Shown: one piece after another, positions 1 to 64,000 of the stretch
Numbering within the stretch: position 1 is the stretch's first letter
Layout of the letters: each line of letters opens with the position of its first letter
DNA from: an uncultured delta proteobacterium
GTDB taxonomy: Bacteria > Desulfobacterota > BSN033 > UBA1163
Direction of reading: 5' to 3'
Assembly: GCA_963827685.1 (NCBI GenBank)
Contig: CAWHBU010000004.1
Location: forward strand, 608,001 to 672,000
DNA length: 64,000 nt
Position numbers and translations under genes: made by a program
Notes under the pieces: model-generated
Databases searched by the model: none
What the model saw: the letters and a program-made list of their open reading frames with translations, nothing else
Told to the model about the DNA's origin: nothing

Positions 1-1162
1 TGACTTAGGCGCCCTTGTCTTGAATGGAGTTGTAAAGAAAGCTGGACTCGATCCAGCCCAGGTCGACGAGGTCATTTTAGGTCAGTCCTACCAGAGCGGT
101 GAATATGTCAATATCGCCCGTATGTCACTCCTCAAGGCGGGCTGGCCCGACTCGATTCCCGGAATCACCCTGGACCGGCGCTGCTGTACCGGACTGGATG
201 TGGTCTGTTTTGCAGCGATGAAGATCCAATCTGATAATGCGGAAATCGTGGTGGCGGGGGGTGCGGAAAGCATGAGCACCGGTGAGTTTTATGTGCCGGG
301 GGATATCAAATGGGGAATCGGCGGCAAGAAGGGCATGCCCCGCGGACATGGAGACCTTTCTATATGGGGAATTCCTTTTTATGATCGAATCCAGCGGGCC
401 AGGGTGATGTCCCAGCCTGAGGAGAGGTATGGGATACTGCCCTCCATGATGTCCTGGGCAGAAACAGCTGCCAAAGAAGAGGGCGTTCGACGTGAGGACT
501 GTGACCGGTGGGCCCTGGAGAGTCATCAGAAGGCATGCGCAGCCATCGAAGCGGGAAAATTCAGGGAGGAGATTGTGCCCATCCGTGTGCCAGGGTCTAA
601 GGGAAGTGAGACGGTCATTGACCGGGATGAAAATCCGAGAGCGGATACTGCCTTGGAACAGCTTGCCAAGCTCAAACCTGTGCTTGGAGGTGTTTGTACG
701 GCTGGAAATTCGTCTACTGAAAACGATGGGGCTGCGGCCTGCATCATCACTTCAGAAGAGACTGCGAAGAAACTTGGAGCGAAGCCAATGGCGTATGTGA
801 AAGCCTTTGCCGTTGCAGGTGCAGATCCTACGCGCACTTATCTCACGGTGCCGAAGGCAGTAGAGAAGGCTTTAAAGAAATCCGGTTTGGAACTTGGCCA
901 GATCGATCTGATCGAGATCCAGGAAGCCTTTGCCGCCCAGGTTCTGGCAGATCTGAAGATGATGGGTCTCACGGAAAAAGATTATCCAAGGGTCAATGTC
1001 AATGGATCGGGTATCTCCCTTGGGCATCCCATTGCCTGTACAGGGACGAGGGTACTGGTGACACTTCTTCACGAGATGAAGCGGCGTAACAGCCGTTACG
1101 GTCTGGAATGTATCTGTGGGGGAGGCGGTTTGGGCATTGCCGCCATTTTCGAGCGGGTATAA
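1..1162 (+). CDS. Thiolase (acetyl-CoA C-acyltransferase), 5'-truncated by window edge
   Basis: DRRCC catalytic Cys region, VNVNGSGISLGHP and CGGGGLG thiolase signatures; frame open to window start. Confidence 0.93.
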   Translation, partial: DLGALVLNGVVKKAGLDPAQVDEVILGQSYQSGEYVNIARMSLLKAGWPDSIPGITLDRRCCTGLDVVCFAAMKIQSDNAEIVVAGGAESMSTGEFYVPGDIKWGIGGKKGMPRGHGDLSIWGIPFYDRIQRARVMSQPEERYGILPSMMSWAETAAKEEGVRREDCDRWALESHQKACAAIEAGKFREEIVPIRVPGSKGSETVIDRDENPRADTALEQLAKLKPVLGGVCTAGNSSTENDGAAACIITSEETAKKLGAKPMAYVKAFAVAGADPTRTYLTVPKAVEKALKKSGLELGQIDLIEIQEAFAAQVLADLKMMGLTEKDYPRVNVNGSGISLGHPIACTGTRVLVTLLHEMKRRNSRYGLECICGGGGLGIAAIFERV

Positions 1163-1198
1163 ACATTCTAATCGTTCGGGGTTTATTCGCTTTCTTCA

Positions 1199-1452
1199 CT
1201 TTAATGTTGCAAAAAAACTCCAAAACAGACCCGGTGGAAACACTTCCAAAGCCTCGTAATGCGGGTCTTGTTGAAATGAAATGGGTTACAGAGGACCTTA
1301 CCAAGAATGAAGTCCAGCAAAGTTTCTGAATGGTTGTGCTTCACGTTCAAAAGGTTCCGCTACGAGGCTTTGGGAAGTCCATCACCCTTTTGGGTGAGGA
1401 ACTTCCCGTTCCGCCCAGTGTCCCCACTGGGTCTGTTAAATGCAACTGTGAG
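1199..1452. mobile_element. Possible MITE/IS remnant with composite inverted repeats
   Basis: GTTGCA..AACAGACCCGGTGG..ACTTCCAAAGCCTCGTA (1206-1259) is mirrored by TACGAGGCTTTGGGAAGT..CCACTGGGTCTGTT..TGCAAC (1361-1446); no CDS. Confidence 0.45.
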
Positions 1453-1488
1453 GTTCACTTCAGATCATGAAATATAATTCCCCTTTAC

Positions 1489-1520
1489 AAAAATCTGGGA
1501 GCTGCGCGAGCTCCCAGATT
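1489..1520 (-). terminator. Intrinsic terminator after CoA ligase
   Basis: AATCTGGGAGCT/AGCTCCCAGATT stem followed by a T-run on the minus strand. Confidence 0.6.
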
Positions 1521-1581
1521 CAAAGATGATATATCGCGACCCTATGTTTGCCATCAAGCCATGCCTATCGTTTGCCTTTGT

Positions 1582-3150
1582 TCATGCAGACGGTGAATCT
1601 TTCAGAAGCCGCCGTAATATCTTACCGGAGGGACTACGGGGAATCATCTCCGTAAACACCACCTTGGCCAATCGCTTGTACTTAGCCAGCCCCTGCGCCG
1701 CATAGTCGATGATCGCCTCCGGCGAAAGACCGGCCTTATCCCGGAGCACCACATAGGCCACGGGAACTTCGCCGTATTCCGGATGGGGCTCACCGATGAC
1801 CGCCGCATCCTTTATATCCGGATGGCCGACCAGTATGTGCTCGATCTCGGCGGGTGCCACCTGCAATCCCTTACATTTGATCACCTCTTTTAGGCGGTCG
1901 ACAATGAAAACATATCCTTCCTCATCCTTCCACGCCAGGTCTCCCGTCCGAAGCCATCCATTTACCACTGTTTGCGCGGTCGCCTCCGGATTGTTGTAAT
2001 ATCCCTTCATCACCTGCGGTCCCCGGACCCAGAGTTCTCCGACTTTCCGCGTCGGCAATTCAATCCCCGTTTCTGGGTCAACGATTCTATCTTCGGTTAA
2101 AGATAATGGAAGCCCGATGGATCCCAATTTGATCTTTCGAATAGGCGTGACGTGGGTGGTCGGCGAAGATTCGGTAAGGCCATACCCTACCATCACCGGG
2201 ACCCCGGTGATCTCTGTAAACCTCTGCTGCACCTCGGGGGAGAGGATCGCTCCCCCTGCATTGACGTACCGGAGACGGCTCCAGTCCATGGTCGGAACCT
2301 TTGGATGGTGGCAGAATTCCTGGATGATCAAGGGAACCGTGAAAAAGAGAGAGGGCCGATAGGTTTCGAAGAGGGAGAGAAATTGATCCACGGGCCGGAA
2401 TTGGCTGGCCACCACCTGTGTCGCGCCAGCCAGGACGGATGTTCCCATCAGGACGGTCATCCCATAAATATGAAAGAAAGGGAGCTGGTTGATCATGACA
2501 TCCGTTTCCGAAACTTCATGGACCTGAACAACCTGATAAAGATCGCTAAGGAGATTGAAGTGGGTAAGCATGACTCCTTTGGGAAGGCCGGTTGTCCCAC
2601 TCGAAAAAGGCAGAACGGCAATCGTTTCATAAGGGTTTATCCCAATAGAGCGGTCCAGGCGATCCGATCCCACCAGGAGTGACGAAAAGGGGATCGTGCC
2701 CGCAGAAGGATCTCCTTGTCCTTCCAGCACTATGAACCGTAACCCCTGAAGCTCTGAAGAAAGTTTCTCCCATTGGGCATAAAGGTTGTCTGAGGTGATC
2801 ATGCCCTTGACCTCTGTTTCTCTCAATTGGTAGAGAACCTCCCGTTCTCCATAATGGGTGCTTACTGGGACAACGATACCGCCTGCTTTCAAAATCCCAT
2901 AAAAAGAAAGAATATATCCCAGGCTGTTTTTCATCCAGAGGGCTATCCGGTCACCCGGTTTAACTCCCATGCCTGTCAGGGAGGCAGCAAGAACCGAAGA
3001 ATTTTCCTCCAACCATTGGTAGGTATATTCTTTCCCACCTGCCTCGGGTTCAATCACAGCCACCTTTTCTGGGTATTCCCGCGCCGCTTTCCGGAGAGGG
3101 AACGTCAGAGATTCCGAAGGTACCGTGATGGGAGGATGGGTCAAATTCAT
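1582..3150 (-). CDS. AMP-dependent acyl-CoA ligase (4-coumarate/long-chain acyl-CoA ligase-like)
   Basis: FSSGTTGLPKG, GYGLTE, TGD and PRSPSGKILRR adenylation motifs. Confidence 0.93.
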   Translation of the reverse strand: MNLTHPPITVPSESLTFPLRKAAREYPEKVAVIEPEAGGKEYTYQWLEENSSVLAASLTGMGVKPGDRIALWMKNSLGYILSFYGILKAGGIVVPVSTHYGEREVLYQLRETEVKGMITSDNLYAQWEKLSSELQGLRFIVLEGQGDPSAGTIPFSSLLVGSDRLDRSIGINPYETIAVLPFSSGTTGLPKGVMLTHFNLLSDLYQVVQVHEVSETDVMINQLPFFHIYGMTVLMGTSVLAGATQVVASQFRPVDQFLSLFETYRPSLFFTVPLIIQEFCHHPKVPTMDWSRLRYVNAGGAILSPEVQQRFTEITGVPVMVGYGLTESSPTTHVTPIRKIKLGSIGLPLSLTEDRIVDPETGIELPTRKVGELWVRGPQVMKGYYNNPEATAQTVVNGWLRTGDLAWKDEEGYVFIVDRLKEVIKCKGLQVAPAEIEHILVGHPDIKDAAVIGEPHPEYGEVPVAYVVLRDKAGLSPEAIIDYAAQGLAKYKRLAKVVFTEMIPRSPSGKILRRLLKDSPSA

Positions 3151-3166
3151 CTTTCTTCTCTCCTCC

Positions 3167-4138
3167 TTATTTTTTTCTCATCCACTTGCCCAGTAAGCCG
3201 ATTGGCGCCCAGACGATGACGATGGCCAACAGTAGCCCGAAAAAGAGCTTATGCCCAGTCTCGAAGAAGCTCTTAAAAATAAACTCATCCAACCCCGTAA
3301 TGACCAGTGCTCCGATGCTGGGACCGATCAACGTCCCAATGCCTCCAAAGAGCGATCCCACAATCGGCATGACCGACCAATATCCATCGAAGGCTGAATC
3401 TGGACTAAGGAAATGGACGTAGTGGGTATAGAAGGCTCCCATTAAAGCGGTACAAAACGCTGAGACAGTAAGCGCTGTGACCTTGGTTCGGAAAACCGGC
3501 ACGCCGATCCCCGCGGCGGTTTCTTCATCTCCGCGCACTGCGGACATGGCCAGTCCCGTATCCGAATGCCGAAGAACATAGATGACCAGATAGATGCCAA
3601 GCATCAGGGCAGCGGCGAAATAATAATTGGTCGTCCTCGAAATGTAGAATTCAAAAGTCATCCCACCTAATTTGATCGAGGGTAAAGGAGAAATGTTGAA
3701 AATCCCTTTGGAGCCTTCTGTCAGGCTGGTTAGATTTAAGGTCAGGAGCTTCATTACCTCAGCGAAACCGAGGATGGATAAAGCGAAATAGGGTCCACGC
3801 AATCGAAAGGCAGGAATCCCAATGATCAATGCTCCAAGCACTCCGATCATGGCGGCGCCAACCATGGCCAGGAAAGGGTTCCATCCCGCCTTCATCACCA
3901 GGAGCGCTGAAGCATAAGCGCCAATCCCGAAAAAGGCTGCGTGTCCGAAGGAAACCTGTCCGCATCCTCCTGCGAGCAAGTTCCAAGCCAAAGAAACAGA
4001 CCCGAGGATAAGGGCCGAAATAAAGATGCTCAAGTAGTAGGGATTGAAAGAAAGAATGAAGGGGAGGACTAACACCACAGCAAATGTGATGATGGCAGCC
4101 ATTTTCTCGGAGGACCGGAATGAAAGGTAGAATTTCAT
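3167..4138 (-). CDS. livM: Branched-chain amino acid-type ABC permease LivM
   Basis: GQVSFGHAAFFGIGAY and LRGPYFAL motifs; hydrophobic. Confidence 0.9.
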   Translation of the reverse strand: MKFYLSFRSSEKMAAIITFAVVLVLPFILSFNPYYLSIFISALILGSVSLAWNLLAGGCGQVSFGHAAFFGIGAYASALLVMKAGWNPFLAMVGAAMIGVLGALIIGIPAFRLRGPYFALSILGFAEVMKLLTLNLTSLTEGSKGIFNISPLPSIKLGGMTFEFYISRTTNYYFAAALMLGIYLVIYVLRHSDTGLAMSAVRGDEETAAGIGVPVFRTKVTALTVSAFCTALMGAFYTHYVHFLSPDSAFDGYWSVMPIVGSLFGGIGTLIGPSIGALVITGLDEFIFKSFFETGHKLFFGLLLAIVIVWAPIGLLGKWMRKK

Positions 4139-5011
4139 TTAGATCCTCTTTCCAAATAGCCCGGAAGGACGGACGAGAAGAATAAATAGGAAGAGCGCGA
4201 ATCCAAACAATTCTCTGTAGGAAGAGCTTACAAAGGTCACGGTCATGGCCTCTCCTATGCCAAGGATCATTCCGGCTGCAATCAATCCTGGAATGGAACC
4301 CACTCCGGCCAGGACTGTAAGAATAAAAGCCTTGACCGTAATGTGAATACCCGTTACTGGACTTACAAATGACAACATCCCGAGTAAAGGACCTCCCAGA
4401 CCGGCGAGCAGCCCTCCGATGCTGAAGGCGAGAAGGTCAATTCTTTCGACATTGATCCCGGCCAGCGAGGCGGCATCGCGATCGATCGCCGTGATCCTGA
4501 TGGCCTTCCCCATCCTGGTACGGCGCAGAAAGGAATGGAGAGCCAGAACTCCGGCGAAAGAAAGCGCAAAGGTCACGATTTCTCCCAGGCTGATATAAAT
4601 CCCGGCAAGCTTCAATGGGCTCTCCAGCCAGTCCACGCCGATAGTGCGGAGGTCCGCTGTCCACATCTGGAGAAAGAGGTTGGAAAGAAAGATCCCGATC
4701 CCGAAGGTCAGGATGAGGGTATTAAGTTCCGGCGTGGTACGGATCCTCTGTAAAAAAATGCGGTAACTCAGGAACGAGGCTCCGGCCGCAAACGCCGCTG
4801 CTAACGGGAGGGAGAGAAGAGGGTTCACACCCCACTTGACCAGCAGCCAATAACCGATATAGCCCCCGAGCACCACGAACTCTCCGTGGGCCATATTGAT
4901 GATCCGCATGATACCGAACACGAAAGCGAGCCCTAAGGAGTAAAGGGCATAGTTCACCCCCTCGAGCATACCGGACAGTATGGATTGAATGATGGTCGTT
5001 GTGGAGATCAA
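4139..5011 (-). CDS. livH: Branched-chain amino acid-type ABC permease LivH
   Basis: FGIMRIINMAHGEF motif; RPSGLFG C-terminus. Confidence 0.9.
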   Translation of the reverse strand: MISTTTIIQSILSGMLEGVNYALYSLGLAFVFGIMRIINMAHGEFVVLGGYIGYWLLVKWGVNPLLSLPLAAAFAAGASFLSYRIFLQRIRTTPELNTLILTFGIGIFLSNLFLQMWTADLRTIGVDWLESPLKLAGIYISLGEIVTFALSFAGVLALHSFLRRTRMGKAIRITAIDRDAASLAGINVERIDLLAFSIGGLLAGLGGPLLGMLSFVSPVTGIHITVKAFILTVLAGVGSIPGLIAAGMILGIGEAMTVTFVSSSYRELFGFALFLFILLVRPSGLFGKRI

Positions 5012-5053
5012 CGCTCGCGACCTATTCGCCTTTAGCCTTTTTCCCTACCGGCG

Positions 5054-6247
5054 CTATTTTCTGCCCCAGGGTACGGCAGGGTACTGGATCGTCCCTATGG
5101 CCCGATCTTTGGGATATACAACGACCTGGTCCCCTTTTATTGTCTGGAACAAGATCGCTGTAAAATACTTAGGATCCCCTTTCTCGTCGAAGGCCACGCG
5201 CCCTAAAGGCCCGATGGTATCCATCGCTCGAAGGGCATTCCTGGTTTTTTCTGAAGTGTAACTTCCCGATTTGCCCCCACCCTGGACAACGGCCTCGAGC
5301 ATGTATTTCGTCGAAAGGTAGCCGAGCATGGCGATATAAGAAGGCTCTTCCTTGTATTTAGCCTTATAGACACTCACAAACTCTGCCTCCTCCGCCTTTG
5401 CCTGTTTTGGGGCTGTCCCCATTTCCCAGATCGATGTGCCATAGATGTAGTCACTCATGGCTCCCAACTCCCGGACAAATTCCGGGGTGCCGATGCCCCA
5501 TGCACCCATATAGGCCTTCACCGGAAGATTTAGGATCTTTGCGTCTTTGATCGTGCCTACGTAGTCGGTGTAGTATCCTTCCACCACAAGGACTTCACAA
5601 CCGGCATCCTTGACCTTCAGCAAGATCGGCTTGTAATTGGTCGTCCCCTTTTCAAACTTCTCAAAGACCGGAACCCCAACACCTGCTTTCACCAATTGCT
5701 CCTTTACAATCTCGGCAATCTCAGTGGTAGCAGACAGGCTGTTATAAAGGATTCCGACCTTCTTGGCTCCCATGAGTTCTTTGATGGCTCCTGACTGGGC
5801 GGGTGCGTATCCCGGCATATAATTGAGGCGAAAGAAGTTCTTGAATTTTTTCGCTGACAGCTTGGTGTCGACCGCACCCGTGGTCATATAAGGTGTATCG
5901 TACCGCTCCGCCGCTTCCGAAGCCGGCCCCACCAGGTTGGACCCGTATCCTCCGACGATGGCGTTCACTTTGTCCATGCCCGCCAGCTTTTCTACTGCTG
6001 ATACTGCCTTCTGAGGATCGCTCTCGTCATCATAGACATGTAAATCGACTTTGGTCTTAGACTTCTTTTCAAACTCCTCTACTCCCACCCGGATCCCTTT
6101 GATCTGTTCTATTCCATGCTTGGCCAGGCTTCCCGTCTGTGGGGCATGGGCACCCAATTTGATGTCGGGTGCGGCCCAGCCGGTTCCCAGCCAAAATCCA
6201 ATGACCAAACCTACACACCAAACCTTGCTCATCATCCATCGTTTCAT
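5054..6247 (-). CDS. Liv-family ABC substrate-binding protein
   Basis: Signal peptide; YDDESDP and GGYGS periplasmic binding protein motifs; within liv operon. Confidence 0.88.
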   Translation of the reverse strand: MKRWMMSKVWCVGLVIGFWLGTGWAAPDIKLGAHAPQTGSLAKHGIEQIKGIRVGVEEFEKKSKTKVDLHVYDDESDPQKAVSAVEKLAGMDKVNAIVGGYGSNLVGPASEAAERYDTPYMTTGAVDTKLSAKKFKNFFRLNYMPGYAPAQSGAIKELMGAKKVGILYNSLSATTEIAEIVKEQLVKAGVGVPVFEKFEKGTTNYKPILLKVKDAGCEVLVVEGYYTDYVGTIKDAKILNLPVKAYMGAWGIGTPEFVRELGAMSDYIYGTSIWEMGTAPKQAKAEEAEFVSVYKAKYKEEPSYIAMLGYLSTKYMLEAVVQGGGKSGSYTSEKTRNALRAMDTIGPLGRVAFDEKGDPKYFTAILFQTIKGDQVVVYPKDRAIGTIQYPAVPWGRK

Positions 6248-6295
6248 TTTTTTCCTCCTTTCTCATTTGATAAGCTTGCAGTTTCCATCCCCGTC

Positions 6296-7000
6296 CTAAA
6301 GGCCAAGATAGGCATGCTTGATGTGGGGTGTCTCTCGAAGAAAAGACGCCTCCCCCTCCAGTACAATCGCCCCCCTTTCCAGCACATACCCGTAATGGGC
6401 TGCCGAAAGGGCTACTTGAGTATTCTGCTCCACCAGCAAAATGGTGGTTCCAGACACGACAATTTTTTTGATCGCCTCGAACATTTCACGAACGATCAGT
6501 GGAGCGAGGCCCAGTGAAGGCTCATCCATCAGCAACAATTTTGGCAAAGCCATTAATCCGCGGCCAATGGCGACCATCTGCTGCTCTCCTCCTGAAAGAG
6601 TTCCGCAGAGCTGATCCTTGCGGTCAGCAAGGTGGGGGAATAATGAAAAGACCCAGACCAACCGTTTTTCAACCGTTGCCCTTTCAGAAACCCTGTAGGC
6701 CCCCATTTCTAAGTTTTCTTGGACAGAAAGCGGCGGCCATAGGCGCCGGCCTTCCGGGATCATGGTCATCCCCAGACCCACTATCTGATGTGATTTCTTC
6801 CTTTGGATTTCCTCGCCCAGGAGCCATATCTTACCGGATGAAGAAGGAATGAGGCCGGTGATCGAACGGAGCAGGGTCGTTTTCCCCGCACCATTCGGAC
6901 CCAAGATGCAGGTCATGTCCCCTTGACGGGTTAAGAAAGAAATATTTTCAAGGACGTGAACATCTCCATATCCAGCCGAGAGGCCCTCCACCTTAAGCAT
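6296..7000 (-). CDS. livF: ABC ATP-binding protein LivF
   Basis: GPNGAGKTT, LSGGEQQM, MDEPSLGLAP. Confidence 0.92.
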   Translation of the reverse strand: MLKVEGLSAGYGDVHVLENISFLTRQGDMTCILGPNGAGKTTLLRSITGLIPSSSGKIWLLGEEIQRKKSHQIVGLGMTMIPEGRRLWPPLSVQENLEMGAYRVSERATVEKRLVWVFSLFPHLADRKDQLCGTLSGGEQQMVAIGRGLMALPKLLLMDEPSLGLAPLIVREMFEAIKKIVVSGTTILLVEQNTQVALSAAHYGYVLERGAIVLEGEASFLRETPHIKHAYLGL

Positions 7001-7784
7001 CTTCTCTCTCCCCCAAGTAGGCGCGGATCACCTCCGGGTTTTCCACCGCCGCTTCCGGAGTACCATCAAAGATGAGTTGCCCGAAATTGAGCACCAGGAT
7101 TCGACGACAAATTCCCATAATGGCCCGGAGATTATGCTCCACCATGAGAATACTGATCTTTCCTTCTGTATTGAGGGAGCGAATAAACGGAATGGCCTCC
7201 TCAACTTCTCGAGGGTTCAACCCTGCAAGAACTTCGTCGAGGAGAAGGATTTTGGGATGGGTGGCCAGGGCTCGGGCGACTTCCAACCGCTTGCGCTCCG
7301 GCAGGCTGAGCGAATGGGAAATGTGATGAGCGAGAGGGGAGATTCCGGTACTTTCGAGGATCTCATCTACCTCACGATTCGTTTCTGCACCAGAACGCCG
7401 GTTGGGTTTTCCGAAAACAGCGGCTGCTTTGACGTTTTCAAAAGCCGTCATTTCCAGGAAGGGACGGACCACCTGGAACGTGCGGGCTACCCCGAGATGG
7501 CACAACTTGTCCGGCCGCATTCCAGTAATCGGCGTTTCAATGAATGTTATTTCTCCGTAAGAAGGGGGGAGAAAACCACTGAGAAGCGCAAAGAGGGTTG
7601 TCTTCCCCGCACCGTTCGGTCCAATCACCCCGACAATCTCTCCCGGCATAATATCAAACGACACCCTGGCTAGAGCCTGCAACCCCCCGAAGTTTCGGGA
7701 AAGATTCTTTACTCGAAGCAGAGGTGGCTTGAGGGGAGTAGAGTCTGACCGTACGCCGAACTCAGGACCTTTAGACCCGATCAT
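6993..7784 (-). CDS. livG: ABC ATP-binding protein LivG
   Basis: GPNGAGKTT, ARTFQ, LLDE, VIRAYLG. Confidence 0.92.
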   Translation of the reverse strand: MIGSKGPEFGVRSDSTPLKPPLLRVKNLSRNFGGLQALARVSFDIMPGEIVGVIGPNGAGKTTLFALLSGFLPPSYGEITFIETPITGMRPDKLCHLGVARTFQVVRPFLEMTAFENVKAAAVFGKPNRRSGAETNREVDEILESTGISPLAHHISHSLSLPERKRLEVARALATHPKILLLDEVLAGLNPREVEEAIPFIRSLNTEGKISILMVEHNLRAIMGICRRILVLNFGQLIFDGTPEAAVENPEVIRAYLGEREDA

Positions 7785-7983
7785 CGCATCATTTCCTTAT
7801 AGTAAATTCTACCCGTGATGGGATTCTTTATATATAGATACAATTTTCCATACAGCATCCACCTTCGGCAGGTCAAAGGTTGTCGACACCAGACACTATG
7901 TTATTCTATCTGGATAATTACTTGCACTGCGGACTAATATATAGGTGGCACTATTCATCTTCACACTATTAAAGAATTTTAGC

Positions 7984-8763
7984 TCAAAAATTTGGGTATG
8001 GGCCTTGGTATCCCAAAATACGGGAAATCGATTTCCCTTTTTCCGTCAATTTCAGTATAATTTTTTTTTGGGTCTGCCTGTCATTATTCTTAACTTCCGA
8101 CGAGACATTAATCGCTGCAATGATGTTCCTCTGGTCGTTCATCAAAGGGACACCGATGGAATAAAGATCCATAGAAAGCTCTCGGTCGCAGATGCTATAT
8201 CCCCTTTTTCTCGTTTTTATGATTTCTTTCCAGAGATTCTCCTTTGAGTTAATTGTTTTAGAAGTAATCTGATGGAGTTCCATTTCATCAATCCGTTTTC
8301 TAAGTTCTTCATCGGTTAGACCCGCTAACAATATTTTCCCTGAAGCAGTGCAGTGAGGCGGGAGTTTAGAGCCGGCATGAAGGTCGTAATTTAGAAATCT
8401 TTTCACCTCTTTTCTGTACAAAAAAAGAATTTCATGTTTATCAAGGACGGCTAAGTTAACAGTCTTATTAAGTTCGGATGAAAGTTCATCAACGTAGGGT
8501 TTAACCAACATTCTAAGGTTGGAGCTATTGAGAAAATTAAATCCCAAAGAGAGGACCTTGGCATCCAAAGAGTATCTTTTGCTTCCGTTACAGTTCAGAT
8601 AGCCGAGAGAATATAGGGTATGGAGGAAACGCTGGGTAGCCGTCTTATTTAGCTTACTGAGGGTTGCGATCTCAGTCAGGGTGAGAGGTCCAGATGATTC
8701 TCCAAAGATTTCTAAAATTCTCAAACCGCGTTCCAATGATTTAATGAAATTACTGTCACGCAT
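7984..8763 (-). CDS. IclR/PcaR-family transcriptional regulator
   Basis: N-terminal SLERGLRILE HTH; PHCTASGK effector-domain motif. Confidence 0.92.
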   Translation of the reverse strand: MRDSNFIKSLERGLRILEIFGESSGPLTLTEIATLSKLNKTATQRFLHTLYSLGYLNCNGSKRYSLDAKVLSLGFNFLNSSNLRMLVKPYVDELSSELNKTVNLAVLDKHEILFLYRKEVKRFLNYDLHAGSKLPPHCTASGKILLAGLTDEELRKRIDEMELHQITSKTINSKENLWKEIIKTRKRGYSICDRELSMDLYSIGVPLMNDQRNIIAAINVSSEVKNNDRQTQKKIILKLTEKGKSISRILGYQGPYPNF

Positions 8764-8783
8764 TGCGGAACCGTTTTTCCGTA
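8764..8783. promoter_or_regulatory. Palindromic operator abutting the IclR start codon (likely autoregulation)
   Basis: TGCGGAA-N6-TTCCGTA imperfect palindrome; TTGACA upstream on the minus strand (8818-8823). Confidence 0.5.
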
Positions 8784-8890
8784 TATTGTGATTCTAATAC
8801 ATCAGCTGTTTTGCTTTTGTCAAGCAGATTTTTATTCTGACTGGCGCTCAAGGGCACTTGACGAATTCTCATTCATTGAGGAAGATTTCT

Positions 8891-9613
8891 TCAGCAGTGA
8901 ACTTTTCTTTTTAATTTCTCGGTCAGATCAGAGACATTTTCATATTCGATTCGATTCAGTGATTTCGTTGCCTCTGGAAGAGGGGAGCCTTTTCTACAGA
9001 TAATGATGGTTTCTTTCCCCATGCCCAGGGCCACGCCGAGTTCAAGAAGAGTATCGGTTTTTTCAGGCGTCGAGAGATCATAAATTCCAAACCTGGCGCG
9101 TTTGATCTGGTCGATTCGTTGATGAAGGGGTTTTTCTTTTCGAGAGGCTTCCGTATCCAGGATCGGGCTCTGTCCGCTTCCTTCAAAGGCGCTTTTGATC
9201 GCCTGAATTAAGTCGGGCTCCTCGACTCCGGAAGAGATGAAATATTCTTCCTTGAGGGTGAACTCCACGGTCTTTGGCGTGGTCTGGATATTTTTAAAGA
9301 GGGTTCGATCCAAAGTCAATTCTTTGATGGCTGATTGAAGGATATTTTTTACATTCTCGAGATCCTTTTTATAGCGGGCGGCATTAACCTTACCGATCTC
9401 AGCCGAAGCAAAAGCTTTGACACTCATCTCCCGAAATCGGAGGGCGAGGAAATTTTGATAGTGGATCGACTTAGAACCGAAGACTTTCTCTAAAATCGTT
9501 TTGGTTTCGGACTGCCAGTGTTTAAAATTTTCATGATCAGCATGAAGACCTGGCATTTCGTCCGCTCGGTTTAACTGTTCTTTGATCAATTCAATCGGGT
9601 CTCGTTCTGGCAT
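8891..9613 (-). CDS. Hypothetical protein with C-terminal nucleoside 2-deoxyribosyltransferase/TIR-like domain
   Basis: C-terminal IKRARFGIYDLS..TLLELGVALGMGK..III pattern; helical N-terminal domain; SD GGGGAGG. Confidence 0.6.
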   Translation of the reverse strand: MPERDPIELIKEQLNRADEMPGLHADHENFKHWQSETKTILEKVFGSKSIHYQNFLALRFREMSVKAFASAEIGKVNAARYKKDLENVKNILQSAIKELTLDRTLFKNIQTTPKTVEFTLKEEYFISSGVEEPDLIQAIKSAFEGSGQSPILDTEASRKEKPLHQRIDQIKRARFGIYDLSTPEKTDTLLELGVALGMGKETIIICRKGSPLPEATKSLNRIEYENVSDLTEKLKRKVHC

Positions 9614-10104
9614 TTTTCATCCTCCCCATCATTCCTATCAAAGCCGAAGATAACAGTGGTGAAATTGAATGTCAACCCTCTCCCATTTTTTGAAGATGTC
9701 AATCCTTGCACACCATGTGAGTCATCTCTTATTCAACCCAATTCTCCCATTATTCTAGGATATTAGACTTCTGTATAACAATGTGAAACTTTTCTTCTTG
9801 ACAAACCGTTCTTATATTGATATTCGATGTATAATCTTCTAGTCAATTTCAAGAACAGTTCTAACCCTTCTGTAAATAAGAATTCAATTTCCCTTTGAAG
9901 AGATTTCTATGGAAGTTTAGAAACCTCTAGGCAGAAACGCATAGCAGTTTTTCAGACCTCTCTTTGAAGGAGAACGAGGGTGGAATTCCAGGATTGAAGT
10001 GAGACACTTTCTCGTTGAAAGAATCTTTGGAAAATTTTGGGAATGGTACACCCATAATGGGTAAAGTATTTTGGAGGGTAAAAAAAAGAAAGGAGGAATG
10101 ACAA

Positions 10105-11421
10105 ATGAACAGGTTCGGCAAAGGAATGATCATCTCAGTAATCGTTTTTTTATTCGCGGTGTCGTCATGGACAGTTGCTTTTGGACAGGAGATTAAGATC
10201 GGCGTGATCGGCCCGATGAAATTTGTGCAGGGCCAGGGCCATTGGAACGGGGCAACCATGGCCGCCGAGGAGATTAACGCCAAAGGGGGCATAAAGGTTG
10301 GTGACAAAAAGATGAAAATCAAGCTTGTTCAGGCAGATTCCAACGAATTCCTCAACGTTACGGATGCCACCAACGCCATGGAGCGTTTAATGACCCAGGA
10401 CAAAGTGGATTTCGTTGTCGGCGGTTTCCGAACCGAGGCTGTCCTGCCCATGCAGGACATTGCCATGGAGCACAAGAAGATCTTTATCGGCTGTGGGGCT
10501 GCCCATCCTGAGCTCTGTGAGCGGGTGGCCAAGAACTACAATACCTACAAATATTTTTTCCGGGGCACCCCTTTCAATTCCACATACCTTGTCAGGGCGG
10601 CCTTCTTCCATGTGGGCGCCGTCGCTGCCGTATTGAGACAATCCTTAAACATACCCAAAATAAAGGTCGCTGTCGTTGCGGAAAAGGCCATGTGGGCAGA
10701 TCCGATGATTCCAGCGGCCGAGGGCGCCCTTCCTAAGATGGGTATGGAGGTGGCAGGTGTTTGGAGACCCTCTCCGGTGGCTACGGATGTCGCAGCCGAA
10801 CTGTCCGCCATCCAGCGTTCAGAGGCCCATATTATTTTCACGATTTTTTCCTCGTCGGTGGGAATTCCGTTTGCCAGACAGGCAGGCGAGCTCAAGATCC
10901 CGGCCGTACAGGTCGGCATCAATGTGGAGGCCCAGAAGGAGGGTTTCTGGCAGGCAACTCAGGGGATGGGTAACTACGTGATGACCTCGAATACCTATGC
11001 CCGTGGGGTCGAGGCCAATGAACTCACAAAGCCTTTTGTTGATGGCTATGTGAAAAGATTCGGCGAGGTGCCGACCTACACCGCGGATACCTACGCCACT
11101 ATTGTCTACACGCTTGCGCCGACCATCGAGCAGGCCGGGACCCTCGATTCCGACAAGCTGGTGTCCATCCTGGAGGAGCGTGTGTACAAGACCCCGCCTA
11201 GCACAATAAAATATATGAAGGATGCTGAAGGCCGACCTCTCCACGATCTAACATTTGGGCCGGGGTACGCAACCGGCATTGCCACTCAATGGCAGGACGG
11301 GAAGATAATGGGTGTCTGGCCTTACAAGTGGAAGATGACCCCAGAGTCACCTGAAGTCACATACAAAGGTATTGTCCCCATTAAGATACCGCCCTGGATG
11401 ATCGAGAAGTATAAAAAGTAA
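10105..11421 (+). CDS. Orphan Liv-family ABC substrate-binding protein
   Basis: Signal peptide; IKIGVIGP, AAEEINAKGG and VVGGFRTE motifs; SD AGGAGG. Confidence 0.9.
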   Translation: MNRFGKGMIISVIVFLFAVSSWTVAFGQEIKIGVIGPMKFVQGQGHWNGATMAAEEINAKGGIKVGDKKMKIKLVQADSNEFLNVTDATNAMERLMTQDKVDFVVGGFRTEAVLPMQDIAMEHKKIFIGCGAAHPELCERVAKNYNTYKYFFRGTPFNSTYLVRAAFFHVGAVAAVLRQSLNIPKIKVAVVAEKAMWADPMIPAAEGALPKMGMEVAGVWRPSPVATDVAAELSAIQRSEAHIIFTIFSSSVGIPFARQAGELKIPAVQVGINVEAQKEGFWQATQGMGNYVMTSNTYARGVEANELTKPFVDGYVKRFGEVPTYTADTYATIVYTLAPTIEQAGTLDSDKLVSILEERVYKTPPSTIKYMKDAEGRPLHDLTFGPGYATGIATQWQDGKIMGVWPYKWKMTPESPEVTYKGIVPIKIPPWMIEKYKK

Positions 11422-11438
11422 TTTATCTGCTATGTGGC

Positions 11439-11480
11439 ACGGCCCGCTCCTTCGAGCTTCAAAGAGAAGGGGCGGGCCGT
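11439..11480 (+). terminator. Stem-loop after the binding-protein gene
   Basis: ACGGCCCGCTCCTTC...GAAGGGGCGGGCCGT stem. Confidence 0.55.
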
Positions 11481-11515
11481 TTCCATATTCTCCGAGCTAC
11501 TGAGGGAATCCCGCT

Positions 11516-11578
11516 CTCGTCATAGGCATCATCATAGGTGGTCTCATCAGTGGGAGTGTATACGCCCTTCTTTTTTGA
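11516..11578 (+). pseudogene. Remnant of livH-type permease N-terminus
   Basis: Translates LVIGIIIGGLISGSVYALLF*, the typical LivH first helix; no start codon, SD GAGGGA upstream. Confidence 0.55.
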
Positions 11579-11911
11579 CCTCTCAGGAATGCATCAAGTA
11601 TTTGGGCGACGGGTTTACGTCGTGTGTGAGGGAGTTTTTCTACTTGGTTGAATTGTCTCCGCAGGCGGGTGTCAGGGAATTTATCTAAGTGGATCCATTG
11701 CAGTGCTGTAAGTAAGGCGTCTGGAAAAGGAGATGACCTCTGATAAGAAATCATCGAAACTTGTCGATAAGCTTGATTCGCATTTCATGGCACCATGATT
11801 GACACCATGATGTGCCATAGTCTTTTTTCTTTTCCGTATAATCCTGCTTGCAGAAAAAATACGTCGGCGATACCTGTCTGCTGGCAGACGGGAATGCTGA
11901 CGCTATATCCC

Positions 11912-13504
11912 TCATAAAACATACTGATACCTTGAACGAAACACAGGGTCAGCAGGCAACTTTTTGATCGGATGATCACCATTGGCAGCGGCATGTTCCA
12001 ACGATTTGAATACGATCTCCACCTCTTCCGGGGCACCGATGGCCGAGGCGATCTCCTCTGATGTGAAAGACTTTCCCTTTTCTTTTTTAAGAAAGGCAAG
12101 GGCTTTGGCCTGGAGCTGAATCACCAATCCCGCCGCTTTTTTGCCTGCCTCCACACCGGGCTGATGATAGGCATTGACATGGATCAGTGATGCATAGAAG
12201 CCCACGGCCCGCTCATAGAGCGCGATTAAGGTGCCGATGGAGCGGGGATCTACCTTTTCAATCGTAAGGGTGATGGATTCCCGGTCCTTCTCGCTCAGGG
12301 CCCTTCGGGTCCCCTGGAGAAAAGCGTTTAGATAATCGCCGCTGGTGGCCTTCCCGTCCAGCACTAAAGAACGACCTTGGCGGTCCTTGAGCACCTCAAT
12401 GAGGGTGACAAAGAAGTTGTTCAGCCCTTCGCGAAGCTGCTGGACATAAGCGTGTTGATCGGTAGAACCCTTATTGCCGTAAACCGAAATCCCCTGATTG
12501 ACGATTTGACCCTTGAGGTCTCTTTCTTTGCCAAGGGACTCCATGATGAGCTGCTGGAGGTATTTCGGAAAAAGCTGGAGTCTATCCTTATAGGGGAGGA
12601 TGACCATATCCTTTTTCCCGCAGCCTCCGGTGGCGTGATACCACGCAAGGGCCAAAAGAGCTGCAGGGTTGGCCCGGGAGTCCTTTTTCCGGGTTACTTC
12701 ATCGCAGAGACGGGCACCTTCCAAGAGTGCGTCGATATCGATACCCTGGAGCGCAGCGGGAAGAAGTCCTACCGCAGAAGTCTCCGAGGTTCTCCCCCCC
12801 ACCCAGTCCCACATCGGAAAACGCGCGATCCATCCTTCCTTTTTTGCCAGCCGGTCAACATCGCTATTGACCTCGGTAATCGCGACGGCGTGTTTCTCAA
12901 AACGAAGCCCCGTTGCTTGATAAGCAGCCTTTGCCTCAAGCATTCCATTCCGGGTTTCTATCGTGCCGCCACTTTTTGAGATAACAATGGTCATGGTCTC
13001 TGATAAGACACCTTTCATTTCTTTTAAGATCCGGTCGAATCCATCCGGATCGGTATTATCAAAAAAATAGGGTCTGATGGAGTCTTTGGAGGTCTTAAGC
13101 GCATCGGATACAAACTGAGGGCCCAGGGCCGATCCGCCGATGCCGATGATCAGCATACGGGAAAAAGGTTTGCCTTTTTGGGATTTTATCTTTCCGGCAT
13201 GAACCTTTTTAACAAAATCTTTGATGGCCTGGAGGGTTTTCTCAATGTCGCGGGTAATTTCTCTTTCGGGGGCCAATTCCGGGGCACGGAGCCAGTAATG
13301 GCCAACCATCCGATTCTCATCAGGGTTTGCAATGGCCCCAGATTCAATGGCCTCCATATCCTTAAAGGCTTTTTGGATCGGAGGGCCCATCCGATTGAAA
13401 TAATCATCCGGAAACATCATGCGGCTGATATCCACCATCAGCCCGATTTCAGGATTGAAATTGAGATACTCTTTATACCGTTCCCATTGTTCGATGCTTT
13501 TCAT
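11912..13504 (-). CDS. pgi: Glucose-6-phosphate isomerase
   Basis: [39 protein letters not shown]. Confidence 0.96.
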
Positions 13505-13608
13505 CAGTCGCCCCCATATAACCTGATTTTAAGATGTGCCATTAGGCGCTTAGCACATCAACATCGACATAAAATTGTCAATATCGTTTAGGTTGTTCTT
13601 AATAACAT

Positions 13609-13673
13609 TGTAGCGCCCCCATTTATTGGGGGCGAATTCAGAATTTTCGTCGGCAATAAATGCCGACGCTACA
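13609..13673. repeat. GTAG-type REP doublet
   Basis: TGTAGCGCCCCCATTTATTGGGGGCG paired with inverted CGTCGGCAATAAATGCCGACGCTACA. Confidence 0.6.
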
Positions 13674-13710
13674 TCTTATCTCCCTTACATCCTGATTTCT
13701 AGAGGGACTC

Positions 13711-14727
13711 CTAAGCCTTTAAGAGATTCGCGGCACGGGAGGCTGCACCGAGAAGAGCTGTCCTTTCATTCATAATGACTCTGACGGGAATCTGAGACAC
13801 AATACGGGACAGCCTTCCTTTATCCTTGAAAGCCTTCATGAAAGTTCCGTCTTTCAGCTTCCAGATGATCTTAGGAGCAATTCCACCTCCGATATAGACC
13901 CCTCCCACCGACATGACTTGAAGGGCGAGATTTCCGGCTGCCGCACCGTAGATGGAAGTGAAGAGATCCAGGGCCTTCACACACAACCTATTCTTCTTGA
14001 GGAGAGCCGTCTCAGAAATCACTTCAGCCGGGTCTTTTCCTTTCATCTTTTCGGAGAGCCACGATGGCTCAAGGCCGAACCTTTTCGAGCCTTTCAGGAA
14101 TTGATAGATATGGAAAAGGCCCTCTCCTGAAAGAATTCGTTCATAACTGACATGATCGAAGGAACCGGAGAGGTAATGAAACAGCTCCAACTCCAGATGG
14201 TTTCTGGGCCCGAATTCAGCATGCCCTCCCTCAGAAGGAGAGGGCACATGTTGTTTCCCGTCCCAAAAAAGAATTGCCTCTCCAAGGCCTGTTCCGGCGG
14301 AGATCAGGGCTTGATTCCCCTTTTTTGTTCTGCCCGCATTTAAAATTTCAAAGTCCCCCTTCTTCAAAACAGAAATTCCATAAGCATTGGCAACGAGGTC
14401 ATTGATCACTTCCACCCTTTTGAGAGAGAGTACCTTTTGAAGGGATTGAATATTTATCCACCACGGAAGGTTTGTGGCGATGATGATTTCCTCAGTGACG
14501 GGGCCCGCCACGCCGAAACATGCTGAAGCAATCCCCCTCCGGTTTCTCAGAAAATGGCCGAGGATATTCTCCAATCCCTTATAATTTTTGCTTAAATAGT
14601 TTTTCTCAGACAGGAGGCGGAGGCGACCCCGCTTTACTTCAAAAAGCCCAAGGCGAGTGTTTGTTCCGCCCACATCTCCAGCGAGGATCAATTCAGATTT
14701 ACTCTTTTTCATTTTCACCTCTGCCAT
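13711..14727 (-). CDS. glk: Glucokinase (start could be 14712 or 14727)
   Basis: GDVGGTNTR, VINDL, GTGLG, SEGGH, GGGIAP. Confidence 0.95.
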   Translation of the reverse strand: MAEVKMKKSKSELILAGDVGGTNTRLGLFEVKRGRLRLLSEKNYLSKNYKGLENILGHFLRNRRGIASACFGVAGPVTEEIIIATNLPWWINIQSLQKVLSLKRVEVINDLVANAYGISVLKKGDFEILNAGRTKKGNQALISAGTGLGEAILFWDGKQHVPSPSEGGHAEFGPRNHLELELFHYLSGSFDHVSYERILSGEGLFHIYQFLKGSKRFGLEPSWLSEKMKGKDPAEVISETALLKKNRLCVKALDLFTSIYGAAAGNLALQVMSVGGVYIGGGIAPKIIWKLKDGTFMKAFKDKGRLSRIVSQIPVRVIMNERTALLGAASRAANLLKA

Positions 14728-15005
14728 CGAATCCCTCAAAGGTCGAGATAAATCAAACATCAAGATAGTTTATACATACACAGGAGTCCCCTGTCAATAT
14801 CATATCACTGTGGATTGGTTTTCTGAGTGATAGGGAGGGAAGAATAAGATCAGATTGTCTCATAAAATTTGACCGGAAAATAGGGTGAACCCCGTAGTCC
14901 CTGGTTAGAAAGACAGTATTTTTAAGAACGAATGATGAAAGAGGTTGAAAATCAAAGGATAAGATGTATAGAGTGGTTTTAGGATGGTTTCAGATTTAAG
15001 GAGGG

Positions 15006-15848
15006 ATGAAAATGGAGATCAAGATGATCGGAGTGCTTGGAGCAGGGCAAATGGGAAGCGGGATTGCCGAGGTGGCCCTCACTTCTGGGTTCAATGTCCT
15101 AATGAGAGATGTGACCGTGGAGGCAGTCCAGAAGGGGAAATTGAGAATTGTCACAGATTTTGACAGGCGTATCGAAAAAGGGAAAATGACGGCCCCTGAA
15201 GAAGAGACGATACTCCAGAGGCTTTCGACAACGACAAAGCTGGAAGATTTTGATAAGTGTGATTTCGTCATCGAAGCCGTGGTTGAGAATATCCCTTTGA
15301 AATGGGATGTCTTCAGAAAGCTCGACAAATTGACAGGGAAGGAAACAATGCTTGCAAGCAATACGTCTTCCATCTCCATCACCCGGATCGCTTCAGTGAC
15401 CAGGAGGCCGGATCGGGTGATCGGAATGCATTTTTTCAATCCAGCGCCTGTCATGAAATTGATTGAGATCGTCCGGGGGCTGGTCACTTCGGAGGAAACC
15501 TTTCGTATGGCTCGTGAGCTCAGTTTGAAATTGGGCAAAACTCCTTTTGAGGCAAATGATTTTCCCGGTTTTGTATCGAGTCGGCTGATTTTTAGCTATA
15601 TGAATGAAGCCGTCACCACTCTCTATGAAGGCCTGGGAAAAGCAGAAGATATTGATGCCATCATGAAGATGGGGGCCAATCATCCAATGGGCCCTTTAGC
15701 GCTTGCTGATTTAGTGGGACTGGATACCTGCCTGTCCGTCATGAATGTTCTCCAGGAGGCGTTTGGAGATAAATATCGGCCCTGCCCCCTCCTCGCCAAA
15801 TATGTGGAAGCAGGATATCTGGGAGTGAAGACGGGCAGGGGATTCTAG
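15006..15848 (+). CDS. hbd: 3-hydroxybutyryl-CoA dehydrogenase
   Basis: GAGQMGSG Rossmann motif, SNTSS, GMHFFNP, GANHPMGP. Confidence 0.93.
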   Translation: MKMEIKMIGVLGAGQMGSGIAEVALTSGFNVLMRDVTVEAVQKGKLRIVTDFDRRIEKGKMTAPEEETILQRLSTTTKLEDFDKCDFVIEAVVENIPLKWDVFRKLDKLTGKETMLASNTSSISITRIASVTRRPDRVIGMHFFNPAPVMKLIEIVRGLVTSEETFRMARELSLKLGKTPFEANDFPGFVSSRLIFSYMNEAVTTLYEGLGKAEDIDAIMKMGANHPMGPLALADLVGLDTCLSVMNVLQEAFGDKYRPCPLLAKYVEAGYLGVKTGRGF

Positions 15849-15865
15849 GAATATGGAGGGAAGAA

Positions 15866-17031
15866 ATGATCGGGTTTGATTTAACGCCGGAACAGAAGAC
15901 CCTTCAAGAAAGGGCGAGACGTTTTTCTAAAGAAGTGATTCTGCCTGTGGCAGCCCAACATGATCGGGACGGAACCTTTCCTCTCGATGTGATGGAGAAG
16001 GCTCACCAGGAAGGGTACTTCACCCCGCTGGTTCCCAAAAAATATGGTGGGCGAGGCTTGGGCGTATTGGATACCTGCATTCTCTCAGAGGAACTGGCAG
16101 CAGGCTGCATGGGGATGTACGTCTCCATCTTTGTGAGTACGTTGGCACTCTATCCCATCATAAAGTTTGGGACAGAGGATCAGAAGAAGCGCTTTCTCAG
16201 GCCTTTCTGCTCAAAGTTTAGCATCGCCTCTTACTGTTTGAGTGAAGCGACAGTAGGATCGGATCCTGCTTCCATGCGGACCACTGCCGTTCTCGGCGGA
16301 GACCACTATCTCCTCAACGGAGACAAGATGTGGATCACCAATGGAGGATACGCCGATTTTTATCTCGTGTTTGCGACCACTGATCCTAAGAAAAAACATA
16401 AAGGGATCATCAGCCTCATCGTCCCTTCCCATTTAGAAGGGGTCAGTCATGGAGAGCCGATTGACAAGATGGGTCAGAGGGCTTCCAATACCACTTCGAT
16501 GATCTTCAAGAATGTGAGGGTTCCCAAGGAAAATCTCCTGGGGGGAGAAGAGGAGGGGGGGAGGGGTTTAAAAAGGCAATGGCTGCGCTCGATATCACCC
16601 GGCCGATGGTTGCCGTGGGATCCGTCGGGATGGCACGGACGGCTTTGGAATTGGCCACGCAATATGCGAAGAAAAGAATTCAATTTGGGGTTCCCATAGC
16701 CCAGCACCAGGCTGTTCGATTTATGCTGGCGGACATGGCGAAGGATATTGAGGCGGCAAGGCTTCTGGTCTGGAAGGCTGCGTGGCTGGCAGATCAGGGA
16801 ATTCGGAATTCGAAAGAGGCGGCCATCGCAAAGGCCTTTGCAGCGGATATGGCCATGCAGGTGACGACGAATGCCGTTCAAATCTATGGTGGGATGGGAT
16901 ACACGAAATGGCATCCGGTGGAGAAGTTGATGAGAGATGCAAAAGTCATTCAGATCTATGAGGGGACAGCCCAGATCATGAGGCTCATCATTGCTCGACG
17001 GTTGCTTGAGGAGACGGAGAGAACCGTTTAG
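15866..17031 (+). CDS. Acyl-CoA dehydrogenase (butyryl-CoA DH-like), frameshifted at G7 run 16555-16561
   Basis: N-half (LSEATVGSD, KMWITNG) and C-half (RIQFG, GGMGY, QIYEGT) lie in different frames joined at a poly-G tract. Confidence 0.88.
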
Positions 17032-17416
17032 CAGGCTGTCGAAAAATCCTAATACTCCGACATCGAACATATCAGACTTCCTTCCACAGAATTGATCTCG
17101 AGGACGCAAAAGGGAGCCTTCCCTCCTGTTGGTTTCCCTCAAAACAGTCTGATAGCGCCCATTTAATCAGTAAAATTGAGTCAAAATAATTTGCAAAATG
17201 ACATCGTGATCTATTACATTCTCATTAAAACAGAAGGATATACATGTGAGAAGAAAAATTATGACAAACAAGGAAGAGGATTATAAGAATAATCCTGGAT
17301 GCCGGAATTGTCCTTATTTTATAAATAAGCTTGTCTGTCCATTTCGTCGAAAAAATGCGGCGAAAGGGCATGCATCTCATCATTCAGGTACACGTCAGAG
17401 ATAGAACGAATGAGGG

Positions 17417-18885
17417 ATGTTATCCCTCTTGACAGGGTGCCCTTTAATGGGCGATCCTATTATAAGTATAGGCGGATCACCATACCGAGCGAAGACTTTT
17501 ATGACCCCAAAATCTATCGATCATACACTGGACCAATTGGATAGAGACCTTCTCGAAGCGATCGTTGACAATCCCTATGAGTGCCCTGTGATCATTGACA
17601 CGAAGGGGATTATCCGCTTCATAAGCCACTATAGCAAGGACCTGATAGGGGTTGATCCTGTTACGGCAATAGGCCGGCATGTGAAAGAGGTCATCAAAGA
17701 AACGAATTTGCACGAGGTTGTGAAAACGGGTCGGGCTAAGATCGGGGAAACTCTCTTCATTGGCGGAAGGCTGCAAATTATTTCCAGAATTCCGCTGAGA
17801 AATCGGGAAGGGAAGATTGTTGGCGCTGTCGGCAAGGCCATGCTTCATCACGAGTCAAAAGTGATGGAAATCCAGAGACGTCTCGACGTACTCAACAGCA
17901 AGCTGAAATATTACAAGGATGAAATCAAGAGCCTGAAGGGACCCAGAGTCCTTATCGGCCAATCCGATCTGATTCAAAGGGCAAAGAAGTTAGCCTTGCA
18001 GGTCAGCGGTAGTGATTTTCCGGTTCTGATCACCGGAGAATCGGGGACCGGCAAAGAGACGATTGCCTATTATATCCATAGAAATAGCAAGCGAGCAAAC
18101 GGCCCTTTCATCAGAGTCAATTGTGCAGCCATTCCCCCGGAATTGATCGAGAGCGAGCTTTTTGGCTACGAGGCAGGCGCGTTTACTGGGGCCGGGCTCA
18201 GGGAAAGCCGGGGAAATTTGAGCTTGCAAACAACGGAACCATTCTCCTTGATGAAATCGGCGACATGCCTTTGACCATGCAGGCGAAACTTCTGAGAGTT
18301 CTTCAGGAACAAGAGTTGGAACATATCGGCGGGACCGCAACGATCAAGCTTGACTACCGGCTTATCGTATCTACAAACAAGAACCTCCAGGAGATGATGA
18401 AGCAAGGAACTTTTCGAGAGGATCTTTATTACCGCATCAGCTCCTTCCACATCCATGCACCGAGCCTCCGGAGCATACCGGAAGATATTCCGGCCATTGC
18501 CCGTCACCTGATGTCTATCTTGAATCAGGAGGTCGGGTCTTCCCCCACGGACATATCCGATGAGACGATGAAAATGCTCAAGAAATATCAATGGCCGGGG
18601 AACGTCCGGGAATTGAAAAATGTTCTGGAGAGAGGGCTAATCACGGCAAGAGGCGGACAACTCAAACCTGAGCATCTCCCGGGACGAATCACCCAGCTCG
18701 AGATGATGAACGAGGGTTTCATCCGACCCGACGGCTCTTTAAGGGATACGCTGGCGGATATGGAAAGGCAGATCATCGCGGATACCCTGCGGTCTGTGGG
18801 GGGGAACAGGATAAAGGCAGCTAAAATTCTGGGAATCCACAGGTCCTCACTTTACGAAAAAATGAAACAGCATAACGTCCTGTAA
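17417..18885 (+). CDS. PAS-domain sigma54-dependent activator, frameshifted near 18192 (start may be 17501)
   Basis: GESGTGKE and [15 protein letters not shown] in one frame; [26 protein letters not shown] and Fis HTH in the next. Confidence 0.88.
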
Positions 18886-19065
18886 ATCAGACATGTCTTA
18901 AATGCAAGACATAAATAAATCTTGTAATATGATTAATGAATTACAATTTTTTGTCCGCTCTGATGTCCGGATTTCAGAACATTGTTCCTCGCTTCAAAAG
19001 GCCTTTTTTAATTTCTTATTTATAAAGGTCGTTAGATATCAAATAGTTATGATTTTTATGGCGGG

Positions 19066-19081
19066 TGGCATGGTCTTTGCT
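19066..19081 (+). promoter_or_regulatory. Sigma54 -24/-12 promoter for the acd-etfBA-fixCX operon
   Basis: TGGCATGGTCTTTGCT (GG-N10-GC) directly downstream of the sigma54 activator gene. Confidence 0.8.
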
Positions 19082-19351
19082 CATATAGAAAATCTGGATA
19101 GATTGTTCGGGATGAAGTGTTATTTTGGACCGTAATTTTTCTGCATCTGCTTGTAATTGTATAGTAATTTAGACAGGAGGCTAACCTGGGCGTCATAGAC
19201 GCTCAGCCAAATAGAGCGGAGGCCGTTCATGTCAAATACCATTGCTTGGCACGAATGCGGTTTGGGTATTTATTGTTTTTGGCGCCACCCGGCTTACGCT
19301 GGCGGTGGCCGATTAGAACTTCATTAAATTAAAGAAAGGAGGAAGATCACA

Positions 19352-20584
19352 ATGGAATTCAGAATGAGTACGGAGCAGGAGTTATGGAAAAACACGGTGA
19401 GGGAATTCGCGCAGGCAGAACTGGAGCCCATCGCGCGGAAAATCGACGAGGAGTTGGAGAGAATCCCCAAGGAGGTCGTCAAGAAGATGGCTGATCTTGG
19501 CATCTTCGGAGTGACCATTCCCGAGGAGTATGGCGGCAGCGCCGTGCCCGGAGAGACGTTGCAGTATGCCATGATTACTATTCATGAGATAGCCCGGGCC
19601 GAGCTGAGCATGTCTGTGCCTGTCTACACACTGCTGTGCATCGGATGGGCATTTATGCTTTCTCAGTATGGCACTAAGGAGGCCAAGGAAGAGATATTAC
19701 CCAAAGTGGCAAAAGGCGAATGGTTCTTGGGGATCAATACAACCGAGCCCGGCGGAGGCTCCGACCTTGCCAACATTAAGACCTGGGCCAAGAGCGAAAA
19801 AACCAAGTTCATCGTCAACGGTGAGAAGGCCTACATCAGTGGTGTCAGGGAGTCCAATGAGTGGGGTGGCGGTCATCTAACGCTCTTCAAGTCCGATCCT
19901 ACAAAAGGTTACAAAGGCTCCACGTTTGCCTATTTTCCGGCCAAAGCTCCGGGCACAACCTTTACCGTTTATAAAGACATGGGGCGTATGGGGCTCTCCA
20001 CCGGCGGGTTTGTTTACAAAAACGTCGAGATTCCGAAAAAATACATTCTTGGTGAAGAAGGCAAAGGGTTCTATATCAACATGGAAGGTTTCAATGCCGC
20101 CCGAGTATTAGTGTCAGCCGCTTGCCTGGGAGGAGCTGAGAAGTGCCTGGAAATCGGCCGGGACTACACCAAGCAGAGGATCATCTTCGGCCGGCCCCTG
20201 TCGAGCTTTGAGGGTATCTCCTTCGAGATCGCCGATGACTATTCCAAGTTGGAGATGCTGAAGCTGATGCTTCAGAAGGGGACCTGGATGATCGACCGAT
20301 TCTATGAAGATCGATCCAGCTTTACCAAGGAAGAGATCAACCGGACGATCTCTGTCTGCAAGGCCAATTCGCCGATGCTTGCTGTGGATATCGCGAAACA
20401 TGCCATGATGTACCACGGCGGCTTCGGTTATACCAAGGACACACCGCTTGAGATGGCCCTGAGGGGCGCTATGTCCTATGTGGTTGGAGCAGAGGGCGGT
20501 TATCACGTTCAAAAGATCATCATCGCCCGTGACTACATCGGTGACGAGGGAGTGCCGTATCGCGGTACACAGACAGGTCACTAA
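19352..20584 (+). CDS. Acyl-CoA dehydrogenase
   Basis: TTEPGGGSD, NGEKAYIS, RIIFGRPL, HGGFGY; SD AGGAGG. Confidence 0.92.
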   Translation: MEFRMSTEQELWKNTVREFAQAELEPIARKIDEELERIPKEVVKKMADLGIFGVTIPEEYGGSAVPGETLQYAMITIHEIARAELSMSVPVYTLLCIGWAFMLSQYGTKEAKEEILPKVAKGEWFLGINTTEPGGGSDLANIKTWAKSEKTKFIVNGEKAYISGVRESNEWGGGHLTLFKSDPTKGYKGSTFAYFPAKAPGTTFTVYKDMGRMGLSTGGFVYKNVEIPKKYILGEEGKGFYINMEGFNAARVLVSAACLGGAEKCLEIGRDYTKQRIIFGRPLSSFEGISFEIADDYSKLEMLKLMLQKGTWMIDRFYEDRSSFTKEEINRTISVCKANSPMLAVDIAKHAMMYHGGFGYTKDTPLEMALRGAMSYVVGAEGGYHVQKIIIARDYIGDEGVPYRGTQTGH

Positions 20585-20617
20585 TCCTGTCTGAGACTGA
20601 ATTTTCTTGCACCCAGG

Positions 20618-20650
20618 CTCCAGGGGCAGCTCCGATGGCTGCCCCTGGAG
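20618..20650 (+). other. Intercistronic stem-loop
   Basis: Perfect 13-bp stem CTCCAGGGGCAGC/GCTGCCCCTGGAG. Confidence 0.6.
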
Positions 20651-20740
20651 TTGAGAATGGTGTCGGCCCTCTTATTGGGTTCGCCAGGGTCGATCTGAAG
20701 GTATTTGTGTTTCTTGAGTGAGTGGAAAGGAGGTCAAAAC

Positions 20741-21526
20741 GTGAACATCATCGTATGCCTGAAACAGATCGCTGACCTGAAATACATCCGGATCAAGGAT
20801 CGGAAACCTCTCTTGGAAGGGGCCCCTCTGATCTTCGGAGATATGGACAGAAACGCTCTCGAAGAGGCGATCAGGATCAAAGAGAAAGTCGAGGGAACAA
20901 AGGTGATTGCGCTGGCTCTGGGCGGAGCGAAACTGAAGGAAACGATCAAGGCGGCCTTAGCCATCGGAGCTGATGAAGCGGTCCTGTTGACGGATCCTCT
21001 TTTTGTCAATTCGGACACCGCAGGCACGGCCAGGGCGCTGGGCAAGGCCATCGAGAAGATCGGAGGGTACGATCTTATCCTTTCCGGTGAAGGCTCAACG
21101 GATAATTTTTCGAGCCAGGTTGGACCGAGGTTGGCCGAGATCCTGGGTCTTCCCCAGATCACCTATGTAAGGAAATTGGAGGTCCAGGGAAAGAAGCTGA
21201 GGGCCGTTCGTAACATGGAAGAGAGCTTCGAGGTTGTGGAAGTTGAAATGCCTGCCGTGGTAACCGTCGCGAACGAGATTAATCAGCCACGACTCGCCTT
21301 GCTCAAGGATATATTGAAGGCGGGCAAAAAACCCGTTCAGGACTGGAAGGCCGCAGATCTGGGGCTTTCCGGCGATCAGGTCGGGGTGAAGGGGTCGGTC
21401 AGGGAGATCGTTAGCAATCTTGCCCCGGAGCAAGCAAGAAAGCAGGTGGTTTTCGAAGGCGAGTTAAAAGACGCTGTCGAGAACTTGTTCAACGCTCTTA
21501 CAAAAGAAGGGGCGCTTGGGAGGTAA
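20741..21526 (+). CDS. etfB: Electron transfer flavoprotein beta subunit (FixA-like)
   Basis: GTG start after AGGAGG; IIVCLKQ, DRNALEEA, SQVGPRLAE motifs. Confidence 0.92.
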   Translation: MNIIVCLKQIADLKYIRIKDRKPLLEGAPLIFGDMDRNALEEAIRIKEKVEGTKVIALALGGAKLKETIKAALAIGADEAVLLTDPLFVNSDTAGTARALGKAIEKIGGYDLILSGEGSTDNFSSQVGPRLAEILGLPQITYVRKLEVQGKKLRAVRNMEESFEVVEVEMPAVVTVANEINQPRLALLKDILKAGKKPVQDWKAADLGLSGDQVGVKGSVREIVSNLAPEQARKQVVFEGELKDAVENLFNALTKEGALGR

Positions 21527-21528
21527 TC

Positions 21529-22482
21529 ATGGCAGAACTGCTGGTATTTTCCGAAAAAAATGACCTGGCCTTTGAACTCGTCTCAAAAGGCAGGGAGTTC
21601 GCTGGTGCGTTGAAGATGGGATTAGCCGCCGCGCTCCTGGGCGAAAAAGCGGGTGCAGAGGCGAAGGAGTATTTCACTTATGGTGCCGACCGGGTTTACA
21701 TCGGGGAGAATCCCGCATTGGCTGGGTTCAGTGCCGAATCGTATGCAGAGGCGCTTTACCAGATTGCGCAAAAGAACGATGCCAAGATTTTGTTGATCCC
21801 TTCGACCAAGAGGGGCAAGGAGCTGGCCCCCCGTGTGGCCCAAAAACTCGGGGCAGGGTGCGTCACCGATGCCACGGCCGTCGAGCTGAAGGATGGGAAT
21901 CTCCTGATCAGTCGATATGCCCTGGGTGGAAATACCGTGGCCGGGGAGGTCATCAAGACCGCCCACAAGGTGATCACGGTGATGCCCAAGACTTTTGAGC
22001 TGGGGCCGAAGGAGGACAAAAAAGGAGAGGTGGTTAAGGCAGATCTAAATCTGAAAGCCCCCCGGGTCCGATTTGTTGAGCGACAGGAAAAGATCGGAGA
22101 GAAAGTTAACCTGGAGGCGGCAGAAATCTTGGTCTGCATCGGCCGGGGTCTGGAAAAGAAGGAAGACCTGGGGATCGTCGAGCAGCTGGCAAAGGCCCTG
22201 GGTGCAGAGATCGGGTGTACCAAATCTCTTTGCACCGACTACCAGTGGCTTTCGGAAGATCGACTGGTCGGGCTGTCGGGTAAGAAGACGAGCCCCCGGC
22301 TCGTGATCTCCGTTGGCATATCGGGCCAGATTCAGTATACCGTCGGCATCCGGGGCGCTCGTACTGCGGTCGCCATCAATAAAGACAAGCAAGCCCCCAT
22401 CTTTGCCATGTCGGACTACGGCATCGTTGGAAATCTGTATGACGTGGTCCCCCTGCTCGCTGAAAAACTGAAAAGCGCCTGA
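21529..22482 (+). CDS. etfA: Electron transfer flavoprotein alpha subunit (FixB-like)
   Basis: GRG, VGLSG, GISGQIQ and AINKD motifs. Confidence 0.92.
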   Translation: MAELLVFSEKNDLAFELVSKGREFAGALKMGLAAALLGEKAGAEAKEYFTYGADRVYIGENPALAGFSAESYAEALYQIAQKNDAKILLIPSTKRGKELAPRVAQKLGAGCVTDATAVELKDGNLLISRYALGGNTVAGEVIKTAHKVITVMPKTFELGPKEDKKGEVVKADLNLKAPRVRFVERQEKIGEKVNLEAAEILVCIGRGLEKKEDLGIVEQLAKALGAEIGCTKSLCTDYQWLSEDRLVGLSGKKTSPRLVISVGISGQIQYTVGIRGARTAVAINKDKQAPIFAMSDYGIVGNLYDVVPLLAEKLKSA

Positions 22483-22566
22483 GCAGGGTAGGCGTATTGA
22501 TCCCGCATCAAAACTGACTTATAAATATTAAGCAGAGCATATTATAGTTTGCGCTAACCCCGATGG

Positions 22567-22637
22567 GTCATTGCGAGGAGTGGAACGACGAAGCAATCTT
22601 AAGGCGAGATTGCCACGCCCTTCGGGCTCGCAATGAC
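22567..22637. repeat. GTCATTGCGAG...CTCGCAATGAC palindromic repeat element
   Basis: 11-bp terminal inverted repeat with internal GCAATCT/AGATTGC stem, between etfA and fixC. Confidence 0.7.
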
Positions 22638-22702
22638 AATTTTTGGTGGTTCCTCATGTAGACTATTTCGTGCTCTCCGTAATAAAATTAAAGGGCACCC
22701 GA

Positions 22703-23992
22703 ATGGAAAAAGTTGATGTCATCATTGTGGGCGGCGGACTGGCCGGTCTTTCTTGCGCCTATGAATTGGCCGATTCGGGAATGACGGTTATTGTCCTTGA
22801 GAGAGGAGATTTCTCAGGGAGTAAGAATATCACTGGAGGAAGGATCTACCTCAGCCCTCTGCAAAGTTATCTTCCGGATCTCTGGAAAGATGCCCCTTTG
22901 GAAAGACACGTCACTAAGGAGATCCTTACCTTGCTGGGTGAAACCAATTCGACCACTCTCGGACTTTATAGTGACCGGTTTAACCATGACCCCTATCCCA
23001 GCTATACCATTCTCAGAGCCAAGTTCGATCGCTGGCTCGCCGACGTCGTTTCGGAAAAGGGGATATATGTCATTCCGGAAAAGAAGGTGGATGACCTTAT
23101 CAGAGACGGGGCGAAGGTCATTGGTATCAAGAGCGGGGATGAGGAGTTCGGAGCAGATTGTGTGGTCGGTGCTGACGGCGTTCTTTCTTTCATCGCTGAG
23201 AAAGCCGGACTCCGGCAGCCTTTCCGGCCCGAACATTTCGCCGTGGGCTTTAAAGAGGTGATTGAACTCGACCCGAAGACCATTGAGGATCGATTTTGTC
23301 TGGGAGAGGGAGAGGGAGCTGCTCAGCTTTTTGTCGGATCCCTTACCAAAGGGATGATGGGCGGAGGATTTCTCTACACCAACCGTGAAAGTCTTTCTTT
23401 GGGCATTGTCGTTGGAATTCATTCCCTCAATCGCAGGGAACCCCGGGAGGAAGTCTACAAGCTTCTGGATGATTTTAAGGAACGGCCCGAGATAAAAAAT
23501 TTGATCAAGGGCGGAAATCCCATCGAATATTCCGGCCACCTGATCAGCGAGGGGGGAATTCACATCATGCCGAGACTTTACGGAGACGGGATTCTGCTCG
23601 TAGGGGATGCGGCGGGTCTCGGCCTCAACATGCTGGTCACGGTGAGAGGAATGGAATACGCCGTGGCTTCGGGTGTCCTCGCAGGCCGGGCAATCAAGAG
23701 GGCTAAAGAGAAAAACGATTTCTCAGCGTCTTCCTTAGCCCATTATGAAGAGCTTTTAAAAGGCAGTTTTATCATGAAAGAGATGGAGGGTTTTAGGAAC
23801 AGCCTCCATCTACTCGAGAATGAAAGACTCTTTTCGAAATACCCCCAGGCGATTTCCAATCTCTTTGAAAAAGTGATGACCGTGGATGGAGGTCCGAAAG
23901 AGGGTCTGTACAAGACGATCTGGCAGGGATTGAAGAAAGACTTTTTGAATTATCAAACGTTTAAGGACTGGCTGCAATTCAGAAATATATAG
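22703..23992 (+). CDS. fixC: FixC-family flavoprotein (ETF:quinone oxidoreductase)
   Basis: VIIVGGGLAG, GSKNITGG, LRAKFDRWL, LVGDAAG, RGMEYA. Confidence 0.92.
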   Translation: MEKVDVIIVGGGLAGLSCAYELADSGMTVIVLERGDFSGSKNITGGRIYLSPLQSYLPDLWKDAPLERHVTKEILTLLGETNSTTLGLYSDRFNHDPYPSYTILRAKFDRWLADVVSEKGIYVIPEKKVDDLIRDGAKVIGIKSGDEEFGADCVVGADGVLSFIAEKAGLRQPFRPEHFAVGFKEVIELDPKTIEDRFCLGEGEGAAQLFVGSLTKGMMGGGFLYTNRESLSLGIVVGIHSLNRREPREEVYKLLDDFKERPEIKNLIKGGNPIEYSGHLISEGGIHIMPRLYGDGILLVGDAAGLGLNMLVTVRGMEYAVASGVLAGRAIKRAKEKNDFSASSLAHYEELLKGSFIMKEMEGFRNSLHLLENERLFSKYPQAISNLFEKVMTVDGGPKEGLYKTIWQGLKKDFLNYQTFKDWLQFRNI

Positions 23993-24030
23993 ACCTTCAT
24001 GGATGGAGCCGGTGGTAAGCGGAGCGTTAA

Positions 24031-24303
24031 ATGAGGATTACTGACAAACTGGCGCTCGATGCCTTCAAAAACGATAAAGAATCTCACATTCACCTCGACC
24101 AGAAGATCTGTCAAGGCTGCAAAGAAAGGTTCTGCATTTATGCCTGCCCGGCAAACCTTTATTCTCTTAATGAAAAGGGAGAGACGGCGGTCGAATTTGC
24201 CGGTTGTCTGGAATGCGGCACCTGCATGATCGCCTGCATTTATGGTTCGATTCAATGGACCTATCCGCAAAGCGGTTTTGGTGTCCAATACCGGTGCGGA
24301 TGA
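24031..24303 (+). CDS. fixX: FixX ferredoxin-like protein
   Basis: CPANLY, GCLECGTCMIAC, WTYPQSGFGVQYR. Confidence 0.92.
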   Translation: MRITDKLALDAFKNDKESHIHLDQKICQGCKERFCIYACPANLYSLNEKGETAVEFAGCLECGTCMIACIYGSIQWTYPQSGFGVQYRCG

Positions 24304-24539
24304 GAACGTCCCTCTGAAAATCTCTCAGGGGATTTCTTCTTCCTTCCTGCTACACGGGTGATTTTTTGAAACCTGAACAACGATAGGTTTACGCGTAAAT
24401 ATTGATTCCCACTGCCTCCAGCCTGTTTTCGGCCTCCAGAACGATCCGCTCAATGAGTTCTTTGGACGTGGGGATATCATGAATGCCGCCAACAGACTGT
24501 CCGGCAAATAGAAACCCTTCCTTTTGGTCGCCAGCTTGA

Positions 24540-25882
24540 TCATTTTTGGCTGTGATGATCGCGGCCTAAGAAATAGTTCGCCCAGGAAGAGATTTGATCT
24601 AATGCCCAATTGCGGGGAGGAGTATAACCTTCCTTAAGGGATTCTTCTTCTCCATAAGGTTTAAGCCTATTGTAGGCACGGACGTAGATGCACTTCTTCT
24701 TATTGGGAAAGACTTCACACCATCCCTCAAAAGAACCATCGGGCTGGCTTGTAGAGAGGTGCCTGGGGTGTGAATGCCAGTTGGTGGAAGAAACGCATGA
24801 TTCCATGGCCGGGGGCCTTTTGGGGCTTGCTCCGTTTGCGGGCGAAAACATCCGTGTTCAAACCTGTCTTTGGATACTTCTCGAAAAGATAAAAACCATT
24901 TTTCTGAGGAAAGGAAAATTCATTCTTCCCAGTTGGAAGAGAATTCCTTTGACTTTCCGATGACCCACTCCACATTTTCATAGCTTAGGTTTGGCCCTCC
25001 GATGTGGGTCCCATCATAGCCAATCCCCTTAAGGACCGCGATCAATTTTGCAGCCCTTGTAAAGCGGGCCACCTTCCCCTTGTCGGGTGCCCTGGCCTCC
25101 TCTGCATAGATACGATAAAGTTCATCGGTGACCACACATCCTGGAACTCCTCCTCGGTTCATGACTTTGGCCACCGCCTGGTTAAGGATGTAAACATTTC
25201 CAACAATGGGGATTCGGATGCCATGATAGCGCATGAAACGGAGGAGTTCATCAAATTTGCAGGCATCGAACCCGACTTGTGTGATGAGAAAGTCTGCTCC
25301 CTGTTTTACCTTTTTGAAAAGCCTATAGTATTGAGACATCACCTCCGACTCATGTCTTTTAAAAGGTGATATGGTGCAGCCTTTTAGAAAGCGAGTAGGA
25401 GGGAGCCGGACGCCTCCGCCGGGCGCCTTTCCGTCAATTTCCAGCCCCTGGTTCATCTGATTGATAAGGTGGATGAGCTGAATTGAATCGAGGTCAAAGA
25501 CGGGCTTTGCGTTTTCCTCAAAGCCATAAAGGGGGGAATCGCCAGTCATTACGAGAAGATTTGTGAGTCCATTCCGATCCAACGAGTAAAGGATCGATTC
25601 GATCTGATTTCGATTCTTATCTTTACAGGTAAAATGGATAAGAGGGGCGATCCCGAGACGAGAGATTTCAAGGCCGAGCATGTCGGGAGAGAGGGCAGGG
25701 TGACCCCCGGGGTTATCGGTGATAGAAAGGGCATGGACAATTCCTGACCTGGCCGCCTTCTCAGCAATTCTCAGAATATCATCTTGGGTCTTTCCCCGCG
25801 ATCCCCTTCCAGGAACAAGTTCAAGAGCGTAAATAAACTCCTCCTTGTCAAGGAGGACCTCTTTGAATCTGTCCTTTTCCAT
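24540..25882 (-). pseudogene. metF: Methylenetetrahydrofolate reductase (MetF fused to MetV-like C-terminus), two lesions
   Basis: ELVPGRG, ITDNPGG, HFTCKD, GADFLITQ; frameshift near 24920 and a deletion junction near 24730-24738 before GSFEGWCEV..CIYVRAY. Confidence 0.8.
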
Positions 25883-25970
25883 AGGAATCCTGCGGGTTGA
25901 GGCCAGGTCTCATTCCCTTGAAGGCAGCTGTCGGGTATTTGTATTAACAACCGGGGGATAACAAAAACTA

Positions 25971-27075
25971 ATACAAACGTCCTAAATAAAGTGACATAAC
26001 AGTTTATTTATGTTAATATGTGGGCATGAAAAATCCCACATTAATCTTAGAGCATAAAGAGGCCAATAAAGAGCGTTTATTAGCATTAGCCGAACAAATA
26101 TCAGGGGCTTGGATAGGCATAAAGATAGCCGCCTTACTCCTGGTGCTTGAAGGGCAACGTCCGGGATGGATAACCGAGGTGTTAGGGTTGACCCGGATGA
26201 GTTTAAGCCGATGGATTCACGGGGTGAACAAAGACGGCTTAGAGTTCTTAAAATCCAAGCCAAGATCGGGAAGGCCTCCACGGTTAGAGACAAAGATTCA
26301 AAGGGTGCTGGAGGGACACTTAGAGAAGTCTCCGCGGGAATTTGGTTTAAACCGGACTCAATGGGATGGGCCAACGGTTGCGATTCATCTGAAGCGGTCT
26401 TTCGGGATAAACCTGAAGGTGCGGCAAGCCCAACGCTGGATGCATCATTTGGGTTATCGGTTAAAGAGAGCGAGTTATTCTTATCTTCAAGCACAAAGCC
26501 AAGAAGCCCGAAAGTTCCAGCGGGCTTTAAAAAAAACTTGAGTCCCTGGGGCCAAAAGAGACAATTGTATTCCAGGATGAGACAGGCTTTACGATGCACC
26601 CCAGGCTTAGCCGGGGCTGGGCGAAAAAAGGAAAGCGTCTTAAGATTCCCACGACCAGCCAGCATCGTATCCGTTTGAATATCTCTGGGTGGGTCAATCC
26701 TTTGCTTGGACGCTATGGCATGATTCAGACAAAACGGGGGGATAGAGAAGGGTTTCTCAAACTTTTGCGCCACCTCTATGGAAGGTTTAAAGAATATACC
26801 ATTTGGCTTTATGTCGACAGGGCCCGCTGGCACAGAGGCGATCCCATCGAACAATTTCTTAAAAAACATCCGAGGCTCCATATCGAATATTTACCCCCGT
26901 ATCAACCGGGATTAAACGTGCAAGAACGGATTTGGCGCAGTGTTCGCTATGAATCCACCACCAACCGTTGGTTTGAAAACCTTGATAATCTTTGGTCTGT
27001 CGTTTGTAAAACAACTCGCTCATGGTCTTGTCAAAAGATTCGTAGGCTATGTAACATTACTTAATGCGTTTGTAT
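25971..27075 (+). mobile_element. IS630-family insertion sequence
   Basis: Imperfect ~29-bp TIRs starting ATACAAACG, flanked by TA (25969-70, 27076-77). Confidence 0.9.
26026..27064 (+). CDS. IS630 transposase, HTH ORF and DDE ORF joined by a frameshift at A8 (26529-26536)
   Basis: HTH with GRPPRL; FQDETGF, DRARWH and LPPYQPGLNVQERIW in the +1 frame. Confidence 0.88.
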
Positions 27076-27097
27076 TAATTTAGAACCAGAGACTCCG

Positions 27098-27283
27098 TTA
27101 TTCGATAATAATAGCTTCGACAGGACAGGATGTTGCTGCCTCTTTAACTTTTTCCTCAATGTCTTTAGGAACATTCTCCGTCTTGGCCACCGCCACATCC
27201 CCTTGCATTTCAAAAACTTCAGGGCAAACCTCCACACATGTTTCGTCCCCCACACAAGTTTCCTTATCGACTCGGACTTTCAT
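27098..27283 (-). CDS. Single-cluster ferredoxin (CxxDxxC...CP)
   Basis: CVGDETCVEVCPEVF...AATSCPVEAI; SD AAGGGAG. Confidence 0.9.
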   Translation of the reverse strand: MKVRVDKETCVGDETCVEVCPEVFEMQGDVAVAKTENVPKDIEEKVKEAATSCPVEAIIIE

Positions 27284-27623
27284 GTTTTTCTCCCTTTCTG
27301 TTTAGTTCACTCAAATATGGTATGTAAGATGGCACTTGCGTTTCAAAATGTCAACAAATTTTTTCACAGAAAAAAGCATCCTCGGTAAGCCCTTTCGTGG
27401 TCACATCTATCGGAAGGTTTGAAAAATGAATATGGCGATATAAGATAGTTCAAGGCTTCTTGCCTCTCATCATCTCTTTTTCTGATCTTTTTCTGAAAGG
27501 ACGATCATGGGTAGTGACCATCAAGGCTTACTACAGCGGGGGCACAATATACTGTATCTTTTATAATAAAATACAAGACTTACCCCATATACTTTATCAT
27601 AATTTCCCTTAAGATGAGAGCAC

Positions 27624-27983
27624 ATGGAAAAGAAGACCTTTGAAACCTTACAGGGGGGCCACCAAGTTTTGAGAAGATGGGAAAGCTTTCTTCTTAACCG
27701 CCAAAAAATTTGAAAAAGCCATGGAGCAGATCGATCAGAATGTCAAACCTAAAATGGAGAGATAGAGGCTGTGGCGTTGGACATTCAGTATGAAGAGAGG
27801 GCCTTGAAGCTATATTCCGATCTCAGTCACGGAACTTCCCATTGGCTGGAGAAAGAGTTCTATATACAACTCGGAAACGGAGAGCGAGGCCACATGCTCA
27901 TCTTAAAGGACATCGAGGCCTACTATCAAGATCCGGTTCACTGGTTCTCTGTTGAGGAGAGGTCTCACTCGGACGGGGCATAA
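27624..27983 (+). pseudogene. Degraded ferritin/rubrerythrin-like gene
   Basis: C-part ALDIQYEERALKLY..ERGHMLIL..YYQDPVHWF..HSDGA; N-part MEKKTFETLQ..EDGKAFF broken by indels. Confidence 0.6.
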
Positions 27984-28041
27984 AAAGGCCCTTCCTTAGA
28001 AAAGGAAGGGCCTGGAGATTCATAAGCGGCACTTATTTTAT

Positions 28042-28580
28042 AAAAAATACCTGTTGAATACCGCCCAGCTCTGCTGGGCGGATGAAAACAGGTTCGCGAA
28101 GCGATAAGACATGGTATAAGTACTGCATGAGCTCGATAAAAAGAACAAGCCATGCGGTCTACGATTTGAAATATCATATGGTATGGGTTCCCAAATATCG
28201 GAAGATGATATTGGGAGGTGAGTTGGCAAAAAGGCTTAAGATGAGTTTTGAGCAAATATCGGAGAGGTACGAGTTTGAGATAGATACGATGGAGGTAAAG
28301 GATGATCATGTTCATTTATTTTTGTCTGCCCCTCCTCGGTATTGTCCGGCAGAGATTGTGCAGATCATAAAGAGTATCTCGGCGAAAATGGTGTTCAAGC
28401 AGTTTCCAGAGGTGAAGAAAGAGCTTTGGGGTGGAGAGTTTTGGAGTGATGGGTATTTTGTTCGGTCTGTTGGAGACAAAGTTACCTCTGAAGTCATACG
28501 TCGCTATATAAAGTATCAGCAACAGGAGCAATTAAGTTTTGAATTTTAATGCCCCGCAGCTCTGCTGCGGGGTTCTTTAC
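28042..28580 (+). mobile_element. IS200/IS605-family element, tnpA only, copy 1 (539 bp)
   Basis: Subterminal hairpins CCGCCCAGC-TCT-GCTGGGCGG and CCCCGCAGC-TCT-GCTGCGGGG; inserted after TTTAT; appears identical to copies 2 and 3. Confidence 0.95.
28127..28549 (+). CDS. tnpA: IS200 HUH/Y1 transposase (start 28127, or 28082)
   Basis: YHMVWVPKYR, DHVHLF (HUH), FWSDGYF, YIKYQ. Confidence 0.95.
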   Translation: MSSIKRTSHAVYDLKYHMVWVPKYRKMILGGELAKRLKMSFEQISERYEFEIDTMEVKDDHVHLFLSAPPRYCPAEIVQIIKSISAKMVFKQFPEVKKELWGGEFWSDGYFVRSVGDKVTSEVIRRYIKYQQQEQLSFEF

Positions 28581-28880
28581 TATTGAATTGTAATGTTTAC
28601 TACTGTGGTCCCAGTCCTTGATCGGCGCGAAGATTCTGAGAAGACCGCTTTCATATTTGGCCTCTGTCTTTTCAGGCACGACTTCATGGGCCAAGTTGAA
28701 GCAACCCGAGTATTCCGTGTCTTCGCCCCGGAGGGCTGAGATACAAAAACTATCTCTTCTCATCTCGAGTGAGATATCTTTTTTATCGACACCCGGCATT
28801 TCCATATCGACTCTGAGGCGTCCGCCCTGATCGTCATGAGAAAAACAGGCGCACGGCGTTATTCTTATTCTGTTGTCCAT
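28580..28880 (-). CDS. Hsp20/alpha-crystallin family protein; probable 1-bp error near the 3' end
   Basis: MPGVDKKDI..AKYESGLLRI; natural-looking end VVNITIQ* lies in the adjacent frame at the IS junction. Confidence 0.8.
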
Positions 28881-29027
28881 ATAAACACCTCCCCTCTTTG
28901 TTTAAAAGATAATCATGGAGCTTAAAAAATTCAAGATGAATGGAAAGGGAATTTATGATATAAAAATAGTTAATTACCCTCCTGCGGTAGGCAGGGATAG
29001 GGGAAACCTTTTTAAGGAGGTTAACAT

Positions 29028-29432
29028 ATGGAATGGCTAAAGGGCTTCGGTGTTTTGTTCGGAAGAGTTCTTGTCGTCTTAATTTTTCTTCAGTCGGGGA
29101 TGGGGAAGATTGAGAATTTCCAAGGAACGGCACAATACATGGCCAGTCATGGCATTGCGCCTTATACCAATTTCTTCCTTGTTGGCGCGATCTTTTTTGA
29201 ACTGGTTGGCGTCATCACGTTGGTATTGGGGTATTATGCCCGGTTTGGGGCAATGCTGCTCCTCATTTTTCTAGTCCCCACCACTATCATCTTTCATACC
29301 AATTTTGCCCAACAAGGCCAGATGATTCACTTTATGAAGAATGTGAGCATGTTTGGGGGACTTCTGATCCTTCTCGCAGTGGGAGCAGGCCGATTCAGTT
29401 TGGATTACTTTTTCAGGAGCGGAAAAAAATGA
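29028..29432 (+). CDS. DoxX family membrane protein
   Basis: GRVL..IFLQSGMGK, HFMKNVSMFGGLL, GAGRFSLD. Confidence 0.9.
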   Translation: MEWLKGFGVLFGRVLVVLIFLQSGMGKIENFQGTAQYMASHGIAPYTNFFLVGAIFFELVGVITLVLGYYARFGAMLLLIFLVPTTIIFHTNFAQQGQMIHFMKNVSMFGGLLILLAVGAGRFSLDYFFRSGKK

Positions 29433-29433
29433 G

Positions 29434-30462
29434 ATGAGCGGGAAGCGTCTGCAAGTCTGGTGGAAGGCCGTTCGGTTTCATTTCACCTCAGCCAGTTTCA
29501 TGCCAGGGATACTGGGTGGGATGATTGCCTGGACCAATGACGGAAAATTCCTTCCGGGATATTTCCTTCTGGTGATGCTCGGACTTCTCCTGAACCACAT
29601 GGCTTTGAACATGACGGATGATTATTATGATTTCCGCCATTTGGTGGATGTCTTTGCCACCAGCGGGAAGAATCCTTATACGGGAGGGAGCGGGCTTCTC
29701 TCTTCAGGTTTGATTCAACCTCATCAGATGCGCAATGTTTTTATCACCTTTTACATCATCGCCATCGGGATCGGTGTTTTTCTGGGTATCCAGAGAGGGG
29801 CCTTTATCTTTCTTCTTCTAGGCATTGGTTTTTTCTGTGCCTATTTCTACACGGCCCCACCCATTCGATTTGGTTATCGTGGGCTGGGCGAATTGGCACA
29901 GCTTCTCTGTTTTGGTCCAGGCATTGGCATTGGGGCTTATTATGTCCAGGCTCAAAGAATTTCGTGGGAGGCTTTCTGGGGGACACTTCCCTTTGGGATC
30001 ATGCTCTTTTCGATGATTACCATCAATGAGATTCCTGATTATTTCGAAGACCGAAAGGGAGGGAAGCTAAACTTGGTGGCTCGTTTCGGCAGGGAGGCGG
30101 GCGTCTGGTTATTTGCGGTGAGTCTCCTCTCGGCTTATGCAGCGATCCTCATCGGAGTGATCGTGGGAAGCATTCCTGTTCTGGGATTAATCTCTTTGCT
30201 GACGCTTCCGATTGCGTTCAAGACGATCTCCACATTAAGATCTCATTACCAAGAACCTATCCAGATGGCGCCTGCGAATCTGGGGATGATTTGTACCCAC
30301 AATTTTACTGCCATCTTACTCATCTTCGCCTACTTTGTCACAGGGTTTAGACCTGATGCTCTGGTCGAATCGTTCCTTCCCTTAGCCACCGTTATTATTC
30401 TTTACGTTCCTATTGGAAGACTGGTTGGGAGAGCTGTGTTTTCTCGGCCCTCTCCCCCTTGA
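29434..30462 (+). CDS. menA: UbiA-family prenyltransferase, MenA-like
   Basis: NMTDDYYD, YTAPPIRFGYRGLGE, NEIPDYFED. Confidence 0.8.
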   Translation: MSGKRLQVWWKAVRFHFTSASFMPGILGGMIAWTNDGKFLPGYFLLVMLGLLLNHMALNMTDDYYDFRHLVDVFATSGKNPYTGGSGLLSSGLIQPHQMRNVFITFYIIAIGIGVFLGIQRGAFIFLLLGIGFFCAYFYTAPPIRFGYRGLGELAQLLCFGPGIGIGAYYVQAQRISWEAFWGTLPFGIMLFSMITINEIPDYFEDRKGGKLNLVARFGREAGVWLFAVSLLSAYAAILIGVIVGSIPVLGLISLLTLPIAFKTISTLRSHYQEPIQMAPANLGMICTHNFTAILLIFAYFVTGFRPDALVESFLPLATVIILYVPIGRLVGRAVFSRPSPP

Positions 30463-30472
30463 GGGGAGAGGG
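30448..30472. repeat. CCCTCTCCCC/GGGGAGAGGG REP-like palindrome (related copies at 47264-47312 and 49648-49764)
   Basis: 10-bp perfect stem overlapping the menA stop codon. Confidence 0.6.
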
Positions 30473-30518
30473 ATGGCGTGAGGAATGGGGAACGATGGAC
30501 TCGAAAGGAGGAAATGGA

Positions 30519-30788
30519 ATGGAAAAGGAGTTTTACTTGTTAGAGTTCACCGGATCGGAGTGACCGCACTGCCACAAGATGACTCCTCTCGTGGAGAGGT
30601 TAGAGGAAGAAGAAGGGGTAAGCATAGGAAAACTTGAAGTGTGGCATAACGAAGCCAATGCCAAGCTGATGAGGGAATATGACAAGGGCTATTGTGGTGG
30701 CGTCCCATTTTTTTTCAATAAGAAAACGGGAAAGTGGATCTGTGGCTCCGCAGACTACGAACGATTGAAGAAGTGGGCACTGGAATGA
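30519..30788 (+). CDS. Thioredoxin/glutaredoxin-like selenoprotein (UxxC)
   Basis: ATG 30519 after AGGAGG; MEKEFYLLEFTGSE-TGA(30561)-PHC is in frame with the downstream thioredoxin ORF (GGVPFF); hairpin CCTCTC-GTG-GAGAGG at 30585-30599. Confidence 0.85.
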
Positions 30789-30879
30789 TTGCGGATTGCG
30801 AATTGCGGATTTCGGATTGAGAAATTCCTTAAGCCGTAATTCCCAAATTCCTAAGTTCCTAAATCCAAGAGGAGAAACC

Positions 30880-31953
30880 ATGGGTCTCATGGAAGATTAT
30901 CATCCGCTCAAGGGAAAGATGTTTCAGATCCTAAAACCTGACGGGTCGCTCCAGCCCGGGGAAAAATCTCCGCTCAATGACCAGGAAACATTCCATCTCT
31001 ATCAGAAGATGCTCTTTATCCGACTGGCGGATCAGAAGGCGTTAATGCTCCAGAGACAGGGTCGGATGGGAACCTATGCGCCCATTTGGGGCCAGGAGGC
31101 CTGTCAGGTCGGGAGTGCGTCCATGCTCAAAAAGGGGGATTGGGTCTTTCCCGCCTTTAGAGAGTTAGGGGCAGCCTTGATGATGGAGATTCCACTGAAA
31201 ACAATCTTTCTTTATTGGATGGGATATGAAGAAGGGAGCCGTGCTCCGGAAGGGATCAATGTCCTGCCTGTCTCAATCCCGGTGGGGACCCATCTACTTC
31301 ATGCAGTGGGAGTGGGCTGGGCAGCCAGGCTCAAGGAAGATAAGATCGTGACCATTGCCTACTTCGGAGACGGTGCAACCTCCAAAGGCGATTTTCATGA
31401 AGCGATGAATTTTGCAGGTGTGTTTAAGACCCCGACCATCTTTTTCTGTCAAAATAACCAATTCGCTATCTCCGTTCCGAGGAAGATGCAGACTGCCTCA
31501 AAGACAATAGCCCAGAAGGCCATTGCCTATGGGATGGATGGAATTCAGGTAGACGGCAATGATCTCTTTGCTGTCATTGCAGCAACGAAGGAGGCCGTGG
31601 AAAAGGCACGTTCCGGAGGAGGACCGACATTGATCGAAGGCGTTACCTTCAGGTTCGGACCTCATACCACAGCAGACGATCCAACCAAATACCGAACAGA
31701 AAAAGAGATCGATCCGTGGAAACCACTTGACCCAGTGGTCAGGTTGAGATTTTATCTCAGAGAAAAGGGACTCTGGAGTGAAGAGATTGAACAACGATTG
31801 ACTGAAGAAGCTCAGAAGGAGATTGATCAGGCAGTAAAGGATGCGGAGGCTGTTCCAGCACCAGCGCTAGACGAAATCTTTACATCCGTTTTTGCCGAGA
31901 TGACACCACAGTTGAAGGAACAAATGGAATATTTGAAATCGACTTTGGCATGA
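30880..31953 (+). CDS. pdhA: Pyruvate/2-oxoacid dehydrogenase E1 alpha
   Basis: LQRQGRMGTY, GDGATSKGDF..NN TPP motif, PHTTADDP. Confidence 0.93.
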   Translation: MGLMEDYHPLKGKMFQILKPDGSLQPGEKSPLNDQETFHLYQKMLFIRLADQKALMLQRQGRMGTYAPIWGQEACQVGSASMLKKGDWVFPAFRELGAALMMEIPLKTIFLYWMGYEEGSRAPEGINVLPVSIPVGTHLLHAVGVGWAARLKEDKIVTIAYFGDGATSKGDFHEAMNFAGVFKTPTIFFCQNNQFAISVPRKMQTASKTIAQKAIAYGMDGIQVDGNDLFAVIAATKEAVEKARSGGGPTLIEGVTFRFGPHTTADDPTKYRTEKEIDPWKPLDPVVRLRFYLREKGLWSEEIEQRLTEEAQKEIDQAVKDAEAVPAPALDEIFTSVFAEMTPQLKEQMEYLKSTLA

Positions 31954-32032
31954 AGACGTAAATCGTGGGGCGTAAAAGGTAAGGTGTAAAATCTAAAATC
32001 TGCAATCTGAAATCATCGGAGAAAATTCGGTT

Positions 32033-33010
32033 ATGGCCAAACTGAATATGGTAGAGGCGATCAACTTAGCCCTTCGTGAAGAAATGGAAAGAGATCACCG
32101 GGTGGTTGTATTGGGTGAGGATGTGGGACGAGAAGGAGGTGTCTTTCGTGTTACGGATGGGCTCCAGGAAAAATTTGGTGCCGATCGGGTCATTGATACG
32201 CCCTTAGGCGAATCAGGGATTGTCGGAACGGCATTAGGCATGGCTCTCTATGGACTTCGTCCCGTAGCAGAAATTCAATTTGATGGTTTTTTATATCCCT
32301 GCCTCGATCAGATCACCAACCACATCGGTCGGATGAGAAACCGGTCAAGGGGAAGGTTTACCTGTCCTTTAGTCATCAGGGTTCCTTATGGAGGTGGAAT
32401 CCATGCGCCGGAGCACCATTCTGAAAGCCCTGAAGCCATTTTGGCCCATACCCCTGGCATTAAGGTGGTGATTCCTTCGACTCCTTATGAAGCCAAGGGT
32501 CTTCTCCTTTCTTCTATTCGTGGTTCAGACCCCGTGCTCTTCCTGGAGCCTAAACGCATCTATCGGGCCATACGGGAAGAGGTTCCGGATGGGGATTACA
32601 CTATTCCTCTCGGAAAAGCCAGGTTGGTTCAGGAAGGAAAGGGTGTCACCATCGTGGCTTGGGGGGCAATGGTAAGGGAAGTGTTAAATGCTGCGGAGCA
32701 ATTAAAGGGAGATAAGATTGATGTGGAAATCATCGATCTCAGGACTATCTCACCCATGGATGTCGAAGCCATTATCACTTCTATTCAAAAAACAGGAAGA
32801 GGAGTCATTGTTCACGAAGCACCTAAGACCTGTGGTATGGGTGCAGAGATCATTGCTCTCATCAATGAGAAAGCACTCCTTTCTCTTCAGGCACCCATTG
32901 AAAGGGTGACGGGATTTGATATTCCCTTTCCCTTACTTAAATCCGAGCACTATTATCTCCCCAATCCAAAACGGATTGAGATGGCAGTAAAGAAAGTGAT
33001 GAGTTTTTAA
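32033..33010 (+). CDS. pdhB: Pyruvate/2-oxoacid dehydrogenase E1 beta
   Basis: GEDVG..GGVFR, DTPLGE, EHHSES. Confidence 0.93.
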   Translation: MAKLNMVEAINLALREEMERDHRVVVLGEDVGREGGVFRVTDGLQEKFGADRVIDTPLGESGIVGTALGMALYGLRPVAEIQFDGFLYPCLDQITNHIGRMRNRSRGRFTCPLVIRVPYGGGIHAPEHHSESPEAILAHTPGIKVVIPSTPYEAKGLLLSSIRGSDPVLFLEPKRIYRAIREEVPDGDYTIPLGKARLVQEGKGVTIVAWGAMVREVLNAAEQLKGDKIDVEIIDLRTISPMDVEAIITSIQKTGRGVIVHEAPKTCGMGAEIIALINEKALLSLQAPIERVTGFDIPFPLLKSEHYYLPNPKRIEMAVKKVMSF

Positions 33011-33157
33011 ATGGAATAATGGAACACTGGAATAATGGAATGATGGGTTCAAAAATAAAAAGGCTAATCTTTTTTGCCCTCTTGTTTAAATTGTTTCCCC
33101 CATTGTTCCAATATTCCATCATTCCAATATTCCGATAAGACTTTTTTGGAGGGCTTT

Positions 33158-34414
33158 ATGGCATTCGAATTCAAATTTCCTGATATTGGAGAAGGATTAA
33201 CCGAAGGCGAGATTGTCCGTTGGTTGGTTAAAGAGGGGGACGAGATCAAGGAGGGAGAACCCCTCGTCGAGGTTGAGACCGACAAGGCCCTTGCAGAGAT
33301 CCCTTCTCCCAGGACGGGTGTCATTCTGAAGATACTGGCCAAGGAGAAGGAGATCGTAAAGGTTGGTCAGGTGATTGTTGTGATCGGAGAAAAGGGAGAG
33401 GCATTGGCAGTTCCTTCTCCAAAGCCCAAATCAGTGGGTGTGGTAGGTGAGCTGGAGGAGGCTCCTGAGGAAGCCCCTGCAGTCACGGCTAAAGTTGAAC
33501 CGGTGAAGACAGCCCTGGTCAGCGAACATGTGCTGGCCACACCGGCTGTTCGGGCTTTAGCAAGAGAGTTGAGTGTTGACATCAATAAAGTACAAGGGAC
33601 GGGACCTGAAGGCAGAGTTTTAGAAAAGGATGTGAAACAGTTTGCAGAAGGCAAGGCGAAACCCGTTGAAGAAGCGAAGAAACCCGCAAAGGTTAAAAAA
33701 TATGACCTGTATGGATATGTTGAACGCATTCCTTTGCGAGGGGTCAGGAGATCCATTGCCAAAGCCATGGTGAAATCGAAATATACTGCGCCCCATGTCT
33801 CGGCGATGGATGAAGCGGATGTCACAGAACTTTGGAAAATCCGGGAGAAGGAGAAGAAAATTGCGGAGAGTAAAGGGATTAAACTGACTATCCTGCCATT
33901 CCTCATCAAAGCCGTTATCGCCGGTCTGACCGAACATCCCTATCTTAACGCCACACTGGACGATGAGAATGAAGAGATTATTCTAAAAAAATATTTCAAT
34001 ATTGGCCTTGCCACAGATACTCCTGAAGGGTTGATGGTCCCGGTGGTCAAAAATGCTAAAGACAAATCTATCTTTGATCTGGCACAGGAGATGGCCCAAT
34101 TAGCTGAAAAGGCAAGGAACCGAACCATCGATCTGGCTGATCTGAAAGGGGGGACTTTTACCATCACCAACTACGGGACGGTGCGTGGGATTTATGGGAC
34201 TCCGGTCATTAACTACCCCGAAGTGGCCATCCTGGGCGTCGGAAGAATTCAAGACATGCCCGTGGTCAGGCGCGGGAAAATGGTTGTCCGAAAAATGCTT
34301 CCCCTGTCCCTCTCCTTCGATCACCGGGTGGTGGATGGTGCTGAAGCAGCCCGTTTTCTTAATACGGTCATTACCCGCCTCGAAGACCCCGATCTCATTT
34401 TGTTAGAAACGTGA
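33158..34414 (+). CDS. pdhC: Dihydrolipoamide acyltransferase E2
   Basis: Lipoyl ETDKA, ATPAVR subunit-binding domain, DHRVVDG catalytic motif. Confidence 0.93.
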   Translation: MAFEFKFPDIGEGLTEGEIVRWLVKEGDEIKEGEPLVEVETDKALAEIPSPRTGVILKILAKEKEIVKVGQVIVVIGEKGEALAVPSPKPKSVGVVGELEEAPEEAPAVTAKVEPVKTALVSEHVLATPAVRALARELSVDINKVQGTGPEGRVLEKDVKQFAEGKAKPVEEAKKPAKVKKYDLYGYVERIPLRGVRRSIAKAMVKSKYTAPHVSAMDEADVTELWKIREKEKKIAESKGIKLTILPFLIKAVIAGLTEHPYLNATLDDENEEIILKKYFNIGLATDTPEGLMVPVVKNAKDKSIFDLAQEMAQLAEKARNRTIDLADLKGGTFTITNYGTVRGIYGTPVINYPEVAILGVGRIQDMPVVRRGKMVVRKMLPLSLSFDHRVVDGAEAARFLNTVITRLEDPDLILLET

Positions 34415-34508
34415 AATGACATGAGCACCCATCCTCCACTGCACCTCACATGATGCAGGGGGGAAAATCCCACCATATTCTCCACTACAAAAATTTATGA
34501 ATAAGTAC

Positions 34509-34537
34509 TTGACAAATGGGCTTTGTAGGATTACAAT
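34509..34537 (+). promoter_or_regulatory. Sigma70 promoter of the hgc operon
   Basis: TTGACA-17 bp-TACAAT. Confidence 0.75.
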
Positions 34538-34593
34538 CAGCACAAACTGACAATTCAGATAAGTCAGCCATTCCTGTAACTGGAGGTGATGAA

Positions 34594-34872
34594 ATGCCCA
34601 AAAGAAATCAAAAGGCCTGCTGCTCCCCTGCGGGAATGGGGAGCAATTATTGTAAAGTCGAGTCGATCATCAGTGTCGACGAACGAGGACAGATGGTGCT
34701 TCCTAAAGAATTGAGGGATAGGGCAAATATTCGCCCGGGGGATAAGCTGGCCATTGTCAGCTGGGATAAAGGCGGAGAGGTTTGCTGCATCTATTTGATC
34801 AAAGCAGAATATCTGGCAGAGCGTGTGAAGGATTTTCTGGGTCCCATGATGAAAGGCATCGCCACAACCTGA
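34594..34872 (+). CDS. AbrB/MazE-fold, Cys-rich HgcAB-associated protein (HgcC-like)
   Basis: VDERGQMVLPKELR..IRPGDKL AbrB motif, two CC pairs, directly upstream of hgcA; SD GGAGGTG. Confidence 0.8.
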   Translation: MPKRNQKACCSPAGMGSNYCKVESIISVDERGQMVLPKELRDRANIRPGDKLAIVSWDKGGEVCCIYLIKAEYLAERVKDFLGPMMKGIATT

Positions 34873-35005
34873 TATCAGACGCAAATTCTGGAAATGGCAA
34901 TCAAGCCATATCGCAATATAGGAGAGTTCTCATGGATAAGGCAAGAGGTTACCCGTCAGCGCAACAAAGTAATCACCCTACAAACACAAGCTGTTGACCA
35001 TCAAG

Positions 35006-35031
35006 TGGAGGGGCTCAGTTGAGCCTACCCA
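35006..35031 (+). promoter_or_regulatory. Putative bacterial SECIS for hgcA UGA 34995-34997
   Basis: Stem GGCTC/GAGCC with loop AGTT beginning 20 nt after the UGA; extended by TGG/CCA. Confidence 0.6.
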
Positions 35032-35670
35032 GTTTAAAGCAACCCTTTGTCCTCGGTTTGATCCAAACCCCGGTTGGCCCAGTGCCTCAAGTCTCGTCAT
35101 CCCTTGGTTGGACAGACCATTTAGGAACTTTTAAGACTCGTTGGGGGATAGGCCGCATGCATTATACCATCGAGCCCGGTCTTTATGCCTTGGGAAAACC
35201 CGATGAGCAATCGCCGGTCTTGGTGACAGCCAATTATAAGATGAGCTTTGACAAGCTCCGTGAGGCATTGCCGGGCCGGAACATGTGGATACTGGTCCTG
35301 GATACGGGAGGCATCAATGTCTGGTGCGCTTCGGGGAAGGGGACCTTCGGGACGATGGAACTTGTTGGACGAATCAAATCGAGTGGCCTAAGCCAGATCG
35401 TTTCGCATCGGGAGTTGATTTTGCCTCAGTTGTCGGGCCCGGGAATTGCGGCTCATCATGTCAAGAAATTATCCGGCTTCAAAGTGATTTACGGCCCCAT
35501 CCGGGCGACCGATCTTCCAACTTTCTTGGAAGCCGGACTTAAAGCGACACTGGAGATGAGGCTCAAGACCTTTACGACCTTGGAGCGCATGGTACTCATC
35601 CCGATGGAACTTGTCTTAGCCCTAAAGGCGGGTATGATTGTCATTCCTATCATGCTTCTCTTGGCTTTAT

Positions 35671-36209
35671 AAAAAATACCTGTTGAATACCGCCCAGCTC
35701 TGCTGGGCGGATGAAAACAGGTTCGCGAAGCGATAAGACATGGTATAAGTACTGCATGAGCTCGATAAAAAGAACAAGCCATGCGGTCTACGATTTGAAA
35801 TATCATATGGTATGGGTTCCCAAATATCGGAAGATGATATTGGGAGGTGAGTTGGCAAAAAGGCTTAAGATGAGTTTTGAGCAAATATCGGAGAGGTACG
35901 AGTTTGAGATAGATACGATGGAGGTAAAGGATGATCATGTTCATTTATTTTTGTCTGCCCCTCCTCGGTATTGTCCGGCAGAGATTGTGCAGATCATAAA
36001 GAGTATCTCGGCGAAAATGGTGTTCAAGCAGTTTCCAGAGGTGAAGAAAGAGCTTTGGGGTGGAGAGTTTTGGAGTGATGGGTATTTTGTTCGGTCTGTT
36101 GGAGACAAAGTTACCTCTGAAGTCATACGTCGCTATATAAAGTATCAGCAACAGGAGCAATTAAGTTTTGAATTTTAATGCCCCGCAGCTCTGCTGCGGG
36201 GTTCTTTAC
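35671..36209 (+). mobile_element. tnpA: IS200 element copy 2, inside hgcA (tnpA 35756-36178)
   Basis: Same 539-bp sequence as copy 1, inserted after TTTAT. Confidence 0.95.
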
Positions 36210-36631
36210 TTGGGAAGTCAGGAGAAGGTTGGACGAATGCCTTCAGCCATGGCCTTTTCTCTATTCTGGCCATCCTGACTGCCATTCTGGTTGGTGCAGT
36301 TCTAACACCTTTGTTGCTGCCATGGCTGCCGGGCAGGGCCTTTTCAGTCAAGGGCTTCAGTATAGGGGGTCTCACCGTTGCAGCCCTCTTGGTTTTTCGC
36401 TGGAATGATTGGGTCACGTGGGGGGGACGTCTCGAAATATTGGCTTGGCTCTTTTTTATACCTGCGGCCTCGGCTTATCTGGCAATGAATTTCACGGGAG
36501 CTTCAACATTTACCTCCCTCTCCGGGGTCAGAAAAGAAATGCGGTGGGCTTTGCCGCTTGAAATTGGTGCTGGAATTGTAGGTCTCGGTCTTTGGCTCGG
36601 ATCAAACTTCCTCGCATAAGGAGTTCAAACG

Positions 36632-36979
36632 ATGAATCCATTGATTTATCTTAGAGATGTTGTCACATTAAAGCTTGATCCCCAAAAATGCATGGGGTGC
36701 GGAACGTGTCTTTTGGTATGTCCCCATGCCGTCCTCAGCCTGACCAATGGCAAAATTGAGATCGCAAATCGAGACGCCTGCATGGAATGTGGCGCCTGCG
36801 CCCGAAATTGTCCTGCCGAGGCTCTGAATGTGCGCTCAGGGGTGGGTTGTGCAACGGCCGTGATCAATGGCATGCTGGGGCGAAAGAAATCTTCCTGCTG
36901 CTGCACGATCGATTCCGAAGAAAAATTAAGTAGTCCTTCCGAATGTTCTCCCGGTGCTAACCGTACAGACTGCTGTTAG
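36632..36979 (+). CDS. hgcB: Mercury methylation ferredoxin HgcB
   Basis: Two CxxCxxCxxxCP motifs, CMECGAC and GVGCA signatures, C-terminal Cys clusters; immediately after hgcA. Confidence 0.93.
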   Translation: MNPLIYLRDVVTLKLDPQKCMGCGTCLLVCPHAVLSLTNGKIEIANRDACMECGACARNCPAEALNVRSGVGCATAVINGMLGRKKSSCCCTIDSEEKLSSPSECSPGANRTDCC

Positions 36980-37156
36980 CTAACCAACTTCTCCAATCGT
37001 GAAAAGTCCCTATGTTGAGCGGGATCAATTGTCTGTGCTCCTGCCTCCTGCAGGACTGTTGGAGTGGATGAAATTGGGGACAATGAGACTGATTTAGGTT
37101 CGATAGGGTAGGTGGGTGTGTGGGACTTCAGAAGAGAAGCATCACTAAGAGAGTAG

Positions 37157-37486
37157 CTACGGAAGTGAAAGAGTGAAAAACCATGCTCTGAGGCTCCTTT
37201 TCTTGGATGGAGGCTGGTGCTGCAACTCGATAGGCTCTGAAGGAATAAGGCTTTTTAGATAATTTTCATATTGGAGGACAATGTCTTTTGGATTGAGGGT
37301 GAGATATCTGGCGTAAACGTTCAAGAACCCTTTAACGTAAGGGACGGCAGGAAGGAGCTCATATCTGTCTTCTTCGATGGCTTTGAGGTAGTGCTCCTTT
37401 ATCTTGGTGAACTTAGAGATTTCTTCCAGCGAGATATTTCGTGTCTCCCTTTCTTTTCTTAGAAATTTTCCTGGAGACTCCATCAT
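37157..37486 (-). CDS. XRE/RodZ-like helix-turn-helix protein
   Basis: GKFLRKERE..ISLEEIS..TKIK..YLKAIEE..YVKGFL. Confidence 0.8.
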   Translation of the reverse strand: MMESPGKFLRKERETRNISLEEISKFTKIKEHYLKAIEEDRYELLPAVPYVKGFLNVYARYLTLNPKDIVLQYENYLKSLIPSEPIELQHQPPSKKRSLRAWFFTLSLP

Positions 37487-37580
37487 TTTGCTTACACCCA
37501 AAGAAGATCGAGATCGTTATTTGATTGTTTGCATATTGTAACCATGAGCCTGGGGCAAAAATAGAATTGATCAATTTATA

Positions 37581-37596
37581 TGCAATTGTTATGCCA
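37581..37596 (-). promoter_or_regulatory. Sigma54 promoter upstream of the RodZ-like HTH gene
   Basis: TGGCATAACAATTGCA on the minus strand, near-consensus GG-N10-GC. Confidence 0.7.
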
Positions 37597-37823
37597 AGGA
37601 ACAAGAATTGTAATATATTGAAACTTAAGAATGTTACCATATGAAGAGAATAGTAAAAAACCATTTTATGACAAATTTCGGCAAGTTTGTGACCATTTTT
37701 CGAGGGAGAAATATGAACCAAAGATTAAAAAAGCAGGCAAAATATCCTGCCATTCTGGCGTACCAATTATTTCCGTTTCCACCACTTTTCTTTGACTGTG
37801 CGAATTTTGTGGGCGAATTCTAA

Positions 37824-39356
37824 TTAGTGCATACCCGGTGTTGAGATATTTTCTTTTCCTTTTTTCATCAGCAGGACAAGAGGAAGAATCAGCATCATCA
37901 TGGTTGAGAGAAGGTAAAAGGCATCATTGAATGACAACATGGATGCCTGTCTTATCACCTCGCCATAGATCACACCTAAGCTTCCCTGATCAGAAAGGGA
38001 AGGACTAACCCCTCTGCCCTGCAATATTTGAGAAATATTGGGAAGAGCGATCTGGAAGTTTCTGTCAAAGGGGGTGAGATGTTCCACAAGGTGCACCTGA
38101 TGAACCTGCGCCCTTCTGGCAAGCATGGTGGTAATAAAGGCGACGCCGAAGCTCCCCCCCAGGTTTCTTAAAAGATTGAATATTCCAGTGGCATTTCCCA
38201 TCTCTTCCTTTTTTATGCTTGACATGGTCATAGTGGTAAGGGGGATGAAGAGAAAACCCATGCCCACACCGAGCACGACTCTTGGCCAGAAGATGGTATT
38301 AAAATCAACCTGAAGATTAAACTGTCCCATCATATGGACTGAATAACCGGCGACAGCAATGCCCAAAGCAAGGACCGCCTTTGGATTGATCTTCGTTACG
38401 AGTTTTCCTGCGATGGGCATGGCGATCACGGTGGCGATGCCACCCGGGCCAAGGGCCAGCCCTGCCAGGAAGGATGTATATCCCATCAACGTCTGGAGGA
38501 AAATGGGTAACAGCACAATGCTCCCAAAGAGGTTGAAGAAGACGAAGAACATGATGATATTTCCTGTGCTGAACGAGATATTTTTAAAGGTCCGCAAATT
38601 GACGATAGGATTTTCTGTCAAGAATTCAACGAGGATAAACATCACCAAAGAGGAGATGGAGAGATAACTCATCCAGGTGATGAAACCGGACGAAAACCAA
38701 TCTTCCCTCTGTCCTTTGTCGAGGACAATCTGAAGGCACCCCAGGCCAATCGCTAAAAATAAAAGCCCCCAGTAATCAATCTTCATTTTTATTCGTTGCA
38801 TGTAAGGAGGGTCGATAATAAAAAACAGGGTCATCAGGATTGAGATGATTCCTATGGGGACATTGATGTAAAATATCCAATGCCAGGACCAATTGTCCGT
38901 GATCCATCCTCCCAGAAGAGGGCCGATAATCGGTCCGAACATGATGCCAACGCCGAAGATGGCCATGGCCATCCCGTGCTGATGGGGCGGGAACGTTTCC
39001 AGAAGAATGGCTTGGGAGATAGGCTGAAGGGCACCGCCCCCCAAACCCTGCAGGACTCTGAAAAATACAAGGCTCTGGAGGTTCCATGAAGAGCCGCACA
39101 TAAAGGAACTGAATGTAAAGAGGGAGATAGAGAAGATGAGGTAATGTTTTCTTCCAAAGAGCCTGCTCAACCATCCAGAAATGGGGATGATGATGGCATT
39201 GGATACAAGATATGAGGTGATCGTCCAGGTCGATTCGTCGATTCCTGCGGAGAGACTACCGCGGATATGGTCGAGTGAGACATTGACGACCGATGTATCC
39301 ACGATCTCGATGAGGGTAGGAAGCATGACCGTGATGGCAACAATCCACCTGTTCAT
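37824..39356 (-). CDS. emrB: DHA2 (EmrB/QacA) MFS efflux permease
   Basis: DTSVVNVSL, WTITSYL, FRVLQGLGGG, WIFYINVPIG. Confidence 0.92.
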   Translation of the reverse strand: MNRWIVAITVMLPTLIEIVDTSVVNVSLDHIRGSLSAGIDESTWTITSYLVSNAIIIPISGWLSRLFGRKHYLIFSISLFTFSSFMCGSSWNLQSLVFFRVLQGLGGGALQPISQAILLETFPPHQHGMAMAIFGVGIMFGPIIGPLLGGWITDNWSWHWIFYINVPIGIISILMTLFFIIDPPYMQRIKMKIDYWGLLFLAIGLGCLQIVLDKGQREDWFSSGFITWMSYLSISSLVMFILVEFLTENPIVNLRTFKNISFSTGNIIMFFVFFNLFGSIVLLPIFLQTLMGYTSFLAGLALGPGGIATVIAMPIAGKLVTKINPKAVLALGIAVAGYSVHMMGQFNLQVDFNTIFWPRVVLGVGMGFLFIPLTTMTMSSIKKEEMGNATGIFNLLRNLGGSFGVAFITTMLARRAQVHQVHLVEHLTPFDRNFQIALPNISQILQGRGVSPSLSDQGSLGVIYGEVIRQASMLSFNDAFYLLSTMMMLILPLVLLMKKGKENISTPGMH

Positions 39357-39519
39357 ACGTCCCTCGTTTCTGCTCCGGCCCTAATGAACAATTCTAAATT
39401 TCAAATCCCTGCCTGTGCGTGCCTGGGGTAGGCAGGACAGGCGCATACAAATCTCAAATGAATGTCAAAGTTACAAATCAGAAAGTTTTAATATTTGACA
39501 TTTGACATTCTATGCCCAT

Positions 39520-40617
39520 TCATTCCTCAACGAGAATGGTTGGAACTACCGACATACCAATCCTTAAAATATGGGAAGGATCTGTACCTCGGTCAAGAAT
39601 AATTTTGACGGGTATCCGCTGGACTATCTTGACGTAGTTTCCCGTTGCATTCTCAGGCGGGAAGAGGGAGAAGACAGCCCCTGTGCCGGCTTGGACACTT
39701 TCCACCTTTCCATAAAATGCCTTCTCGGGGTAAGTATCCACTGCTATTCTTACCTTCTGCCCGAGTTTCACCCTTTCCAGCTGGGTTTCCTTAAAATTGG
39801 CAGTGATCCAAATATCATTAAGAGGAACGATAGCCATGAGAGGTTGTCCAGGCTGGATTTGGTTGCCGACCTCCACGGACCTCTTGGAGATGTAGCCATC
39901 AGCAGGTGCATAAATTTTTGTATAGCTAAGGTTCAGTCCCGCCCCCTTTAGAGCAGCGTCTTTTTGCCGAATCTGGGCCTCCTGCGTAGGCAAACCCGAT
40001 TCTGTCTGCTTGATCAACGCCCTCTGTGTCTCAAGGGCTGCCTCGATCTGTTTGGCCAGGTCCTGGGCTGCCTTCACTTGAGCTACAGCCACCTCATAGG
40101 CTGTTTTTGCGTTGTCATATTGCTGCCTGGGTATTGCCTCTTTTTTCAAAAGCAACTCTGATCTCTGGAGGTTTACTCTTGATAGCTCGAGGTTGGCCTT
40201 CTGGAGTTCGACGTTCGCCCGGGCCGCCTCCAAAGAAGCGATGATCTCAGTCAGTTGTTTTTTAGTGGTTTCCACCCTATGCCGGATTTCAGAGAGTCTT
40301 TCCCTCTCAGTCTCGAGACCAGCCCGGGCATCCTTCACCCTGATATCATAATCTGCCGGATCGATCTCAAGCATAAGATCATTCATCTTTACAAACTGGT
40401 TGTCGTTGACATAAAGGACCTTCACGGTTCCTTGGATCTTCGAGGCGATGACATGCACCCTGCCATCGACAAAGGCATCATCGGTTGAGATATGGGTGGC
40501 TTTATATTCTCTATAAAGAAAGAGCACGACCGCTCCAATGACGATCAGAACGGGAAATATGATAAAAGCAGCAATTTTTCTCCTCCGGTTATTTGGTTTA
40601 GCTCTGTTCTCTCCCAT
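39520..40617 (-). CDS. emrA: HlyD/EmrA membrane fusion protein
   Basis: STDDAFV, ANFKETQL, PPENATGNYVKIVQRIPV. Confidence 0.92.
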   Translation of the reverse strand: MGENRAKPNNRRRKIAAFIIFPVLIVIGAVVLFLYREYKATHISTDDAFVDGRVHVIASKIQGTVKVLYVNDNQFVKMNDLMLEIDPADYDIRVKDARAGLETERERLSEIRHRVETTKKQLTEIIASLEAARANVELQKANLELSRVNLQRSELLLKKEAIPRQQYDNAKTAYEVAVAQVKAAQDLAKQIEAALETQRALIKQTESGLPTQEAQIRQKDAALKGAGLNLSYTKIYAPADGYISKRSVEVGNQIQPGQPLMAIVPLNDIWITANFKETQLERVKLGQKVRIAVDTYPEKAFYGKVESVQAGTGAVFSLFPPENATGNYVKIVQRIPVKIILDRGTDPSHILRIGMSVVPTILVEE

Positions 40618-40892
40618 CGGTTCCTAATCCTCCATTCCAGCAAAATGACAACTTATTATGTTAGTGTTTAAGACCTGAATTGTAAAGCTTTTTCAGCTTT
40701 CTTCGCAATCCATCCTTGGATATCCATTGCTTTTTCAATCCACATTTATTAACTTGATTGTTACGTATTCAATCTGGGGATTTTCTAATCGTCGATGCTC
40801 CTCCCCCCTGCCTATCGGCAGGCATCGAAAGGGGAGGGAAATAGAAGCAGGAAATTTCAAATATGTTTGGTTAGATTTTAGGGAGGTGCTTC

Positions 40893-41634
40893 ATGGATTG
40901 GAGTAAGGAGGGAATTGGCGATCGGTATCATCATGAGACAGAATATCGAAGAGAAGCCATGCCACGCGGAGGGGCTCGATTGGGCACATCAGCCCTCTCC
41001 TTATAAAGAGTTCCCTGATGCAATAAAACATTTTCCCATCCGTCCTATCGATCAGAAGGGTGGAAAATCCCTTTGGGAGGCCGTTGCTCAAAGGCGATCC
41101 ATCCGGGAATTTTCTGATCAATCCATTAGTTTCTCTGAACTTTCTCAACTGATCTGGGCGACCCAAGGGATCACGTTGAAAGCCGGGGGATTTGAATTCA
41201 GGGCTTCGCCGTCGGCCGGTGCCCTTTACCCGATTGAGACTTATCTCATCGTGAACCGAGTCGAGGAAATTCCGGGGGGGCACTATCATTACAATGTCAA
41301 GAAGGCCGAATTGATTCTTTTGAAGGAAGGCCATTTTGGCCCTGAGCTCTGTCAAGCTGCATTGGGTCAGGAAATGCTCGAAGAGGCTGCCTGCGTCTTC
41401 GTCTGGACAGCCATTGTTGAACGATCGAAGTGGAAATATCGAGAGAGGGCATATCGTTACATTTACATGGATGTAGGGCATATCGGTCAGGCGCTCTACC
41501 TGGCGGCGACTGCATTGAACCTTGGTTGCTGTACAGCGGGTGCCTTCTTTGATGAAGAGGTAGACCGTGTTGTAGATGTGGATGGGAAGAATGAAATTTC
41601 TGTCTATCTTGGAGCAGTTGGCCATGTAAGATAA
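40893..41634 (+). CDS. SagB/ThcOx-family nitroreductase-like protein, frameshifted at G run 40971-40974
   Basis: RRSIR, RASPSAGALYP, KYRERAYRY, GHIGQ; true N-terminus MDWSKEGIGDRYHHET lies in another frame after SD GGAGG. Confidence 0.85.
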
Positions 41635-41684
41635 AAGAGATCCGTCTGTCTGATATCAAATAAAGGAAACTCTGATTCATTATT

Positions 41685-41700
41685 TGGCATGCTAAACGCA
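41685..41700 (+). promoter_or_regulatory. Possible sigma54 promoter upstream of the lipoprotein gene
   Basis: TGGCATGCTAAACGCA has GG-N10-GC spacing but a non-consensus -12 flank. Confidence 0.35.
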
Positions 41701-41707
41701 GTAGAGA

Positions 41708-41857
41708 GTGAAGCTCCTCGTCCATCCCGTTAGGACGGGACAGGCACGGTGGAGCTTCCCGGCAATGTAATATCATTCATATTGTGCCCCTTCCTGCCTA
41801 CCGCAGGGAGGGACCCCGCCTATCCCGCTTTGGCGGGACGGGGCACGTTCCGGTCAA
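41708..41857 (+). mobile_element. Non-coding nested-palindrome element, possibly a non-autonomous IS200/IS605 derivative
   Basis: GAAGCTCC/GGAGCTTC and GTGCCCC/GGGGCAC stems with inserted TCCCG/CGGGA hairpins; ends in TCAA. Confidence 0.5.
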
Positions 41858-42001
41858 TCTTAAAGTACAGTTTTTCCAATGATAAAATACGTCTTTTACC
41901 TTATTTACTTTACAGAGCCTTATGATTAAACCTTAAGAAGGTTTAATCAATCATTTTTAAGGTTTAAGGAGAACCAATCAAAATTTTGAAAGGGGCTAAA
42001 T

Positions 42002-42649
42002 ATGGTAAGAAAAAAAGGTTTATTGCTGATTTCCCTTTTTGTTGTTCTCTTAGTTGGGTGCGCCACAACAGCTCCTGTTCGTCCGGCGCTCAAAGAAGAT
42101 CTCAATGTCCCTTCTGGTAAGATTGAAGGAAATCAATTCACAGGTATTCGGTATCCGTTTAATGTCTCGGTTCCTTCCCATTGGAAAATGACAACAGAAT
42201 TCCCTGATTTCCTGGAAGAGCTGGGCTATGACAAACCTTCTCCGACGGATAAGGAGCAGACGGAGTTGTATATTTTCAATCCGCTGACCCAGTCGAGCCT
42301 CCAGATCGATTTTAGTCCTGCAAATCCAGGCTTTGTCCCTAGCCAAGGAGTAATGGAGGCACTGGTCGGTATGGGGGCCAGCAGCTTGAAGGAGGAGTGG
42401 GGAAAGGAAGGTGTCCGAGTTGACACCAGCTCAACAGAAGCCGTAACTTTGAAAGGCGTTCAATATGCAGCGAAAAAATATGTTACTTACACCATAAAGG
42501 GTGTGAAGCGAGAACAAGGATGGATTTACGGGTTTACAGAGCCCTATCAAATCTTCATCCTTTATGTGATAGTTGGAGAGGATGCCGCAAAAGACCGCCA
42601 GGATATAAGGAAGATCCTCGATTCTTTTGAGGTGATGATGAAGAAATAG
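42002..42649 (+). CDS. Hypothetical lipoprotein
   Basis: Lipobox LLVGC after a hydrophobic signal. Confidence 0.8.
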   Translation: MVRKKGLLLISLFVVLLVGCATTAPVRPALKEDLNVPSGKIEGNQFTGIRYPFNVSVPSHWKMTTEFPDFLEELGYDKPSPTDKEQTELYIFNPLTQSSLQIDFSPANPGFVPSQGVMEALVGMGASSLKEEWGKEGVRVDTSSTEAVTLKGVQYAAKKYVTYTIKGVKREQGWIYGFTEPYQIFILYVIVGEDAAKDRQDIRKILDSFEVMMKK

Positions 42650-42678
42650 AGAAAAGGGCTGACAAGGTGTCTTTGCTT

Positions 42679-42712
42679 ATCCCGTCAATCCATAGGATTG
42701 ATGGGATTTTTG
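42679..42712 (+). terminator. Intrinsic terminator
   Basis: ATCCCGTCAATCC-ATA-GGATTGATGGGAT followed by TTTT. Confidence 0.7.
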
Positions 42713-42771
42713 TTCTTATCTTCTAACCTTGATGTCAGTTGATTTATGCGAGATAATTCTTTATGTTAAGT

Positions 42772-44099
42772 CAGTACTGTCCGGTTAAGGATTTTTAAAA
42801 ACTGACAATGTTAAACAATGTTAATAGGATAAACATAACAATGACCGTTTTCGATTTCAGATCGTCTGCTTTTATTGGCCATAATACTTCCATCTCAGAG
42901 TGGAAAGGAATGGTCAATGCACTGTGGACGAATGATCTTTTCACAACTCATAAACTTTCTGCCCAAACACGAATTCAACAAGTGTGTGCGAAGATACCAA
43001 GGCAATTACCGAGTCCGAAGATTTTCCTGTTTCGATCAATTTCTCTGCATGGCCTTCGCCCAGCTTACTTACCGAGAAAGTCTTCGCGAGACCGAAACGT
43101 GCTTGCGCGCCTTGCAGTCCAAACTCTACCATGTAGGGATTCGGAGCAAAGTCGCTCGAAGCACCCTGGCCGAAGCCAACGAAAACAGAGACTGGCGGAT
43201 CTACGCCGATTTTGCTCAAGTGCTGATCCGAAGAGCAAGGTACCTGTATGCCAAAGAAGATTTCGGCGTGCTCTTGGATCAAGCCGCCTATGCCTTCGAT
43301 TCGACGACGATCGATCTCTGTCTCTCGCTTTTTCCTTGGGCCCATTTTCGCAAACGCAAAGGCGCCATCAAACTCCATACGCTGATGGACCTCCATGGCA
43401 GTATCCCCTGCTTTATCCGCGTTACCGAAGGCAATGTTCACGACGTCAATCTCCTCGACCAATTGATCTTAGAGCCTGGCTCTTTTTACATTATGGATCG
43501 CGGCTATATCGATTTTGCCCGCCTGTATGTGTTCGCCCTCCATTCAGCCTTCTTTATCATTCGCGCCAAGAGAAATCTCGATTGCACTCGTCGAAGCTAC
43601 CGCCTCGTCGACAAAACCACGGGACTCCGAAGCGATCAAACGATTCTTCTCAATGGCCCAAAGACCTCCCAGGAATATCCCGATCCCCTTCGCCGGATCA
43701 GCTATTTCGATATCGTAACGTCCAAACGATTCGTATTCCTGACAAACAATTTTATGCTCAACCCTCTGACCATTACCCAACTGTACAAATGCCGCTGGCA
43801 GGTGGAACTCTTCTTCAAGTGGATCAAACAGCACCTTCGAATCAAATCCTTTTATGGAACCTCCGAGAATGCAGTGAAAACCCAAATCTGGATTGCAATA
43901 AGTATTTATGTTCTCTCCGCTATTATCAAGAAAGAATTGAAACTCGACCGAAGTCTCAACGAAATCCTGCAAATCTTGAGCATCACTTTATTCGAGAAAA
44001 ACCCCATTTATCAGGTGCTTTCAGGTTTTTTTGATGATATTAAAAAACCCGATTTCTGTAACCAATTGTCTTTATTCAATTCTTAACCGGACAGCACTG
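42772..44099 (+). mobile_element. IS4-family insertion sequence
   Basis: TIRs CAGTACTGTCCGGTTAAG / CTTAACCGGACAGCACTG; 9-bp TSD ATGTTAAGT (42763-71, 44100-08). Confidence 0.95.
42917..44086 (+). CDS. IS4-family DDE transposase (DUF4372 N-terminus)
   Basis: DSTTIDL, MDRGY, YKCRWQVELFFKWIKQ (YREK). Confidence 0.93.
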   Translation: MHCGRMIFSQLINFLPKHEFNKCVRRYQGNYRVRRFSCFDQFLCMAFAQLTYRESLRETETCLRALQSKLYHVGIRSKVARSTLAEANENRDWRIYADFAQVLIRRARYLYAKEDFGVLLDQAAYAFDSTTIDLCLSLFPWAHFRKRKGAIKLHTLMDLHGSIPCFIRVTEGNVHDVNLLDQLILEPGSFYIMDRGYIDFARLYVFALHSAFFIIRAKRNLDCTRRSYRLVDKTTGLRSDQTILLNGPKTSQEYPDPLRRISYFDIVTSKRFVFLTNNFMLNPLTITQLYKCRWQVELFFKWIKQHLRIKSFYGTSENAVKTQIWIAISIYVLSAIIKKELKLDRSLNEILQILSITLFEKNPIYQVLSGFFDDIKKPDFCNQLSLFNS

Positions 44100-44139
44100 A
44101 TGTTAAGTATTAAATCCGGTGAGACGATGGAGGATTCGT

Positions 44140-45324
44140 ATGGAGAAGGTGGAACTGAAGAAGGGGATTTATTGGGTTGGAGCCATTGATTGGAACATAA
44201 GAGATTTCCACGGCTATTCGACTCCTTATGGGACAACGTATAACGCTTATTTGATACTGGACGAGAAGAACGTTCTTGTCGATACGGTGAAGGCTCCATT
44301 CTACCTCGAGATGCTCGGGCGGATTTCAGAAATCATCGATCCATCAAAAATTGATGTGGTCGTTTCGAATCATGTGGAAATGGATCACTCTGGTTCGCTC
44401 ACTCAGGTGGTCGAACGGATCGGTAACCCTACCGTCATCTCCTCTGAGAGGGGACAGAAGGGTTTGACAAAGCATTATAAGAAGTCGCTGAAATTCAAGA
44501 CCGTGAAGAGTGGAGAAGCGTTTTCCATTGGTCATCGGACTCTTACCTTTGTGGAGGCACCGATGCTTCACTGGCCGGATAGCATGTTCACCTATATCAA
44601 AGAAGATCAGCTTCTTTTACCGAACGATGCTTTTGGCCAGCATATTGCCACTTCTCAAAGATTTGAGGATGAGGTGGGGGATGTCACAATGAAACATGCC
44701 GCAAAATACTATGCCAATATCCTCTGGCCTCTGGCGCCACTCATTCTGAAAAAAGTGGACGAAGTGGTGAAGATGGGAATTCCCATCGATATGATTGCGC
44801 CCAGCCATGGTCTTATCTGGAGAAAGGATCCCAGCCGAATCATTCAGGCCTATGTGGATTGGAGCCAGGGAAAGGCTGGGAATAAAATCCTCGTCATCTA
44901 CGATACGATGTGGGGAAGTACGGAGAGCATGGCTAAGGCTATCCTCAAGGGCCTGATTGAGGAGGGAGCTGAAGCGAGGCTACTCCATCTCCGATCCAAT
45001 CATCGGAGCGATATCATCGAGGAGATGCTCGAAGCAAAGGGTATCCTCTTAGGTTCTCCCACATTGAACAACGGGATGTTTCCAACGATGGGAGATTTTT
45101 TAACCTATATGAAGGGGTTGAGACCCAAAGGGAAGATCTTCGGTCTCTTTGGATCGCATGGATGGGGAGGAGGAGCGATCAAAGAAATGAGAAGGGCTCT
45201 CGAGCAGGAGAAATTCGAGATTTGGGAAAGGGAGCTTTCTGTCCAATTTGTTCCAGATCCAGAAGAATTGAAAATTGCGATTCAATTCGGAAAAGAATTT
45301 GCTCGTAAAGTCCTAGGCAAATAG
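44140..45324 (+). CDS. fprA: Flavodiiron protein (FprA, O2/NO reductase)
   Basis: GTTYNAY, HVEMDHSG, LHWPD, DAFGQH and C-terminal flavodoxin YDTMWGST. Confidence 0.93.
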   Translation: MEKVELKKGIYWVGAIDWNIRDFHGYSTPYGTTYNAYLILDEKNVLVDTVKAPFYLEMLGRISEIIDPSKIDVVVSNHVEMDHSGSLTQVVERIGNPTVISSERGQKGLTKHYKKSLKFKTVKSGEAFSIGHRTLTFVEAPMLHWPDSMFTYIKEDQLLLPNDAFGQHIATSQRFEDEVGDVTMKHAAKYYANILWPLAPLILKKVDEVVKMGIPIDMIAPSHGLIWRKDPSRIIQAYVDWSQGKAGNKILVIYDTMWGSTESMAKAILKGLIEEGAEARLLHLRSNHRSDIIEEMLEAKGILLGSPTLNNGMFPTMGDFLTYMKGLRPKGKIFGLFGSHGWGGGAIKEMRRALEQEKFEIWERELSVQFVPDPEELKIAIQFGKEFARKVLGK

Positions 45325-45426
45325 CAATTTGGAGATTGCGAATTTAGGAATTACGAATTTAGGGATTGTTAAAATTCAGGGATTCAGGAATTCGGAAATT
45401 GGGAGATTTGATTCTTTTAGCTTTTG

Positions 45427-45466
45427 ATTCCTCAATTCCTCAATTCCTCAATTCCTCAATCCCTCA
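45427..45466 (+). repeat. Tandem 8-mer (ATTCCTCA)x5 within an intergenic inverted low-complexity array
   Basis: Four exact units plus ATCCCTCA; complementary GGAATT/GGGATT units at 45340-45408. Confidence 0.8.
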
Positions 45467-45500
45467 ATCTGTGAGTTAGGGCTTACCTGAGGGTTTGGGA

Positions 45501-45887
45501 ATGCCGGAGGAAACAGCCTATAATCAGATTGTGATTGACCATTTGAGACATCCGAGGAATATGGGTGAGATGGAGAACGCTGACGGAGTTGGGGAAGCTC
45601 AGAATCCTGTCTGCGGTGATACGATGCGGCTCTTTATTAAAGTAGAGACGGATCGGGTCATTGACGCCACGTTTCTGACCTTTGGGTGTGGAGCCGCCAT
45701 CGCTTCTTCGAGCATCGCAACAGAGATGATCAAGGGAAAAAGGATTGATGAGGCTCTTATGATTTCAGATCTGGCGATCACTGAAGCCCTTGGTGGACTT
45801 CCGCCCACCAAGGTTCATTGTTCCGTTCTGGCAGAGAAAGCCATCCATGCGGCTGTTTTCGATTATCAGAAAAGGAGAGGGGGGTGA
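45501..45887 (+). CDS. iscU: IscU/NifU-type Fe-S scaffold
   Basis: HPRNMG, NPVCGD, FGCGAAIASSS, KVHCSVLA. Confidence 0.9.
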   Translation: MPEETAYNQIVIDHLRHPRNMGEMENADGVGEAQNPVCGDTMRLFIKVETDRVIDATFLTFGCGAAIASSSIATEMIKGKRIDEALMISDLAITEALGGLPPTKVHCSVLAEKAIHAAVFDYQKRRGG

Positions 45888-45891
45888 TCCA

Positions 45892-47247
45892 GTGATCGAA
45901 AGGGAGTCTGCTCTCCGTTTATTAAAAAAAGTGGTTCAAGAATCCCCTGCCGATCAGACAGAAGCTATCCTCTTAACAGAGGATTCCTCACTCACGCGTT
46001 TTGCCGGCTCTGCCATCCACCAGCACGTGACTGAGAGAAACCAAACGGTCATCCTCCGAGTGGTTTTGGGAAAAAGAATCGCGGTCGTTACAACAAATAT
46101 TTTTCGACCGTCTTCAGTAAAAAAATCCCTTCAGAGAGCAATTTCTCTTGCAAAAGTTCAACAACCCAACGATGAATTTATTTCTTTACCAGGGCCGAAA
46201 CCGATTCCTGAAATCGGAACCTTTTCTAAAAATATAAGCCACCTTACGCCGAATCAGAAGGTGAAAACGGTTCAAAGCCTGTTGAGGCGGGTAAAAGAAA
46301 AGGGATGCAAAGCTTCTGGCGCCTTTTCGAACGGGGAGGTTGAACTGGCAGTCGTGAATTCCCTTGGCGTGGAGGCTTATCAGAAATTTTCTGACCTGTT
46401 CCTTCATCTGATCGCAGAAAACGACAAAAGTTCTGGTTATGCGAGTTTTGTGGCAAGGGACCCCGATCAATTAGATGTTGATGCTTTAGCCCAAGAGGCA
46501 ATCAGAAAGACATCCGAGGAGGAACCGATTCAGATTGAACCAGGAGAGTATGAGGTGATTTTAGAACCTTCCGCGGTGAGTGAATTCTTATCCTTTCTGG
46601 GCTATTTGGGCTTTCATGCACAGGCAGTACAAGAAGGCCGAAGTTTTTTCTCTAATCGGTTCGGGGAAAAAATGGTCGATGAAAGGGTGACGATTTACGA
46701 TGACGGTCTTGACCCAGAAGGATTACAAGTCCCTTTTGACTTCGAAGGCATTCCGAAGAAGAGGGTCACCTTTTTTGACAGAGGGGTTGCGAAAGAGGTG
46801 ACCTATGATTCCTTCACAGCAGGCCGGGAAGGGAAAAAATCCACCGGGCATGGCTTGATCGCACCCAATACAGAAGGTCCCATTCCCATCAACCTTTTTA
46901 TGAAGGGAGGGGAATCCTCGCTGGAGGACATGATCCAATCTGTTCGAAGAGGAATTTATGTGACCCGATTCCATTATACCAATGTGGTGGAGCCTATGAA
47001 GGCCGTCATCACGGGGATGACCCGAGACGGGACTTTTTTGATTGAGGAAGGTGAGATCAAAAGACCGGTCAAGAATCTCAGGTTCACAGAATCTATCCTG
47101 AAGGCACTTTCTCGGGTGACCGGCGTATCAAAGGATCGAAGAATTTGTTCAGAAGGAACGGTCTACTCAAGGCGTTTTGTTACCGGCACGGTGGCTCCTG
47201 CTATCAAAATAGATGGATTCAATTTTTCGGGAGTCTCCGCATTATAG
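45892..47247 (+). CDS. TldE/PmbA family protein
   Basis: TRFA..IHQ, PFDFEG, TGHG, TGMTRDG, NLRFT; lacks HExxxH. Confidence 0.85.
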   Translation: MIERESALRLLKKVVQESPADQTEAILLTEDSSLTRFAGSAIHQHVTERNQTVILRVVLGKRIAVVTTNIFRPSSVKKSLQRAISLAKVQQPNDEFISLPGPKPIPEIGTFSKNISHLTPNQKVKTVQSLLRRVKEKGCKASGAFSNGEVELAVVNSLGVEAYQKFSDLFLHLIAENDKSSGYASFVARDPDQLDVDALAQEAIRKTSEEEPIQIEPGEYEVILEPSAVSEFLSFLGYLGFHAQAVQEGRSFFSNRFGEKMVDERVTIYDDGLDPEGLQVPFDFEGIPKKRVTFFDRGVAKEVTYDSFTAGREGKKSTGHGLIAPNTEGPIPINLFMKGGESSLEDMIQSVRRGIYVTRFHYTNVVEPMKAVITGMTRDGTFLIEEGEIKRPVKNLRFTESILKALSRVTGVSKDRRICSEGTVYSRRFVTGTVAPAIKIDGFNFSGVSAL

Positions 47248-47347
47248 GTGAGGCAAAATGACTAACCCCCCTTCATCCCCCCTTAGATTAAGGGGGGAAT
47301 AGAGGGGGGTTAAAAATAACTTTAGGCACTCTTTAAAGAGGCAAGAG

Positions 47348-48794
47348 ATGAGGCAACTTATCCAGAACATTCTTGATATAGCGAAGCTGAAAAAGGTGCC
47401 ATACGCCGATATTCGAAATCGTTCGTCGCCAGAATGAAGAGATCGAAGTGAAGAACGGGAAAGTAGAGGCTTTGATCCATGATGAGGATTTCGGCTTCGG
47501 AATCAGAATTCTTTTCCAAGGCGCTTGGGGATTTGCCTGCAGTTCAAAAGTGACCAAGGGAGAGATGGAGGCAGTATTTGGCAAGGCCCTCAGGATCGCC
47601 AAAGCCAGTTCAAAGGTGAAAGGGAAGGAGATCGTTTTGCCATCCGCTTCTCCTGTAGTAGATAGATATAAAACCCCGATTTCTATCGATCCCTTTGATG
47701 TCGCTCCTGAAGCAAAACTTGATCTCCTACTTAAAGCCGATGAGGTCATCCGCAGAAATAAACAGGTGAAGATCTCCGAAGCCTTTTCTGGTTCTTATAG
47801 AACAGAAAAGACATTCGCCTCCACTGAAGGTTCTTATATCGAACAGGAAATTGTTGAGTGCGGAGCAGGCATTTCAGCCACAGCCATTGAGGGAAGCGAG
47901 GTGCAGGTTCGATCCTTTCCTAACTCTTTCCGGGGGAATTTTGCCACTCGGGGTTATGAGTGGATCGAGAAATTAGCCCTTGCGGATCAGGCAGAAAGGG
48001 TAGCTGAAGAGGTTTCCCAACTCCTTTCAGCAAGATCTTGTCCTGCTAAGACCACCACGCTGATATTGGATAGTTCACAGCTGGCCCTTCAGATTCACGA
48101 ATCCATTGGTCATCCGATTGAACTGGATCGAATTCTCGGGACCGAGGCCAGTTATGCCGGGACTAGTTTTTTGAAGCCAGAGATGGTGGGTGATTTTAAG
48201 TATGGTTCAGAATGGGTAAATATCGTTGCCGATGCTACCACTCCTGGTGGGTTGGGAACTTTCGGTTATGACGATGAAGGAACGAAGGCTCAAAGAGTTC
48301 CCATCATTTCTCGCGGGATTTTAGTCAACCTTTTGACCTCAAGGGAGACGGCCCACCATCTGGAAAAAGAAAGCAATGGGACGATGAGAGCGGATGGCTG
48401 GAATCGAATTCCCCTGATCCGGATGACGAACATCAATCTGGAACCCGGAGAGTGGACGTTAGAAGGGATGATCGCCGATACGGAGGAAGGGCTTTTCTTA
48501 ACAACCAATCGGAGTTGGTCGATTGACGACAAGAGAATAAACTTCCAATTCGGAACGGAGATTGGCTGGGAGATCAAGAACGGTAGACTTGGCGAGATGG
48601 TCAAGAACCCCACCTACACTGGGATTACCCCGAAATTCTGGAACTCCTGTGATGCCGTTGCCAATCGAGATCACTGGCAGATGTGGGGAACACCCAATTG
48701 TGGGAAGGGTGAACCTGGGCAAGTAGCTCATGTGGGGCATGGTACAGCACCGGCCAGATTTAGGAATGTTCAAGTAGGAGTGATGAAAACATAA
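47348..48794 (+). CDS. tldD: TldD metalloprotease, frameshifted at AAA 47416-47418
   Basis: HESIGH, YDDEG, RMTNINL, CGKGEPGQ; N-terminus MRQLIQNILD..YADIR in the adjacent frame. Confidence 0.88.
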
Positions 48795-48925
48795 GCACCA
48801 AATTCCAAGCCCTGTACCTAATATGGTGCAGGGCAAGCACCAAATAACAAATAAATTCCAATTAACCAAATTCGAATTTCAATACGGGTTATTTTGGTCA
48901 TTGGATACTGAGTATTGAGATTTAT

Positions 48926-49464
48926 AAAAAATACCTGTTGAATACCGCCCAGCTCTGCTGGGCGGATGAAAACAGGTTCGCGAAGCGATAAGACATGGTA
49001 TAAGTACTGCATGAGCTCGATAAAAAGAACAAGCCATGCGGTCTACGATTTGAAATATCATATGGTATGGGTTCCCAAATATCGGAAGATGATATTGGGA
49101 GGTGAGTTGGCAAAAAGGCTTAAGATGAGTTTTGAGCAAATATCGGAGAGGTACGAGTTTGAGATAGATACGATGGAGGTAAAGGATGATCATGTTCATT
49201 TATTTTTGTCTGCCCCTCCTCGGTATTGTCCGGCAGAGATTGTGCAGATCATAAAGAGTATCTCGGCGAAAATGGTGTTCAAGCAGTTTCCAGAGGTGAA
49301 GAAAGAGCTTTGGGGTGGAGAGTTTTGGAGTGATGGGTATTTTGTTCGGTCTGTTGGAGACAAAGTTACCTCTGAAGTCATACGTCGCTATATAAAGTAT
49401 CAGCAACAGGAGCAATTAAGTTTTGAATTTTAATGCCCCGCAGCTCTGCTGCGGGGTTCTTTAC
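48926..49464 (+). mobile_element. tnpA: IS200 element copy 3 (tnpA 49011-49433)
   Basis: Same 539-bp sequence, inserted after TTTAT in an intergenic repeat. Confidence 0.95.
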
Positions 49465-49487
49465 TTGGGATTTGGAAATCGGGATTT

Positions 49488-49637
49488 CTATTTTTCTTTT
49501 TTGGTGACGTCTTTAGCATATCCTTCTCGAAAGCCTTCCACAACCTTTTCGGCGACTTTTTGGGTGGCTTGGAAAATCTTTTTTAAGCCTTCCTTAAATA
49601 ACTCTTTTGCTTCTTCGAGTTCGTCTTCTTCCTTCAT
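49488..49637 (-). CDS. Small helical hypothetical protein (49 aa)
   Basis: MKEEDELEEAKELFKEG..., SD GAGGTG. Confidence 0.5.
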   Translation of the reverse strand: MKEEDELEEAKELFKEGLKKIFQATQKVAEKVVEGFREGYAKDVTKKEK

Positions 49638-49767
49638 GAGATCACCACCTCTCACCCCGCCCTCTCCCCCAAGAGGGGAAGGAAGTCGCCGACCCGTCAT
49701 AGCCTGCCTTCGCCGAAACGTTTCGTGCAGGCAGGCCGCTCTGGCGACGGCGCGGGTGAGAGGGAAT

Positions 49768-50379
49768 TCATTTGGGCTGAGCGGACATCGCTTTCATCTT
49801 CTCGATTTGAGCTCTTATTCGCTGGGCCCTTTCACTGTTGGAATCCACTTTTAGGTATTCTTCCCATGCCTTGATAGCTCCTTTAATATCTTGTTTGTCA
49901 TGAAGGAGTACAAGCCCAATATAATATCGACTGACAACATGTTTGGGATCAATTTGAGCCGCCTTTCTGAACTCTTCGAGAGCTCTATCAAATTGCCCTA
50001 GTTTTCTGTACATGATCCCCATATCTGTCCTGACATCCGGGTTATCAGGTTTGATAGCGAGGTATTGACGATAAGCCTCAATGGCTTCTCTGGGTCGGTC
50101 AGAATCGAAATAAAGGTTTCCTAATTCCACCCAGGCTGGAAGGTTCTTGGGGTCTTTCTTGACGATTTCCTTTAGGGTTTCGATCTGAGAAGCCACTTCG
50201 ATAGAGTCCCGAGCAGGAGGAACCGGTGCTGGAACACCTGATGGAGCCATTTGGGGTTTTTGAACTATGGCCACCTTTTCTACCCCTTTCGTTCCTCTCA
50301 AGATCGCAACGGTTGCACCGATGATGAATCCGACAAGGAATGCAATCACAACCATCAGGATAACGGTCTCTTTCTTCAT
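49768..50379 (-). CDS. Membrane-anchored TPR protein (cytochrome c biogenesis factor-like)
   Basis: N-terminal TM; TPRs WVELGNLYFD, VRTDMGIMY, YYIGLVL. Confidence 0.8.
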   Translation of the reverse strand: MKKETVILMVVIAFLVGFIIGATVAILRGTKGVEKVAIVQKPQMAPSGVPAPVPPARDSIEVASQIETLKEIVKKDPKNLPAWVELGNLYFDSDRPREAIEAYRQYLAIKPDNPDVRTDMGIMYRKLGQFDRALEEFRKAAQIDPKHVVSRYYIGLVLLHDKQDIKGAIKAWEEYLKVDSNSERAQRIRAQIEKMKAMSAQPK

Positions 50380-50510
50380 CTAAGATTCTCCTTTTTGTAT
50401 AAAATTTTATCTTAAAGGGACGGATTAATCAAATGAAAGATGATTTCCAACCCATGCTGTAGGGATATAGGTCTTCTTTGGAAGTAGGCAGAGAAATTTT
50501 GAGGAAATAG

Positions 50511-50873
50511 TCAAAAGGTGGAAGCGTTTAAGATCTCTTTGATTTTGTCAATAATGTAAGGTTTCTCCACATAGGCCCAGGCCCCTTTTTCTTTGGCTAT
50601 CCTCCCAGTATCTTCATTTCCCCGTGCTGTAATGATGATGACCCGAGGCGGAGGCTGGGTCTGTATAGCCATTTCCAATACTTCCCATCCATCCAATTCC
50701 GGCATGACCAGGTCAGTGATGATAAAGTCGAAGTGCCGTGCCTTGGCTGCCTCAATCGCCTTCCTCCCATTCTCAACCGAAATAACTTGATATCCTTCCT
50801 GGGACAGGGCTTGGGTGAGGGACCATCGGATCAAGAATTCATCATCAGCAACTAAGACCTTATAAGATTGAAT
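50511..50873 (-). CDS. Single-domain response regulator, apparent ATT start
   Basis: YKVLVADDE..ITDLVMP..ITA..KP; the acidic pocket lies upstream of the called TTG start; AAGGAG 7 nt before ATT. Confidence 0.75.
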   Translation of the reverse strand: MQSYKVLVADDEFLIRWSLTQALSQEGYQVISVENGRKAIEAAKARHFDFIITDLVMPELDGWEVLEMAIQTQPPPRVIIITARGNEDTGRIAKEKGAWAYVEKPYIIDKIKEILNASTF

Positions 50874-50896
50874 GGCTGCACTCCTTTGAATGGCAA

Positions 50897-51541
50897 TTAT
50901 TTCAGTTCAACATCTGATCGAGACTCATTTGATGATGAGGCTGCTTCTTTTATTAGCAGATTCCCCTGTTTAATCCCATAAGCCTCAACCATTAAATCTA
51001 AAAATGCCCTTGCATCAGTGAGTCCACCGAGATGGGTGTGAACCACCTCATGAGAGCCATCCCCATCCATTTTAATGGCGATAAAGAATGGAGTTCTGAC
51101 TTCTCCTAAAGCCTGGTGAATTTTGAAATTCTCGTCAGGGAAGATAGGAAAAGGGATATTATAGTTGTGCTTAAGAGCTTCTATCTCTAAAAGACTATTT
51201 CCCGCCCCAATGCCAATTAATTTTAGTTTGCCCCTAAGGTCTGGATTGTTTTCAATTTGACGATATATTTCCGCCATGGCCGCTACGGTACTTTGACAGA
51301 TAGGGCAATAGAGGTTGAAAATCTTAATCAGGACACCTTTCGACTTGATTTGAGGAATTTTAAAAAACCCATCTCCTGAAAGTCCTAAATAAATTTTTTC
51401 ATTTGAATCTTTAGGAATGGGAAGACGGATGGCAGGGAGTTTTCCACCTTTGACAGGAAACGAACCTTCAGCAAAGACGGGAGCGTTAAGGGTCAAAGAC
51501 AGAAGGGCAATCATAAAGGAATGCGTTAGTATCTTATTCAC
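50897..51541 (-). CDS. Exported TlpA/ResA-like thiol-disulfide oxidoreductase
   Basis: Signal peptide, YCPICQ CxxC, cis-Pro RTPFF; GTG start after GGAGGAGG. Confidence 0.8.
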   Translation of the reverse strand: MNKILTHSFMIALLSLTLNAPVFAEGSFPVKGGKLPAIRLPIPKDSNEKIYLGLSGDGFFKIPQIKSKGVLIKIFNLYCPICQSTVAAMAEIYRQIENNPDLRGKLKLIGIGAGNSLLEIEALKHNYNIPFPIFPDENFKIHQALGEVRTPFFIAIKMDGDGSHEVVHTHLGGLTDARAFLDLMVEAYGIKQGNLLIKEAASSSNESRSDVELK

Positions 51542-51801
51542 TATGAATGTCCTCCTCCCTGAACATGACGAAGATACAGTGGGGATCCGCACTATTCCCG
51601 CCAAACAGTTCTCTCGCCCGCTTCAACCCATTTTGTCTGTTCGGATCCATTCTCCTTTCAACCGATATCGCTAACTTCCCCATTCGCCTCTTTCTATAAC
51701 CCCTGAAATACGCATCCTACATTAATAATGTTGTGGATGATTCCCTTTTTCTCATTTTACCTGAAGCTCCCATTCCAGTCGTGGTTTGGCACCATTTTAC
51801 A

Positions 51802-51817
51802 AGCAAAATATATACCT
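51802..51817 (-). promoter_or_regulatory. Possible sigma54 promoter for the TlpA-RR-TPR operon
   Basis: AGGTATATATTTTGCT on the minus strand, GG-N10-GC. Confidence 0.4.
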
Positions 51818-52100
51818 TAACCAGGCTCGCCGTGATAAATCTCCCCGAATAGCCTAACTCCTTAATATGAATTACTGTTTTACTTTCTTGCTGCTCCTGA
51901 AAATCAGGGGAAAAATTTTGGTTAGTCAAATTAGGTTATTTTCCGCAGAAAGGTGAGTAAATCTACGCAATTTAGATTACTTATTTCATACAACACGTGG
52001 GAACACTGCTCCTAATCCATATGGCCAAAGAAGCTGAAAGTCTTGACGAAGTGTTATGGTCGGGTCAAAATAAGCTTGAGAGATAAGACGGAGGGTAGAG

Positions 52101-52565
52101 ATGAAAAAAGGAATAATATGGATTTTAGCCTTTGTGATGCTCTTCGCCCTGCCAGCACTTGGCTTTTCGGCATCATTTAAGGTTTACCCGGGAGCCAAGC
52201 TGGAGGATGTTTACGAGGCAAAACAATCAGAGGTCGGGACTAAAATGTCAAAGGCCCCCAAAGTAATCATTTTTACGACCAATGATCTTTTTGAGAACGT
52301 TGTCGCTTTTTATCGCGGTATTGCCAGAGAATATAGGATGCCTATCAGCAGTGGAAAGCCTATCAAACTCTCTTCGGGACAAGAGCTTAAGGAAACCTAT
52401 TTTATCCTGGACGGCGCGGGTGACCTTAGTACTTCGAAGCACTGGATCAAAATTCAGCGGCCTTACCTGAGTAGGGCTCGAACGAGTGAAGGCTTTCAGG
52501 GAAAGTACGAGAAAGTCCGCGAAGTCACTGCGATTATCGAAGAAGACAAAAGAAGCTATCCCTAA
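52101..52565 (+). CDS. Exported hypothetical protein
   Basis: Signal peptide, YPGAK motif, SD GGAGG. Confidence 0.75.
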   Translation: MKKGIIWILAFVMLFALPALGFSASFKVYPGAKLEDVYEAKQSEVGTKMSKAPKVIIFTTNDLFENVVAFYRGIAREYRMPISSGKPIKLSSGQELKETYFILDGAGDLSTSKHWIKIQRPYLSRARTSEGFQGKYEKVREVTAIIEEDKRSYP

Positions 52566-52699
52566 AAGTATTAGTTAGTAGTTCCGAACATCCATTTCCC
52601 CCTTATCATAAACTTTCTTTGACTCCTTCATCTCCTTGAGAGGCCCTGCATGGATCAACGACTAATTTTTGTATTGCTTTTTTTAGAGATTGATTTAGA

Positions 52700-52972
52700 A
52701 TGCGATCAGGTAGTATCGAGGGGAACGAAGTGTCAAACTTCTGGGAAGGTAAAGACCCTTGCTGGATAATTTTGGATTGTTCGAAATACGTGTACGTAGA
52801 TTGTCCTGCTTATCTTTACCAAGAAAGGCCTTGTTGGGAAATTGCCTATACGAAGTGTGAGATTCTGCTTGGCATCAAACGAGATTGCAAAAATTGCAAG
52901 GTATTTAAGCTCTATAAAATGTCGAAGACTGATCTTCGTTCAATAACATCCTCAACGAAACACTCTTCATAG
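52700..52972 (+). CDS. Small Cys-rich protein (two-CW-like)
   Basis: PCW..C..CPAY..PCW..C..CKNC pattern; start may be GTG 52730. Confidence 0.6.
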   Translation: MRSGSIEGNEVSNFWEGKDPCWIILDCSKYVYVDCPAYLYQERPCWEIAYTKCEILLGIKRDCKNCKVFKLYKMSKTDLRSITSSTKHSS

Positions 52973-53143
52973 AACATCCCGCTCCTTTCCCAAATTTCAA
53001 CACGTTAGAGTATTATCTCGCAACATACCTCAAGGGGGATGCTCTTATTGATTTTTGGATAGTAAAAAGGTATAAGTCATTGATATCCCGTTTAAATATT
53101 TAGGCAATTTTTGAAAAGTTATTAACGGTTTTTTGGAGATCCA

Positions 53144-54658
53144 ATGCGGTCCATCTTTGGACAGACCTCTCTATCCTTTAAGGTGATCTTTGTCACCAGC
53201 CTCATCTTGATTTTCGCCATCTCTTTCAATGTCTGGTGGAATACGAGCCTTCACGGAGCCAGCATAGAGAAATTGACTCACGAGAAAACAAAGATTATTT
53301 CGGAGTTCATCGAAGAGAATGTCATTCGGGCAATGGAGAAGGGAAGACATTTTGATATGCACCGTATTCTGAAGAATTATACTGTCTATAAGGATGTCCG
53401 GAAAATTTTTATCTTCAGCATGGATGGAATCATCAGGGCATCCACAGAAGAGGGTGAGTTAAATAAGAAGGTTGGGGATGTTGAGTTCTATCTAAAAGAC
53501 CATCATTTTATCCGGGAAGAGATGGTTCAACTCCAAGATGGGAGGATAGAAAGGGAGCGGGTCTACTATTACAATACTCCCATTTTGAACAGGCCAGAAT
53601 GTTTTCAATGCCATGATAAAGAAAAGAAGATCATCGGGGTCCTGACCGTATCCAATTCCTTGAAAGAAATGGATACGATGCTTTGGAAGATTGAGATCCA
53701 CTCGGTTATCCTTGCCATCATTACTATCGTATTCTTATCTTTTGTGTTAGGCTTCCTGTTTTTGAAATTCGTCAACATTCCGATCAAGAAGTTGACTGAA
53801 ACGATGAAAAAGGCGGAGGAGGGCAATTTGACGGTAAGAGTGAATGTTAAGAGCAAAGACGAAATGGGAAGTCTGGCTGAAAATCTCAACATCATGATCG
53901 AGAAGCTCAATCTGGCAAAGCAAGAGGCAGAGCAATATCATCAGGAGCTGATTCAGAGGGCTGATCGAATGGCCTCCATCGGAGAGTTGGCCTCCGGGAT
54001 TGCTCATGAAATTAGGAATCCTTTAGCAGGGATTCAAGGAGCCATTCAAATCCTGGCAGAGGGATTCTCCAAAGAGGATTCTCGAACCCAAGTGACTGAT
54101 GAGATTCAAAAACAGATCTATAGACTGGAACGACTGGTGAAGGACCTCTTGAACTATGCCAAACCTGTCCCCGCAAATTACTTGCCCACGGATATTAATC
54201 AATTGGTCGATAAAGTCCTCTCTTTCTTTATGACCCAGCAGGGAAGGTCGGTGGGCTTTAAAATTGAAAAGAAATTATTTTCTTCCCTTCCCAAGACGAT
54301 GATCGATCCAAGTTCCATGGAGCAGGCTTTTCTAAATATCATCCTCAACGCCCAGAAGGCAATGCCAGTGGGTGGGACTTTTACCGTTTCAACCCGTGCA
54401 CTTCCCGAGAGGAAAGACGATGGGAAAAAAGGCCACGAAGTCCAGATCATTTTCGAGGATACGGGTGTTGGAATCCCGGGAGAAAACTTGCCCAAGATTT
54501 TCAATCCCTTCTTCTCAACCCGTTCGGATGGGACCGGGTTGGGGTTATCCATTACCAAAAATATTGTGGAGCAACATGGGGGAGAAATAGAGGTGGAGAG
54601 CCGAGTCAATGTGGGAACAAAATTTATCATTACCCTGCCGGCCATGGAACATCAATGA
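53144..54658 (+). CDS. Sensor histidine kinase with periplasmic heme-c motif and HAMP domain
   Basis: Two TM segments, CFQCH in the periplasmic loop, DEMG HAMP, AHEIRNPL, GTGLGL. Confidence 0.93.
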   Translation: MRSIFGQTSLSFKVIFVTSLILIFAISFNVWWNTSLHGASIEKLTHEKTKIISEFIEENVIRAMEKGRHFDMHRILKNYTVYKDVRKIFIFSMDGIIRASTEEGELNKKVGDVEFYLKDHHFIREEMVQLQDGRIERERVYYYNTPILNRPECFQCHDKEKKIIGVLTVSNSLKEMDTMLWKIEIHSVILAIITIVFLSFVLGFLFLKFVNIPIKKLTETMKKAEEGNLTVRVNVKSKDEMGSLAENLNIMIEKLNLAKQEAEQYHQELIQRADRMASIGELASGIAHEIRNPLAGIQGAIQILAEGFSKEDSRTQVTDEIQKQIYRLERLVKDLLNYAKPVPANYLPTDINQLVDKVLSFFMTQQGRSVGFKIEKKLFSSLPKTMIDPSSMEQAFLNIILNAQKAMPVGGTFTVSTRALPERKDDGKKGHEVQIIFEDTGVGIPGENLPKIFNPFFSTRSDGTGLGLSITKNIVEQHGGEIEVESRVNVGTKFIITLPAMEHQ

Positions 54659-54730
54659 TCGTGTCCGTGGCCGTTTGCCGTGTCCGGACACGCGACACGC
54701 GTCACGGGTCACGGTTTTTGGATGTAAGCG

Positions 54731-56107
54731 ATGCCTGAAGCCAGGATCTTAGTGGTTGACGACGAATATCTGATCCGGTGGACCCTTCAACAAAATTTAG
54801 AAAAAGAGGGTTACGAAGTTCTCCTTGCGGAAACGGGTGAGGAGGCACTGGAAAAAGTGAAGGAGGGAGCACCGGATTTAGCTCTTCTCGACATCAAACT
54901 GCCCGGGATGGACGGCTATGAAGTCCTCGAGAAGGCACTTAAGATAGATGAGGGTATTATCCCTATCATGATTACTGCGTTTGACGACGTTGAGAAGGTG
55001 GTCAAAGCGATGAGATTAGGAGCCTTTGACTATATCACCAAACCTTTTGACTTTAGTAAGGTTTACTTATCCATCCAGAAGGCATTGGAAGCCTCGCAGC
55101 TGAAGAGAGAGGTCAGGCATCTCAGAAAGGAAAAGAGAAACTGGTATGGTTTTGATAACATTGTCGCAGTTAGTCAGGAGATGGGAAGAGTTCTTCAGAT
55201 TTCTGAGAAGATTGCACAGAGTGAGGCGGCTACAGTGCTGATTCAAGGGGAAAGTGGAGCAGGAAAAGAGGTAATCGCTCACCTCATCCATGAGCGGAGC
55301 AAGAGGCAGAACATGCCCTTTATTACGGTTAATTGCGCCAACTTCCCAGAACAGATGCTGGAGAATGAACTCTGTGGTCATGAGAAAGGAGCCTTCACCG
55401 ATGCCAGGGAGGTGAAAAAAGGACTTCTTGAAGTAGCGGACAGGGGAACACTGTTTTTGGATGAAATTGGGGATATGAGCCTCAACCTTCAAGGGAAAAT
55501 CTTAAGACTGGTTGAGCAGAAGACTTTTCGAAGAATAGGCGGACTGAAAGACATCCAAGTGGATGTTAGAATCATCACAGCGACCAATAAGGACCTTCTA
55601 AAGCTGAAGGAGGAAGGTAAATTCAGAGAAGATCTTTTCTACAGGATTAATGTCGCTTCAATTAGAATTCCCCCCCTTCGTGAGAGGCCGAGTGACATCC
55701 TTCCGCTGACGAAATACTTCATGCAAAGATACAACGAGGAATTCCATAAGAATGTCCAAAAAATTTCAAAAGGCGTAGAAGACTTCCTCAGGAATTATAA
55801 TTGGCCCGGCAACGTACGGGAGTTGAAAAATGTGACCGAAAGGGCAATGATTCTTGTCGAAGAAGATACGCTCCTCATGGAGCATCTGCCGATAGAGATT
55901 CTTGGACAGGCTTCAAAACAGGGAGGGGTCATTGAAGGAATCCGAATTCCACCGGAAGGAATTTCGATAGAAAAAGTAGAAGAAGCCCTGGTGAAACAAG
56001 CTCTCAAGATGACGAATGGCAATCAAACCAAAGCAGCCAAACTTTTAGATATCAGTCGAGACGCCCTCCGATACCGAATGCAGAAGTTTGGGATGCTTGA
56101 ATCGTAA
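54731..56107 (+). CDS. NtrC/AtoC-family sigma54 response regulator
   Basis: Receiver, [22 protein letters not shown], Fis HTH. Confidence 0.94.
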   Translation: MPEARILVVDDEYLIRWTLQQNLEKEGYEVLLAETGEEALEKVKEGAPDLALLDIKLPGMDGYEVLEKALKIDEGIIPIMITAFDDVEKVVKAMRLGAFDYITKPFDFSKVYLSIQKALEASQLKREVRHLRKEKRNWYGFDNIVAVSQEMGRVLQISEKIAQSEAATVLIQGESGAGKEVIAHLIHERSKRQNMPFITVNCANFPEQMLENELCGHEKGAFTDAREVKKGLLEVADRGTLFLDEIGDMSLNLQGKILRLVEQKTFRRIGGLKDIQVDVRIITATNKDLLKLKEEGKFREDLFYRINVASIRIPPLRERPSDILPLTKYFMQRYNEEFHKNVQKISKGVEDFLRNYNWPGNVRELKNVTERAMILVEEDTLLMEHLPIEILGQASKQGGVIEGIRIPPEGISIEKVEEALVKQALKMTNGNQTKAAKLLDISRDALRYRMQKFGMLES

Positions 56108-56899
56108 CCCCAAAAACCACACGGCGCAGAGAGCCTGCTTACCGCAGATAGGCATAGCGCATGCCGTAACAACCTAAGCCTTCACATTTTAATCCCCCAG
56201 CCTAAGTTTAAACCATCACCCTCTACAATTCTTAATTCCCTGATATGTCCATTATATTTCGTTTCTGGGGCAAGTACCTTTTCCCAATTACTCCTTGAGA
56301 TAATAGAACAAATTCTAAAACGTGTGAGTTTATGCAGAAATGAACCCTGAGACATACGCCGCCGTGCGGGATTGGAATATTAAGAAGCATATAGGAGTAG
56401 GGTAAATGTGACCCTGAAATACATTATTTCAATCCCCAAAATACCGAATTCTCGTTATTTACCTTGTAAGTCCTCTTAAGGAAAATAATCTTAGATGATT
56501 AGCTTTCTCCACTCCCAATAATGAGGGGGTGAGGCCTTACGTTGAGAATAAAAAGGGCATAGAATCCGGTGTCTCGCGGAGACGGGAGAAGGGTATCTGT
56601 TGACTGATAGTGGCAAAGAGGGATCAAGAACGAGAAGACCAAAAATTTTAACATTTCACAGAGGTTTGTCATTAAAAACTTGGCTATGCATCATGCGCTA
56701 TGTTCTTTGCTTTTCTTGATTGGGCCATTGTGGAAGAATCCACAGGGGTGGGGGATATCTCGCTAATAAGCATTTGTCTTCACAAGCGCTAAAAATCATT
56801 GGAGTGGTGCGGTTTTTCGTGCCTTGCGTAATATGTTGAATTTAAAATGATTTTTCTTTATCCATCCAAGGGTTTTTATGGAATGAATTTGAAGCACTT

Positions 56900-56915
56900 T
56901 GGCATGGGGCTTGCT
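56900..56915 (+). promoter_or_regulatory. Sigma54 promoter of mtrAB
   Basis: TGGCATGGGGCTTGCT, about 90 bp upstream of the cytochrome ATG. Confidence 0.8.
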
Positions 56916-57005
56916 CTATAGAGAAGTGAAACAGATTTAAGCCCAATCAATCTTAATCCAAATAGTAGGGATCATCAAAAAAGGGAGAAAAGAGGAGGTG
57001 GAGTC

Positions 57006-57944
57006 ATGAAGAGAGGAGGTTTAGTTTTCTTATCTATTTTTTTATTCGTCTCAGCTTTAGTCCTCTTCACTCACCACAGTGTTAAGGGGAATTCAGAGTA
57101 TGTCGGTTCTGAAGCCTGCAAAGATTGCCATGAGGCCTATTACAACAAGTTTATGAAATCCGTCCACGGCAAAAAGGCAATACCAGGAGCGCCTGTCAAC
57201 CGGGATGGATGCGAATCATGCCACGGCCCCGGTGCCCAGCATGTTGAAAAGGGCGGAGGAAGAGGCGTAGCCATTTTCGTCTTCGGCAGAAAAACGGACC
57301 CAAATGATAGGGATTCGAAATGCCTCGCATGCCATGGAGAGACAAGGGATTTACCTTTCTGGAATCTGAGCAAGCATAAGTCAATGCAAATCACCTGCGA
57401 TAACTGCCACTCCATCCACGCGGCCCTGCCGGGAAAGGATTACCTTAAGGTTCAAGAACCCGACCTCTGCTTTGGCTGCCATAGGAACATCAGAACCCAA
57501 TTCAACAAGCAATCACACCATCCTATAAAAGAGGAATTTGTCGGCCGACAGGCGCTTAAATGCTCGAGCTGCCACAATCCCATGGGCACTTTTGACATCA
57601 AGGCGATGATAAGAGCCGATTCGGTAAATGATCTATGTTATAAGTGCCATGCCGAAAAGAGAGGACCCTATGCCTTTGAACATCCTCCTGTAACAGAGAA
57701 CTGCTTGAACTGTCATGAGATTCATGGAAGTAACCATTCGAGGCTTCTTACCAGAAAGGTGCCTCTCCTTTGCCAGAGTTGCCATGATACGGTAGGAGGA
57801 AGGCATAATACCGACCCCTATACCAATCTTCACTCTTTCCGGGGTACTGCTACCGCCGGGAAAAATAGATTTTTCGGCCGGGGATGTCTGAACTGCCATG
57901 GAAATATTCATGGAAGCAGCCTTTCCCAATTCTTTGTGCGATAA
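57006..57944 (+). CDS. mtrA: DmsE/MtrA/PioA-family decaheme c-type cytochrome
   Basis: Signal peptide, exactly 10 CxxCH motifs, CHAEKRGPYAFEHPPV and IHGS signatures. Confidence 0.92.
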   Translation: MKRGGLVFLSIFLFVSALVLFTHHSVKGNSEYVGSEACKDCHEAYYNKFMKSVHGKKAIPGAPVNRDGCESCHGPGAQHVEKGGGRGVAIFVFGRKTDPNDRDSKCLACHGETRDLPFWNLSKHKSMQITCDNCHSIHAALPGKDYLKVQEPDLCFGCHRNIRTQFNKQSHHPIKEEFVGRQALKCSSCHNPMGTFDIKAMIRADSVNDLCYKCHAEKRGPYAFEHPPVTENCLNCHEIHGSNHSRLLTRKVPLLCQSCHDTVGGRHNTDPYTNLHSFRGTATAGKNRFFGRGCLNCHGNIHGSSLSQFFVR

Positions 57945-57956
57945 GGAGGTGAAACA

Positions 57957-59975
57957 ATGAAAGCCATAATAATTATCTTTACAATGATGCTATGTCTCCT
58001 GCCACTTTCGTATGCTTTTTCCCAGGATACTAAGACAATAGAAGGAGAGGTTGAGCTAACAGGTGTCTGGATTGATGTACATGGGCAAGAGGGGGGAAAA
58101 GCCAAATTCACAGAATACAGGGATCTTAGAGAAGATGGTGCTGTTTTTGGAAGGGCAAGGTTGAATCTCGATACAGATAAGTATTTTCTGAACTTCAACG
58201 CAGGCGATTTCGCCTATGACACCCAATATTATAAGATAGACGGGGGCATGTGGGGGAAATTCAAGTTTGATCTTTTTTATGACGAGATACCCCACAATAT
58301 CACCTTTGATGCCAGAACCCCTTTTATCGGGGCAGGGCACGATCTCTTAACCGGTACTCCCAATTCGAATTTTCCTGCGTGGAACACATTTGACTATTCG
58401 ATCCTGAGGCATCAATACGGAACCGGCTTCAAAGTCGACGTGATTCGCCCGTTCTTTCTCGATCTCTCTTTTGAAAGGGAAAACAGGGACGGAATCAAGC
58501 CGACAGGCGCGGCAGAAACAACTCCAGGAGGCAGAGCCTTTGAGCTTCCAGAACCTGTTGACTACGTAACAAACAATCTGAAAGTTTCAGCAGGATATGC
58601 TCAAAAACCTCTGTTCTTGTCGTTGAATTATATCCACAGCGATTTTAACAACAGCAACGCTTCCCTGACTCTACCCTCCAACTTCAGCGCCCCCAATGCT
58701 TTCTCCCTTCCTCCTGATAATACCTATGATAAGGGAGCTTTTAAGGGTGCGGTCAATCTCCCCTTCAATAGCAGATTTAGTACGAACATGGGATTTTCAA
58801 GGGGGACATCGGACACATCCATTGTCTCTCTTATTTCTTCAGGTTATACGGGAAAAGTCGATAATGTAAATTATGACTTTGCACTCACTTCAAATCCTAT
58901 GCGTTTTCTCGACGCAAAAGTGTACTATAAGTATTACAAGAGGTTTAACAAATCTGATGATCCTACCGGCGTTGTGAATATCTTCTTAAATTACAACGTT
59001 GCTACTTACGGAGGAGAACTTGGTTTGAGGCTCCCCGAACATTTTTACCTCTCCGGCGGCTATAAATATGTCAAGACAGAGAGAAATAGGGAGGGAGTAA
59101 CGGACCCGGCAGAGATTCTACCCTTCAACATGGACAACATCTTTTTTGCGAATTTAAAATGGAGCGGGGTCGATTTTCTGGAGGCAAGGGTAGGATATGA
59201 GAAATTAGATAGAGACGCCCGATACCGAACCGTTGAAAGCGCTGTTAACCCAGCCCGAATATTTGCTTATGCAGCACAGAATAGAGATACTGTTAAGGCT
59301 ATTCTCGATATCTTCCCTTTGGAAAATCTGAATTTCGGTCTTGAGTACAGGTATAGAAATACAGATTATTCGGACACCATATTTGGATTGAGGGGCGACA
59401 GGAGGAATGAGTTCGAAGCCAGTGCCGATTATAGCATAGGGAAAATTGCTAAAGTATATGCCTATGGCGATTTGGAATGGATTAAATTCAACCAATTACA
59501 ATTTGAGGGCACGACCCTTCTCCCTTGGCAAGCGAATCAGTGGGATAAGAGCTGGGGGTATGGGATAGGGGCTGAAGTCTATGTTATTCCTAAGAAACTG
59601 ACATTGATATTTCAACATGATTATCTGAAATCGAATGGATCTGTTGACTTCACTCTTAATAATGGACTGTTTATTGCCGCGACTGGACTTGGTCCCGGAG
59701 CCGGGGCGAACAATGATAATATTGATATCGGCAGATGGGATGATTACACACTCTATTCCTTTAGCATTAAAGCAGTTTACAATTTCACAAAATCCGTTGC
59801 AGCCATGATAGGGTATGCTTATCAAAGATTTTGGTTCAGTGACGCCCAGTTAAACAATTACCTTTTTGCGCCTGCAGGCCCACCCAATACTAATGCTGCC
59901 TTTCTCACGGGGGCTTACAAGGACCAGACCTACAGGGCAAATTTAGTATTTGGAGGCCTTACCTACAAGTTTTAA
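57957..59975 (+). CDS. mtrB: MtrB/PioB-family outer-membrane beta-barrel
   Basis: Signal peptide, AKFTEYRD, LPEPVDY, LPPDN motifs, terminal YKF; follows the decaheme gene. Confidence 0.9.
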   Translation: MKAIIIIFTMMLCLLPLSYAFSQDTKTIEGEVELTGVWIDVHGQEGGKAKFTEYRDLREDGAVFGRARLNLDTDKYFLNFNAGDFAYDTQYYKIDGGMWGKFKFDLFYDEIPHNITFDARTPFIGAGHDLLTGTPNSNFPAWNTFDYSILRHQYGTGFKVDVIRPFFLDLSFERENRDGIKPTGAAETTPGGRAFELPEPVDYVTNNLKVSAGYAQKPLFLSLNYIHSDFNNSNASLTLPSNFSAPNAFSLPPDNTYDKGAFKGAVNLPFNSRFSTNMGFSRGTSDTSIVSLISSGYTGKVDNVNYDFALTSNPMRFLDAKVYYKYYKRFNKSDDPTGVVNIFLNYNVATYGGELGLRLPEHFYLSGGYKYVKTERNREGVTDPAEILPFNMDNIFFANLKWSGVDFLEARVGYEKLDRDARYRTVESAVNPARIFAYAAQNRDTVKAILDIFPLENLNFGLEYRYRNTDYSDTIFGLRGDRRNEFEASADYSIGKIAKVYAYGDLEWIKFNQLQFEGTTLLPWQANQWDKSWGYGIGAEVYVIPKKLTLIFQHDYLKSNGSVDFTLNNGLFIAATGLGPGAGANNDNIDIGRWDDYTLYSFSIKAVYNFTKSVAAMIGYAYQRFWFSDAQLNNYLFAPAGPPNTNAAFLTGAYKDQTYRANLVFGGLTYKF

Positions 59976-60710
59976 TTAGACTTAACTCTTCTTCTTCAAG
60001 TTTTTTGTTTTCGTCTAGCGGAAATTGCAGACAAAGAACCGGTTTGGCCAATTGCCACGGAAAAAGGAGATTCTGTGCGCGGTGGCAATCAAGTTAATCA
60101 AGGTGATCTTTCCGCTCTTGAGAGATAAGCGGAACTTTGAGGATCCGGTAGCCTGTTCAGTGGAATGAGTGAAAGCAAAAATGGTTGTGGCGGAAGAAGG
60201 ACCGTAGTTCTTCGTAGGCAAGAAGGCTTGCAGGATACAGCTTGGTCAACTTCCACCGTCCTTTCGACCTGAATAAAGTAAGTTGGGCATAAAAGGCTCG
60301 TAGAACAAAAGAGGTTAGGTGAAAAGGGCAAAGGGTTGAAGTAACACCACAACCATTACAGCTTTAACAGGACGATACCAATAAAAGTATTGACAACTTC
60401 CTTAGAAGAGGAAGGAGTCCTCAAGAAAATGGGGTGTGATATCTTCGAAAATAGAACATTTTATTGAAAATTTCGGGAATTAAGAAAGATTTAAATAGGT
60501 TATCCTTTTGAAATCATTAAACTTAGCAAAATCATTAAGATTAATTACGAATTATAATCAAAACCCTCCTTCTTTTTCTCTCTTGTTCCTTACTCTTTAA
60601 TCTTGTTTGGAAAATCGGCCCTGAAACGGTAACCGTTTTACACTAGAGAACTCTCATCGGGATCAAGCCTACGGATCTCAAAATTGATGTTCTAATTGTT
60701 TTAATGGAAC

Positions 60711-60809
60711 CTACCTTCCATAATGGGAAAACCAGTATTGCCGGAGGCAGGTCTTAAAAACTTCGTCTCTGGTTTTAGACCATGAGAATTCGTTTTTGAG
60801 TTCGGCCAT
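60711..60809 (-). pseudogene. N-terminal remnant of a PD-(D/E)XK nuclease-family gene
   Basis: MAELKNEFSWSKTRDEVFKTCLRQYWFSHYGR* resembles the S(W/Y)S..CPR.Y start of RecB-like nucleases. Confidence 0.45.
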
Positions 60810-61626
60810 TGAGCTGTCTGTGGGTTCCCTCTTAGCTGGAGTGTACAGAATAGCAGACAAGGTGTCAATTAGAATGAGAATAAGAGGGTGTTTAGCTCTA
60901 ATTAACGTACGGGGATCGAGTCTTAAAGCGGTGAGGTAGAGTATTTTTATTCCCAGTCCTCCTTTCTTACTCTTGCCTTTCTGGGTGGCCTACTTTATCT
61001 TACAAATGCAACTGCTTCTTTCTCTATTCACGCATTCGTTCCGAAACGGAGTTAATGTTTATACCATTTAACCTTTCCAACATCGCCTTTGTCAGACCTG
61101 CGGACACGTCTTCCCCATAAAAGGCATCGATATAATGGCCAAACAAATTTCGAAATTTCTGGCTGGGTTCACTTTTTCTGTCCCATCTGTCAAGCTCTTC
61201 AAAGAAATGCTTTTCAAGAGCTGGAGAATAGTGTCCAGGACAATAATCCATACCATGGATGGAGTGAGCAGGCCCTGGTGCGTTTGTGCATCCCTCCCAA
61301 TAGCAACCCCTTTTTGTCCTTAAGGGGTATCTTTCTTCTCAGTTCCTCGGTTTTTGGGCTGAACGATAGCCAAACTCCCCATTGTCATTCCCAGGTTTTT
61401 GAAAACCATAACCATGCTTGGGGCACCAACTTGGATAGTGGTCCTGTGCTTCTTTTTTAGAGCTATACGCTCCAGTTTTGCTTCAATTTCATTCCACAAA
61501 GAACCCCATCATTTTTAATCCTTTTAAATCGGCGCCACGAACATTCAATTATCTTTTTTGATTTTTGACCTTTTCCATGCTAAAAAATAGGTATAGGTTA
61601 ATTTGCATCACATAGGAGGAATGACC

Positions 61627-61863
61627 ATGAAGTGTTACGTCTGTGCAAAGCAGGGAGTCGATAAAGATGCCGTGGCCATTTGTATCGTCTGCGGAATGGG
61701 ACTCTGCCTGGGACATGCCTTTAAGGAGGAGTTGTTGGTGAGAGATATTATTGATTGGGGATTCGGGGAAGAACGAATCACCTATCCCCATACCCTTCCT
61801 CGGTTCATCTGTGCTGAATGCAAGCTGGCCATCGAACAGAGGAAAAAGGTGGAGAGAAAATAA
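61627..61863 (+). CDS. DUF2180-like zinc-finger protein
   Basis: MKCYVC..AVAICIVCGMGLC..H..RFICAEC; SD AGGAGG. Confidence 0.75.
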   Translation: MKCYVCAKQGVDKDAVAICIVCGMGLCLGHAFKEELLVRDIIDWGFGEERITYPHTLPRFICAECKLAIEQRKKVERK

Positions 61864-61952
61864 AAACTTAAGAGTTTAGAGTTTAGAACCGAAAGATAAA
61901 TCTCATCTAAAAAAGGGTTGTCTTTTCTCAGTAGATTACAGATAATGATTCT

Positions 61953-62321
61953 ATGAAGAAAAAGATTCTGGTCGTTGAAGATGAAGAGAGCCTGAGGCTC
62001 CTTTACAAAGAGGAACTCGAGGCAGAGGGGTATGAGGTTCTCACGGCCGGGAATGGAAGAGAAGCCATTCAACAGTTAGAGACAGGGAAGCCCGACCTGA
62101 TCATTCTCGACATTGTCATGCCTGTCATGGATGGGATGGAGGCCCTGGGCCGGATTGTCGGTAAGGAGAGGAAGATTCCCATCATCCTCAACACTTCATA
62201 TTCAGGGTATCAGCAGGATTTTATGAGTTGGGCAGCCGATGCCTATGTGACGAAGTCTGATGACCTCACTGAATTAAGAAAGAAGATCCGAGAACTTTTG
62301 GGGAAAGGTAAAGCCCGGTGA
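61953..62321 (+). CDS. Single-domain response regulator
   Basis: ILVVEDE, LDIVMP, ADAYVTKS. Confidence 0.9.
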   Translation: MKKKILVVEDEESLRLLYKEELEAEGYEVLTAGNGREAIQQLETGKPDLIILDIVMPVMDGMEALGRIVGKERKIPIILNTSYSGYQQDFMSWAADAYVTKSDDLTELRKKIRELLGKGKAR

Positions 62322-63523
62322 AGAAAGTCTTGGCCATGGTGTTAGCAGGCGGCCGAGGAGAAAGGCTCTATCCCCTCACTAGGGACCGAGCCAAACCCGC
62401 TGTTCCTTTCGGTGCCATTTATCGGATCATTGACTTCACCCTCTCCAACTGCCTCCATTCCGGCCTCCGCCGCATCTATGCCCTTACCCAATATAAATCG
62501 ACCTCTCTCAATCGTCACATCCAATTAGGGTGGAACATCCTTTCCGCCCCTCTGGGGGAGTTCATCGAAGCCATTCCTGCCCAGCAGAGAATTGATGAGC
62601 ATTGGTATCAAGGGACCGCCGACGCGATTTTTCAAAACATCTACACCTTGCAAGAGGAGAGGCCCGACCTCGTGCTCATTCTCTCCGGTGATCATATTTA
62701 CAAAATGGACTATCGGAAGATGATCGCGTTCCATCTGGAGAAAGAGGCGAATCTGACAGTGGCGGCTATCCGGATGGATCGAAACCTTTCCAGAGAATTT
62801 GGTGTGATCGAGGTGGACGAGAACTGGCGAATGATTGGTTTTCAAGAAAAACCCGAAGAATCCAAAACGATTCCTGGAGACCCCGGAGGGATCATGGCCT
62901 CCATGGGGGTCTATGTCTTCAATACGGAGTTGTTGGTGAGGCGATTGATTGAGGATACTCGATCTGAGTCAAGCCACGATTTTGGTAAAGATATCATTCC
63001 CATGATGATTGGGAAGGACCAGGTCTTTGTTTTCGATTTCAGACAAGGGGATTTCGGAGGCACGGGATATTGGAGAGATGTGGGGACGATCGATGCCTAT
63101 TATGAGGCAAACATGGATCTGATCGCCGTCACCCCTCAACTCAATCTTTATGATCCCCGATGGCCAATCCTAACCTATCAACCTCCTTCTCCCCCGGCAA
63201 AAACCGTGTGGATTGAGGAGGGAAGGGTGGGGACGGCTCTCAACTCGATCATCTCAAATGGCTGCATTATCAGCGGTGGAAATGTCAAGCGATCGATCCT
63301 CTCACCCAGAGTGACGGTTCATAGTTTTGCAGAGATCGAGGATTCCATTCTCCTGGAAGGGGTTGATGTGGGAAGGAATGCCAGGATTAAGAGGACCATC
63401 ATCGATAAAGAGGTTCAGATTCCTCCGGGGATGGAGATCGGCTACCATCTGGATGAAGATGCGAAACGATTCACGGTGACCGATTCGGGGATTGCGGTGG
63501 TTCCCAAAGGAATCAGGCTTTGA
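62318..63523 (+). CDS. glgC: Glucose-1-phosphate adenylyltransferase
   Basis: LAGGRGERL, RAKPAVPFG, WYQGTADA, HDFGKD, YWRDVGT. Confidence 0.96.
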   Translation: MKKVLAMVLAGGRGERLYPLTRDRAKPAVPFGAIYRIIDFTLSNCLHSGLRRIYALTQYKSTSLNRHIQLGWNILSAPLGEFIEAIPAQQRIDEHWYQGTADAIFQNIYTLQEERPDLVLILSGDHIYKMDYRKMIAFHLEKEANLTVAAIRMDRNLSREFGVIEVDENWRMIGFQEKPEESKTIPGDPGGIMASMGVYVFNTELLVRRLIEDTRSESSHDFGKDIIPMMIGKDQVFVFDFRQGDFGGTGYWRDVGTIDAYYEANMDLIAVTPQLNLYDPRWPILTYQPPSPPAKTVWIEEGRVGTALNSIISNGCIISGGNVKRSILSPRVTVHSFAEIEDSILLEGVDVGRNARIKRTIIDKEVQIPPGMEIGYHLDEDAKRFTVTDSGIAVVPKGIRL

Positions 63524-63582
63524 GTTCTTTAGCTACGCGCAGAGCGCGAAGCGCTTAGCGCATTTGGATTAGGTCGAGGACA

Positions 63583-64000
63583 TCAGAGATGTTCTCTTTT
63601 TGTGAAGCTTTCGTTTCGTCTTCTTTTCAACCTGTGGGTAGGCACGATTCTTTTTAAAATCTGGTCCGATAATTTCTGGGTGAGATTTTGGATGGTCTTG
63701 ATCTCGTTGGAAGTGATCCGGTCCCAGTGAACACCGGCGGTCACCACAACATTTCTTCTCAATTGAGCAGCCAGCTTTTCTGAAATCTTTTTCACCAAGG
63801 CGTCCTCTTTATGCCCGATAAAAGTAAAATTGGAAGAGGTGGCGCTCCATTTTTTCGGATTCCTTAAGCTGGGCCTCGGAATGGCGATTCCCACAGCACC
63901 GATATGAGATCGGGTTCCTCCCCAGATGGAAATCAAGAGGTCTTGGCCCACCTCTTGAACAAAACCCTGGATCCTGAATCGACCTTTCGAAATTTCAACC
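63583..64000 (-). CDS. LpdD-like hypothetical protein, 5'-truncated by window edge
   Basis: GQDLLISIWGG..HIGAV..GHKED..VTAGVH pattern; frame open to window end. Confidence 0.6.
   Translation of the reverse strand, partial: VEISKGRFRIQGFVQEVGQDLLISIWGGTRSHIGAVGIAIPRPSLRNPKKWSATSSNFTFIGHKEDALVKKISEKLAAQLRRNVVVTAGVHWDRITSNEIKTIQNLTQKLSDQILKRIVPTHRLKRRRNESFTKREHL

Follow-up and report, generated by a model that had tools for sequence, protein, structure and literature searches.

In mercury biogeochemistry it is still an open question how hgcAB is switched on, and the abundance of these genes predicts methylmercury production poorly. Several DNA-binding proteins with an AbrB-type fold are known to control their own genes. 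AbrB and SpoVT autoregulate, AbrB without a sharp consensus site and without a cysteine cluster. MraZ, a protein of two tandem domains that assembles into large rings, binds phased TGGGN direct repeats with a 10-bp period upstream of its own dcw operon and represses itself. MazE/PrlF antitoxins use palindromic operators. For hgcAB, the only regulator tested so far is an ArsR-like protein from one Desulfovibrio relative: according to the abstract of the preprint, P. mercurii ND132 controls hgcAB through an ArsR-like protein that is transcribed together with these genes and is responsive to arsenic (Gionfriddo et al., bioRxiv 10.1101/2022.10.17.512643). A further candidate was described by Zhang et al. 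(2023), who found a prlF/mazE/abrB-like gene directly upstream of hgcA, mainly in archaea, as a putative hgcAB regulator (PMC10349881). In the accessible sections of that article the gene is read as a toxin-antitoxin component, without an operator and without a link to arsM. The family is already catalogued in NCBIfam as HgcC (NF040962) and proposed in print as a putative regulator of hgcAB. A description of its operator was not found in the open literature searched, and subscription journals or the supplements of PMC10349881 may hold more.

Here, we analyzed a locus of this kind within a window of 64,000 nucleotides from the genome (5.23 Mb) of an uncultured delta proteobacterium. A preliminary description of this DNA had noted the promoter sequence TTGACA-17-TACAAT followed by five CWG motifs at 9-bp steps, and direct reading confirms both, the promoter at 34509-34537 and the motifs directly after it. 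CAG or CTG starts at 34538, 34547, 34556, 34565 and 34574, with a step of exactly 9. The following features precede the first gene:

34509-34514, plus strand: -35 hexamer TTGACA, from sequence reading and promoter scan; TTGAC is present in 94/103 family promoters
34532-34537, plus strand: -10 hexamer TACAAT after a 17-nt spacer, from sequence reading and promoter scan
34536-34541, no strand assigned: putative operator box 1, ATCAGC, centre 34539, +30 from the -35 start; touches the -10 hexamer
34546-34551, no strand assigned: putative operator box 2, ACTGAC, centre 34548, +39 from the -35 start
34554-34560, no strand assigned: putative operator box 3, TTCAGAT, centre 34557, +48; complete TCWGA match
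34563-34568, no strand assigned: putative operator box 4, GTCAGC, centre 34566, +57; equivalent of the +66 box of the orthologues
34573-34577, no strand assigned: fifth CWG, CCTGT, centre 34575; in phase, poor match (3/5)
34582-34589, plus strand: ribosome-binding site GGAGGTGA, from sequence reading; GGAGG-like in aligned orthologues

The hgcC ATG follows at 34594. In a promoter scan of 33800-37300, TTGACA-17-TACAAT scored 11/12 and ranked top among 4 promoter-like sites. Contigs from related strains carry TATAAT at the -10 position (34534 C>T), CTGAT in box 2, as do the orthologues (34551 C>T), and TCAGAT in box 4. Three of the four boxes in the present copy match TCWGA at only 4/5 positions, and the related-strain contigs match better. 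Box 4 has been shifted by one lattice step through a 9-bp deletion, visible as a 9-nt gap against all 8 orthologues (+57 here, +66 in the others). CWG has a frequency of 0.028 in the genome, and among its 5,228,624 bases this site is the only one with five CWG at period 9, versus 0.1 expected from base frequency. The count of five-fold CWG at other periods in the genome was 0, except for period 7 (18) and period 12 (3). Since the motif was picked after looking, this genome-wide count alone is weak, and it is the comparative data that carry weight.

For this comparison, the 110 nt upstream of 103 non-identical family genes from several bacterial phyla and archaea were collected, and the enrichment of 5-mers was determined relative to the remainder of the same loci. 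The top-ranked 5-mer, ATCAG/CTGAT (251 observed vs 27.8 expected), was found in 100/103 promoters; in this count as well as in the phase, position and array counts, one promoter (L062, 105 nt upstream) was scored as a miss, and boxes are visible there. TCAGA/TCTGA ranked second with 202 vs 19.6 expected. The distances between TCAG/CTGA cores were exact multiples of 9 in 464/554 cases (84%; 9: 184, 18: 140, 27: 74, 36: 49), compared with only 254/1734 (14.6%) in the flanks of the same loci. The 9-bp phase holds in all four orientation classes, and 351/381 cores lie on the main phase of their own promoter. At least 3 cores in one phase were present in 94/103 promoters (hgcA-linked 20/22, arsM-linked 70/76, other 4/5) versus 9/3255 control windows of 110 nt, counts that overstate independence because the family promoters are related by descent, though they span several bacterial phyla and archaea. 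This difference rules out a chance array, which was rejected as an explanation.

What is conserved in the aligned promoters is a palindromic pentamer, TCWGA (aTCAGa/tCTGAt), with A/T-rich flanks. The preliminary description had taken CWG itself as the repeat unit. Of this, the first four motifs stand: they are in phase and conserved, and with their TCAG/CTGA cores they fit the unit. The fifth CWG falls outside it, its CTG having a counterpart in only 3/8 orthologous promoters, and is not conserved; a simple CWG direct repeat was rejected. Periodicity in orthologous promoters, on which the earlier proposal had been staked, is present in all 8 hgcC-hgcAB orthologues from relatives, with boxes at +30/+39/+48, or two of these three, and with variable inter-box spacers, and the phase extends across the 103 promoters. 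The 9 hgcC-hgcAB promoters of the genus and family together show a footprint-like pattern, with conserved boxes and -35/-10 hexamers and with 4-6 variable nt between boxes.

Counted from the -35 start, box centres are most frequent at +30 (29 promoters), +39, +48 and +66, and the -10 hexamer occupies +23 to +28. The boxes range from the -10 hexamer to about +30. The conserved sites extend over the -10 hexamer and the start region of their own gene, as expected for an autorepressor, and this supports the earlier suggestion of a candidate autoregulator operator. Some arsM-type promoters have an extra box within the -35/-10 spacer (+15, 11 promoters), and in archaeal copies boxes flank a TTTAAATA stretch on either side. 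Boxes in these places argue that the element is read as DNA. With 3 of 4 boxes probably within the transcribed leader, and with ATCAG-N6-CTGAT being able to form a 5-bp hairpin, the repeat might instead act as RNA in the 5' leader, as a hairpin or protein-binding leader. However, the boxes keep their sequence without co-variation, both orientations share one lattice, some boxes lie upstream of the -10 hexamer or near archaeal TATA-like stretches, and an Rfam search of 34380-35050 (E<=1) matched no family. An RNA leader element, like a chance array, is therefore very improbable and was rejected.

The promoter is followed by an operon-like series of genes, one of which is interrupted:

34594-34872, plus strand: hgcC, encoding a 92-aa Cys-rich AbrB/SpoVT-fold protein, presumed repressor (NF040962, PF04014); start codon conserved
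35019-35670, plus strand: hgcA 5' part, corrinoid domain (profile positions 1-195 of 325)
35671-36209, plus strand: IS200/IS605-family element in hgcA, 539 bp (tnpA ORF 35711-36178)
36210-36619, plus strand: hgcA 3' part, membrane domain (profile positions 226-324 matched in ORF 36311-36619)
36632-36979, plus strand: hgcB, ferredoxin with a Cys-Cys C-terminal end (NF040864, 120.2 bits vs cut-off 99)

The promoter/terminator scan showed no terminator-like site between hgcC and hgcA. In this genome hgcA is broken by the IS200-like element, and the circuit currently controls a broken hgcA. Contigs from related strains enter the IS by 25 and 29 letters from either side, fewer than the 31 required, and were not counted as bridging it. 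hgcC adjoins hgcAB in the window. Among the best 80 relatives, however, the downstream gene is arsM-like in 59, hgcA in 16 and another gene in 5, so that the family name HgcC is too narrow. This more frequent position before arsM than before hgcAB points to arsenic at least as much as to mercury. Of 27 loci from relatives, 9 have hgcAB and 18 arsM, and all loci taken together share only the hgcC-like gene. The relatives number 570, and a culturable carrier, Desulfoferrobacter suflitae, is represented among the loci. The present genome carries both the arsM-linked and the hgcAB-linked paralogue.

This linkage bears on the question of which protein binds the boxes. Inverted pentamers such as ATCAG-N6-CTGAT could suit a helix-turn-helix dimer, and the boxes might be bound by another, unlinked factor, such as an ArsR/SmtB protein or a global regulator, with HgcC having a different role. 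We regard this as improbable. Across bacterial phyla and archaea, the boxes are found with the hgcC-like gene whichever genes lie up- or downstream, no other gene is common to the loci, and the genome shows no excess of arrays elsewhere. Moreover, the phase is independent of orientation and extends over up to five units, unlike ArsR/SmtB sites, which follow a 12-2-12 pattern. A crude genome scan for three-box arrays yielded 8 at period 9, two of which represent this site, versus 2-7 at other periods and 2.9 expected; no additional targets came to light, and without an excess, the genome itself gives no independent support for the boxes. The exact palindrome ATCAG-N6-CTGAT occurs 8 times in the genome vs 7.5 expected, and no regulon emerged; none of these occurrences falls at an hgcC promoter, because both local copies have one mismatch.

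The preliminary description had assigned the first gene to an AbrB/MazE-fold protein with two CC pairs, and this assignment holds, the pairs being C9-C10 and C64-C65, with a further cysteine at C20. The protein matches NF040962 (HgcC) with 127 bits vs a cut-off of 70 over profile positions 2-69 of 70, and the AbrB family model TIGR01439 with 38.5 bits vs 28.3. A profile match to the SpoVT N-domain (2ro5) has an E of 4.7e-5. The best Pfam match is the MazE_antitoxin/AbrB-type family PF04014 (32.1 bits vs cut-off 24.7), which would fit a type II antitoxin; antitoxins autoregulate through palindromes, and the boxes would then be the usual antitoxin operator. This corresponds to the PrlF/MazE reading in the accessible text of PMC10349881. 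However, the next gene is hgcA and not a toxin gene, and in 75/80 loci the downstream gene is arsM-like or hgcA. The 127 bits for NF040962 compare with 17.7 bits for the 'doc_partner' antidote model (cut-off 55.9), and conserved cysteines are not an antitoxin feature. A toxin-antitoxin module was rejected and deserves hardly any weight.

An AlphaFold model of HgcC has a moderate mean pLDDT of 73.5, with residues 1-17 below 50, and ends in a single C-terminal helix. Foldseek of this model against the PDB gave SpoVT 2w1t_A as the best match (E 0.016, TM 0.42 on the query) and AbrB-N 1yfb with E 0.065, nothing being found at E<=0.001. The prediction of a complex of two HgcC copies scored 0.42 vs 0.01 for the best control and passed a mark that is reached by 20/30 proteins solved as pairs of one chain and by 1/23 solved as single chains. 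The runs agreed in at least 70% of contacts, with a partner pLDDT of at least 59. The predicted interface is symmetric, residue 34 touching residue 34, and the segments listed include 18-38 and 62-69. HgcC is thus predicted to form a symmetric homodimer, a pass that may reflect likeness to solved AbrB-type dimers. D29, R31-K38 and R41 do not vary among 27 sequences, in keeping with a common DNA motif.

The candidate ligands for a soft metal, C20, C64 and C65, are conserved in 103, 101 and 102 of 103 sequences, respectively; C9 is present in 81, C10 in 76 and a cysteine at position 19 in 82. At least 3 cysteines per chain are the pattern of As(III)/Hg(II) sensor sites. It could also be that the operator stands as described here and the cysteines are structural or redox-active and not an effector switch. 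They might coordinate a structural Zn, ligate an Fe-S cluster, respond to the redox state, or act as a carrier handing Hg(II)/As(III) to HgcAB or ArsM. The N-terminal tail with C9-C10 lies in the stretch predicted as disordered and resembles the Cys-Cys tails of neighbouring enzymes, as HgcB ends in CC and the ArsM-like partner of the hgcC paralogue starts with ...SSCCAPEKSCCGS. C20 and C64-C65 fall within the predicted interface segments, where a structural site would also sit. On the other hand, a regulator standing before two soft metal(loid) methylation systems, in the place of ArsR, is most simply their sensor, and we consider a non-sensor function fairly unlikely.

We therefore favor the reading in which the boxes are the operator of HgcC, encoded directly behind them, HgcC represses its own operon and its cysteines bind an effector. 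On the sequence evidence this reading is rather likely to be correct, and the array is probably an autoregulatory operator for a metal(loid)-sensing repressor. We infer the binding protein, the repression, the binding of an effector by cysteines and the identity of this effector as follows. A symmetric swapped-hairpin dimer of HgcC could read each palindromic TCWGA (consensus a-T-C-W-G-A-t). The 3-5 units begin where the -10 hexamer ends, keep strictly to the 9-bp lattice and extend to about +30, so that dimers lined up on them would occupy the region of the open complex together with the transcript start, which is expected at about 34543-34545. In this way they would repress hgcC and the following genes, which are hgcA-hgcB here and mostly arsM in relatives. 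Of the vicinal cysteines, C20 and C64-C65 are almost invariant and C9-C10 and position 19 are usually present; they would most likely bind a soft metal(loid), candidates being As(III) or a methylated arsenical and/or Hg(II). With the effector bound, the array would loosen and the operon would be de-repressed. HgcC would then play the part that ArsR has at other hgcAB and arsM loci, by means of an unrelated fold.

A 9-bp repeat is shorter than the helical turn of DNA, and only overwinding or wrapping of the DNA would keep neighbouring dimers on the same face. To our knowledge, no AbrB-type protein has been shown to bind at such a 9-bp repeat. A bolder version of the proposal, tentative although quite possible, is that HgcC stands for a previously undescribed type of metal(loid) sensor that uses the AbrB swapped-hairpin fold. 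Its dimers, with three vicinal Cys pairs, would polymerise along the 9-bp TCWGA lattice and leave the promoter DNA overwound or wrapped until As(III), methylarsenite or Hg(II) sets them free, a mechanism that would couple arsM and hgcAB across Bacteria and Archaea. If true, a Cys-based sensor on an AbrB fold at a fixed 9-bp period would be new for metalloregulators as well as for the AbrB superfamily, and in genomes with both paralogues, such as this one, the regulator could cross-wire the two pathways.

With these results, a second regulator family, unrelated to the ArsR-like protein, gains a defined and conserved putative operator, TCWGA on a 9-bp lattice from -10 to about +30. The control of hgcAB thereby becomes directly testable with a given protein, DNA fragment and set of candidate effectors. 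The presence of the same regulator and putative operator before arsM in most carriers strengthens the idea of a tie between HgcAB and arsenic or soft-metal handling. In addition, the IS-broken hgcA illustrates that carriage of hgcAB does not always mean a functional methylator, which matters for surveys based on hgcA gene counts.

When compared with known systems, HgcC shares its DNA-binding domain family with B. subtilis AbrB/SpoVT (PDB 1yfb, 2ro5, 2w1t), and a symmetric dimer is predicted for it. It differs from these proteins in its sharp pentamer on a 9-bp lattice, its Cys-rich N-terminal tail, the CC in the last strand and the single C-terminal helix. MraZ belongs to the AbrB superfamily as well and likewise has short repeats of fixed period over its own promoter, but these are direct repeats of another sequence with a 10-bp period, and its domains are in tandem. 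HgcC has 92 aa and one domain, and the MraZ model NF001476 matched it in a single short stretch with 16.3 bits vs a cut-off of 162. MazE/PrlF antitoxins have the fold in common with HgcC (PF04014), which has no toxin partner and is followed by methylation enzymes.

The ArsR-like regulator of P. mercurii ND132, as far as the accessible part of the preprint goes, is also encoded by a small gene leading the hgcAB operon, has a link to arsenic and has relatives that head arsenic-resistance operons. As the preliminary description had held, the arrangement found here is a different one. The ND132 protein is a winged helix and HgcC an unrelated AbrB swapped hairpin, for which we only infer a response to arsenic. 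No ArsR-type family in Pfam or NCBIfam matched HgcC at E<=0.01, and it is thus not classed as a winged helix-turn-helix protein. The gene described under NF040962 and in the accessible text of PMC10349881 belongs to the same family and occupies the same place before hgcA. The present data differ from that account in placing it mostly before arsM (59/80), widely in bacteria and downstream of the 9-bp TCWGA lattice.

The ORF at 34594-34872 encodes a 92-aa protein that matches NCBIfam NF040962 ('HgcAB-associated protein HgcC') with 127 bits (cut-off 70) and, for the AbrB-family domain, also exceeds the cut-offs of TIGR01439 and Pfam PF04014. The promoter region and the genes 3' of hgcC are as follows.

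Within 34509-34594, forward strand: -35 hexamer TTGACA, 17 nt spacer and -10 hexamer TACAAT (read directly)
Upstream of the ATG at 34594, forward strand: five units after the -10, ATCAGCACA AACTGACAA TTCAGATAA GTCAGCCAT TCCTGTAAC (read directly)
Between these units and the ATG at 34594, forward strand: GGAGGTGA (read directly)
From 35019, forward strand: hgcA (profile match, 3' of hgcC)
36632-36979, forward strand: hgcB (profile match, 3' of hgcA)

The hexamer pair scored 11/12 in a promoter scan and was the top of four promoter-like sites in 33800-37300. Since the scan of this region gave no terminator-like site between hgcC and hgcA, the two genes are likely co-transcribed. Their spacer (34873-35018) is long (146 nt) and contains neither Rfam matches nor lattice boxes; spacers measure about 90-290 nt in hgcA-linked loci as compared to mostly 12-40 nt ahead of arsM. 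Upstream of hgcC, a gene set for a 2-oxoacid dehydrogenase (E1alpha/E1beta/E2, named from translations) comes to its end.

The preliminary description had proposed an array of five CAG or CTG triplets, and their starts at 34538, 34547, 34556, 34565 and 34574 agree with the sequence. Four of them lie in TCWGA boxes; the fifth unit, CCTGT, did not hold up, with a 3/5 match to TCWGA and a CTG counterpart in 3/8 orthologues. The hgcC promoter is the single place in the window's genome (14 contigs, 5,228,624 bases) with five CWG at period 9; given that CWG has a frequency of 0.028, 0.1 such arrays would be expected. As this motif was chosen post hoc, its uniqueness alone proves little, and five-CWG arrays at period 7 (18) and period 12 (3) indicate that other repeats and coding periodicity can also yield such arrays.

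Related loci were collected on the basis of the protein. The NF040962 profile search of 41 genomes, the window's own and 40 relatives, gave matches above cut-off in 26 genomes and returned 27 loci, nine with the order hgcC-hgcA-hgcB, including the window, and 18 with an HgcC-like gene followed by one for an ArsM-like methyltransferase. The alignment of the 27 proteins was then compared with the GTDB collection (one genome per species), where 570 stretches encode a relative. The best 80 of these 570 come from bacterial groups (Syntrophaceae/Syntrophales as the closest, Syntrophobacterales, Desulfarculales, Dehalococcoidales, Aminicenantia, Actinobacteria and Aerophobetes) and from the archaeal groups Methanoperedens, other Halobacteriota and Thermoplasmata. 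Among these 80, the gene 3' of the hgcC-like gene is arsM-like in 59, hgcA in 16 and another gene in 5; a toxin-antitoxin module was rejected, as no toxin gene lies downstream. The resulting 107 loci gave 103 non-identical promoters, 4 of the 80 duplicating upstream DNA of loci already included.

One of the 18 arsM-linked loci, L002, is a second copy in the window's genome, near 303.7 kb of contig C5. Its HgcC-like gene (locus positions 1477-1767, reverse strand), whose product is 58% identical to the window's HgcC over the tblastn match, is followed by genes for the ArsM-like methyltransferase (788-1456, reverse strand) and a second methyltransferase (1-591, reverse strand). The boxes of this promoter, at -80, -62, -53 and -26 from the ATG, share a single 9-bp phase. 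If both paralogues read the same boxes, they could cross-regulate arsM and hgcAB.

The periodicity recurs in orthologous promoters, both in the nine hgcAB-linked ones and in the family set of 103. When the nine were aligned, TTGACAAAT, the -10 region and ATCAG-N6-CTGAT-N4-CTGAT-N11-ATCAG were all conserved, and the bases between the pentamers vary by genome. The arsM-linked promoters have the same pentamers and -35 hexamer, often with an extra CTGAT in the -35/-10 spacer. Enrichment of 5-mers was calculated for the 110 nt upstream against the rest of the same loci with strands pooled; here and in all promoter counts below, the promoter of locus L062 was scored as empty through a slicing flaw and hence as a miss. 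The top 5-mer was ATCAG/CTGAT (251 observed, 27.8 expected), present in 100/103 promoters, followed by TCAGA/TCTGA (202 versus 19.6). For the TCAG/CTGA cores, 554 pairwise distances were measured at the central W, and 464 of them (84%) are exactly divisible by 9 (9, 184; 18, 140; 27, 74; 36, 49), compared to 254/1734 (14.6%) in the DNA flanking these promoters; the peak at multiples of 9 is seen in all orientation classes. The dominant phase of the respective promoter holds 351/381 cores. At least three cores in one phase were found in 94/103 promoters (hgcA-linked 20/22, arsM-linked 70/76, others 4/5) but in only 9/3255 control windows of 110 nt. Since enrichment extends to TCAGA/TCTGA and the phase is independent of orientation, the unit is best described as a palindrome, TCWGA, in A/T-rich flanks rather than as a directional repeat. 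Lattice occupancies included:

111: 29 promoters
11101: 25 promoters
1111, the window's own pattern: 9 promoters
1101: 8 promoters

Outside the window, three TCAG/CTGA cores spaced by 9 bp are also found in each of two similar intergenic stretches of the window's genome (C1:16798 and C2:469359). These read …AATCATT-N6-GAAATC(T/A)G-GTAATCAG-GGG-CTCTGA… and are a repeated element distinct from the hgcC boxes.

Counted from the first base of TTGAC, which was found in 94/103 promoters, the preferred box centres are +30, +39, +48 and +66; other boxes form a second class 3 bases further on, and some are at +15. With the -10 hexamer at +23 to +28, the array spans from the edge of the -10 across the expected start site to about +30 of the transcript. 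Boxes upstream of the start, conservation of sequence without compensatory change and the absence of an Rfam match at the hgcC promoter region argue for a DNA site and disfavour an RNA element. In archaeal loci, boxes stand on both sides of a TTTAAATA-like stretch, which also occupies the vacant lattice position in many 11101 promoters (L048, L061, L072, L076, L105, L110 and others; consensus ATATTTTAAATAA). The archaeal form resembles a TATA box (aaaGTTTAAATAtt). Some bacterial copies with TTGACA also have a similar A/T stretch in their 5' leader, a hint that the cassette was transferred between the domains.

The window's own promoter is shorter than those of its orthologues, with 85 nt from TTGAC to ATG versus 92-94 nt in 8/8 orthologues, and has its boxes at +30, +39, +48 and +57 instead of +30, +39, +48 and +66 or a subset. 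The window has thus lost exactly one lattice step by deletion and stays in phase. The short form is also found in two public metagenome runs, whose contigs share about 97.5% identity with the window over 34400-35164 and have TATAAT for TACAAT (34534), CTGAT for CTGAC (34551) and TCAGAT for TCAGCC (34568-34570). Thus, the four-in-a-row layout exists in a population with better boxes than the window's. Compared to these related strains, which have a consensus -10 and closer matches in boxes 2 and 4, the window differs at 34534, 34551 and 34568-34572; this may be neutral variation or may reflect drift of its promoter and operator.

HgcC contains the two CC pairs noted in the preliminary description (C9-C10 and C64-C65) and, in addition, C20. 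D29, R31-K38, R41, C20, C64 and C65 are invariant in the alignment of 27 sequences. Among 103 proteins, cysteine is present at C20 in 103, C65 in 102, C64 in 101, C9 in 81, C10 in 76 and position 19 in 82, where the window's HgcC has Tyr. In the AlphaFold model from the 27-row alignment (mean pLDDT 73.5), residues 1-17 are a predicted disordered tail, followed by a beta-alpha-beta-beta core and, at 71-90, a C-terminal helix. When PDB sequences were searched by profile, archaeal AbrB-family proteins and the N-domain of SpoVT (2ro5, E 4.7e-5) were found; the top Foldseek matches were SpoVT and AbrB N-domains, all short of E<=0.001. Prediction of two copies scored 0.42 (best control 0.01), passing a mark reached by 20/30 proteins solved as one-chain pairs and 1/23 solved as single chains, with contacts agreeing to at least 70% between runs and a partner pLDDT of at least 59. 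The predicted interface involves 18-38 and 62-69 and is symmetric, with residue 34 of one copy touching residue 34 of the other. HgcC may thus form a symmetric homodimer, although the pass may reflect likeness to solved AbrB-type dimers.

Vicinal Cys pairs are found alike in HgcC (tail KACCSP, Cys codons 34618-34623), in HgcB (end DCC, 36974-36979) and in the ArsM-like protein of L002 (N-terminus SSCCAPEKSCCGS). The HgcC tail looks like the presumed metal(loid)-handling tails of the other two.

As the hgcC-like gene is the sole constant neighbour of the boxes, HgcC is the obvious candidate for the protein binding them. From this binding onward, we infer each step. A two-fold symmetric dimer would read the palindromic 5-bp unit, and a run of three to five such units, spaced regularly by 9 bp and covering the -10 and start region of the regulator's own gene, would be the hallmark of a cooperative autorepressor. 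A soft metal(loid) is suggested as the inducer by the cysteines of HgcC and by the genes that follow it, arsM or hgcAB. The 9-bp step is less than one helical turn, a difficulty for an array that would have to follow the helix.

In the window, this putative operator precedes an interrupted gene, as full-length orthologous HgcA (353 aa) aligns in two parts.

35019-35669, forward strand: hgcA 5' part, residues 1-217 (alignment of orthologous HgcA)
35671-36209, forward strand: IS200/IS605-family element of 539 bp, inserted in hgcA at about codon 217
36203-36616, forward strand: hgcA 3' part, residues 216-353 (alignment of orthologous HgcA)
28037-28581: further identical IS200-like copy, tnpA ORF 28082-28549
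48921-49470: further identical IS200-like copy, tnpA ORF 48966-49433

The tnpA ORF of the element in hgcA (35711-36178) encodes an IS200/IS605-family transposase (NF033573, 158 bits), and hairpins are present at both element ends. The window's genome has 18 full-length copies including this one; the remaining 17 comprise 16 with 100% identity to it and one with 99.8%. Contigs in two public runs join 35670 to 36210, skipping the 539 bases, and one of them has only 2 differences in the 494 and 491 letters on either side of the junction, showing an intact hgcA in near-identical populations. The insertion is recent and strain-specific, leaving the window with an intact regulator gene and putative operator ahead of a split hgcA.

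The family is catalogued by NCBI, and our literature searches found no descriptions of the operator, the 9-bp lattice or an hgcC-like gene leading arsM. Zhang et al. 2023 (PMC10349881) reported a prlF/mazE/abrB gene, termed 'TA-associated', immediately 5' of hgcA in 14 contigs as well as in 8 cultured methylators, and proposed a regulatory role for it. In P. mercurii ND132, hgcAB has an ArsR-like regulator that responds to arsenic (bioRxiv 10.1101/2022.10.17.512643). HgcC would be its parallel, with a response to arsenic that we infer.

Follow-up and report, generated by a model that had tools for sequence, protein, structure and literature searches.

The window, by which we mean the whole stretch of 64,000 nucleotides analysed, carries the genes hgcC, hgcA and hgcB on its plus strand, hgcA being divided into two pieces by an insertion sequence of the IS200/IS605 family. 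At the 5′ end of hgcA, a TGA codon directly following a Cys codon lies in frame with the corrinoid domain, and a hairpin of the SECIS type follows it at a short distance. The coordinates of these features, and of a second ORF with an in-frame TGA, are collected in Table 1.

Table 1. Features of the hgc locus and a second selenoprotein candidate, in coordinates of the window
Feature	Position	Strand	Basis or remark
Thioredoxin-like ORF, 89 codons, in-frame TGA at codon 15	30519-30788	+	S-E-U-P-H-C, UxxC redox motif
hgcC (HgcAB-associated AbrB-type protein)	34516-34872	+	NF040962, 126 bits (cut-off 70), residues 46-113 of a 118-aa ORF
Shine-Dalgarno-like AGGAGAG	34920-34926	+	Sequence; 5 nt before ATG 34932
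hgcA 5′ piece (29-residue N-terminal arm, corrinoid domain, first membrane helix)	34932-35670	+	Translation with TGA as U; NF040863
TGT-TGA, predicted codons of a Cys-Sec (CU) dipeptide	34992-34997	+	Sequence, translation
Predicted SECIS-type hairpin	35003-35034	+	Fold; comparison
IS200/IS605-family insertion sequence, 539 bp, inside hgcA	35671-36209	+	Y1_Tnp, NF033573, contig joints
tnpA	35711-36178	+	Pfam Y1_Tnp (PF01797), 143.1 bits; NF033573, 158.1 bits
hgcA 3′ piece (membrane helices 2-5)	36210-36619	+	NF040863 model 199-324, 123 bits; different frame
hgcB ferredoxin	36632-36979	+	NF040864, 120.2 bits (cut-off 99)

Translation from ATG 34932 gave 21 codons (MDKARGYPSAQQSNHPTNTSC), the last of them TGT (34992-34994), followed by TGA (34995-34997); with TGA read as U, the frame continued as PSSGGAQLSLP and then as HgcA, which places the CU dipeptide at residues 21-22 of the 29-residue arm. 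The start given to hgcA in a mechanical list of ORFs, TTG 35019, shares this frame with ATG 34932. When the 5′ piece alone was compared with the NCBIfam profile NF040863 (HgcA_corrinoid), a score of 313.6 bits was obtained against a cut-off of 275 (314.3 bits in the search of the genome), positions 1-195 of the profile being aligned to residues 51-245. The cap-helix motif with the cobalt-ligand Cys (G-I-N-V-W-C-A-[AS]) was present in the translation as GINVWCASGKGTFG, and hgcB was located directly downstream of hgcA, which is the gene context of the HgcA family. A previous reading made from the letters alone (the sequence-only reading) had described the Shine-Dalgarno sequence, the ATG, the TGA, the frame into HgcA and the hairpin, and the sequence and its translation returned each of them at the coordinates given there.

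The same reading had named selA, selB, selC and selD as the genes by which its proposal should be checked. All were found in the same genome: selB with 357 bits (cut-off 242.25), selA with 629.9 bits (cut-off 267.9), selD with 384.1 bits (cut-off 125), and a single tRNA-SeC (anticodon tca), which ARAGORN placed a few kb away from selA, at C3:1143951-1144044. The selD gene (L013, G000:C6:489003-489929, minus strand) contains one in-frame TGA of its own, which makes the SelD of this genome a predicted selenoprotein as well. As for the second selenoprotein proposed at 30519, the thioredoxin-like ORF with its U-P-H-C motif is a plausible candidate; with C substituted for U it scored 23.2 bits with Pfam Thioredoxin, slightly below the cut-off of 23.5, and the 55 nt downstream of its TGA gave an unremarkable fold (z -0.18).

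For comparison, 40 related genomes were searched with NF040863, and 13 loci of the same family were obtained (L017-L028 and L030). An in-frame TGA directly before the conserved core was found in 13/13 of these loci and was preceded by Cys in 12, mostly in the context S-C-U-P or S-C-U-A, the exception being L018 with S-T-U-V. An ATG exactly 63 nt 5′ of the TGA, as in the window, was present in 10 of the 13. Two protein homologues (P0023 and P0058) are encoded by continuous ORFs and have S-C-C-P in place of the S-C-U-P of the window; orthologues with Cys in place of Sec are the classical signature of a true selenoprotein. Both an in-frame TGY-TGA and a Cys-Cys form, which the sequence-only reading had proposed to seek by alignment upstream of hgcA homologues, were thus encountered. 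The majority of database entries for close protein homologues are 353-356 aa long, with a start at the equivalent of the TTG. In two further homologues, Cys-Ser was observed at the position of CU (T-S-C-S-P in P0031 and V-C-S-P in L071), which would be one base change away from TGA.

The 20 arm codons upstream of CU showed 414, 392 and 461 pairwise differences at codon positions 1, 2 and 3, respectively, and gave no clear coding signal. Since there is almost no codon-position bias, the arm looks weakly constrained apart from its length, its start and the S-C-U-P core, and the codon-position test is uninformative for this arm, the linker being fast-evolving. In loci outside the family but within the same class or phylum (L029, L031-L038), all nine N-termini were short and contained neither Cys nor TGA, from which the CU arm appears to be lineage-specific and dispensable. 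Within the genus itself, hgcA above the family cut-off was observed in 8 of 14 genomes (G001-G014; completeness 74-100%), so that the gene is patchily distributed there, in agreement with repeated loss.

A wider sample, limited to one genome per species and collected by the cap-helix pattern G-I-N-V-W-C-A-[AS], provided 80 hgcA loci, mostly from Syntrophales-like genomes together with other Thermodesulfobacteriota MAGs, as judged by title. After removal of two loci lacking upstream DNA and one masked locus, the 30 codons before the core were scored in the remaining 77. The arm had the form CU in 28 loci, U without a preceding C in 4, CC in 26, CxC in 8 and a single Cys in 6, and contained no Cys in 5. 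The contexts among the 28 CU loci were GCUP (8), SCUP (7), PCUG (3) and others (10); because SCUP recurs in 7 of the 28, the form in the window can be regarded as an ordinary variant. In L018, L050, L067, L073 and L116, TGA and hairpin were kept although the preceding Cys was absent, the contexts being S-T-U-V, S-S-U-A, L-T-U-A and S-T-U-G, and in L116 G-G-U-C, where a Cys follows the Sec; a vicinal Cys before Sec therefore does not seem to be obligatory.

The hairpin consists of a core stem-loop, GGCUC-AGUU-GAGCC, at 35012-35025 and a weaker lower stem formed by 35003-35008 and 35029-35034, with 14 nt between the UGA and the core stem and 19 nt between the UGA and the loop. Folding of the single sequence (51 nt from the UGA) gave -14.2 kcal/mol with a z-score of -1.15, and 27 of 200 shuffled sequences were equally stable. 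Because of this weak z-score, the fold in the window is by itself not beyond chance, and the case for the hairpin rests on comparison. All 14 family sequences retained the 5-bp stem; one pair, in L027, had changed in a compensatory manner from U-A to C-G, and two other changes were of the wobble type. A fixed test, demanding a 5-bp stem that contains at least three G-C pairs, closes a loop of 4 nt and begins 7-21 nt after the codon, detected the hairpin in 24 of the 28 CU loci and 3 of the 4 other U loci (27/32 Sec-form loci), versus 0 of the 26 CC loci. The spacer was 14 nt in 23 of the 27 hairpins, and the second position of the loop was G in all 27; the five U-form loci failing the test had closely similar hairpins, in which the stem was of 4 bp or the loop of 5-6 nt. 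Over the 48 nt following the codon, the median fold energy was -14.85 kcal/mol for the CU loci and -8.95 kcal/mol for the CC loci, and a Mann-Whitney comparison of the 32 U forms with the CC forms gave p = 5.5e-6, a value in which independence is overstated, the sequences being related. An Rfam scan of 34850-35150 with E up to 10 returned no match, and the hairpin thus corresponds to no curated family.

Comparison accordingly upheld the SECIS-like hairpin with G in its loop that had been pointed out after the UGA in the sequence-only reading, and supports the view that it is specific to Sec-form hgcA and acts as a predicted SECIS. Bacterial SECIS elements of the fdhF type are short hairpins in the coding sequence just 3′ of the UGA, with GU in a small apical loop. 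The hgcA hairpin resembles that of E. coli fdhF in its position and shortness and in the G followed by U in the apical loop (AGUU in the window, GGUC in L020); it differs in its 14-nt spacer, its shorter stem and its lack of an Rfam match, and its recognition by SelB is predicted.

An N-terminal Cys-Sec arm of HgcA is already known, having been published in 2022-2023, and the mention of such a report in the sequence-only reading was right. Haft and Gwadz (bioRxiv 10.1101/2022.07.06.499078) described most HgcA proteins as selenoproteins with an N-terminal CU, the extension being found in 20/20 hgcA genes examined, including those of ND132 and Geobacter sulfurreducens, with extended lengths of 363-400 aa, Sec machinery in all species and a pentapeptide PCUGP perfectly conserved in the 20 genes; according to these authors, reference data were given to the NCBI annotation pipeline, which was said to have been updated. 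The J Bacteriol version of 2023 is cited in a 2026 review (PMC13188914, consulted as an excerpt), which lists HgcA (NF040863) with the motif CU, and in the excerpted text of PMC11588087 the selenoprotein form of HgcA is mentioned merely as a suggestion. The window gene has the arrangement described by Haft and Gwadz, namely a single in-frame UGA that directly follows a Cys codon, ahead of the corrinoid domain and upstream of the formerly annotated start, with a start codon farther upstream and Sec machinery in the genome, and its length of 382 aa after removal of the element falls within their range. It differs from their genes in that the window has S-C-U-P-S, not PCUGP, and in that the gene is interrupted. 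Since PCUG occurs in just 3 of the 28 CU loci, PCUGP is likely to be one of several lineage variants and not defining for the wider family. This lineage variation may already be visible in the alignment of Figure S7 of Haft and Gwadz.

Taken together, the presence of selA, selB, selD and tRNA-Sec, the conservation of the TGA, the Cys-Cys homologues and the hairpin of the Sec-form genes make the assignment of UGA 34995 to selenocysteine in the HgcA arm well supported and almost certainly right.

The hgcA frame is terminated after residue 245 by a stop at 35670-35672, and in the whole-genome NF040863 search the HgcA model was split at 198|199, positions 1-198 being matched before the element and 199-324 after it. 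This interruption, 640 bases further on, was absent from the sequence-only reading. A continuous gene for the corrinoid domain and a five-helix membrane domain was not found at this locus, but the assignment to the HgcA family itself stands. The 539-bp element occurs in 18 copies in the genome, of which 17 are 100% identical and one is 99.8% identical, and every copy has TTTAT to its left and T to its right; this near identity at a uniform target suggests that the element expanded very recently. Two further copies lie within the window, at 28042-28580 and 48926-49464. Both ends of the element form 9-bp subterminal hairpins (z -6.66 and -3.83).

In elements of the IS608 and ISDra2 type, a Y1 transposase acts on subterminal hairpins, and insertion takes place 3′ of a fixed pentanucleotide without duplication of the target. 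The element in hgcA is like them in its Y1 (HUH) TnpA, its subterminal hairpins, its lack of terminal inverted repeats and its insertion 3′ of a fixed pentanucleotide (TTTAT in 18/18 copies) with no target duplication, and is unlike them in containing tnpA only, with no tnpB. Insertion sequences of the IS200/IS605 family are touched on in PMC6006769 (excerpt). In the excerpted part of a large survey (PMC7438021), no hgcA was reported close to insertion sequences or transposases, and an insertion sequence inside hgcA is not mentioned among the titles and abstracts listed for hgcA together with transposase.

The boundaries of the element, 35671 and 36209, were fixed by contigs from public metagenome runs, one of X2 (1080 nt long, with 3 differences) and one of X3, both of which join 35670 directly to 36210. 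At this empty site, 539 nt are skipped and no letters are duplicated. An uninterrupted hgcA allele therefore exists in nature, and hgcA without the element would have 382 codons, as does L030, the closest intact relative. In the AlphaFold2 model of L030, the interruption comes where the first membrane helix (H216-248) ends. The membrane domain of HgcA has been reported as required for methylation (excerpt of PMC11588087, citing earlier mutagenesis), and no second hgcA above the cut-off was found in the genome with NF040863. Since the gene is split, its membrane domain is reportedly required and no second copy was detected, the strain probably does not methylate mercury, although it would count as hgcA-positive in a profile search. 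The proposal that HgcA is a selenoprotein consequently stands for the CU arm, on the strength of the Sec machinery, the conservation and the hairpin, whereas a working selenoenzyme is improbable in this strain, the gene being split. The only contigs of the RNA run X19 were IS-like, with no hgcA contig among them, and the run has no bearing on expression. A terminator-like site at 36180-36202 on the plus strand consists of the right-end hairpin of the element and a T-rich run, and could keep read-through from reaching the 3′ piece of hgcA and hgcB, and may also lower the expression of hgcB.

Several other explanations of the locus were weighed. According to the one that survives best, which we nevertheless regard as unlikely, two products are made: with selenium, HgcA carries the CU arm, and without selenium, translation stops at the UGA and restarts at a UUG or GUG codon in the SECIS loop to give an arm-less enzyme, so that the locus would be a selenium-dependent isoform switch. 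In the window and five relatives, the 5′ side of the hairpin indeed contains an SD-like motif and its loop a start-type codon, and lineages with an arm-less HgcA exist; however, start codon and SD are not conserved among the Sec-form genes, a start-type codon within 33 nt after the TGA being present in 20/32 and an SD-like motif in 6/32, and the UUG or GUG may merely be a Leu or Val codon that takes part in the hairpin.

Members of the IS200/IS605 family are capable of precise excision, and an extended form of the same idea would make hgcA a two-layer switch, in which selenium supply chooses between CU-armed and arm-less HgcA, by way of the start-type codon in the SECIS loop and a ribosome-binding motif in its stem, and an IS200/IS605 element inserted at TTTAT|T in the membrane domain turns methylation off, and possibly on again, in natural populations. 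This combination is a little harder still to credit; if it were true, marker-gene surveys based on hgcA would over-count active methylators.

It is very improbable that the interruption is an assembly artefact caused by a misplaced repeat and that the strain has an intact hgcA. The 18 near-identical copies of the element, the uninterrupted junctions in the X2 and X3 contigs and an estimated contamination of the assembly of 7.98% are in its favour. On the other hand, unique hgcA sequence lies on both sides of the element within one 882-kb contig, and the insertion is located exactly at TTTAT|T, as for the other 17 copies. Moreover, contigs of run X1 that are identical to the window cross from hgcA into the element at either end, reaching 25 and 29 letters into it, and no joint skipping the element was seen in X1; these extensions are short of the 31-letter threshold that counts as bridging, and the run is possibly the source sample itself.

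Least credible is the view that the TGA is an ordinary stop and that hgcA starts at TTG 35019, the 21-codon ORF being a leader peptide or a chance ORF. It draws on the GGAGG located 8 nt upstream of TTG 35019, from which an arm-less protein could be started in the window, on the ATG, GTG or TTG that 13 of 14 family sequences offer in the 33 nt following the TGA, and on the start at the TTG equivalent in most database entries of close homologues (353 or 356 aa). It is opposed by the family member L020, in which no ATG, GTG or TTG follows the TGA within 45 nt, and by 10 of the 32 wider Sec-form loci, where such an in-frame codon is likewise lacking over this distance, so that the conserved LPxLxQPFV stretch of these ten needs read-through of the UGA. 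An SD-like motif was found in just 6/14 family sequences and in 6/32 of the wider Sec-form loci, the Cys-Cys homologues run as one continuous ORF across the same place, the hairpin is restricted to TGA forms, and 10 of the 13 relatives retain the ATG 63 nt upstream. A frameshift or a second genetic code behind the TGA was rejected, as there is only one TGA, stops elsewhere are normal and no part of the Sec machinery is missing.

We therefore consider it highly probable that the locus encodes the known selenoprotein form of HgcA, with the CU arm as an accessory handle for soft metals, that the gene has been cut by a recently inserted IS200/IS605 element, and that the strain is probably no methylator. 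According to this reading, translation would start at ATG 34932, and SelB with tRNA-Sec would read UGA 34995 (codon 22) as Sec, under the guidance of the hairpin that lies 14 nt downstream. The product would present a Cys-Sec pair on a flexible arm ahead of the corrinoid domain. In the AlphaFold2 model of L030 (382 aa, U read as C; mean pLDDT 73.6), residues 1-30 had values below 50 and the ordered domain began at approximately residue 36, which suggests that the arm is disordered or flexible. The arm would most likely capture Hg(II), the Cys-Sec pair chelating the ion and handing it to or from the corrinoid site, as is thought for the C-terminal CC of HgcB. The sequence-only reading had proposed that CU could bind Hg(II) or methyl-Hg and thereby tie methylation to the supply of selenium, a function that is likewise putative. 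In the window, the element cutting hgcA after the first membrane helix would leave a truncated protein only.

MerA and NmerA likewise possess metal-handling cysteine pairs typical of mercury proteins. The HgcA arm resembles these pairs and the CC of HgcB in being a vicinal pair of soft ligands on a flexible protein end; unlike them, it would have selenium as one ligand, and binding or transfer by HgcA is hypothetical. The C-terminal cysteines of HgcB have been reported as needed for methylation (PMC11588087, excerpt). The same excerpt states that mercury is methylated in E. coli lysates containing recombinant ND132 HgcAB with a His-tag at the N-terminus, the start codon used for cloning not being stated. 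Because whole lineages are without the arm and the His-tagged ND132 HgcAB is active in E. coli lysates, the role of the arm is likely to be accessory, that is, helpful and not essential.

The Cys-Sec arm connects the formation of methylmercury with selenium biology, a connection already in print, and the additions made here are modest. The motif around the Sec differs by lineage, SCUP and GCUP being commoner than PCUGP in this sample. The hairpin separates Sec-form from Cys-Cys-form genes and could serve annotators as a simple test. Furthermore, an hgcA above the family cut-off may still be broken by an IS while an intact allele is present in other metagenome samples, which is relevant to studies inferring methylation potential from hgcA counts.

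Among the neighbouring genes, the true start of hgcC is probably later in its ORF. Two Cys-Cys pairs were observed in hgcC (K-A-C-C-S-P and E-V-C-C-I-Y), and a promoter-like site with 11/12 matches was located at 34509-34537. Some HgcB proteins have been reported to contain Sec at a position where the HgcB of the window has Cys, in G-V-G-C. The protein ends in CC, and its Cys-rich tail (S-S-C-C-C ... D-C-C) extends past the 93-position family model. Elsewhere in the window, a 156-aa ORF at 26594-27064 on the plus strand matched only the DDE_3 endonuclease domain (72.5 bits) and is probably a fragment of another transposase.

Follow-up and report, generated by a model that had tools for sequence, protein, structure and literature searches.

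A recent IS200-group insertion interrupts hgcA in an uncultured Syntrophaceae-related bacterium, and near-identical wild populations carry the gene intact

Insertion sequences of the IS200 group, among them IS200 of Salmonella and IS1541 of Yersinia, carry tnpA as their only gene, and IS200 itself is roughly 700 bp long. Reversible inactivation of a gene by an insertion sequence is established for IS492 in eps of Pseudoalteromonas and for IS256 in ica of Staphylococcus, where reversion has been demonstrated and tied to a phenotype. In the IS200/IS605 family, 4-nt guides lying 5' of the hairpins recognise the cleavage sites (PMC5934647, PMC3201880), and the guide pairing described for IS608 includes A+16:T-3 and A+17:T-4 (Morero et al. 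2018, PMC5934647). As for the interrupted gene, the published model of HgcA has two domains that make no mutual contact and are bridged by HgcB, and the role of the cap-helix Cys is described in the same paper (PMC7305189). Deletion of the HgcA transmembrane domain leads to loss of methylation (Smith 2015 cited in PMC7305189), and in D. desulfuricans ND132 methylation was likewise abolished by stop codons placed behind residue 166 or 187 of HgcA (Smith et al. 2015 in Cooper et al. 2020, PMC7305189).

We analysed a 64,000-nucleotide stretch of DNA (the window; all positions are counted from its first letter) from an uncultured, Syntrophaceae-related member of the Thermodesulfobacteriota from sediment, in which hgcA is cut by an insertion sequence (IS) of 539 bp. 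Like the engineered truncations of D. desulfuricans ND132 HgcA, which are non-methylating, the break severs the transmembrane domain from an intact corrinoid domain; unlike them, it is natural and IS-caused, keeps one membrane helix, and leaves the rest of the gene intact downstream. With the IS492 and IS256 systems the locus shares an IS in a non-essential gene whose function would be restored by precise loss, whereas here there are just two alleles, in separate metagenome samples.

The element itself resembles IS608 (Helicobacter pylori) and ISDra2 (Deinococcus radiodurans) in its Y1/HUH TnpA (aligned with PDB 2vjv/2a6m and 2xm3), in its subterminal hairpins without inverted repeats, in its insertion 3' of a 4-5-nt target without duplication, in 4-nt guides 5' of the hairpins that are complementary to the cleavage sites, and in an orientation bias towards the lagging-strand template. 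Between the left cleavage site and the foot of its hairpin there are 19 nt, as in IS608 (PMC3201880); on the right the distance is 8 nt, compared with 10 nt in IS608. Further differences from IS608 and ISDra2 are the lack of tnpB, the length of 539 bp, the perfect 9-bp hairpin stems and the target, which is TTTAT^T and not TTAC or TTGAT. It is closer in gene content to the IS200 group, being tnpA-only, matching the NCBIfam transpos_IS200 equivalog at 158.1 bits, and folding at its left end into a structure around the region upstream of tnpA; it is shorter than IS200 and is set apart from the group by 18 near-identical copies, which indicate a recent burst. As argued below, the interruption is very probably an ordinary recent transposon knock-out of hgcA, reversible in principle.

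The interrupted hgcA gene

The genes and sites at the hgcA locus are the following.

34509-34537: promoter-like site upstream of hgcC (11 of 12 matches; a consensus match only)
34516..34872, + strand: hgcC, AbrB/MazE-type HgcAB-associated protein, intact (NF040962, 126 bits, cut-off 70; PF04014)
35019..35670, + strand: hgcA 5' part, with the corrinoid-binding domain, the cap-helix NVWCASGK and the first hydrophobic helix (NF040863 profile 1-195, 314.2 bits)
35671..36209, + strand: tnpA-only IS of the IS200/IS605 family, 539 bp (one of 18 genomic copies; contigs of the metagenome runs X2 and X3 skip it exactly)
36210..36619, + strand: hgcA 3' part, with the remaining transmembrane helices, frame intact (NF040863 profile 201-324, 124.2 bits)
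36632..36979, + strand: hgcB ferredoxin, intact, adjoining hgcA (NF040864, 120.2 bits, cut-off 99)

Read from 35019, the hgcA frame runs ...GCT TTA T|AA across the cut at 35670|35671 and closes at a TAA (35670-35672) made of the last T of hgcA and the first two A of the insert, giving an ORF of 35019-35672 and a 5' product of 217 aa. The 3' part restarts at 36210 (T TGG GAA G...), two bases out of frame with respect to the 5' part, and removal of the 539 bases (3 x 179 + 2) restores the hgcA frame as GCT TTA TTT GGG AAG. By a Kyte-Doolittle scan the 5' part has a single hydrophobic segment, at residues 190-217, and the 3' part has three or more; in place of a single polypeptide with a corrinoid domain and a five-helix membrane domain, the frame ends after the first hydrophobic segment. 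The first usable start in the 3' part is only a TTG at 36311, with no good one earlier.

With the NCBIfam HgcA_corrinoid profile (NF040863; 325 positions, curated cut-off 275 bits), a six-frame search of the genome recovered the two halves as positions 1-198 and 199-324, so that the HgcA model is covered over its full length by two pieces that flank the IS and are colinear with intact hgcA in relatives. The translated 5' part contains INVWCASGKG, in agreement with what we take to be the HgcA cap-helix motif and its Cys ligand, N(V/I)WCA(A/G/S)GK. No second hgcA was found by six-frame search of the assembly (G000; MAG-like, 5.23 Mb in 14 contigs, completeness 94.5%, contamination 8.0%), the only other match being a CdhD-like paralogue at 73.8 bits; a second, intact hgcA may be present in unassembled sequence of the genome. 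A preliminary description of the locus had placed a 539-bp tnpA-only IS after the first transmembrane helix of HgcA, where it creates a TAA, and the frame, the profiles and the hydrophobicity scan bear this out to the base. Its in-silico deletion of 35671-36209, which gave a seamless A-L-F-G-K frame, is matched by the same joint in public contigs, and its statement that hgcB, tnpA and both hgcA halves are otherwise intact agrees with the profile matches and with the full-length alignment of TnpA to eight solved sequences.

The boundaries of the insert, 35671-36209, are confirmed by three independent lines, namely 12 relatives, 79 related loci and public contigs. Twelve relatives' hgcA genes, intact and 67-86% identical in nucleotides, align colinearly over the junction, with no gap where the alignment reaches it; in locus L027 the matches to the 5' and 3' parts directly adjoin, the last base of the first being followed by the first base of the second. 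Among 80 further related hgcA loci from public genomes, 79 hold both parts and one runs off its contig; the spacing of the two parts is exactly one codon in 76 of the 79 (one codon was omitted from the queries), two codons in 2 and a projected -21 in 1, and hgcA is interrupted at this place in none of them. The nearest public hgcA loci come from MAGs labelled Syntrophaceae, Thermodesulfobacteriota or Deltaproteobacteria, the best at 91% amino-acid identity. Intact hgcA is common in the genus of the host, where 23 of the 41 genomes searched, the present one included, have a match above the cut-off.

Two other placements of the boundaries were considered and discarded. If the element were 540 bp long and took in the T that always follows TTTAC, its removal would cost hgcA one base and break the frame; the T is retained in the public contigs, where the gap is exactly 539 bases. 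Boundaries shifted to the left round the shared TTTA, with an empty site TTTAC-TTGGG as in L027 and L033, conflict with the unambiguous joint 35670->36210 (both=0) and with the logic of guides and cleavage sites.

The element and its copies in the genome

Within and next to the IS we recognised the following features.

35666..35670, + strand: target and left cleavage site TTTAT (core TTAT), belonging to hgcA and outside the IS (18 of 18 copies, 4 of 4 related elements; kept in the empty-site contigs)
35678-35684/35716-35722: outer 7-bp stem around the left hairpin
35686..35710, + strand: left end, with the putative guide AATA at 35686-35689 and a hairpin at 35690-35710 (9-bp stem, 3-nt loop; ssDNA fold -17.2 kcal/mol, z -6.49)
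35756..36178, + strand: tnpA, Y1/HUH transposase, 140 aa (PF01797, 143.1 bits; NF033573, 158.1 bits)
36177..36209, + strand: right end, with the putative guide AATG at 36177-36180, a hairpin at 36181-36201 and the cleavage site TTAC at 36206-36209 (fold -13.1 kcal/mol, z -4.59)
36180-36202: terminator-like site in the hgcA direction (right-end hairpin and T-rich tail)

The transposase scores are to be read against cut-offs of 23 for PF01797 (Pfam Y1_Tnp) and 55 for NF033573 (NCBIfam transpos_IS200). Over its whole length TnpA aligns with eight solved IS200/IS605 TnpA sequences (PDB entries including 2ec2, 2f4f, 2xm3, 2vjv and 2a6m; E 7e-31 to 2e-18), and its HxH and YIxxQ stretches fall in register (HVHLF with HIHLF, rrYIkyQ with kkYIeeQ). 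The tnpA ORF is open from 35711, and translation likely starts at the ATG at 35756, which all five related elements share.

The IS ends have subterminal hairpins with perfect 9-bp stems and no terminal inverted repeats, and both hairpins are kept in all five related elements. At each end the putative guide and the cleavage site are complementary (AATA/TTAT on the left, AATG/TTAC on the right), the T/C difference between the cleavage sites being mirrored by A/G in the guides, and the related element of G019, with GATG/TCAC, presents a second compensatory guide/cleavage change. Under the IS608 pairing scheme, all guide/cleavage positions of the hgcA IS can pair. These features indicate that the copy in hgcA would have every cis element that the IS200/IS605 family needs. 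The same TTTAT and T flanks are found around four full-length related elements (78-90% identity) from other genera of the host's family. Derivatives of the IS that lack tnpA also occur in related genomes. Judged by its sequence, the element is a compact member of the IS200 group within the IS200/IS605 family and apparently an active one.

Two further identical copies lie in the window.

28042..28580 (G000 C4:636042-636580), + strand: another identical IS copy; a minus-strand Hsp20-like ORF ends two codons away
48926..49464 (G000 C4:656926-657464), + strand: third identical copy of the IS

Of the 18 copies in the genome, 17 are identical and the remaining one differs by a C>T at position 25; TTTAT precedes and T follows each of them, with no target-site duplication. 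A T follows TTTAT at just 5019 of 16290 genome sites; we attribute its invariance in the copies to the contribution that the base directly past the cleavage site makes to target choice in the IS200/IS605 family (PMC5934647). With the insert removed, the hgcA sense strand contains three TTTAT and a single TTTATT, and it is this TTTATT that the IS occupies.

Copy orientation equals the sign of the GC skew in 17 of 18 copies when the skew is taken over +-50 kb (binomial p 0.00014) or +-100 kb, in 15 over +-25 kb and in 13 over +-10 kb, GC skew being a proxy for replication direction that is weaker over small distances. The hgcA copy obeys this rule. On this proxy, the top strand of the IS would lie on the lagging-strand template, as expected for lagging-strand-template transposition; the bias is known in the IS200/IS605 family and favours excision and insertion (Lavatine et al. 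2016, PMC5027513).

When the IS was removed in silico from its other sites, long open frames bridged at least 5 of 17 junctions. One belongs to an asparagine synthase gene, whose Asn_synthase profile is split as 1-40|45-338 with the amidotransferase domain upstream (Pfam), and another to a DJ-1/PfpI gene, split as 2-63|67-163 of its Pfam profile; in both, the profile continues seamlessly across the junction. The IS probably also interrupts an unnamed ORF and a gene with a ferredoxin domain. Splits in several genes are what a burst of the IS with collateral knock-outs would produce, and they fit it better than dedicated control of hgcA.

Occupied and empty alleles in public metagenomes

Parts of the 64-kb stretch were found in 20 of 22 public runs. 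Alleles were read from the assembled contigs of four of them, X1-X4, such contigs dropping rare variants. The share of sampled words was 0.28-0.33 in runs X5-X16, which is about the IS share of the stretch, and 0.07-0.09 in the RNA runs X17-X20.

Run X1, with a share of 0.88 of the stretch, contains the occupied allele. Its unitigs at 35160-35695 and 36181-36608 show 0 differences and reach into the IS from both sides, with overlaps of 25 and 29 letters where bridging would require 31. Both end exactly 30 nt into sequence common to all copies (TTTAT plus IS on one side, IS plus T on the other), where a k=31 graph must break, and the depth is about 49-69 in the IS against about 5 in the flanks. 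X1 may be the source sample of the window, hence not independent of it.

The empty allele was found in two runs. In X2, which comes from another study, a 1080-nt contig joins 35177-35670 to 36210-36795 with 3 differences at a depth of 14.8; in X3, which belongs with X1 to one study, a 226-nt contig has the empty-site joint 35670->36210 with 0 differences at a depth of 3.5. Both joints skip 539 bases, with neither duplication nor loss at the target. A more distant intact hgcA is seen in X4, where the joint is 35651->36210 with 19 replaced letters. IS-like contigs of X2 have 5-7 differences per 244-284 nt and a depth only about 1.2-1.9 times that of the flanks, and X2 looks like a lineage that never underwent the IS burst. 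The IS copies of X2 and X3 are flanked by sequences that, by eye, differ from all 17 of the flanks from this genome with which they were compared.

The empty allele thus occurs in populations that are 99.7-100% identical in the flanks. The hgcA insertion is recent and polymorphic in nature: it is young and segregating, because near-identical wild populations carry uninterrupted hgcA. Since an empty site of the IS200/IS605 family bears no scar, ancestral and reverted alleles are identical in sequence, and as X1 (occupied) and X3 (empty) are separate samples, the contigs show neither co-occurrence of the alleles in one clone nor the direction of change. The empty-site junction predicted in the preliminary description is present, exactly, in the contigs of X2 and X3, while the circle junction that it also called for (RE-LE), the mark of precise excision as a single-stranded circle, was found neither among the joints in the contigs of the four runs, from which rare variants are dropped, nor in the assembly (0 occurrences).

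Accounts of the split gene and consequences for methylation

A misassembly, in which one of 18 identical repeats was misplaced into an intact hgcA, would draw on the misjoins that so many near-identical copies invite, on the contamination estimate of 8% and on the empty allele in a sister sample of the same study. We regard it as extremely improbable, given that Logan's independent X1 unitigs hold both hgcA-IS junctions with 0 differences and end where the k=31 graph must, that the site is a canonical TTTAT^T target, and that there is no target duplication or rearrangement. Nor does a split but functional HgcA, whose corrinoid domain and helix 1 would reassemble with a separately translated membrane fragment while HgcB bridges the two, strike us as anything other than very improbable. 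Its 3' part is intact, and the domains of HgcA are not in contact and are HgcB-bridged in the published model (PMC7305189); however, no start in the 3' frame precedes TTG 36311, which would cost helix 2, a terminator-like hairpin comes before the 3' part, and none of 79 related loci shows a natural split of hgcA here.

The preliminary description had gone further and proposed a reversible switch for mercury methylation. In its full form, clonal cells would lose and regain the trait through insertion and precise excision of the IS, and the polymorphism would be kept as advantageous. Such a switch could build on tnpA, hairpins, guides and cleavage sites that are all intact, on a top strand that would lie in the favourable orientation on the lagging-strand template, and on the ability of the IS200/IS605 family to excise with no DNA gained or lost (He et al. 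2011, PMC3201880; PMC5027513). The empty site of X3, with 0 differences over 226 nt, comes from the same study as the occupied X1 and would suit it as well. However, an ancestral empty allele is indistinguishable from a revertant, X1 and X3 are different samples whose contigs cannot place both alleles in one clone, and no circle junction occurs in the contigs of 4 of 4 runs or in the assembly. The target also lacks the conservation of a dedicated switching site as in phase variation, TTTAT being replaced at this place by TTTAC, TTTTT, TTATG or ATGCC in 8 of 8 relatives, which leaves no conserved landing pad, and none of the 79 related loci being interrupted here. The same IS splits unrelated genes (asparagine synthase, DJ-1/PfpI), and transposition of IS200 proper in Salmonella is very rare. 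We therefore find the switch unsupported and quite unlikely.

An ordinary recent knock-out by a transposon accounts for the locus as follows. A tnpA-only element of the IS200/IS605 family, which would move as single-stranded DNA by 'peel and paste', has multiplied recently in this genome, and one of its 18 copies integrated 3' of the sole TTTAT^T site on the hgcA sense strand, so that HgcA breaks off behind its corrinoid domain and first membrane helix. The right-end hairpin and its T-run may dampen transcription into the 3' part and hgcB, a polar effect that we infer from the position of the terminator-like site. The knock-out is then a young polymorphism segregating in the wild beside the intact allele. 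The cis and trans needs for seamless excision all appear to be present, the element may be competent for excision, and precise loss of the hgcA copy is mechanistically plausible, which would make reversion possible in principle.

Truncated past the corrinoid domain and the first membrane helix, the HgcA product should be inactive, and a strain with the occupied allele is most likely a non-methylator. The preliminary description had likewise inferred a truncated HgcA consisting of the corrinoid domain and one helix, and that such a product is inactive is supported by the stop-codon mutants of ND132 as reported in PMC7305189; those mutants are truncated before any membrane helix, whereas the truncation here comes after the first. 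Expression of the 3' part of hgcA, and perhaps also of hgcB, appears doubtful, because there is no start before TTG 36311 and the right-end hairpin is terminator-like. The further expectation that primer or HMM surveys would score this genome as a methylator stands as regards HMMs, the 5' part alone reaching 314.2 bits against the cut-off of 275.

No report of an IS inside hgcA was found in the literature searched, with supplementary tables, where truncated hgcA could be catalogued, lying outside the search. Broken hgcA is not the subject of PMC4914508 or PMC12997803, as far as the accessible text of these papers goes, and McDaniel et al. 2020 (PMC7438021) state that none of their hgcA genes was near any known insertion sequence or transposase.

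That wild populations toggle their methylmercury capacity through replication-coupled excision and insertion of the IS at the TTTAT^T of hgcA is, in our estimation, unlikely. If it were true, a single lineage, not two, would underlie the occupied and empty alleles of the sister sediment samples, as its alternative states, and hgcA counts in metagenomes would over- or understate the potential for methylation according to how active the IS is.

For transposon biology, the element offers a clean TTTAT^T target, compensatory variation of guides and cleavage sites, and tnpA-less derivatives. Surveys based on hgcA are used to infer methylmercury risk, and this genome passes the HgcA model yet very probably cannot methylate. 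The occupied and empty alleles in near-identical populations provide a natural pair with which the role of hgcA for its host can be tested.

Ends and reading frames of the element within hgcA

At the left end of the 539-bp element that splits hgcA, we noticed an outer 7-bp stem, in which 35678-35684 pairs with 35716-35722 around the left guide and the left-end hairpin (window 35678-35722), and which overlaps the upstream in-frame ATG at 35711. The guide could be hidden by this outer stem, which could also keep read-through from reaching tnpA. At the other end, the 3' part of hgcA lies in the same frame as the tnpA stop TAA (36176-36178; window 36176-36212), so that the transposase and membrane-domain frames are parted by a single stop; this shared frame is probably a coincidence.

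In a related genome of the same class (G032:C4:1515-2381), the match to the hgcA model lacks profile positions 181-218. Since the two pieces of this match are only 3 bases apart in a single open frame, this hgcA may have lost an internal segment close to the domain boundary that the insertion in the source genome also lies near.

Further copies in the window and in other genes

The window holds two further, identical copies of the element, and four copies in the source genome split, or probably split, other genes.

Further copies of the 539-bp element
Window 28042-28580, + strand: identical copy, two codons from the end of a minus-strand Hsp20-like ORF
Window 48926-49464, + strand: identical copy, 20 codons into an unnamed ORF
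C2:1156873-1157411 (L015): copy inside another gene
C4:260415-260953 (L008): copy inside another gene
C4:265626-266164 (L007): copy inside another gene
C4:251711-252249 (L009): copy inside another gene

The genes interrupted by these four copies include an asparagine synthase gene (Pfam Asn_synthase profile positions 1-40 and 45-338 on the two sides) and a DJ-1/PfpI gene (Pfam profile positions 2-63 and 67-163); a 4Fe-4S ferredoxin-domain gene and an unnamed ORF are probably also split.

Related elements in genomes and metagenomes

A second IS200-type element is present in the source genome in three copies, with 68% identity to the 539-bp element over part of tnpA.

Copies of the second IS200-type element
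C4:880339-880553 (L019)
C2:1198242-1198456 (L020)
C2:115241-115455 (L021)

Short derivatives of the 539-bp element lacking tnpA, in which its left end (~60-117 nt) is fused to its right end (~50-158 nt), are numerous in the relatives G062, G063, G050 and G015 (e.g., G062:C179:1-271; L041), with up to 30 matches reported in one genome. These look like non-autonomous elements of the PATE/MITE type. In two public metagenome runs with an empty hgcA site (X2 and X3), the flanks beyond the element ends matched, by eye, none of the 17 listed flanks from the source genome, indicating that the 539-bp element or close variants occupy other sites in those communities.
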